From an uncultured Oscillospiraceae bacterium (GTDB lineage Bacteria > Bacillota > Clostridia > Christensenellales > CAG-138), in the NCBI GenBank assembly GCA_964573365.1, contig CAZNJN010000001.1, forward strand, positions 1-32,378: a DNA stretch of 32,378 nucleotides, written 5' to 3'. A program made the translations under genes and the position numbers. Shown here in pieces: positions 1 to 32,378 of the stretch. Within the stretch, counting starts at the first letter, position 1. Each line of letters begins with the position of its first letter. The notes below the pieces were generated by a model. It was not told where the DNA came from. It was given only the letters and a program-made list of their open reading frames with translations, and searched no databases.

Positions 1-26
1 TGGTTTTCACAATTCAATTTTACCAG

Positions 27-73
27 AAAACGGAGCCTTTGTCGCTGCTTTCGCAGCACTTTGGCTCCGTTTT
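27..73. terminator. GC-rich hairpin, possible bidirectional intrinsic terminator at the window edge
   Basis: AAAACGGAGCC (27-37) pairs with GGCTCCGTTTT (63-73), with an inner GCTGC/GCAGC stem (44-48/53-57). An A-run precedes it and a T-run follows, so it could act from either strand. No gene context is visible to the left. Confidence 0.3.
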
Positions 74-125
74 CGTGGCGGGCGTTTTGCTACAGCCCCT
101 TTTTATTGTATACAAACAAATAAAT

Positions 126-146
126 AAAGCCCATGGTTAAGGCTTT
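126..146 (-). terminator. Candidate intrinsic terminator of the rnf-rseC operon
   Basis: AAAGCC/GGCTTT stem with a 9-nt loop. On the minus strand it is followed by ATTTATTTGTTTG, about 65 nt downstream of the rseC stop. Confidence 0.35.
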
Positions 147-211
147 TTGAAATTGTTTGCAGGAATTGTGTTATTTTGTGGCATGATCTTTGCCCGGCAC
201 TCCAGTCAAGC

Positions 212-637
212 TTATGATGACCCTTCTGCGTCTGAATCTTCTGCGATGCCTGTAATACGCGGCTTAAACTGTTTCATTTTTACAAAGCGTGGTTCAAATG
301 CTCGCAGAAGAAAAAAACTTGCCGCAGAAAGGAGAACACCGCCGACTGCCGCATAAATATCACCTAAGGGCGAAAAACAGAGTACGCCAAGCAGCAGCCC
401 CAGAAGCGGAACCCCATACATGATGAGGCTGGCTTTGAATACAGCGCTCTCATGCAGTTCTATCAATACCTTATCCCCTGTCTTTGCGCCGACTGTGTTT
501 TCGAGCATGATTTCCGCTTCATCTTCTCCGTCTTGAAAACATGCGTGGCACTCTCCACACATTTCGCTTCGGGCAAAACGTACCTTCGCCATACCGTTTT
601 GCGTCTGTGTAACGACGCCGCACTGACGTACACTCAT
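212..637 (-). CDS. rseC: RseC/MucC-family membrane protein (SoxR-reducing system component), last gene of the rnf operon
   Basis: N-terminal soluble part carries the Cys cluster C-G-E-C-H-A-C, followed by two hydrophobic helices. ATG at 637 overlaps the rnfB stop (ATGA at 634-637), so the ORF-track start at 697 is probably an over-extension. Confidence 0.75.
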   Translation of the reverse strand: MSVRQCGVVTQTQNGMAKVRFARSEMCGECHACFQDGEDEAEIMLENTVGAKTGDKVLIELHESAVFKASLIMYGVPLLGLLLGVLCFSPLGDIYAAVGGVLLSAASFFLLRAFEPRFVKMKQFKPRITGIAEDSDAEGSS

Positions 638-1431
638 TTCATATCCTTTTCTGTGACGATACACCAATTCGGACATACACTTGCGCAGATCAAACAACCG
701 TTACATTTTTCATCATCGATCACCGCATGCCCGTTTTCGATTCGGATCGCCTGCTCCGGACATTTTTTTACGCACGCGCCGCAGGCAATACATACCTTGA
801 TGCAGTTGTTGCGGGTTGTGCGACCCAAAACCCCATTGTTGCATTTCACATGCGCCTTAGAATCTGCACGGATCAAGTCAATAACCTTACGCGGACAGTA
901 TTGTACGCAAAGGCCGCAACCGACACAGCGAAAATCATCGACAATCGCAACGCCGTTTTTGATTTGTATCGCGTTAAAAGGACAAACCTTCACACAATCA
1001 CCCAGACCGATACAGGCATAGCAGCACATTTTTGGCCCTCCCGCCATGGAAGCGGCCGTAGCGCAGCTCTGATAGCCTTCATAGATATAACGCTCTCTGG
1101 TATTGCCTTCGTTCCCCTGACAGCGTACAAACGCTTTTTTCGGCGTTTCCGGTTCTACCTTCACGCCCATGGTTGCCGCGATCGCTTCCATATTCGCCGA
1201 GGGACATTTCGTAATCGGCGCTTTCCCCGAAAGAATCGCCTCTGCATATGCCGCGCATCCCGCATAGCCGCAGGCGCCGCAGTTTGCTCCGCCCAGCTCA
1301 CTGTTGAGTTTATCCCAACGTTCATCCGTGGGAACCGCAAGCTTTTTATCGGCGGCGGAAAGCACGATGCCAAAGATCAAGCCGATTGTGCCAAGCACAA
1401 GTACGGCGATAATAACATTTACCCAGTTCAT
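634..1431 (-). CDS. rnfB: Rnf electron transport complex subunit B (polyferredoxin)
   Basis: N-terminal TM helix, the GGANCGACGYAGC motif, and several CxxCxxCxxxCP 4Fe-4S ferredoxin motifs. It lies directly after rnfA. Confidence 0.92.
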   Translation of the reverse strand: MNWVNVIIAVLVLGTIGLIFGIVLSAADKKLAVPTDERWDKLNSELGGANCGACGYAGCAAYAEAILSGKAPITKCPSANMEAIAATMGVKVEPETPKKAFVRCQGNEGNTRERYIYEGYQSCATAASMAGGPKMCCYACIGLGDCVKVCPFNAIQIKNGVAIVDDFRCVGCGLCVQYCPRKVIDLIRADSKAHVKCNNGVLGRTTRNNCIKVCIACGACVKKCPEQAIRIENGHAVIDDEKCNGCLICASVCPNWCIVTEKDMK

Positions 1432-1434
1432 AAT

Positions 1435-2022
1435 TTATCCTCCCAAGCCCGAAAAGCCCATAAATGCCACGCTCATCAGTCCCGCAATAATCAGCGATAT
1501 GGGGAACCCTCGAAGCGGTTTGGGAATATCCGATACCTCCAGCCTTTCACGGACGCCCGCCATTAAAACAATCGCCAGTAAAAAGCCAAGCGCACCGAAT
1601 ACGCCGTTAAGCACGGAATAAAGAAGATTGTATTCATTATTCACATTAAGGATCGTTACACCCAGTACGGCGCAGTTTGTGGTGATGAGCGGCAGATAAA
1701 TTCCCAAGGACTTATAAAGCGACGGGCTGCTCTTTTTTATAAACATTTCGACAAGCTGTACAAGGCTTGCAATGACCAGAATGAAACTGACCGTGCTTAA
1801 AAACTCAAGCTTGAGCGGAATGAGGATCAGATGATAAACCAGCCATGTAAAAAGCGAGGCAAGTCCCATGACAAAGGTAACTGCCAAGCCCATGCCCGCC
1901 GCAGTCTCTATTTTTCCAGAAACGCCTAAAAAGGGGCAGCAGCCCAGAAAGCGCGAAAAGATAAAATTATGGCTGAGCACGCAACTGAGCATAAACAGCA
2001 GAACTTTCCAAATCTCGTTCAT
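1435..2022 (-). CDS. rnfA: Rnf complex subunit A
   Basis: 195-aa polytopic protein with RnfA/RsxA hallmarks ([36 protein letters not shown]). ATGA overlap with the rnfE stop. Confidence 0.93.
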
Positions 2023-2660
2023 AGTGACGCCTCCTCCTTTTCAAGCTTTCTTCTTTCCATCTTTGCACTGATCGCGTTTGCAATCCCCAATACGCTTCCG
2101 AAAACAATGAAGCCGCCGGGAGCCAATATCATCATCACCATGGGCTCATAAGCCGCGCCCATTACGTTGATGCCAAATATAGTGCCCGCGCCAATCACCT
2201 CTCGAATACAGCCGATCAGCGTTATGGCTAAGGTAAAGCCCAGACCCATACCCAGACCGTCTACCATCGAAAGGAAAACATTGTTTTTACTTGCGAATGC
2301 CTCCGCGCGCGCAAGAATAATGCAGTTGACCGCGATTAAGGGTATAAACATGCCTAAGCTTGTATATAGATCCGGCAAGTAAGCCTGCATGAGCATCTGC
2401 ACCATCGTCACAAAGGTGCAGATCACCACGATAAATACGGGTATGCGCACTTTTTGCGGCACAATATTTCGGAGCAGGGATATAACAGCGTTAGAACCGA
2501 TCAACACAAAGGTCGCTGCAAGTCCCATACCGATTCCGTTGAGGGCGCTGGTCGTTACGGCAATCGTGGGGCAGGTTCCCAGCACCAGACGAAACGTCGG
2601 GTTTTCCGTAAGTATGCCATTAAGAAAGACGCCGCCTACGCTTTTTTTCTTCTCGTTCAT
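2019..2660 (-). CDS. rnfE: Rnf complex subunit E
   Basis: 213-aa membrane protein with RnfE/RsxE hallmarks ([35 protein letters not shown]). ATGA overlap with the rnfD stop. Confidence 0.93.
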
Positions 2661-3592
2661 TTTACCTTTTCCGCCTTTCCGCCATACATCCTCACGCGCA
2701 CGTATTTATCGATCAGGGGCGTAGCAATGTTCATAAGCAGGATCGCATAGGTAACGCCCTCCGGATAAGTCCCGAAGGCGCGTATCAGCGCGACGATAAA
2801 CCCGCAGCCTGCGCCAAATATCATTTGTCCCCGCGCGGTCATGGGCGTCGTCGTATAGTCGGTCGCCATAAAGAACGCGCCGAAAAGCAAGCCGCCCGAG
2901 AGTAGACCCGTTATAGGAGCGCTGCCAAATATCCACGCAAAAAGCAGATATGCGGCAATAAAGCAGCATGGTATATAATAGCGTATCACGCCGCGCAGCA
3001 GCAGATACGCCGCACCCAAGAGAACCGCCGCCTTGCAGACCTCGCCGATACAGCCGGGAATGTCGCCGATAAACAGCTCAAGGAGCGTCGCGCTTCCGCC
3101 TTGAAGCGGCGTAGCAAACGAAATCGCGTCAGCGCTGTTGAAGATACGCGGATATACGAAGCTTGTCATGCGTACCGGCCAGCTCGTGAGCAAAATCGCG
3201 CGCGCGGCAAGCGCAGGATTCATAAAATTATGGCCTATACCACCAAATAGCTGTTTTACAATAATGATCGCGATCGCGCTTCCAATCATGCACATCCATG
3301 TCGGCGCCGTTGGCGGAAGATTCAGTCCAAGGATCAAGCCTGTTACAACGGCGGAAAGATCGCGTATACGCACCGGCTTTTGCGCAATCCTCTGAAAAAA
3401 GTATTCGCTGAGCACCGCAGCGGTCGTCGTGCTGATCAAAACGCGGGCAGCGTCTATGCCGAAGTAAACGATACCCACAATGACGCAGGGCAGCAAAGCG
3501 AGAATTACATCGAGCATAATGGTACGGGCGCTCTGCTTACAATGAATGTGCGGCGCAGTGGAAAGATGCAAAGTCATTTCTTGCTTATCCAT
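2657..3592 (-). CDS. rnfD: Rnf complex subunit D
   Basis: Polytopic NqrB/RnfD-like protein (HLSTAPHIH, FATPL, MATDYTTTP). The start is taken at ATG 3592, which overlaps the rnfC stop (TAATG). The 37 codons upstream in the ORF track lie inside rnfC. Confidence 0.9.
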   Translation of the reverse strand: MDKQEMTLHLSTAPHIHCKQSARTIMLDVILALLPCVIVGIVYFGIDAARVLISTTTAAVLSEYFFQRIAQKPVRIRDLSAVVTGLILGLNLPPTAPTWMCMIGSAIAIIIVKQLFGGIGHNFMNPALAARAILLTSWPVRMTSFVYPRIFNSADAISFATPLQGGSATLLELFIGDIPGCIGEVCKAAVLLGAAYLLLRGVIRYYIPCCFIAAYLLFAWIFGSAPITGLLSGGLLFGAFFMATDYTTTPMTARGQMIFGAGCGFIVALIRAFGTYPEGVTYAILLMNIATPLIDKYVRVRMYGGKAEKVK

Positions 3593-4929
3593 TACTTCTT
3601 CTCCTTTCCCTTCGCGGCAATGATTTGTCTTGCCGTGCGGAAAGACGTAGTCAGCCAGCGTCTGGAAGGACAAATATAGGCGCAGCAGCCGCACATGATG
3701 CACTCCATCACATGTAGCTTTTCCGCAGCTTCATAATCCTCATGGTCGCAGTAATACTTGATTAAAAACGGATCAAGCCCAATCGGGCAGACCTGCGCGC
3801 AGCGTGCGCAGCGTATACAAGGCTGCTCCTCGTTTGTCTGCGCTTCTTTTTTATTCATTACAAGAATGCCGCCACAGCCTTTGGTGATCGATACTTCATC
3901 ATCCGGCGCGCAAATGCCTGTCATGGCGCCGCCCGCTATGATTTTTCCCGGCTCCTGCGCATAGCCGCCGCAGCGCTCCACCACCTCATGGATCGTCGTG
4001 CCGATACGCACGCGAAGATTTTGTGGAAACCGCACACGCCCCGTTACCGTGGTGATGCGTTCGATCAGTGGCTTACCTAGCTGAACCGCATCCGAGATTG
4101 CAGCAGTCGTTGCGGCGTTAATTACAACCGTATTTACGTCAATCGGAAGCTTAAAGGGCGGCACTTCTTTTCCCGCGACCGCTTTGATGAGCTGTTTTTC
4201 ACTTCCCTGTGGATATTTTGTCGGCATTACAATGACAGAAACACCCTCGCGTCCCTTTACGCATTCCTGCAGAACGCGAATTGCCTGCGGCTTGTTGTCC
4301 TCAACAGCAATCACGCCCCGCTTTACGCGAAGCGCGCGCATAACAGCGCGTAAACCGTTGACAACTCTTTCAGGCGTTTCGAGCATCAGTCTATAGTCCG
4401 AGGTCAAGTGCGTTTCGCATTCGGCGCCGTTTACAATGATAAGGTCGCAACGCTTTCCCTCTGGAATGCTGAGTTTCACATGCGTCGGGAATGTCGCGCC
4501 GCCCATACCGCAGATGCCCGCGTTTCGTATCGCCGGTATCACCTCGTCCGGATCGACCTCCTCAACGTTCCCTAGCGGCGTGAGCGCCACCCACTCATCT
4601 TGAAAATCGTTCTCAATGGTAAGCGTCGGTACAGGCATACCGCCAAATTGTATTTTTGCGTCCGCCGCCGTAATCTTACCCGATACGCTCGCGTGGATCG
4701 GCAAACCGAGAGCGCCCTTAGGCGTGGCGATAAGCTGTCCCAGCTTTACCGTATCCCCAATCTGAACGCAGGGTTCGCTAGGCGCGCCGATATGCATCTG
4801 CATGGGAATGACGACCTTTTGGGGGATGTAGGATCGCACCGCCAGCTCCTGCGTAAAAATCTTGCCCTCGTGCGTGTCCCTTTCCTTCTGCATCGGAAAT
4901 ACGCCGCCTCGAAACGTATTCTTCATCAT
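3592..4929 (-). CDS. rnfC: Rnf complex subunit C (NADH-binding, 2x[4Fe-4S])
   Basis: 445 aa with GGVFP at the N-terminus, the nucleotide/FMN region GMGGATFPTHVKL, and two CxxCxxCxxxCP motifs near the C-terminus. Confidence 0.93.
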   Translation of the reverse strand: MMKNTFRGGVFPMQKERDTHEGKIFTQELAVRSYIPQKVVIPMQMHIGAPSEPCVQIGDTVKLGQLIATPKGALGLPIHASVSGKITAADAKIQFGGMPVPTLTIENDFQDEWVALTPLGNVEEVDPDEVIPAIRNAGICGMGGATFPTHVKLSIPEGKRCDLIIVNGAECETHLTSDYRLMLETPERVVNGLRAVMRALRVKRGVIAVEDNKPQAIRVLQECVKGREGVSVIVMPTKYPQGSEKQLIKAVAGKEVPPFKLPIDVNTVVINAATTAAISDAVQLGKPLIERITTVTGRVRFPQNLRVRIGTTIHEVVERCGGYAQEPGKIIAGGAMTGICAPDDEVSITKGCGGILVMNKKEAQTNEEQPCIRCARCAQVCPIGLDPFLIKYYCDHEDYEAAEKLHVMECIMCGCCAYICPSRRWLTTSFRTARQIIAAKGKEKK

Positions 4930-5474
4930 TGTGCCTCACCTCCAAGCAAGCGGACAAATTCCGCCGCCTCATTGACCGCCTTGACGACCGCGCCGGAGCT
5001 GATCGAAGCGCCGGTAACAGCGTCGATGTCCATTTTTAGCGTAAGGGGAGTCTTTTTCCCTGAAAACTGCGAAATGAACGCGGGCTGCTTTGTGTTGGCG
5101 CCCAGCCCCGCAGTCTCGGCAAATTTGCTGCCGCCTACCGTGATGCCGGTAATTTCGCCGTCCGTCTTGATGCCCGAGATCACCTCGATGGGTCCGCCAT
5201 AGCCCTGCTCGTTGACCGTGCACACATAGCCGATGATCGACGAGTCTTTCATAGCGGCATAGCATTCGTCGATGCCCTGCTCATCTCCATGCTCAAGCGT
5301 GACCACGGAAAATGAGTCCGCCTCCGAAAATACAGCATTTCTTGCCGCCTCTTTTTCTTCTAGGCTCCGCTGCATAATCATTTCAGCCGTCATTTCATTT
5401 GTCGCCCCCAAAAGGAAAGCCGCACTCATTGTGATGAGCCATAAAATCAGCCAAGCCGGTGGTTTGCGTTTCAT
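4926..5474 (-). CDS. rnfG: FMN-binding Rnf subunit G, encoded first in the operon
   Basis: N-terminal membrane anchor plus an FMN_bind-type domain ending in the flavinylation-type motif D-A-V-T-G-A-S-I-S. Its stop overlaps the rnfC ATG (ATGA). The start is chosen at ATG 5474 (SD GAAGGAA 4 nt upstream), because the ORF-track start at 5537 lies upstream of the promoter -10. Confidence 0.8.
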   Translation of the reverse strand: MKRKPPAWLILWLITMSAAFLLGATNEMTAEMIMQRSLEEKEAARNAVFSEADSFSVVTLEHGDEQGIDECYAAMKDSSIIGYVCTVNEQGYGGPIEVISGIKTDGEITGITVGGSKFAETAGLGANTKQPAFISQFSGKKTPLTLKMDIDAVTGASISSGAVVKAVNEAAEFVRLLGGEAQ

Positions 5475-5521
5475 ATTTCCTTCTTTCATTTTTTTACACA
5501 TAAAAAATCCCGTTTTACATA

Positions 5522-5550
5522 ATATTACGGGTTCCATTCGGCATTGTCAA
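5522..5550 (-). promoter_or_regulatory. Sigma-70/SigA-type promoter of the rnf operon
   Basis: On the minus strand: TTGACA (5550-5545), a 17-nt spacer, then TAATAT (5527-5522). It sits about 45 nt upstream of the rnfG ATG. Confidence 0.55.
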
Positions 5551-5619
5551 TGGATTGTGTCACATTTTGTTAAAATAATATCTTGTTTGTTAATTATATA
5601 TCATTGATAGTATCATGAG

Positions 5620-8577
5620 TCATAGTTTTTTTACTGTTTGCATGATATATTGGTTCTTACCGGCCTCTTTTGCGCAGCGAAGCGCGTCCTCCGCCTTTGC
5701 GTATGCATTTGCGAGGCTGTCCTCCTCGCTCGCAATCATTGTGGCGCCGATGCTGCAGCTAAGCTTTCCATCGGCAGGCAGTGATATGCAGGCACAGAGA
5801 TTCAATATATTTGCGGCCAGCTCCGCCGTCTTTTCTTCGCTGTTAATGTTGGCGATAAAAGCTAAATAAGAATCTCCCTCGGCGCGTGCGACAACACCGT
5901 TTTCCCCTATCACATGCTGAATTCTCTGCGCGCATTCTTTAATAATCGCATCGCCGAATATATGTCCGCATTCTTCGTTAATAGCCCCGAGATTATCGAT
6001 ATCGATCAAAAACAAGGCTGCGGTATTCTCGTGTCTACGAAGCTTATTTTGAATGATATTCTCCGCGCTTGCTCTAGTGAGCAAGCCGCTAAGCGAATCG
6101 TATATCCTGCTTTCGTGATCTACGTCAAGCGGTTGGATCTCCTCATGGACGTCCGCCGCCTTGCCAAAGACGCGGTACACATTGCCCTCATGATCCGCAA
6201 GGCTTTTTACATGTGCGCGATACCACCTGTATGCATCACGATTTTCTCGTTTGACGCGAAGCAATACCTCGCCGTACTGTGGCGCCTTCAAATAGGCATA
6301 TAGCTGTCGCTCCACCGTTTCTCGCCCAGCATCATCCAAAAACGTGTATTTTTTAATATTTTGTGTATATTGATATAGTTTTTTTACATAGTGTTCGCCT
6401 TTTTCGTTCACAAAAAACATACGCATCACGTCGCTGACGACATCATAATCAAATGCGAACGTATCGCTTCCGCTGAGCAGCATTTCGTATATGTTTCGTT
6501 GTATCTCTCTTTCCCTTAACGCTTCCGCGTCCGGATGGCTCTGCGCGCCGTTTCCGTACATGCGGATGCTCTCGGCAAGATCGGCAATTTGCTCCTTAGC
6601 GTCCGCCAATTGAGCCTGTAACCTTTTCATTTCCGTAATATCGCGGTAGGTCACGCAAAATATGCCGTGATCCTTTGTACCACCCAAAAACGCAAAGCTG
6701 CAATCCAACCACATAAGATGACCATCCGCATGATAGTCTGTGATGACGGCTCTTTGCGTAATGCCCATATCGGCCGCCCGCATAAAGACGTTTTTCTCTT
6801 TTTCTTGTTCTTTTTTATCCATTTTTTCCCAGACGTTTTGAGAAAAATTCGCAAATGTATCCGGTGAATAACCGAATATTTCATAGTATCCTCGGCTGAC
6901 CCGGATCAACTCCAGACGGTCGCCCGAAAGCTCTAAAAGCGCGATCCCGCCATCAAAGGAATCCAAAATATCATTTACGACTCGGTTCCCGCCCAAATAG
7001 ATGTCGCTGTCAAAAGCCTTGTCCTCCACCGGCTTGAGCTCGCTGGGAATTTGTCTGTAGTTTGCCAGATAATCTTCAAACTGATCGTAGGGCATCGGCT
7101 TTGCAAAGTAATAGCCTTGTATCCAGTCACAGCCGATACTATGCAAGAACGAAATCTGTTCGCTTGTCTCCACGCCCTCCGCGATAACGGGTATGCTGAG
7201 CCAACGCGCCATGCGAAGGACAGCGGCAATAATGCTGCCAGCTCTTGTCGATTTTTCAAAGCCTTCCAAAAATTTCATGTCGATCTTCAAAATATCAACC
7301 GGCAATTCCTTGAGCATGTTTAAGGAAGAATAGCCGCTGCCAAAGTCATCCATCATAATCGTGAAGCCATGCGCCCGCAAAATCTGCACCGTATGTGACA
7401 TTTGCTCAATATTGTCGATATACGCAGATTCCGTTACCTCAAGCTTCAAAAGCGAAGGGTCGATAGAGTATTTGTCCACGAGCGCGATGATCTCATCCGC
7501 GACGCCCGCGTTGTATATGCTCTTTCGGGATAGGTTGACCGAAAAAGGAATCTCCCTTTTCCCTTGATCCATGCGTTCACGCAAAAGTCTGCACGTTTCT
7601 TCCCAGACATAGTGATCCAGCTTTTCGATAAACCCATTCTTTTCAAATACAGGAATAAACGCTCCCGGCGTTATAAGTCCACGTTGGGGATGCTGCCAGC
7701 GTACCAAAACTTCGGCACTTTGTGGCTCTCCGTTTGACAGGCTGTGAACCGGCTGTAAAAATAAGACGAATTGCTTTTCTGTGATTGCGTTTTCCATTTC
7801 CGCGGCAATTTGTATCTCGTAGGCGATGGTATTGCGCAGCTTTTCATCATAAAACGCATAATGCGAATAAGGGTCGGCCTTGGCTACCGCCAGCGCCATA
7901 TTTGCCTTTTCGCACATCTGCTCAATCGGCATATCGGCATCGTCATTTTCATAAATTCCATACTTAAGTGACACCCGAAAGTCGATCCCGTATTCCGCCA
8001 AGTTTGTCGTCGCCATCAAGCGATCTGCGACTTGCTTTGTCATTTTTCCGGGTATACAAATCACAAATTTGTCATTTTCAAAGCGAGCGCACAAACCTCC
8101 AAGCTCTTTTTCCGCATTTTTCAAATACTTACTTAGCAGTATCAAAACACGGTCGCCTACATCGTTGCCGAGCAAGCCGTTCACCATCCGAAAACGGCAA
8201 ATATCGCAATACAAAAGCGTGTAGGCTTCCGCGCTTCTTTTGGCAAAATACTCGGTCGCTTTGATCGAAAAGCCAGTTTTGTTGTAAAGACCGGTCAATG
8301 CATCATGCTCGAAGCGGTAACGCATTTGATCCTGTATAATCTTTTCTCTTTCTTTTCGCTGTTTTTCTTCCGTAATATCAAAAATCGCGATCAAAACGGC
8401 GTTTTCCTGTCGTTCGCCGATCGTCATGCTCTTGAACGTGGCGTGAATCCATAATACATGCCGGGTCAAACTCAAAAGCTCAAATTCCCTGTTGATTTCA
8501 TTTTTGCAGGCCAGCGAAGCATCTATGAGCGCCTGCCGCACCTCATCTCTGTATACTTCAAAAACCAAGCTGATCAA
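5620..8577 (-). CDS. c-di-GMP signalling protein: partial PAS, degenerate GGDEF, EAL, PAS, PAS-like, degenerate GGDEF
   Basis: - First GGDEF fold has R-F-E-N-D at the signature position (8071-8085).
- EAL domain has E-V-T (7432-7440), DDFGSGYSS, KIDMKF, EGVET and QGYYFAKP.
- C-terminal GGDEF fold has E-G-D-S-Y (5866-5880).
- The callable start is TTG at 8577, but the frame stays open to 8832 without any ATG/GTG/TTG and encodes the missing N-terminal half of the first PAS domain. Confidence 0.85.
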   Translation of the reverse strand: MISLVFEVYRDEVRQALIDASLACKNEINREFELLSLTRHVLWIHATFKSMTIGERQENAVLIAIFDITEEKQRKEREKIIQDQMRYRFEHDALTGLYNKTGFSIKATEYFAKRSAEAYTLLYCDICRFRMVNGLLGNDVGDRVLILLSKYLKNAEKELGGLCARFENDKFVICIPGKMTKQVADRLMATTNLAEYGIDFRVSLKYGIYENDDADMPIEQMCEKANMALAVAKADPYSHYAFYDEKLRNTIAYEIQIAAEMENAITEKQFVLFLQPVHSLSNGEPQSAEVLVRWQHPQRGLITPGAFIPVFEKNGFIEKLDHYVWEETCRLLRERMDQGKREIPFSVNLSRKSIYNAGVADEIIALVDKYSIDPSLLKLEVTESAYIDNIEQMSHTVQILRAHGFTIMMDDFGSGYSSLNMLKELPVDILKIDMKFLEGFEKSTRAGSIIAAVLRMARWLSIPVIAEGVETSEQISFLHSIGCDWIQGYYFAKPMPYDQFEDYLANYRQIPSELKPVEDKAFDSDIYLGGNRVVNDILDSFDGGIALLELSGDRLELIRVSRGYYEIFGYSPDTFANFSQNVWEKMDKKEQEKEKNVFMRAADMGITQRAVITDYHADGHLMWLDCSFAFLGGTKDHGIFCVTYRDITEMKRLQAQLADAKEQIADLAESIRMYGNGAQSHPDAEALREREIQRNIYEMLLSGSDTFAFDYDVVSDVMRMFFVNEKGEHYVKKLYQYTQNIKKYTFLDDAGRETVERQLYAYLKAPQYGEVLLRVKRENRDAYRWYRAHVKSLADHEGNVYRVFGKAADVHEEIQPLDVDHESRIYDSLSGLLTRASAENIIQNKLRRHENTAALFLIDIDNLGAINEECGHIFGDAIIKECAQRIQHVIGENGVVARAEGDSYLAFIANINSEEKTAELAANILNLCACISLPADGKLSCSIGATMIASEEDSLANAYAKAEDALRCAKEAGKNQYIMQTVKKL

Positions 8578-8698
8578 AGGAGTTTCTTTGATTACACCAT
8601 TTTGAGAAAAGCCAAGTATTGCATTGTATTTTTCGTTTTTATAGTAGTAAGCGCCGCAATCGCCTACATCGCAAACGGCGACGCCATAGGGAAGAAGC

Positions 8699-9073
8699 TC
8701 AAGCGCGGAAAAGTCGGCGTTTTTGATAGAAATTTTTTCGTTTTTCCCAATAGCCTCGTCCTTTTCTTTCGTTTGAGTTTCTCGCGGAAATGAGGGAAAG
8801 CGCCAAGCGGAAACGCATTCCCGTGATAACGATTACGGGAATGCGTTTCAGCTTGGCGCTTTCCCTCATTTCCGCGAGAAACTCAAAGCCATTTTTCTTT
8901 GGCATGTTGAGATCGAGTAAGACCAGATCAATCGACTCTGCAAGCTCCTGCAGCGCGTCCATCGCCTGCTGCCCATCCAAATAAGCAAGCAAATCAAATT
9001 CCTCGCCAAGAATCTTGTCGAGGAGCATTTGATTCAACTTTTCATCTTCCGCAATGAGCAGCTTTTTTTTCAA
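8699..9073 (-). CDS. Response-regulator receiver (REC) domain fragment, truncated after beta4 by the palindrome
   Basis: KKLLIAEDE..., the phospho-acceptor context LVLLDLNMP, and RIPVIV are present. After that the sequence is the inverted copy and then junk, ending at the stop at 8699. The likely start is TTG 9073 (SD AAGGTGG 5 nt upstream); the ORF-track start is GTG 9082. An A8 homopolymer lies at 9063-9070. Confidence 0.7.
   Translation of the reverse strand: MKKKLLIAEDEKLNQMLLDKILGEEFDLLAYLDGQQAMDALQELAESIDLVLLDLNMPKKNGFEFLAEMRESAKLKRIPVIVITGMRFRLALSLISARNSNERKGRGYWEKRKNFYQKRRLFRA
8772..8887. repeat. 116-bp near-perfect palindrome (inverted duplication) inside coding sequence
   Basis: 8772-8827 is the reverse complement of 8832-8887. 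The arms are 56 nt with a 4-nt spacer (8828-8831), and the only mismatches are at 8809/8850 and 8825/8834. Confidence 0.95.
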
Positions 9074-9110
9074 ACATGCCACCTTATTTCTGCTTTGAAA
9101 GGCAATTTGC

Positions 9111-10760
9111 TTATTTTATTAGATCAACAAACTCATATGCAGGCAGCGGCTTGGAAAAATAGTAGCCCTGCCCTTCTTTGCAGCCGATGCTCTTAAGGTA
9201 CTGGTAATCGTCCTCCGTTTCCACACCCTCGGCAATAACCTTTAGACCCATGTCCTTCGCCAATTCTACAATGAATTTGATAATGCTCTTGTTGCCCTTC
9301 ACAAATAGATTGTTTTCCAGCGAACGCATGTCGAGCTTTAATTCGTCTACCGGAACTTTGCTGAGCATATTGAGAGAAGAATACCCAAGCCCGAAATTGT
9401 CGATAGCGATCACAAAGCCGGAATCGCGCAGCTTTTTAATGGCGTCAAGCATGACTTTGGGATTTTGCGTATATACGGTTTCCGTTAGCTCCAGATGCAG
9501 ATAATCGGTGGAAAGACCGTGTTTTTTCACAATGCCGGTCAGCAGCTCGGGTAAATTCGGATTATAAAGATCAACCCAAGAAATATTGACGGAAATCGGC
9601 ATGATCTTAATGCCGCGTTCACGCCAGCCCTTCAAATCGGCGCATACGAGATCGCAAATTTCCGCATCCATTTTCGCAATAAAGCCGTTGCGTTCAAAAA
9701 TGGGCAGGTAACTTCTGGGAGGCATAACTCCGCGTTCGGGGTGTATCCACCGGACAAGAGCCTCCGCTTCTATGATCTTACCCGTCGTCAAATTATATTT
9801 AGGCTGATAATACGCGTGAAACTGTCCGCTTTCAAGCGCACTCTTCATCTCATAGGTAATCTGTTTTTCTTCCATCACCCTCTGATAGAATTCTTCATCA
9901 TAGTACACAACGGTATTGTCTCGTTGCTCTTTTGCATGGTCGAGCGCAGTCTGCGTCATTTCGCACATTTCGGAAACGGTATAAAGTCCTTTATCGACTT
10001 TATAAACTCCATAGAACGAAGAAAGGTTGAAGTCGAGCGGATAATGCGCCAAACCTTCGTCAAGGACACGCACAAGTTCTTTTTCATCACCCTCTTCATC
10101 CACGGGGCAAAGCATGATAAGCCGCGCTTTGTCTGTTCTTCCCGCAATGCCGCCGGTTCTCCTAAGCGCTTTTTGGATCAATCTTGAGAGGAAAATCATA
10201 AGCTGATTTCCTTCCTCAATGCCAAACATATCTCCGATTAGGTTGAAATGCTCGATCTCCATTGCCACAAGGTAGAAAAACGGATGTTCGTCGCTCTCGA
10301 TCAGTTTTGCGACGCGGCTGATGAAGGCATCCTCTGTATAAAGTCCGGTGACGCTGTCTTTTTCGACCTTCGCTATAAATGCGGCGGCTTCGCGAAGCCC
10401 GATGAGGTTATGAAGGCGATGCTTAATTATCTCAGGATTATACGGCTTTGAAAGATAGTCTGATGCACCCAAGGCCAGCGTAACCGGTCCTGACTCCGTA
10501 TCGTCTTGCTGCGTTGTGACAATTACAGGAATCGAACAAAGCTTTTGATCCGCCCGAACCGCGCGCAGCACTTCATAGCCGTCCATTTCCGGCATAAGAA
10601 GATCCAGGAGCATAGCCGATATCTCATCGGACTGCAGCTTGAGTATTTTCATGGCCTCGCGCCCATTTTCGGCTTCGATGATCTCGTACTCATTGCACAA
10701 TACGGCATTGAGAATCTTTCGGTTTATGCTGTTATCATCCGCGATGATTATTTTTCGCAT
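9111..10760 (-). CDS. Response regulator with REC, degenerate GGDEF and EAL domains (putative phosphorylation-controlled c-di-GMP phosphodiesterase)
   Basis: - REC: IIIADD, LLDLLMPEMDG, SDYLSKP.
- GGDEF fold has R-T-D-K-A at the signature position (10125-10139).
- EAL: ELTET, IDNFGLGYSS, KLDMRS, EGVET, QGYYFSKP.
- ATG 10760 is preceded by GGAGGATGAAGGA. The ORF-track start at 10775 is TTG. Confidence 0.88.
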   Translation of the reverse strand: MRKIIIADDNSINRKILNAVLCNEYEIIEAENGREAMKILKLQSDEISAMLLDLLMPEMDGYEVLRAVRADQKLCSIPVIVTTQQDDTESGPVTLALGASDYLSKPYNPEIIKHRLHNLIGLREAAAFIAKVEKDSVTGLYTEDAFISRVAKLIESDEHPFFYLVAMEIEHFNLIGDMFGIEEGNQLMIFLSRLIQKALRRTGGIAGRTDKARLIMLCPVDEEGDEKELVRVLDEGLAHYPLDFNLSSFYGVYKVDKGLYTVSEMCEMTQTALDHAKEQRDNTVVYYDEEFYQRVMEEKQITYEMKSALESGQFHAYYQPKYNLTTGKIIEAEALVRWIHPERGVMPPRSYLPIFERNGFIAKMDAEICDLVCADLKGWRERGIKIMPISVNISWVDLYNPNLPELLTGIVKKHGLSTDYLHLELTETVYTQNPKVMLDAIKKLRDSGFVIAIDNFGLGYSSLNMLSKVPVDELKLDMRSLENNLFVKGNKSIIKFIVELAKDMGLKVIAEGVETEDDYQYLKSIGCKEGQGYYFSKPLPAYEFVDLIK

Positions 10761-10949
10761 TCCTTCATCCTCCAAAGTGAAATCATTGTCTAAGCAATGT
10801 TGTTAAATTCGCATGAAATTTTATTGTTCTGCTGCCATGACCTATATACTGCAGTTTATTCGCCCAGTATATCTATACATATTTATACTAATGCATTTTT
10901 CTTTCTTATGCAACAGGATTTTCCAGCGTGTCCCATCTCCCTTTTTCGT

Positions 10950-13900
10950 TCATTCCTTCCTGTCGCTTTGTAGCTTTTGCAGAACCTCCCTTATTTTTTC
11001 AATATCAATCGGCTTTGTGACATACGCGTTCATTCCGTAGCTGAACGCTTTCTTATGATCCTCCGGAAATGCGTTAGCAGTCATCTCGATGATCGGAATA
11101 ACCGCGGCTCTGGGATGCTTAGATTCTCTAATCGCGGTAGCGGCTTCATAGCCGTTCATAATCGGCATTTGAATATCCATAAAGATAGCCGTATATTCGT
11201 TTTCCGCGCTGGCTTTGAATTTTTCCAGAGCCTCCGCGCCGTCTTTTGCAAGCGTCACCTTGGCTCCCTGTTTTTCCAGGAGTCTCATAATGATCATTTG
11301 GTTAATCACATGATCTTCAGCCACCAAAATGTGCTTTCCAGTAAAATCATATTCTTTCGTTTCCTGATTTTTTGCCTTTTCCTTACTCAAGCTGCCGCCG
11401 GGCGCTTCTTCGTCAATTTTTTCCGGCATATCCACAATAAAGGAGGAGCCTTTCCCAAGCTCGCTTTCCAATCGTATTGTGCCGCCGCGCGCTTCCACTA
11501 TGCTCTTGACAATCGCCAGTCCCAGTCCTGTCCCTTCCGCCATCTTCTCTCCATTCTTGTCTCTTTCAAAAACCTCAAAAACGGCGTTCTGTTTTTCTTT
11601 TGCGATGCCGATACCTGTGTCCTGCACGACAATGCGAAGCTGGATCATTCCGGGATCGGGCGTGCGCATTTGCGAAATCGTCATCGTAATTGTACCCCCC
11701 TCGGGTGTGTATTTGTTCGCGTTACTTAAAAGGTTGATAATGATACGGCGGAATCTGATCTCGTCTTCAATAATGTTGTTGAAGATGTGTCTTTCCCACA
11801 CGATGGAAAACTTTTGTTTTTTCTGTGCGAAAAGCTGCCGCGTCATTCCCTCTATGGTTTTGATCTGCTCCTGCAAGTCGATTTTTTCATCCGCGAAAAC
11901 CATTTTTCCGCTCTCGATCTTGCTCATGTCCAAAATATCATCGATCAATGAAAGCAAATGCTTGGACGAGCGCCGAATAATGTCCAGTCCTTCTTTTACC
12001 TTCTGCTCATCGCCGGCCTCATCCTCTAAAAGCTTCACCATTCCAATGATCCCGTTCATCGGAGTGCGTATGTCATGGCTCATATTCGCCAAAAAACGGC
12101 TTTTCGCGTGCGTCGCCTGCTGTGCGTTTTCAAGCGCAATGTGTAATTGTTCGCTTTGCTGCTCCTGCTCGCGCAACACTTCCGTTACATCCACGACCGT
12201 GAGTAGTGCCGTTGAAGTAGATGCGTCATAATCGGCAAAGCGTAGGTTTTTGGCCTTTAACGCTTCCTCCTCCGCTTGTACATGCAAGAGGATCTCATAG
12301 ACGCCCTTTTCCTCCAGTGCCGCTACGACCCGTTCCGCTTGCATATTCTGCAAAAAAGCGTCCTTTTCTCCTTGCCGCGCACAGGCTTGAGCATAATAGC
12401 GGCAAAGAGCGGCATAGGAATTCTCCTTTGAGTCAAAATCAAAGCGTTCCGTATTGCCTGCGAATATCTTGATTCTGCCGGTCTTGAGATTGAGGTGTCC
12501 CAGCATATCATAATCGCAGGAAACCGCCGCGCTGACCACCTGCTCCGTAATTTTTTGCTCTGTAATATCCGTTACATATATAAACGCAATAACGTCCTTT
12601 GATCCCGGGGGCTTCATGAATTTTATCGCCAGATGCGTCCACAGTTCTTCTCCGTTTCCCCGTAAGAAGCACAGATCCGTATACGGGTCCTTCCGGCTGC
12701 GGTAAGCATATGCGAGCGGCTTTTGTTTAAGCATCATGCGAAGCGCATCCCTTTGCTTTTCATTGGGTATATTGGCGCATAGGCTCTCCGTAACGCTCTG
12801 TATAGTTCTTACGTTTTGATCTTCTTCGGGTTCGGGAAAAATGCTTTGCTGATAATCCAAAAGCTGCATTTTTGAAACGTTGATCGACGCATAGGCGATT
12901 AAATCTTTAATCAGGCTGCCCTTTCGCTGCACTTCTCTTTCATAGCGTTCCTGCGCGATACGGCTATCATTGATGTCGCGGATGCTTCCCCACGCAACGC
13001 TCGGTTCACCGTTTGCATCCTTGAAGACCGTATAGGCGATGCGCATCCATCCACCGCCTTTTCCATCGACGTTGACGCGTCTGAAATCGCCGGTGACTTC
13101 ATTTTCTCCGCTATGAACCCTATCGTAGATTTTTTGGAAAGCTTCGATATCGTCCTTGAAAATATAGCCCTTTTCCACCAAAATATCGCGCGGATTTGAA
13201 ACCATAACGCCCATTGCTGGCAGAATTTTTCTGTTCTCATCCTGTATCAGCATCCGGTTTTTAATATCATATATCCACACATTGATATTCATTTGCTGCG
13301 TAGCGACCAGAAATCTGGATTCCAGCTTTTTGTAATCCTCAATCGGCACGGCGGAGCAAACATATTTTTTCGCTATACCGTCGCGCCCATAGAGAGCGCG
13401 GAAGCAAAGGCGATACCACTTATATTGCTTCTTCACGCGGATCAACGCGTCAAAGGTAACAGAAGGGACGCCGCTTCGCATTGCGTCAATCGCTTCTTCA
13501 CATTTTTGATCCGCTTCCTTTTCAAATATACCCGTTGCAAACCAGCAGGCAGGCCAATTATACACTTCCTCTGCGCAATCGCAGTTTATTCTGCATAGCT
13601 CCGCCGCGACGATACGATTGTCAGACGGATAATAATCCCATATCATCATGCTTGCGCCCTCGACCGCAAACACAAGTCGCTGTTCATTTTCCCAAAAAAT
13701 TTCCTTTTGGCGCATTTGTTCGTTGATATCCGTGTAGGTATTATACAAAACAAGCCGGCCTTGTTCATTTTCGTATACCGAGGCGTTTACGCCGCACCAG
13801 ATATAGTTGTTTTTCTCGTTTCCGGATATCCGGTACGCGGCCTTAAAGCCCTTTCTATTTTCAAGTGCGTCGGCGTAGCACTTTCGCACGGCTTCCAAAT

Positions 13901-15065
13901 CATCAGGATGCACGCCCGCCTCAACACCGCTTTTTCTCATAAATTCCTCGCGTCGAGTCTCGTCGATTTGCAGCATACGGCAAAAGCCATCGCTTAAAAA
14001 CTTCGTCTGCAGCTTGCCTTCTTCGTTCTGCTCCAGCACCAAAAAGCCGCCTTCGATGCTGCGAAGCATCGTATCGGCTTTAATCTCCGCTTCTTTTCGC
14101 TGTTGTATGTCCGTAAAGACGCCGATAAGAATATGGCAATCCTCATTACGCTCGGCGACGGACGCATTCAGATTGAGCCAATGATAACCGCCCGTTTTAT
14201 TTGCGATACGCAAATCGTAATTGATATTGCCAAGTTCTTTACTGCAACGTGCAATTTCTTCAAGAAATCTCTCCCGCTCATCAATATGAATCATCGCAAG
14301 GAGCTTATCCTTTGCGTTGCCGTAAAGCTCGGCGCCGCTATAATCCAGCGTACTGCTTACCTTTTCGGATAAGTATATTTTCCTAACGCCTTGTTCCCGT
14401 TCGTATTCAATCACCATAAAGCCGGTTGGAAAGGACTCGTAGATATTCAGGAGGGTGTTTTTTTGGTTTTCCTGTTCGCGCAGCGTATCAATGTAGCCGT
14501 TTTGCACATTTTTGCCAATAAAAAACGCGCATACAGATAAGAGGATGACGGAAGCATGGTAATAAAGATCCGCGCTGCCTATAAACGCTGCCATTTCGTT
14601 AAAAAGCAGACAAACGGAAAACATACAAGTAATCTCTTTTTTATCAAAGATCGGAATGATAACCATAAGGCTGCACAGCATCAGGCAGTTCATGGGCTGC
14701 TCATAGCTTGCAATGTCGTTTAGCATAAAAGGAAAAAGTCCCACCATGAGCATAACCCAAAACGACAAATAAAGCAGCTTGGTTCCGCTGACGCCTCGCT
14801 TCTTGTTGATCTGAATGCCGATAATGTATGTAATAGACGCAGCCACTATAATGCAGGCGCCTAAGGTGGTATACCAATGCCGCCAGCACTTTGGGTCAAG
14901 AAGATTCAGCAGCATAAAAAGGAGCGTCGCCCATGCGATGATCCTAATTCGATCTACGTTGGTCTGTGTCAGGTATTTTTCAAGCAGATCTTCATTGTTG
15001 TTACCCTCTATGCGTAAAATCGCATCGACTGCCAAGGAACTATGATGGTTCTTTCTTTCCGGCAT
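10950..15065 (-). CDS. Hybrid sensor histidine kinase: N-terminal multi-TM region, about five PAS-like modules, HisKA, HATPase_c and a C-terminal REC
   Basis: - H-box SHDIRTPMNG, with the His codon at 12075-12077.
- N box NLLSNANKYT, G1 DTGIGI, G2 GTGLGLAI.
- C-terminal receiver FMDIQMP, with the Asp codon at 11175-11177, and YVTKP.
- ATG 15065 has GGAG at 7-nt spacing. An alternative ATG at 15095 has a weaker SD. Confidence 0.9.
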   Translation of the reverse strand: MPERKNHHSSLAVDAILRIEGNNNEDLLEKYLTQTNVDRIRIIAWATLLFMLLNLLDPKCWRHWYTTLGACIIVAASITYIIGIQINKKRGVSGTKLLYLSFWVMLMVGLFPFMLNDIASYEQPMNCLMLCSLMVIIPIFDKKEITCMFSVCLLFNEMAAFIGSADLYYHASVILLSVCAFFIGKNVQNGYIDTLREQENQKNTLLNIYESFPTGFMVIEYEREQGVRKIYLSEKVSSTLDYSGAELYGNAKDKLLAMIHIDERERFLEEIARCSKELGNINYDLRIANKTGGYHWLNLNASVAERNEDCHILIGVFTDIQQRKEAEIKADTMLRSIEGGFLVLEQNEEGKLQTKFLSDGFCRMLQIDETRREEFMRKSGVEAGVHPDDLEAVRKCYADALENRKGFKAAYRISGNEKNNYIWCGVNASVYENEQGRLVLYNTYTDINEQMRQKEIFWENEQRLVFAVEGASMMIWDYYPSDNRIVAAELCRINCDCAEEVYNWPACWFATGIFEKEADQKCEEAIDAMRSGVPSVTFDALIRVKKQYKWYRLCFRALYGRDGIAKKYVCSAVPIEDYKKLESRFLVATQQMNINVWIYDIKNRMLIQDENRKILPAMGVMVSNPRDILVEKGYIFKDDIEAFQKIYDRVHSGENEVTGDFRRVNVDGKGGGWMRIAYTVFKDANGEPSVAWGSIRDINDSRIAQERYEREVQRKGSLIKDLIAYASINVSKMQLLDYQQSIFPEPEEDQNVRTIQSVTESLCANIPNEKQRDALRMMLKQKPLAYAYRSRKDPYTDLCFLRGNGEELWTHLAIKFMKPPGSKDVIAFIYVTDITEQKITEQVVSAAVSCDYDMLGHLNLKTGRIKIFAGNTERFDFDSKENSYAALCRYYAQACARQGEKDAFLQNMQAERVVAALEEKGVYEILLHVQAEEEALKAKNLRFADYDASTSTALLTVVDVTEVLREQEQQSEQLHIALENAQQATHAKSRFLANMSHDIRTPMNGIIGMVKLLEDEAGDEQKVKEGLDIIRRSSKHLLSLIDDILDMSKIESGKMVFADEKIDLQEQIKTIEGMTRQLFAQKKQKFSIVWERHIFNNIIEDEIRFRRIIINLLSNANKYTPEGGTITMTISQMRTPDPGMIQLRIVVQDTGIGIAKEKQNAVFEVFERDKNGEKMAEGTGLGLAIVKSIVEARGGTIRLESELGKGSSFIVDMPEKIDEEAPGGSLSKEKAKNQETKEYDFTGKHILVAEDHVINQMIIMRLLEKQGAKVTLAKDGAEALEKFKASAENEYTAIFMDIQMPIMNGYEAATAIRESKHPRAAVIPIIEMTANAFPEDHKKAFSYGMNAYVTKPIDIEKIREVLQKLQSDRKE

Positions 15066-15136
15066 GATCCTTCTCCCCGCGATAGTTGGTTTCATTATGC
15101 ATTTTATTTTCCGCTTCTTGGGTCTGCGCCTTCAAA

Positions 15137-15388
15137 TCACGGTAGCAGCGCTTTTAGCATTTTCTCTCTTTCATTCATGACGGCTGCATAAAGAGCGTCA
15201 AGATTGCTGTATTGATGCGCGCGCAAAGGCTCGACTATGTTGCAAATCACAGTAAAAAGCGGCGTAAGCCCCATATTTCCGGCTACGCCTTTAAGCGTAT
15301 GCGCTTGATCAAACGCATGCTCGTACTGTTTATTCTCGATTGCGACTCCTAATTCACCAAACGCGGGGTCATTCTTGAACTCCTTCAA
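15137..15388 (-). CDS. Hpt histidine phosphotransfer domain, C-terminal 83 codons (frame 2 of a frameshifted gene)
   Basis: Classic motif A-H-T-L-K-G-V-A-G-N-M-G, with the His codon at 15299-15301. The ORF begins only at a TTG with no SD and lacks helix 1 of the four-helix bundle. Confidence 0.8.
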   Translation of the reverse strand: MKEFKNDPAFGELGVAIENKQYEHAFDQAHTLKGVAGNMGLTPLFTVICNIVEPLRAHQYSNLDALYAAVMNEREKMLKALLP

Positions 15389-15483
15389 ACAGTCATGTAT
15401 AGGTCTTCATCCTGCACAAACCGTTCCATTGTTTCCTTTACATCCACGCCATAGCTGGATAGTCTGTCCGTCAATTGGCTCAT
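15385..15483 (-). CDS. N-terminal 32 codons of the same Hpt gene, in another frame (apparent frameshift)
   Basis: ATG 15483 is preceded by GAAGGAGGAG. It encodes MSQLTDRLSSYGVDVKETMERFVQDEDLYMTV, the typical Hpt N-terminus (G-[IV]-D, L/M-x-R-F, LY), and stops at a TGA that overlaps the TTG of the downstream ORF (TTGA at 15385-15388). Confidence 0.65.
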   Translation of the reverse strand: MSQLTDRLSSYGVDVKETMERFVQDEDLYMTV

Positions 15484-15594
15484 GCTCTCCTCCTTCTGTT
15501 TGGAAAAAATATTCGTTCTTTTAATTCTTTATGGTCGATGCGAAGTTTTTTGTGATGTAGGCAATGTGATCTCGAAACCGCTTATGTTAAATGC

Positions 15595-15624
15595 ATTATA
15601 TCATATTGTCACAATTTGCCGCAA
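15595..15624 (-). promoter_or_regulatory. Candidate extended -10 promoter of the Hpt-kinase operon
   Basis: On the minus strand: TGATATAAT (15603-15595), with a weak -35 TTGCGG (15624-15619) at 18-nt spacing. It sits about 110 nt upstream of the Hpt ATG. Confidence 0.4.
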
Positions 15625-15648
15625 CTTATTATCACGATTTTTGTCGTA

Positions 15649-16758
15649 TTATGTAAATGAAAGTGAAAGGAGACTTTGGTAGAGTTTGAATCCGCTTTCA
15701 AGTATGCTTTCGTCAAAATCAAAGCGATCCGAATGCAGCGGCGTATTTTCTCCCGTTCCCAAAAAAAAGAATATGCCGGGAGCATGTTGCTGGTAAAAAG
15801 AAAAATCTTCGCCTGTTAAAGACGCTTTTCCCAGCATATGAGGCGTCTGCCGCACCAGATGCTTCATAACTGCGCGGTAAAGCTTTTCGTCATTGCAAAC
15901 TGGCGGATATCCTTCCGAAATGCTCACTTGGACTTTGCAGCCGGTCTTTTTCTGCGTTTCTTGCGCGATATCTTGCAGCTTTTCCCGCATACGCGCATGC
16001 AGCTTTTCATCAAAAGCACGCAGGGTTCCGCTCGCAAACGTATGAGCGCTTATTGCGTTTTGCACGGTTCCGCTTTGCATGCAGCCAAACTTCAGCAGTC
16101 GCTGTTCCGTAAGCGGCTCGATCTTTTGCGCCATTTCAAAGGCTTCGTGCAGAAACAGCACGCCCGCGTAAAGCGCGTCCGCGCCCTCCTCCGCCCTTGC
16201 CACATGCGCGCTCCTCCCTTCGATCTCCAGATCTACAATCCCCGTCTGGGCCATAACTCCGCCAGGACGCGTATAAAGCGACCCGCGCTCCAGCTCCGGC
16301 CAGATATGGATGCCGAAAACGGCCTTCACATGATAGTTTTCAAATATTCCCGTATCGCATATTCCCTTTGCGCCGCCCGTAGTTTCCTCCGCGGGCTGAA
16401 AAACAAGCAACGTATTATTGGGCAACGCTTGTGCTTTATCAATGTACTGCGCCAAAGCAAGCAGCATCGCGGTATGCCCGTCATGTCCACAGGCATGCAT
16501 CATGCCCTCGTGAAGCGACGTATAGTCCGCCTGCGTCTTTTCCGTGACAGGCAGCGCGTCCATATCCGCGCGAAAGGCGATTGTAGCGGGCTTTTTCTCG
16601 TCAAAATAAGCGCAGATCGCACCCCGCAGCGGATAACTGAGGGTGCAGCGCAGCGGCCGCAAGACAGCTTGGACATAAGCGAGTGTCTTCGGCAATTCAA
16701 AACCAATTTCCGGGATCTGATGCAGTTCTCTTCTAAATACCGTTAAATTGCTCGCCAT
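15649..16758 (-). CDS. M20D-family amidohydrolase, probably N-acetyl-LL-diaminopimelate deacetylase (YkuR-type)
   Basis: 369 aa with R-R-E-L-H-Q-I-P-E-I-G-F-E and M-H-A-C-G-H-D-G-H metal ligands. The specific function is inferred only from its position next to lysC-dapA-dapB-dapH. Confidence 0.8.
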   Translation of the reverse strand: MASNLTVFRRELHQIPEIGFELPKTLAYVQAVLRPLRCTLSYPLRGAICAYFDEKKPATIAFRADMDALPVTEKTQADYTSLHEGMMHACGHDGHTAMLLALAQYIDKAQALPNNTLLVFQPAEETTGGAKGICDTGIFENYHVKAVFGIHIWPELERGSLYTRPGGVMAQTGIVDLEIEGRSAHVARAEEGADALYAGVLFLHEAFEMAQKIEPLTEQRLLKFGCMQSGTVQNAISAHTFASGTLRAFDEKLHARMREKLQDIAQETQKKTGCKVQVSISEGYPPVCNDEKLYRAVMKHLVRQTPHMLGKASLTGEDFSFYQQHAPGIFFFLGTGENTPLHSDRFDFDESILESGFKLYQSLLSLSFT

Positions 16759-16790
16759 TCCTGTTTTTCCTTTCCTTCTCCGTTTTCACG

Positions 16791-16819
16791 ATTGTACGCC
16801 ATTTCTATTTTCTTAGCAA
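16791..16819 (-). promoter_or_regulatory. Candidate promoter of the M20 amidohydrolase gene
   Basis: On the minus strand: TTGCTA (16819-16814), a 17-nt spacer, then TACAAT (16796-16791). Confidence 0.45.
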
Positions 16820-16827
16820 GAATTGAC

Positions 16828-16856
16828 TTGACAAGCAAAATGCAATGTGATAACTT
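16828..16856 (+). promoter_or_regulatory. Candidate promoter of the L-box leader and lysC operon
   Basis: TTGACA (16828-16833), a 17-nt spacer, then TAACTT (16851-16856) preceded by TGA (extended -10). It lies directly upstream of the riboswitch. Confidence 0.5.
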
Positions 16857-17018
16857 GAAGCGCAAGATAGAGGCGCGGAAACGACTAAGTCTTTGGGAGC
16901 CGACAGGCAGAGATCAAAGACCGCAGCAATTCCGCCGAATCCGGCGAATAGGTATATTTCCCGGATGGGGCTTGGGAGAATATCCTAAGCACTGTCTGCA
17001 GCAATGCAGGAGCGCTGT
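16857..17018 (+). promoter_or_regulatory. Lysine riboswitch (L-box) aptamer
   Basis: Conserved L-box blocks appear in the expected order: AGATAGAGGCGC (16865-16876), TCCGCCGAA, GGATGGGGCTTGGGAG, CACTGTC, then a CTGCAGCAATGCAG hairpin and the closing AGCGC. It lies upstream of an aspartokinase gene, the classic context. Confidence 0.8.
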
Positions 17019-17093
17019 CTGACTTATATAGCATTCGTTTGTTCATGTGTCTTTGCTGCGGTATGATGCATGAAAATGGAATGGGAAGTATCA

Positions 17094-17130
17094 GTCGGCA
17101 AGCGTTCACGCCTGCCGGCTTTTATTATTG
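17094..17130 (+). terminator. Riboswitch expression-platform terminator
   Basis: GTCGGCAAGCG (17094-17104), a TTCA loop, then CGCCTGCCGGC (17109-17119), followed by TTTTATTATT. Confidence 0.6.
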
Positions 17131-17251
17131 CAGGAAAGTCCAGCTCTTTTGTCTTTTTTGCAATATAGTTTTGCCTTTATCCGTGATACCATGTTAAAAG
17201 AGGATAAAAAGTCCTTTTTGAATATTTTTTATATGCAAACGAGGAGGCAGC

Positions 17252-18469
17252 ATGGGCGTAGTACAAAAATATGGCGGCAGCAGCGTAGCCACACTGGATA
17301 AAATCAAAGCCATCGCGGAATGCGTAGCAGAAATCAAACGTTCGGGAGAAGATATCGTCGTCGTAGCCAGCGCCATGGGTAAGACCACCAATCAGCTCAT
17401 TGAACTTGCCAAGCAAACAGGCGGCGCAAACAACGTCCGCGAGCTGGACGCCTTAATGGCGACCGGTGAACAGACGACCGTTTCGCTCATCGCTATGACG
17501 CTTGAAGGTATGGGGATTCCCGCCGTTTCGCTTACAGGCGCACAGTGCGGTTTTATTACCAACCGCAATCATTCCCGCGCAAGGATCATGGATATTAAAG
17601 CCGATCTGCTCCTAAAACATATCGGTGAAGGAAAGGTTGTCATTGTTGCCGGATTTCAGGGAGTAGACGACGAAGGCAATATCACTACGCTCGGCCGGGG
17701 AGGGTCGGACACTACGGCGGTCGCTATAGCGGCAAAGCTCGGATGGGACTGCGAAATCTTCACGGATGTGCAGAGCATTTTCACGGTCGATCCGCGAAAA
17801 TGCCCCGGCGCAAAGCGACTGCACCGTATCACATATGATGAAATGATGGAAATGGCCTCGCTTGGCGCCGGCGTGCTTGAAACACGAAGCGTAGAGCTTG
17901 CTAAAAAGTATCATGTGAAGCTATATCTGGGTCAATCCTTGGAAAGAGACAGGATGAAAGGAACTTATATCATGGAGAAAGACAATACCTTTGAAGCCAT
18001 GCCTGTAACGGGCATTAGCCTTACGGAAAACTGCGCCATGCTCAATATCACCAACGCGCCCGCTGACGGAAGCTGCGTGAGCCGGCTATTTGAGCTGGTA
18101 TCCCGACTTGACGTTAACGTGGATATGATTTCTCAGCAGGTTCTTTCCGACGGAAGCTTGGCGATCTCCTTTAGCTGCAAACCCGATGACGCCCTGCTGC
18201 TAAAGAAAGCGAGTGAAGAAAGCGGCTTCCCGTATACGCTCGATGTTCAAAACACGCTCTCGAAGATTTCCCTTGTGGGCGTTGGAATGATCACGCATTC
18301 CGGCATTGCGAACCGGGCTTTTGCGATTCTGTATCGCAACCATATTCGCTATTATCAGATTACGACCTCAGAAATATCGATCTCCATCACGGTGGACACG
18401 GAAAATGTGGAAAAGGCCGTAAAGCTTCTCTCGGATGAGTTTGAGCTTCGTGAAGAAACCGGCGTCTGA
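17252..18469 (+). CDS. lysC: Aspartate kinase (monofunctional, with C-terminal ACT domains)
   Basis: VQKYGGSSV at the N-terminus, GRGGSDTTA, 405 aa, SD GAGGAGG upstream, downstream of an L-box. Confidence 0.93.
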   Translation: MGVVQKYGGSSVATLDKIKAIAECVAEIKRSGEDIVVVASAMGKTTNQLIELAKQTGGANNVRELDALMATGEQTTVSLIAMTLEGMGIPAVSLTGAQCGFITNRNHSRARIMDIKADLLLKHIGEGKVVIVAGFQGVDDEGNITTLGRGGSDTTAVAIAAKLGWDCEIFTDVQSIFTVDPRKCPGAKRLHRITYDEMMEMASLGAGVLETRSVELAKKYHVKLYLGQSLERDRMKGTYIMEKDNTFEAMPVTGISLTENCAMLNITNAPADGSCVSRLFELVSRLDVNVDMISQQVLSDGSLAISFSCKPDDALLLKKASEESGFPYTLDVQNTLSKISLVGVGMITHSGIANRAFAILYRNHIRYYQITTSEISISITVDTENVEKAVKLLSDEFELREETGV

Positions 18470-18522
18470 GTTGTTCTCAGTTCAGTCAAAAACAAAGCAT
18501 TACAGGAAAGGCGGTATTCAAA

Positions 18523-19404
18523 ATGTTACAGCTACAAGGCTCTATCGTGGCACTCGTCACTCCGTTCAATGAGGATGGCAGCGTAAACTTTCCCCGTCTG
18601 CGCGAGCTGGTGGAATGGCATATTGCAAACAAGACCGACGGCATCGTGGCACTGGGTACGACCGGCGAATCCGCGACCATGAGCCATGATGAGGATAATC
18701 GGGTATGCAAATGCGTGATCGATACGGTCGCCGGACGGATCCCCGTCATCGTCGGCAGCGGTTCAAACTGCACACAGACCATGCTGGAAAAGAGTCTCCT
18801 TTATCAGAGCATGGGCGCTGACGCATTGCTTGTAATCAGCCCCTATTATAATAAAGCAAATGAAGAAGGCATGTATCGTCATTTTTCCACCGTAGCGGAT
18901 GCGGTGAATATTCCCTGCATCCTCTATAACGTACCCGGACGAACCGGCTGTTCCATCTCCGAAAAGGTCATTTCTCGCTTGTATAAGCATCAAAATATCG
19001 GCGGTATCAAGGAAGCCTCCGGTAATCTTGGCTATGCTTCGCAGATTGCCCGTTATCTCAGCGATGATTTTCGCATGTACAGCGGGAACGACGACGTAAT
19101 CGTCCCGATCCTCTCCATCGGCGGCAGCGGCGTTATCTCCGTATTCGCAAACATCCTGCCCGAAATCACGCACAACATTGTAGCGGACTTTCTAAACGGC
19201 AATATTGAAGAATCACGCGCCGCGCAGCTCAAGTATCTTGAGGTCATCAATGATCTGTTCTTAGAGGTCAATCCCATCCCCGTCAAGGCGGCGATGAACA
19301 TGATGGGGCTTCAGGCCGGTTCGCTGCGCCTGCCGCTCTACGAAATGAGCGAGAGTGCCAAGGCGAAGCTTGAGCGCGCGCTTCGTGAGGTTGGCGCATT
19401 ATGA
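18523..19404 (+). CDS. dapA: 4-hydroxy-tetrahydrodipicolinate synthase
   Basis: GSIVALVTPF, GTTGES, YNVPGRTG, and IKEASG containing the Schiff-base Lys. 293 aa. Confidence 0.95.
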   Translation: MLQLQGSIVALVTPFNEDGSVNFPRLRELVEWHIANKTDGIVALGTTGESATMSHDEDNRVCKCVIDTVAGRIPVIVGSGSNCTQTMLEKSLLYQSMGADALLVISPYYNKANEEGMYRHFSTVADAVNIPCILYNVPGRTGCSISEKVISRLYKHQNIGGIKEASGNLGYASQIARYLSDDFRMYSGNDDVIVPILSIGGSGVISVFANILPEITHNIVADFLNGNIEESRAAQLKYLEVINDLFLEVNPIPVKAAMNMMGLQAGSLRLPLYEMSESAKAKLERALREVGAL

Positions 19405-20126
19405 GAATCATGCTTGTCGGCTACGGCAGAATGGGTCGCATGATCGAAGCGCTGGCTGTTGAAGCCGGGCATGAGATCGTTAAGACTATTGATGTTGCGA
19501 ACGTAGCGGAGCTTGCCTCGCTGCAAAGAATTGCGGATATCGCCATCGATTTTTCTTCACCGAGCGTTCTTCCTCAGCTAACTGATTTTGTTAAAAGAAC
19601 CGGAACTCCGCTTCTAAGCGGAGTTACTGGGTATACGCAGACAGACCTTTCCAATTTTGATGCGCTTGGCGCTTTTGCGCCTGTGCTCCACAGTGCGAAT
19701 TATTCCATGGGCATTGCGGTGTTCCGCCGTATGCTTCGCCTTGTTTCACCCTCGCTGCTTGGAAGCTTTGATGTGGAAATCACCGAAACGCATCACAATA
19801 AAAAGGCAGACGCGCCAAGCGGTACGGCAAAGCTGCTTTATGACGCGATCGATCCCGCACATGCTTACACACCAGTCTACGGTCGGGAAGGAATGTGCGG
19901 CGCACGCAACAGCACGGAAATCGGCATTCACGCGCTTCGAGGCGGCACTGTCGCCGGAACGCATACCGTCAGCTTCTTCGGTGCCGACGAGGAGTTAAGC
20001 ATCACACACAGAGCTTCAAGCCGCGCGATTTTCGCAAACGGCGCGCTCCATGCAGCACAGCTACTGATGCAAAAGCCTAAAGGCAGTTATACCATAGATC
20101 AAATTTTATTTGGAGAAGAAGCATGA
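19401..20126 (+). CDS. dapB: 4-hydroxy-tetrahydrodipicolinate reductase (short form)
   Basis: N-terminal GYGRMG Rossmann motif and [19 protein letters not shown] overlaps with dapA and dapH. Confidence 0.92.
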
Positions 20127-20815
20127 ACGCACAAGAGATCATTCGTTATATCAGCCAAGCGCCTAAAAAGACACCCGTTACGCTTTATATTAAAGAAAAG
20201 AATGCCATAGAGTACGGAAGTGCCACGGTTTTTGGCGTCGGCGATAAAATCGTCTTTGGCGACTGGAACGAGCTATCCCCCATTTTGGAAGCAAACAAAG
20301 ACTCCATCGCTGAACTGATCATCGATAATCATTGTCGAAACTCCGCCATTCCCATGCTCGACATGAAAAATCTTCAGGCGCGCATCGAGCCCGGCGCGAT
20401 CATCCGCGAGCAGGTCGAAATTGGGAAAGGCGCCGTGATTATGATGGGAGCAATCATCAACATAGGCGCTGTAGTCGGTGAAAACACGATGATCGACATG
20501 GGCGCAATTCTTGGCGGGCGCGCGTGTGTAGGTAAAAACTGCCATATTGGCGCAGGCGCCGTGCTGGCGGGCGTGATTGAGCCGGCAAGCGCAACGCCGG
20601 TAATCGTAGAGGACAATGTGCTTGTGGGCGCAAACGCAGTCGTGGTTGAAGGCGTACATATCGGTGAAAACGCCGTGGTCGCAGCAGGCGCCGTCGTGCT
20701 TTCGGATGTGCCGCCAAACACCGTCGTCGCCGGTATGCCGGCGCGTGTCATCAAAGAAAAGGATGCGAAAACAAGCGCCAAAACAGCGCTTGAAGAAGCG
20801 CTTCGAGCGCTGTAA
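20123..20815 (+). CDS. dapH: Tetrahydrodipicolinate N-acetyltransferase (hexapeptide-repeat, DapH type)
   Basis: 230 aa with a left-handed beta-helix repeat region ([49 protein letters not shown]) and a DapH-like N-terminus. Confidence 0.88.
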
Positions 20816-20842
20816 AAAGCACTTTGCTTTTCATATTTTTCA

Positions 20843-20876
20843 AAAGAGCTTCGGTCATATTCGTCCGAAGCTCTTT
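20843..20876. terminator. Bidirectional intrinsic terminator between convergent dapH and the serine hydrolase gene
   Basis: AAAGAGCTTCGG (20843-20854) pairs with CCGAAGCTCTTT (20865-20876), giving a 12-bp stem with T-rich sequence following on both strands. Confidence 0.7.
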
Positions 20877-20905
20877 GTTTTCCGCCATGTTTATTCTTAT
20901 TTTTC

Positions 20906-22723
20906 TTATTTGGTATTCTCTAGCATGTCCGTTTGAGCTTCGTTAAGCGCGGCAAGCGACACAGGATAGGCCGTGATCTCCGGCTCGAGCATAAAGCGAA
21001 TGCGAAAACGCAGGTCGTCGTCGGCTTTGTTTAGTACAGAGCCTATTTTGTTCGTTTTATTTTCCGCTATAATCGATTCCAATGCATTTAAGAGATAAGG
21101 CGCACCCGGCGATTCCTCCCACTTGATTCTGATGCTGTCATAGTAAAAATATATGCGGAGAAAGCGTGTATTCGCCAATTCCAAAAACGAGATTCTAAGC
21201 CGCAGGACGGGCGTTCCGTTTTCATCCGCCGTAAAGTCCCCCTGAGTGGCGATCCTTTGTTCTTCGCCATGTATGCAAATTGCGCTGTATTCCGTCTTTG
21301 TCAAGCCGATCTTCACAGCATAGCTTTCGTCCTTTTCGTGAATAGTGATCCAAAGCTTTCCGTCTTGCTCCGCCGAAAACGAGATTCCCTTCAGACCTTT
21401 TGTATAATTATTTTGCAGTATCTGCGCATAAAGCGGGTAAAGTCCGATGGACGCCGCGCAATCATCGTTCGTATAGTACGCTCTTTCAGAAAGCGTCTGC
21501 GAAAGACGAAGCTCCGTGTTTTTCTCGGTTTTCCTGTCGATGAGTTCGTAAAGAGCGCGATCCGGCTGCTTGACGTCGCGGTGCATTAAGCTTGCGCAAA
21601 GCGCACGCAAATCTTGATAGGCAGTCTCATCTTCGGTCGTATTTGCAGAAGGTCTAAAGCCCGTACCGAGATAGCGATCCGTATGCTTATAATAATTGCT
21701 CTGCTGAAACAGCTCATTATTTCCCGCATTGGATACGACCAATATGTTTGAATCGAAAAAGCCCAGTACATTTTGACTGAACATGCCGTTAAAAAGGAAG
21801 GAGCGCTCCTTTCTGCCGACCCAGATCTGATAGCCGTAATTGTAATTTCCCTTATCAAGCGGCGTTTCGATCTGCTTGCTGGTCGCATCAAATATATACG
21901 AACTGGATACAAGCTGTTTCCCATTCCATGCGCCGTTTTGCAAAATCAATTGTCCGATTTTCGCAATATCCTCCTGGCAGATATAAAGTCCCCATCCCCC
22001 TTTTTCGATTCCCATGGGACAGGTCTCCCAAAATATATTGCTGATACCCAACGGTTCCCACAGGCGTGGGCGCAGATATTCCATCAAGCCTTCACCCGTG
22101 ATCTCTTTGACCGCTGCTGAAAGCATATAGGTATTCATGCTGTTATACGCAAATACCTTGCCCGGTTCGCTCGTATGCGCGGATTCAAGATAGCCCTTGA
22201 CCCAGTCTCGTTGGGTAGGAAAGCCCGCTTCGTTAAATAGAATTCCGCTGCTCATCGTAAGAAGATGCCGAATGGTCAGAGATTTATGCGTGATCCGCTC
22301 CAGCCTGTTTATGCGGTTTGCAAAGATATCGACGATTTTATCCTCCAGGGATAGTTTCCCCTCGTCGATCAGCATACCGATCGCAAGTCCGGTAATGCTC
22401 TTGCATTCCGAGTGCGTGATGTGCCATATTCTGCTGTCATATGCGCCGAAAGAAGCTTCCGTGACGATATTCCCGTTGCAAAGAATCATGATCGAATGCG
22501 GATCGAGTGTCTCGTCATTTTCCACCGCAGTAAGATAATCCCGAATGCGCGCGGAAGAAATGCCCTGTGCTTCCGGTGAGCTGCGGGGGAATGGCTGTGA
22601 AATAGGCTGCATCACAAAAGCGGGCTTTTGCGCCGGCAGATCAAGCCGCGGGGTTGTAGTTCCCTTGGGATCTAGAATTTGTCCAATTAAAGCCGCTGCT
22701 GATCCAAGCATTCTCGTATCCAT
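20906..22723 (-). CDS. Beta-lactamase-fold serine hydrolase (class C / esterase-like) with a ~230-aa C-terminal extension of unknown function
   Basis: S-x-x-K nucleophile motif S-E-C-K within HITHSECKSITGLAIGML. 605 aa with no obvious signal peptide. SD GGGGGAGGAA upstream. Confidence 0.8.
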   Translation of the reverse strand: MDTRMLGSAAALIGQILDPKGTTTPRLDLPAQKPAFVMQPISQPFPRSSPEAQGISSARIRDYLTAVENDETLDPHSIMILCNGNIVTEASFGAYDSRIWHITHSECKSITGLAIGMLIDEGKLSLEDKIVDIFANRINRLERITHKSLTIRHLLTMSSGILFNEAGFPTQRDWVKGYLESAHTSEPGKVFAYNSMNTYMLSAAVKEITGEGLMEYLRPRLWEPLGISNIFWETCPMGIEKGGWGLYICQEDIAKIGQLILQNGAWNGKQLVSSSYIFDATSKQIETPLDKGNYNYGYQIWVGRKERSFLFNGMFSQNVLGFFDSNILVVSNAGNNELFQQSNYYKHTDRYLGTGFRPSANTTEDETAYQDLRALCASLMHRDVKQPDRALYELIDRKTEKNTELRLSQTLSERAYYTNDDCAASIGLYPLYAQILQNNYTKGLKGISFSAEQDGKLWITIHEKDESYAVKIGLTKTEYSAICIHGEEQRIATQGDFTADENGTPVLRLRISFLELANTRFLRIYFYYDSIRIKWEESPGAPYLLNALESIIAENKTNKIGSVLNKADDDLRFRIRFMLEPEITAYPVSLAALNEAQTDMLENTK

Positions 22724-22753
22724 ATTCCTCCCCCTTCATTCATTCTTTCGCGT

Positions 22754-23398
22754 TCAATTCGTTAATTTCACAATATCTTCTTTAACGCCCGCCACATAAA
22801 TGTGTTCGCCTTTTTCAAAGGTAAAGTTCGCAGAAACAACCGGCATCATTTTGTTGTCTTTTTTTACGGCGATAACGTTCACATTGTATTTCGATCGCAC
22901 ATTGACTTCAACGATAGTTTTGTTTTCCCACTTTGCGGGTACCAGTACCTCAACGAGCGCATACTCCGGAGAAAGCTCAAAATAGTCGAAAGCGTTTTTT
23001 GTGCTAAAGCGCATCGCGGCGCGCCACGCCATATCTCTTTCGGGATTTACGATTTCGTCCGCGCCCACCTTACGAAGGAATTTCGCATGGATGTCACGAT
23101 CCGCCTTTGACACGACGTAGGTTGCGCCAAGCTCCTTGAGCAATGAGGTGATCTCCAGAGACGACTGAAAATCGTCGCTGATACATACGAAGCAGATGTC
23201 AAAATTGCCAACGCCCAAAGAACGCAGCACCACCTCGTCGCGGCAGTCGCCGATCTGCGCGGCCGTCACATCCGACGCAATCGCCTCTACTGCGCTTTCG
23301 TTTCGATCCACCGCCATGACTTCATTTCCCAGATCGCTGAGTTTCTTTGCCAGATTTGTTCCGAATCTGCCCAAACCAACAACCAACATTGAACGCAT
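22754..23398 (-). CDS. ktrA: K+ uptake system peripheral NAD-binding subunit (KtrA/TrkA-N plus TrkA-C)
   Basis: VVGLGRFG Rossmann motif, 214 aa, immediately downstream of the TrkH/KtrB-family gene. Confidence 0.88.
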   Translation of the reverse strand: MRSMLVVGLGRFGTNLAKKLSDLGNEVMAVDRNESAVEAIASDVTAAQIGDCRDEVVLRSLGVGNFDICFVCISDDFQSSLEITSLLKELGATYVVSKADRDIHAKFLRKVGADEIVNPERDMAWRAAMRFSTKNAFDYFELSPEYALVEVLVPAKWENKTIVEVNVRSKYNVNVIAVKKDNKMMPVVSANFTFEKGEHIYVAGVKEDIVKLTN

Positions 23399-23413
23399 AA
23401 TACCATTACCTCG

Positions 23414-24751
23414 TTAAACAATAATTTTTTCTTCCGGCCATTTAATTTTTACCGGTTCTTTTCTGTATAACAGTGCCATGCCAAGCGACAGGCTCCCCAC
23501 CCTTCCAGTATACATCAGTATCATAACAACAATGCGTGAAAGAGGCAACAGCTCCTGTGTAATACCCGTGCTCAGTCCTACTGTGCCGATAGCCGAAAGC
23601 GTTTCAAAGAGTATAGCCGAAAACGGCTGCCGCTGCACAATTGTGATGATAAAGCATGCACAAGCTGTAAGCAGGATGTAGAGCGTTATGGCGCAAAGTG
23701 CTTTTTTGATTGTGCCTTCCTCTAAGCGCCGACGAAAAACATTGACATCTTCCTTCTGCCGTAAATACGCAAAAGCCGTAAGCAAAACGGTCGCAGCGGT
23801 CGATACCTTCACGCCGCCGGCTGTAGAGCCGGCTCCGCCGCCGATAAACATAAGCGCCATAACAAGCAAAGCGCCCGCCTGCGTTAAGCTCCCCATACCC
23901 ACGGTCTCAAAGCCCGCCGTTCGGGGAGTAACAACTTGAAACAAAGCTACGAGAATTTTCTCTCCCGCATCCCTTCCCGCTAAAACATTGTTGTTTTCAA
24001 TCCATAAAAACAGGATAAAAGGAATCAGTACCAAGGCAAGCGTCGCGCAAAGCATGATCTTTGAATGCAGGCGGTATTTTGAGAAATGCACGCCGTTTTT
24101 AATGACGTCCTCCCATACGATAAACCCGATTCCGCCTATGAGAATCAAAGCCATGATCACTAAATTAACGAGCGCGTCGCCCGCGAAAGGCCGCAGCGAC
24201 CCAAAAGGCTCAAGTCTGCCTAAAATATCAAAGCCGGCATTGCAAAACGCCGAAACCGAGTGGAATATACCGCACCAGATTCCCTCGCCCAGTCCAAACA
24301 TAGGCACAAAGCGAAGCGAAAGCAAAATGGCGCCCGCTGTCTCCACGATCGCAGTTCCGATCAAAATGTGCTTAACCAGACGTACAATTCCGCCAAGCTG
24401 CGTGGTATTGACAGCTTCCACCAGAATCGATCTTTCCGTAAGCCCGATTCGTTTGCCCGCCGCAATAAAGATCAAGACGGATACGCTCATGAAGCCCAGT
24501 CCGCCTATCTGAATCATCAAAAGAATGATGAACTGCCCAAAGTGGGAAAACTGCGTGTAGGTATCCTGCACTATGAGTCCCGTTACGCAGGTTGCGGAGG
24601 TTGCTGTAAAGAGTGCGTCGAAAAAGGAAAGCCGCTGAAAATTTCTGTTTGAAACAGGCAGCGTCAGCAGTATCGCCCCAAAGAGAATCATGGCGGCAAA
24701 GCCGAGCGCTAATAGCTGTATCGGGCTAAACGGCAGCTTTCCCCTTTTCAT
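23414..24751 (-). CDS. ktrB: TrkH/KtrB-family K+ transporter membrane subunit
   Basis: 445-aa polytopic protein with repeated selectivity-filter-like segments (TATCVTGL, QIGGLGF, NAGFD, TAGF, GGGAGSTAGG, GTVGLS). Its ATG overlaps the ATPase stop (TAATG at 24749-24753). Confidence 0.88.
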   Translation of the reverse strand: MKRGKLPFSPIQLLALGFAAMILFGAILLTLPVSNRNFQRLSFFDALFTATSATCVTGLIVQDTYTQFSHFGQFIILLMIQIGGLGFMSVSVLIFIAAGKRIGLTERSILVEAVNTTQLGGIVRLVKHILIGTAIVETAGAILLSLRFVPMFGLGEGIWCGIFHSVSAFCNAGFDILGRLEPFGSLRPFAGDALVNLVIMALILIGGIGFIVWEDVIKNGVHFSKYRLHSKIMLCATLALVLIPFILFLWIENNNVLAGRDAGEKILVALFQVVTPRTAGFETVGMGSLTQAGALLVMALMFIGGGAGSTAGGVKVSTAATVLLTAFAYLRQKEDVNVFRRRLEEGTIKKALCAITLYILLTACACFIITIVQRQPFSAILFETLSAIGTVGLSTGITQELLPLSRIVVMILMYTGRVGSLSLGMALLYRKEPVKIKWPEEKIIV

Positions 24752-27378
24752 TACTTTTTGGCCGTCCTGCGCTGGATGAATTTGACCAGCTCAACAATCG
24801 GAATTACGCAGAACGCAAGCGCTAGAGCGACCAGATACTCAGGAAAACTGATCATTTCAAAGTCGAAGGCCTTCGCCAAGAAGGGGACGTACAACACGAC
24901 CGTCGTAAGCAGCAGACTCAAAATGCCAGCGCCCCAGAGCAGAATGTTTTGTTTTTTCATAACAAAAATGCTGCCGCGCTGCGAGCGCATGTTGAAGCTG
25001 TGGAATATCTCCGCCATGCTCATCGTCAAAAATGCCATAGTCATTCCATCCGCGCTGTTCGTGATCTCCCACACGCCAGCTTCCATATAGTGACCGACAA
25101 AATATGCCGTCAAGGTCAAAATCGTGACGAGCAAGCCCTGATACGCCACGTCAAAACCCACGCCGCCGGAAAACACACCGTCATGCGGATCACGCGGCTT
25201 GCGGGACATCAGATTATTTTCCGCCGCTTCCGTACCGAGCGCGAGAGCCGGGAAGCAGTCTGTAATCAAATTGATCCAAAGCAGATGCACAGGCTTTAGA
25301 ATCGTAAAGCCCATCAAGGTCGCCGCAAATATACTGAGCACCTCGCTCATATTCGAGGAGAGCAAAAATTGGATTGCTTTGCGGATGTTGTCATAGATGC
25401 GGCGTCCTTCTTCTACTGCGCCGACGATGGTCGCAAAGTTGTCGTCGGCCAGCACCATATCCGCGACATTTTTCGTCACATCCGTGCCGGTGATGCCCAT
25501 GCCTACGCCGATATCGGCATTTTTAATCGAAGGCGCGTCGTTTACGCCGTCACCGGTCATCGCGGTCACGGAGCCGCGCTTACGCCACGCGTTTACAATG
25601 CGTACCTTATGCTCGGGCTGCACACGGGCATATACGCTGTAGCGATCCACGGCCTCATTAAACTCGTCTTCTCCGATTTCATCGAGCATCGCGCCCGTAA
25701 TGGCCTGCGAAGGATCGTCGATTATGCCCAATTCCATGGCGATGGCGACTGCGGTATCCCGATGATCGCCTGTAATCATAATCGGGCGGATACCGGCGTT
25801 GCGGCACTGCTCAATCGCGTCCTTGACCTCTGGGCGAACTGGATCGATCATCCCCGTCAAGCCGATAAAGGTCAAATCATGCTCAAGCGCGTCCGGCGTC
25901 AGCTTTTCGGGCATGGCGTCGTATTGCCGCTGCGCGGCGCAAAGCACGCGCAGCGCCTTGTCGGCCAATTCTTTATTCTTAGCGAGAATTTCCTTGCGTT
26001 TTTCTTCCGTGAGCGCAAGCGCCTTTCCGTTTTCCAAATAATGCGTGCAGCGGCGCAGCACTTCATCCGGCGCACCCTTGGTGAACTGGAGCAGTTTCCC
26101 GTCCTGATCATGCAGCGTGCTCATCATCTTACGCATACTGTCAAATGGTGCTTCCGCCACGCGCGGGAGCTTTGCTTTCAAATCGCCCTTATGAAAACTG
26201 TTTGCGCTTGCAAAATTGACGAGCGCGCACTCGGTAGGCTCTCCCACCGCATTTCCGCTTTCATCCGGCTCCGCGTCGCTGCAAAGAGACATCGCTCTGG
26301 CGATCTCAGATAAATTGTTCTCAGGCCAGTGGGCAACGACAGTCATTTTATTTTGTGTAAGCGTGCCTGTTTTGTCGCTGCAGATGATCTGCGCACAGCC
26401 GAGCGTTTCCACAGCCGTCAAGCGCCTTATGATGGCATTGCGCTTTGACATATTGGTAACGCCAATGGAAAGCACGATCGTAACAACAGCCGCCAGTCCC
26501 TCCGGAATCGCCGCCACGGCAAGGCTTACCGCCACCATGAACGTATCGAGAATGATCTTTCCGTTCAGGCTTCCCGCTCTGAGCAGATTGAGCGCGAAAA
26601 TAAACACGCAGATGCCTAACACGAGTTTGGTCAAAATTTTGCTGAGCTGACTGAGCTTGATCTGCAAAGGCGTCTGTCCGTCCTCCGCCATGGAGAGCGC
26701 ATCCGCGATTTTACCCATCTCGGTGTCCGCGCCCGTCGCCACGACAACCGCTTTTCCTCGGCCATAGGTCACAACGCTGCCCATATACACCATATTTTTG
26801 CGGTCACCCAGCGGAACGTTCTCGCCTTCAAGCGCCTCTGTTTGCTTTGCGACAGGAACGCTCTCGCCGGTCAATGCGGCTTCTTCGATCTGCATACTGT
26901 GGCTTTCCAGCACGCGCGCATCTGCGGGAACTGCGTCTCCCGCTTCAAGAAGGATCACGTCGCCGGGAACCAGATCCTCGCTTTTGATTTTCTGCGTATG
27001 CCCATCTCGAAGGACATGACAGGTCGCGGCGGACATTTTTTGCAAAGCCTCTATCGCTTTTTCCGCCTTGTTTTCCTGATAGACGCCCAGAACCGCATTG
27101 ATAATTACGACAGTCATGATGATGATTACATCCGCAAAGCTTTCCCCCGCATAGACGGAGGTAATTCCGCTGATCAGCGCCGCCGCGATGAGAATGAGAA
27201 TCATCGGATCTTTCATCTGTTCAAAAAACTTCTTGATTAACGGCACCTTTTTCGCTTCTCTGAGTTTATTGGGGCCGTATTTCTCTTTTCGTTCCAAAAC
27301 CTTGTCTGTAAGCAGTCCCTCTTCGCAGCTTTCCAGCTCCTCAAGGACATGCTCCGCCGTTTCCAAATAGTGCTTCAT
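24751..27378 (-). CDS. P-type ATPase, type II (Ca2+-transporting, PMCA/SERCA-like)
   Basis: CSDKTGTLT phosphorylation site, TGES, IPEGL in TM4, TGDHRDTA, GDGVNDAP. The start is taken at ATG 27378 (SD GGAGAGGAAAG). The 42 upstream codons in the ORF track look non-coding. Confidence 0.9.
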   Translation of the reverse strand: MKHYLETAEHVLEELESCEEGLLTDKVLERKEKYGPNKLREAKKVPLIKKFFEQMKDPMILILIAAALISGITSVYAGESFADVIIIMTVVIINAVLGVYQENKAEKAIEALQKMSAATCHVLRDGHTQKIKSEDLVPGDVILLEAGDAVPADARVLESHSMQIEEAALTGESVPVAKQTEALEGENVPLGDRKNMVYMGSVVTYGRGKAVVVATGADTEMGKIADALSMAEDGQTPLQIKLSQLSKILTKLVLGICVFIFALNLLRAGSLNGKIILDTFMVAVSLAVAAIPEGLAAVVTIVLSIGVTNMSKRNAIIRRLTAVETLGCAQIICSDKTGTLTQNKMTVVAHWPENNLSEIARAMSLCSDAEPDESGNAVGEPTECALVNFASANSFHKGDLKAKLPRVAEAPFDSMRKMMSTLHDQDGKLLQFTKGAPDEVLRRCTHYLENGKALALTEEKRKEILAKNKELADKALRVLCAAQRQYDAMPEKLTPDALEHDLTFIGLTGMIDPVRPEVKDAIEQCRNAGIRPIMITGDHRDTAVAIAMELGIIDDPSQAITGAMLDEIGEDEFNEAVDRYSVYARVQPEHKVRIVNAWRKRGSVTAMTGDGVNDAPSIKNADIGVGMGITGTDVTKNVADMVLADDNFATIVGAVEEGRRIYDNIRKAIQFLLSSNMSEVLSIFAATLMGFTILKPVHLLWINLITDCFPALALGTEAAENNLMSRKPRDPHDGVFSGGVGFDVAYQGLLVTILTLTAYFVGHYMEAGVWEITNSADGMTMAFLTMSMAEIFHSFNMRSQRGSIFVMKKQNILLWGAGILSLLLTTVVLYVPFLAKAFDFEMISFPEYLVALALAFCVIPIVELVKFIQRRTAKK

Positions 27379-27499
27379 TTTCTTTCCTCTCCATGATAGC
27401 GCGGTCTTTGCCGCATACTCGCTCGACGAACGCTCTAAGCTTTTTCCCTTTGCCGCATCCGCTTTACCTGCGGGGCGCAAAGGCACATACGTCTTTCCT

Positions 27500-27529
27500 A
27501 TCATACAGGATTTACCATTCGTTCTGCAA
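27500..27529 (-). promoter_or_regulatory. Candidate promoter of the ATPase-ktrBA operon
   Basis: On the minus strand: TTGCAG (27529-27524), an 18-nt spacer, then TATGAT (27505-27500). This leaves a leader of about 115 nt. Confidence 0.35.
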
Positions 27530-27592
27530 TGGATTTACCCGTTAAAAATGTGATAAAACTTCAAACTCGCTTTCCACATTCTCCGTACATAT

Positions 27593-27630
27593 AAGAAGTA
27601 TCCGCGCATTTGCAGTCGCGGATACTTCTT
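27593..27630. terminator. 14-bp-stem hairpin between the GNAT gene and the ATPase promoter
   Basis: AAGAAGTATCCGCG (27593-27606) pairs with CGCGGATACTTCTT (27617-27630). The T-run (TTTGG) follows on the plus strand; on the minus strand it is followed by ATATGT. Confidence 0.5.
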
Positions 27631-27637
27631 TTTGGAG

Positions 27638-28084
27638 TTAAAAATCTCGTATCATCTGTTCATAATCGTAAACGCCGAAATTCATTTTTTCGTATAAGCG
27701 TTTCGCGCCCTCGTTGTTTCTTTCAATTTCAAGGCGAATGCGCTTGACCTGCGCCGGTTTATTTTCGATCAAGTCGCGCATATAGGCTTCTCCCAGGCCC
27801 CGTCCGCGGTATTCAGGCAAAATATAAAGCTCTTCAAGCCATATCACCTCGCCGCCCGCCTCTTGAGAATAGGAACGCGCCAGCAGTGCAAAGCCTGCCG
27901 CGCGATCGCCGCACTCAATGATCTGTGCCTGAAGGAGGCTGTTCTCCCGCATCAGTTCTTCAAAGCCGAGCTTGAGGTTTTTCTCCGGCACGGGATGGAG
28001 CACCGCCGGAGAATGGTAGAATTCTCCGGCAAGCTCATAGTAGAGCTGCTCATCCTGCTTTGTAAGCTTTCGTATACGCATCAT
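27638..28084 (-). CDS. GNAT-family N-acetyltransferase
   Basis: 148 aa with an acetyl-CoA-binding motif region L-P-E-Y-R-G-R-G-L-G and the typical C-terminal Y-E-K-M-N-F. Confidence 0.85.
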   Translation of the reverse strand: MMRIRKLTKQDEQLYYELAGEFYHSPAVLHPVPEKNLKLGFEELMRENSLLQAQIIECGDRAAGFALLARSYSQEAGGEVIWLEELYILPEYRGRGLGEAYMRDLIENKPAQVKRIRLEIERNNEGAKRLYEKMNFGVYDYEQMIRDF

Positions 28085-28087
28085 TCT

Positions 28088-29182
28088 TTATCCCTGAAAA
28101 TAGAACGCATAGAGCGGCGCTACGCTGTAGATGACGCCATCATAAACGCGCATTTGGTAGATCACGTTCTCATCCTGCACTTTTTCCGTATAGTTCTCCT
28201 TAAACCATTTGAACGCCTCATCAGAGTTTTTGAAGCCCTGATCCTCGCCGGCAATCACCATTCCGATCGTATTCCAGTCCACAGCGTCCTTGGAAAAAAG
28301 TGGAAGCGTTTCATCAGATTTCGTATCCGCGACGATCAGCGGCAGATAGGTTTCGCCGTCCTCTTCATCTAGCTGCCAATGGAACTGCACATGATGCAGC
28401 AAAAGCTTGATCTTGTCACCGTCCTCCTCTATGCTCTCTATCTGCGCAAGCACATTGCAGCTATCATAAGCATTCATTACGCACATGGGGAAAAGCGGCG
28501 AAGCAGTCTGTCCTTCCTCAAGCGTATAGGGCAGCAGGTCAAAGGTATAGGTGGAAAGCAGCGGCTTTTCTTCATCTGATTCGCTGACAAGCGCCACTGA
28601 TACGGTATAACCGTTTTCCCCAAGCGGCAACGCCTCCATGATTTCGCACTTGATATCGCCCTTGTCGGACTGTTCGATCGTATATGCGCCGCTCGCCTCA
28701 TCAAGCTTCACGTTTGTAAGCTCTTTGGGCAGCTCGGGAAGCTCCGCGTTAGACGCAAAGCACGCCGCCGCAAGCTGTCCCATGGTTTCCTTGGGGATTG
28801 TAACGCTCCCGTTTTCAATTTTTATCGACGGATCGTTCAAATCGTTGCTTGAACAAAGCATCGCAAGCACGTTCCATTTGAAGCTCGTGTTTTCCATATC
28901 GTAAAATCCGGCGCCGTTTTCATACATCACGCGTACCGCCGCATCGATAATCGGCAGCATTTTTTCTTTTATTTCATCCGCCGAAGTATTCGTCGTTAAG
29001 GCATCTTCCTCAATCACCACGGGCTCCTGCGTTTCTGCGGGCACAGCGCTTTGCTCCTGCTGCGGCGCAGCAGGCATAGAGGCCGCTTCTTTTCTTTTCG
29101 CTTGATTGCTAAAAAACATCAGCACGGCAGCTAAAATGACGATTGCTACGACTAAAATTGCTATCACGGTTTTTTTCTTCAT
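28088..29182 (-). CDS. Hypothetical membrane-anchored, strongly acidic protein (no family recognised)
   Basis: A single N-terminal hydrophobic helix (VIAILVVAIVILAAVLMFF), a P/Q/E-rich linker, then about 290 aa with no motif I recognise. ATGA overlap with the upstream CN-hydrolase, and 3 nt from the GNAT start. Confidence 0.7.
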   Translation of the reverse strand: MKKKTVIAILVVAIVILAAVLMFFSNQAKRKEAASMPAAPQQEQSAVPAETQEPVVIEEDALTTNTSADEIKEKMLPIIDAAVRVMYENGAGFYDMENTSFKWNVLAMLCSSNDLNDPSIKIENGSVTIPKETMGQLAAACFASNAELPELPKELTNVKLDEASGAYTIEQSDKGDIKCEIMEALPLGENGYTVSVALVSESDEEKPLLSTYTFDLLPYTLEEGQTASPLFPMCVMNAYDSCNVLAQIESIEEDGDKIKLLLHHVQFHWQLDEEDGETYLPLIVADTKSDETLPLFSKDAVDWNTIGMVIAGEDQGFKNSDEAFKWFKENYTEKVQDENVIYQMRVYDGVIYSVAPLYAFYFQG

Positions 29183-30024
29183 TGCTTGACTCCTTCATCT
29201 TGTTGTTTACGGTGTTCCGTTACCATATATACGTCCGTTCGCCTCGCGCTAAGCAGCGGAAGCTGCTCTCTTATATTTTCATTATCTGAAAGCTCAATTT
29301 GCGCATATAATATCGTTTCTTCGCCGCCTGCGCGCGCAAGCACAGTCCCCCACGGAGATGTAACTATGGAATTACCATAGGCGACATATACGCCGTTTTC
29401 ATCCTTGGCCGGTGAACAGCCCGCCATAAAAAGCTGATTGTCCACGGCTCTTTGGCGAAATGCAAGCTCCCAGTGCGCGGGGCCCGTCGTCATGTTAAAC
29501 GCCGCCGGAACGAAGATCGCCTGCGCGCCTTTAAGCATCATGCAGCGAAAAAGCTCAGGAAAACGGATATCAAAGCATATCCCTACGCCAAATTTTCCAT
29601 ACCCGCATTCAAACACTGTGACATCGTCCCCTGCGGTAAAGGTATCCGATTCCTTAAAGTATTGCCCGCCTTTGACATTGATATCAAACAGATGCATTTT
29701 TCTATGTCTTGCTATCTGCTCCCCGCGTTCATTAAATACAAAGCAGGTGTTGTAAATTCTGTTCCCCTCTTTTTCGGGGAAAGAGCCTCCGATCAACAGC
29801 ACATGGTTTTCGGCGGCGGCGCTTTGCAGCATCGTATAGATCGTTTCATCTTTTTTCTCCGCAAAGCCGGTAAAATAATCGTTGCTGTACGGGCAGCAAA
29901 ACATTTCGGGAAGCATGACAAGCTGCGCGCCCGCACGCGCGGCTTCTGTGATCTTTTCCTTTGCCCGCCGTAGATTTTCAAGCTTATTTTCCTTGACGCT
30001 CATTTGGATCAAGGCGAGCTTCAT
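29179..30024 (-). CDS. Carbon-nitrogen hydrolase (nitrilase superfamily, omega-amidase/Nit2-like)
   Basis: The E-K-C triad contexts are present: LVMLPEMF, HRKMHLF, GVGICFDIRFPE. 281 aa, with an ATGA overlap with the proC stop. Confidence 0.87.
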   Translation of the reverse strand: MKLALIQMSVKENKLENLRRAKEKITEAARAGAQLVMLPEMFCCPYSNDYFTGFAEKKDETIYTMLQSAAAENHVLLIGGSFPEKEGNRIYNTCFVFNERGEQIARHRKMHLFDINVKGGQYFKESDTFTAGDDVTVFECGYGKFGVGICFDIRFPELFRCMMLKGAQAIFVPAAFNMTTGPAHWELAFRQRAVDNQLFMAGCSPAKDENGVYVAYGNSIVTSPWGTVLARAGGEETILYAQIELSDNENIREQLPLLSARRTDVYMVTEHRKQQDEGVKQ

Positions 30025-30809
30025 AAGCGGCTCTCCTTTTCGATCACGGCATCTACGGCCTCCTCCACAATGCCTTCAAAGGCTCCGCCGTGCAGCACGC
30101 ATACGCCCTCGATCGTCGTTCCGCCCGGCGAGCAGACTTGATCTGCCAATTCGCAGGGATGCGTTTCGCTTTCCAAAACCATCTTTGCGCTGCCAAGCAC
30201 AGCTCCCGCCGCCGCCGCAAGCGCGTTTTTGCGCGAAAGTCCAGCGCGCACGCCCGCTTTGGCTAAGGCGTCGATATATATATAGGAAAAAGCCGGCGAA
30301 GCTCCCGCAATCGCCGCAAAAGCCGAAAACTGCTTTTCCGAAAGATCGAGCACAGTTCCAACCGTTTCAAAAAGCGCGCGCACCGCCTGTATATCCTCTT
30401 GCGAAGCATAACGGTTCGCACAGATACCGCTCGTAGACGCGAATACCTTCGCGTTGATGTTGGGCATCACGCGTATAATCGGCAAATCGCCAAGCTGCGC
30501 TTCAAAGTATTGCAGCGTTTTTCCTGCGGCGATCGATACGATCTTTTTGCCGTCACAGTGCTCTTTGATCTGCGGCAGTAGCTCGGGAAGCACCTGCGGC
30601 TTTACCGCCAAAATGACGACCTCGCTTTGCGTGAGTAGATCAAGGAGCGTATCACAGATCCGCATATTGCACTTTTCATGCAAAGCCTGTGCTTTTTCTA
30701 TATGATGGTTATAGCCGTAAATATCTTCCGCCGCAAATTTGCCGCTTGCGATTGCGCCCTGAATAATCGCGGAGGCCATATTTCCCAAGCCGATAAAGCC
30801 GTAACGCAT
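30021..30809 (-). CDS. proC: Pyrroline-5-carboxylate reductase
   Basis: N-terminal FIGLGNMASAI Rossmann motif and C-terminal SPGGTTIEG motif. 262 aa, SD AAGGAG upstream. Confidence 0.92.
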   Translation of the reverse strand: MRYGFIGLGNMASAIIQGAIASGKFAAEDIYGYNHHIEKAQALHEKCNMRICDTLLDLLTQSEVVILAVKPQVLPELLPQIKEHCDGKKIVSIAAGKTLQYFEAQLGDLPIIRVMPNINAKVFASTSGICANRYASQEDIQAVRALFETVGTVLDLSEKQFSAFAAIAGASPAFSYIYIDALAKAGVRAGLSRKNALAAAAGAVLGSAKMVLESETHPCELADQVCSPGGTTIEGVCVLHGGAFEGIVEEAVDAVIEKESRL

Positions 30810-30840
30810 ACTGATCTCCTTTTATGCAAATGATGACTTC

Positions 30841-30869
30841 AGTATACTGATTTTTTCGTTTTGTTGCAA
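30841..30869 (-). promoter_or_regulatory. Candidate proC operon promoter
   Basis: On the minus strand: TTGCAA (30869-30864), a 17-nt spacer, then TATACT (30846-30841). Confidence 0.45.
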
Positions 30870-30892
30870 TAGTACGCGGAATGACTTATAAT
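30864..30892 (+). promoter_or_regulatory. Candidate queA promoter (near-consensus)
   Basis: TTGCAA (30864-30869), a 17-nt spacer, then TATAAT (30887-30892). The -10 ends 7 nt before the queA ATG. Confidence 0.55.
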
Positions 30893-30899
30893 TCTTCAC

Positions 30900-31922
30900 A
30901 TGAAAACAAGTGATTTTTACTATGATCTGCCCAAAGAGCTGATTGCGCAGTCACCTGCAAAAGTACGCAGCAGTTCACGCTTATTGGTATATGATAGAGC
31001 TTCCAAGTCCATTTCCGACCGCATTTTTTCGGATATTGGTTCCTATCTTCGCGACGGTGACATCCTGGTGCGAAATACCACGCGTGTCATACCCGCGCGC
31101 CTTTACGGTATGCGCGAGGACACCAGCGGAAAAATGGAATTTCTCCTTTTGAAGCGTCTGGACGACGAACATTGGGAATGTCTCGTCAAGCCCGGTAAGC
31201 GCGCGAAGGAGGGTCTTATTTTTAAGGTCAACGATGAGCTTTCCATTGAGATCGGAGAGCCTACCGATGCTGGCGGACGCGTGATCCGCTTGCTCTACGA
31301 CGGTATCTTTGAGGAGATCCTCGATCGCGCTGGCGAAATGCCCCTGCCGCCCTATATCACGGAGCGCAGCGCGCCCAAAGAGCGCTATCAGACCGTGTAT
31401 GCCCGGCAAAACGGCTCTGCCGCCGCGCCCACCGCCGGATTGCATTTTACAAACGAACTTCTTGACGAGCTGCAAAAAAGCGGAGTCAAGATCGCCGATG
31501 TGCTGCTGCATGTTGGTTTGGGTACTTTTCGCCCCGTTTCAAGCGAAAATGTGGAAGACCATCATATGCACTCCGAGTTTTATCAAGTCAGCGAAGAAAC
31601 GGCTGAGGCAATTAACAACGCGCGTCAAAGCGGCGGACGCGTCGTATGTGTCGGCACGACCTCCTGCCGCACGCTTGAAAGCGTAACGGATGATCAAGGC
31701 GTCGTACACGCTAAGTCGGGCTGGACGGATATTTTTATCACGCCCGGCTACCGTTTTAAGGCGGTGGATGCTCTGATCACTAACTTTCATCTTCCGGAAT
31801 CCACGCTCCTCATGCTTGTGAGCGCGCTTTGCTCGCGCGAGGAGATCCTCCATGTATACGAGCACGCCGTCAAAGAGCGCTATCGCTTCTTTTCCTTCGG
31901 CGACGCTATGCTGATTCTTTAA
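30900..31922 (+). CDS. queA: S-adenosylmethionine:tRNA ribosyltransferase-isomerase
   Basis: Full-length QueA N-terminus [19 protein letters not shown], plus PLPPYI, TAGLHFT and [11 protein letters not shown]. 340 aa. Confidence 0.95.

Positions 31923-32378
<456 letters not shown>

Follow-up and report, generated by a model that had tools for sequence, protein, structure and literature searches.

A near-perfect palindrome interrupts a signalling gene in the window (the whole 32,378-nt stretch of DNA analysed here, which is a complete NCBI contig). This palindrome is probably the scar of a single template-switch mutation and probably represents a real in vivo allele, most likely the majority one in the sampled population. 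Alignment with strains that retain the intact gene allows the ancestral sequence, both junctions of the lesion, the deleted part and the copied part to be established at the level of sequence. The event adds one more case to a mutation class already described, in which template switching or fold-back gives an inverted duplication with a deletion, and does not constitute a new kind of biological system.

The palindrome and its intact sister alleles

The palindrome spans 116 bp, and a repeat search as well as direct comparison of its arms reproduced the arms, spacer and two mismatches given in the earlier note. Complementarity extends over 54 of 56 positions, with mismatches at 8809/8850 and 8825/8834, and the longest perfect stretch within the arms is 37 nt. 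The arms are separated by a spacer of 4 nt (8828-8831, AACG on the plus strand). Such a repeat has a chance expectation of about 1.8e-24 in 32 kb. When the entire contig was scanned, no second inverted repeat of at least 22 nt within 300 nt was found, and a check of the contig ends found no foldbacks. As single-stranded DNA the palindrome is predicted to form one hairpin of −68.9 kcal/mol (z = −17.9 versus shuffles).

Proteins identical to those of the window were found by exact-sequence look-up on Logan and ENA contigs of other samples. A comparison set was formed from contigs carrying the RnfE-like protein of the window, retrieved with 10-kb flanks, and two of these, independently assembled and from the same species as the window, span the palindrome site. 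One (L052) is a 23.7-kb contig from the Logan assembly of ERR13731080, and the other (L053) is a scaffold from an ENA sewage metagenome. Structural differences aside, L052 is 99.94% identical to the window, with seven substitutions and no small indels across 12.4 kb, and L053 is about 98% identical. Sequence from a further run, SRR8925824, shows 100% identity over 1.5 kb.

The palindrome is absent from both of these strains. In its place each has a single called gene of 1173 amino acids with hits to Response_reg, PAS, GGDEF, EAL and GGDEF, and the domain order of the intact gene is REC-PAS-GGDEF-EAL-PAS-GGDEF. Its receiver covers Response_reg profile positions 2-110 of 111 (Pfam), reads ...IPVIVITGYDDFQTKESALEQGAWDVIHKPLEAETIRERVNSALKKTKEKDEAIG... 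and contains ...VIHKPL..., so that the question raised in the earlier note, whether an intact REC C-terminus exists at related loci, is answered in the affirmative. The continuous native sequence across the site contains ...ATCACGGGCTACGACGAC....

As judged from these alignments, the intact allele is ancestral and the window carries the derived lesion, because a complete receiver is encoded only by the intact allele and this allele is found in both the 99.94% and the 98% identical strain. The same two observations rule out the palindrome allele as the ancestral state. As expected for a template-switch mutation, the change is confined to one lineage, and sister alleles lack the inverted copy.

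Table 1. Positions of the palindrome, the lesion and the surrounding genes in the window
Feature	Position	Strand	Description	Basis
Palindrome, left arm	8772-8827		pairs with 8832-8887, 56 nt each	repeat search and own comparison
Palindrome, right arm	8832..8887	−	native REC coding sequence FEFLAEMRESAKLKRIPVI, alpha3-beta4; template of the inverted copy	100% identical to L052 3706-3761
Quasi-palindrome CCCGTAAT-CGTT-ATCACGGG	8820..8839	−	codons P-V-I-V-I-T-G; junction 1, foldback point	unchanged in L052 and L053
Templated inverted insertion, 45 nt	8775..8819	−	reverse complement of adjoining upstream native sequence (L052 about 3709-3753)	BLAST
Junction 2	8772..8774	−	3-nt microhomology AAA (coding strand), common to the end of the copy and native resumption at L052 3887	
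Copied base unlike template	8809		the only such base; G on plus strand, T expected	template base in both L052 and L053
Truncated receiver ORF, 124 aa	8699..9073	−	TTG start behind AAGGTGG; REC beta1-beta4 plus 39 junk residues	Pfam
Remainder of former gene	5620..8774	−	linker, PAS, degenerate GGDEF, EAL, PAS, degenerate GGDEF; other frame	Pfam (EAL 1.8e-70, GGDEF, PAS_3)
REC-GGDEF-EAL response regulator	9111-10760	−	immediately upstream of the broken gene	Pfam
Hybrid PAS-HisKA-HATPase-REC kinase	10950-15095	−	upstream; intact 1381-aa ORF in the window	Pfam

The junctions were read base by base against L052 on the coding strand, which is the minus strand of the window. Native sequence is matched without mismatch from 9200 to 8820 (L052 3773), where it ends in ...AAACGCATTCCCGTAATCGTTATCACGGG, and restarts at 8774 (L052 3887) with AAACGAAAGAAAAGG..., remaining collinear for a further 8.6 kb. 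The flanks of the lesion are 100% identical to L052 over 381 nt and 275 nt. Missing between them are 113 nt (L052 3774-3886), corresponding to 38 codons (YDDFQTKESALEQGAWDVIHKPLEAETIRERVNSALKK) that encode alpha4-beta5-alpha5 including the conserved Lys-Pro; the loss had been guessed earlier at about 40 amino acids. The palindrome allele can be recognized by the junction k-mers CACGGGAATGCGTTTCC and GAAACTCAAACGAAAGAAAAGG.

What now stands at the site is an inverted copy of adjoining sequence. A minus-strand BLAST match of 53 nt with one mismatch pairs window 8772-8824 with L052 3758-3706 (52/53), and this orientation of the copy is not present in L052 or L053. The template lies 0-60 nt upstream on the same molecule, as expected of a template-switch mutation. 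The right arm was correctly described in the earlier note as native REC sequence. Its description of the left arm as an inverted copy holds for 8772-8819, but the innermost 8 nt (8820-8827) are native according to the L052 comparison. The net change at the lesion is −68 nt with a frameshift, which explains the difference in frame between the two halves of the gene.

Junction 1 coincides with a natural quasi-palindrome with arms of 8+8 nt, which on its own folds weakly into a 5-bp hairpin. The mismatch 8825/8834 lies inside this native element and is present in the intact alleles. It is thus ancestral and provides no evidence of age, and the suggestion that the two arm mismatches favour a somewhat aged event largely falls, leaving only 8809. 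At the divergence between the window and L052, the probability of at least one neutral substitution in 48 nt is about 0.027, and later drift is an unlikely explanation for the 8809 mismatch. A cross-strain template or chimera is not indicated, as the template base is present at this position in both L052 and L053. More generally, mismatches between arms need not date a palindrome, as one of the two here is ancestral.

In the four-switch-point model of template-switch mutation, a hairpin stem can arise in one event (PMC8794818), and quasipalindromes in E. coli are hotspots of template switching in which the nascent strand serves as template (PMC7202029). The lesion has two junctions, one of departure and one of return, and four switch points on one molecule, located at L052 positions 3773 (point 1), 3753 (point 2), 3706-3709 (point 3) and 3887-3890 (point 4). 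Point 2 lies 5′ of point 1, as an intrastrand switch requires (cf. PMC8794818). Departure followed by return is what characterizes a template-switch mutation. The proposal in the earlier note of a foldback or template-switch inverted duplication plus deletion is supported by the comparison with L052 and L053, which reveals the 113-nt deletion, the 45-nt inverted templated insertion and the change of frame.

A plausible course of events begins with coding-strand synthesis, during which the 3′ end ...ATCACGGG would depart from its template and snap back to pair with CCCGT(A)AT within the strand being made. The snap-back site would be the natural quasi-palindrome with its 4-nt loop. Extension by 45-48 nt with the nascent strand as template would then generate the left arm, and the AAA microhomology could let the strand rejoin its original template 113 nt downstream. 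A mirror-image route would yield an identical product: synthesis of the other strand would jump to the complementary strand at AAA/TTT and return at the quasi-palindrome. In net terms the gene is 68 nt shorter and frameshifted. Its REC has lost alpha4-beta5-alpha5 together with the conserved Lys, leaving a stub of 124 aa and, downstream, a PAS-GGDEF-EAL-GGDEF frame without a start.

Repair of a double-strand break offers a different path to the same structure, although we judge it improbable. A resected 3′ end would snap back on the quasi-palindrome, prime limited synthesis and be joined to the other end through the AAA microhomology created by that synthesis (snap-back synthesis-dependent microhomology-mediated end joining, SD-MMEJ), with the 113 nt lost to resection. 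The snap-back SD-MMEJ model predicts a deletion together with an inverted templated insert from the immediate flank and microhomologies of 3-8 nt (PMC2943611, PMC5728401), and a bacterial enzyme with SD-MMEJ-like activity has been reported (bioRxiv 10.1101/2022.03.14.484287). However, the pathway is known mainly from eukaryotes, and it would leave the same sequence as a replicative template switch, such that the two cannot be told apart from sequence. Also, templated inserts made by SD-MMEJ are usually shorter than 45 nt, which counts against this pathway here.

The broken gene and its neighbourhood

Translation of the stub gives MKKKLLIAEDE...KLKRIPVIVITG, which is sensible up to that point and is followed by junk to the stop at 8699. 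The stub corresponds to Response_reg (PF00072) profile positions 2-78 of 111 in Pfam. Together, translation and profile confirm the observation in the earlier note that the receiver breaks off after IPVIV. The acidic pocket (AEDE), the phospho-acceptor Asp (LLDLNMP) and the Thr (VIVITG) can all be read from the translation, but alpha4-beta5-alpha5 and the Lys of the KP motif are missing, and the stub thus falls short of a complete (beta-alpha)5 receiver fold. The start of this ORF is ambiguous: GTG at 9082 gives 127 amino acids, and TTG at 9073 gives 124 (MKKKLLIAEDE, 5 nt after AAGGTGG). The public gene call starts at TTG 9073, and a run of eight A residues lies directly 3′ of the start codon.

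Past the left arm a different frame resumes, again as first noted from the sequence, with linker and PAS sequence from about 8778 downwards. This second frame is open from about 8832 to 5620, and the remainder of the former gene is 99.94% identical to L052 3887-7041. No ATG, GTG or TTG occurs in the downstream frame before 8577. The first start is a TTG at 8577, which is located within the first PAS region and lacks a Shine-Dalgarno-like sequence. The sequence of the downstream output module is intact, but the module is out of frame and without a start codon. We therefore read the REC-PAS-GGDEF-EAL-PAS-GGDEF gene as a pseudogene in the strain represented by the window. For annotation this carries a warning, in that a 124-aa “response regulator” and a start-less PAS-GGDEF-EAL ORF would together make up a single pseudogene.

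The two GGDEF domains carry degenerate signatures, FENDKF and EGDSY; at the second site, two of the orthologs described below have GGDEF (L002) and GGDAF (L004). The EAL motif AEVLVRW retains the ExLxR pattern. Given the degenerate GGDEF signatures and the retained EAL motif, the intact protein is probably a c-di-GMP phosphodiesterase controlled by phosphorylation of its REC domain, which on motifs only is likelier than a cyclase.

The broken gene, the REC-GGDEF-EAL regulator and the hybrid kinase are adjacent, and from this adjacency we infer that they probably form one phosphorelay and c-di-GMP signalling output cluster. The gene order of the cluster is kept in L052 and in L060 (Logan contig from ERR13731080). 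Immediately downstream of the signalling cluster is a complete Rnf-type operon (window 130-5474, minus strand) comprising RnfC, D, G/FMN_bind, E, A and B plus an RseC_MucC-like gene. This operon is conserved in L052-L055 and is also present beside the ortholog in L004.

A GTDB scan for orthologs yielded nothing above 63% identity. The closest species-level relative, at that value, is L004 (CAYPAH010000026.1), whose contig ends 208 nt upstream of the match. In L004 1-60 the contig end lies four codons upstream of the junction-2 equivalent with the frame still open (ALQKKKEHDIAIE...), and this ortholog is probably REC-fused but cut off by the contig end. That the contig breaks in or near the REC-coding part is probably a coincidence.

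More distant orthologs of the output module from the same scan (L001-L003), with about 45% identity, have no REC at all. Their loci, of PAS-GGDEF-EAL-PAS-GGDEF architecture, are L002 3987-8949, L003 3862-8949 and L001 1-3323. These orthologs begin a few residues after the junction-2 equivalent, and about 40 nt separate their start from the stop codon of the REC-GGDEF-EAL gene next to them. The existence of REC-less orthologs indicates that the REC fusion is variable in the PAS-GGDEF-EAL-PAS-GGDEF family; in the window, REC is broken and not cleanly lost.

The hairpin itself might be thought to serve as a terminator or attenuator, as a protein-binding palindrome, or as a phase-variation switch uncoupling REC from the output domains. 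Its fold is very stable, and a REC-less enzyme is viable in principle, given that the REC-less protein of L001-L003 starts near the point where native sequence resumes. Nevertheless, we regard a functional role as very improbable. The arms are coding sequence and its copy, and the structure is not conserved, being missing from strains with 98-99.9% identity. Beyond it lies CGAAAGAAAAGG, and the hairpin has no U-tract on its 3′ side, which together with its coding origin and its absence from sister strains eliminates an intrinsic terminator or regulatory hairpin. An invertible switch is likewise rejected, as the 4-nt spacer leaves nothing to invert and the alleles differ by replacement and deletion rather than by inversion; no recombinase was seen among the scanned neighbour genes. 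Moreover, a REC-less product would require a start codon for the downstream module, and none occurs before 8577, inside the PAS region. The hairpin is without a function of its own.

Other lesions were observed in the same cluster. L060 lacks 806 nt of the hybrid kinase (window 12909-13714), with the junction at L060 2499-2500. The deletion is out of frame, has 2 nt of microhomology, and splits the L060 kinase into calls of 452 and 639 amino acids. It represents a second, independent disruptive lesion in the cluster, in the very strain whose REC-PAS gene is intact. L061, a Logan contig from SRR11845630 that is 99.93% identical, has a 1-nt deletion in a run of four A residues (GAAATGAAAAGG to GAAATGAAAGG; window about 6627, L061 about 1094) that splits the REC-PAS-GGDEF-EAL-GGDEF gene into 400-aa and 313-aa calls. 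Either a genuine frameshift allele or an error due to low coverage would account for it.

Taken together, the palindrome, the 806-nt deletion and the −1 frameshift might represent several independent recent loss-of-function lesions in one c-di-GMP phosphorelay cluster among wild strains of one uncultured Oscillospiraceae-like species. Such a series would imply that the habitat repeatedly favours loss of the pathway or that selection against such loss is relaxed there, with the window providing the one-step birth of a 56-bp hairpin whose ancestor is available at 99.94% identity. We offer this broader scenario as a speculation with little likelihood of being correct.

A real allele or an artefact

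The main competing explanation, already named as an alternative in the earlier note, is that the palindrome arose in vitro or during assembly. A chimera produced by phi29 MDA or library preparation, through hairpin snap-back at the quasi-palindrome and fill-in, would have entered the consensus, and the gene of the organism would be intact. Known artefact reads turn at natural near-palindromes and append the adjacent reverse complement, sometimes with misincorporated bases (PMC10908179), and inverted chimeras from MDA join nearby segments through short overlaps (PMC9984789). Considered alone, junction 1 looks exactly like such library-preparation or MDA foldbacks at natural palindromic sequences (PMC10908179, PMC9984789), and the inverted repeat at which the turn occurs, CCCGTAAT-CGTT-ATCACGGG, is present in the intact alleles. 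The 124-aa product of the palindrome allele is recorded from this contig alone, and in both of the other assemblies spanning the site, L052 and L053, the gene is intact. Also, clean copying would leave no mismatch at 8809, and the one present there fits a low-coverage or in vitro error better (drift P about 0.03).

Despite these points, we consider an artefact unlikely, if a good deal less so than the other alternatives discussed. Foldback artefacts contain a single junction, beyond which they stay on the opposite strand, whereas here there are two junctions, and the native strand is regained after 45-48 nt and continues collinearly for 8.6 kb. The homology at junction 2 is only 3 nt, from which a de Bruijn or overlap assembler cannot create a junction and which gives no support to PCR (mis)priming. 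The contig is free of Ns and has no similar structure elsewhere in its 32 kb or at its ends, and its consensus quality is good, with no small indels relative to L052 across the 12.4 kb compared.

Read depth provides a further argument against an artefact. By a Lander-Waterman estimate that assumes short reads, a contig of 32 kb without gaps is reached only at a depth of about 10x or higher, and the probability that the native 113-nt branch would then lack supporting reads is about 0.001. If coverage is at least 10x, this value implies that the palindrome path is the majority in the reads, again assuming short reads.

Purely computational sources of the structure were examined separately. A k-mer assembly loop is ruled out, because the perfect stretch is 37 nt, the arms differ and the homology at junction 2 is 3 nt. 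A scaffold-gap join is ruled out because the contig has no Ns and no scaffold gaps. There may be an ascertainment effect, in that a palindrome whose perfect stretch (37 nt) is shorter than the largest k of the assembler can be assembled through and a perfect one could not. From this limit we infer that a mismatch-bearing palindrome is likelier to appear inside a contig.

Several searches for further copies of the locus gave null results. Exact look-ups of the 127-aa ORF, the 985-aa ORF, the 1381-aa kinase and the 549-aa neighbour returned no record, owing to start-codon choice or strain SNPs. A homology search with a REC+PAS composite found relatives of at most 35% identity, along with a few REC-only matches of up to 51% over 21% of the query, and the intact protein of the species itself is apparently not in that homology database. 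An exact 23-mer from the arm had 0 hits in JGI metagenomes, and the REC-PAS protein retrieved only distant REC homologs from the same metagenomes.

If the template-switch allele is real, it is an unusually clean natural case of a long template switch in a bacterium, with an ancestor known to the base and both junctions resolved. The pre-existing 8-nt quasi-palindrome would be identifiable as the nucleation site, and one event would have made a 56-bp hairpin stem, deleted 113 nt and killed a gene. Should it prove an artefact, it would serve as a useful case of a double-junction chimera persisting into a deposited MAG.

Comparison with known template-switch and foldback events

Foldback reads from library preparation or MDA (PMC10908179, PMC9984789) share with the window a turn at a near-palindrome and the appended reverse complement of adjacent sequence. 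However, these foldbacks are single-junction, low-frequency products at read ends, whereas the structure in the window has a second junction and lies inside a gapless 32-kb consensus.

FoSTeS/MMBIR and snap-back SD-MMEJ (PMC2943611, PMC5728401) resemble the lesion in placing an inverted duplication beside a deletion, with 3-8 nt of microhomology and a short spacer at the turn. The scale and the organisms differ. FoSTeS/MMBIR events often reach kilobases to megabases, SD-MMEJ inserts few to tens of nucleotides at induced breaks, and both have been described mainly in eukaryotes, whereas the present structure is 116 bp long and bacterial.

Quasipalindrome-associated mutation in E. coli (Ripley 1982 model; thyA/lacZ QP reporters, PMC7202029) shares several features with the lesion: an imperfect inverted repeat nucleates the event, the nascent strand is the template and the host is a bacterium. 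In classical events of this kind only a few bases are changed and the quasi-palindrome is perfected. Here, in contrast, the 8825/8834 mismatch remains uncorrected, copying has continued far beyond the 8+8-nt element so that the new complementarity lies outside it, and the return is displaced, with 113 nt deleted.

The window has most in common with template-switch mutations (Loytynoja & Goldman 2017; Monttinen & Loytynoja 2022, PMC8794818), in which a nearby reverse complement replaces a short stretch of sequence in one event. In these mutations, as in our reading of the palindrome, replication proceeds briefly along the nascent or complementary strand and then returns, a long perfect hairpin stem arises de novo, and the ancestor is available for comparison. 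The published cases consulted are mostly short clusters and RNA stems. Compared with these, the copy in the window is long (45-48 nt), the return is made 113 nt downstream, sequence is deleted and the gene is destroyed.
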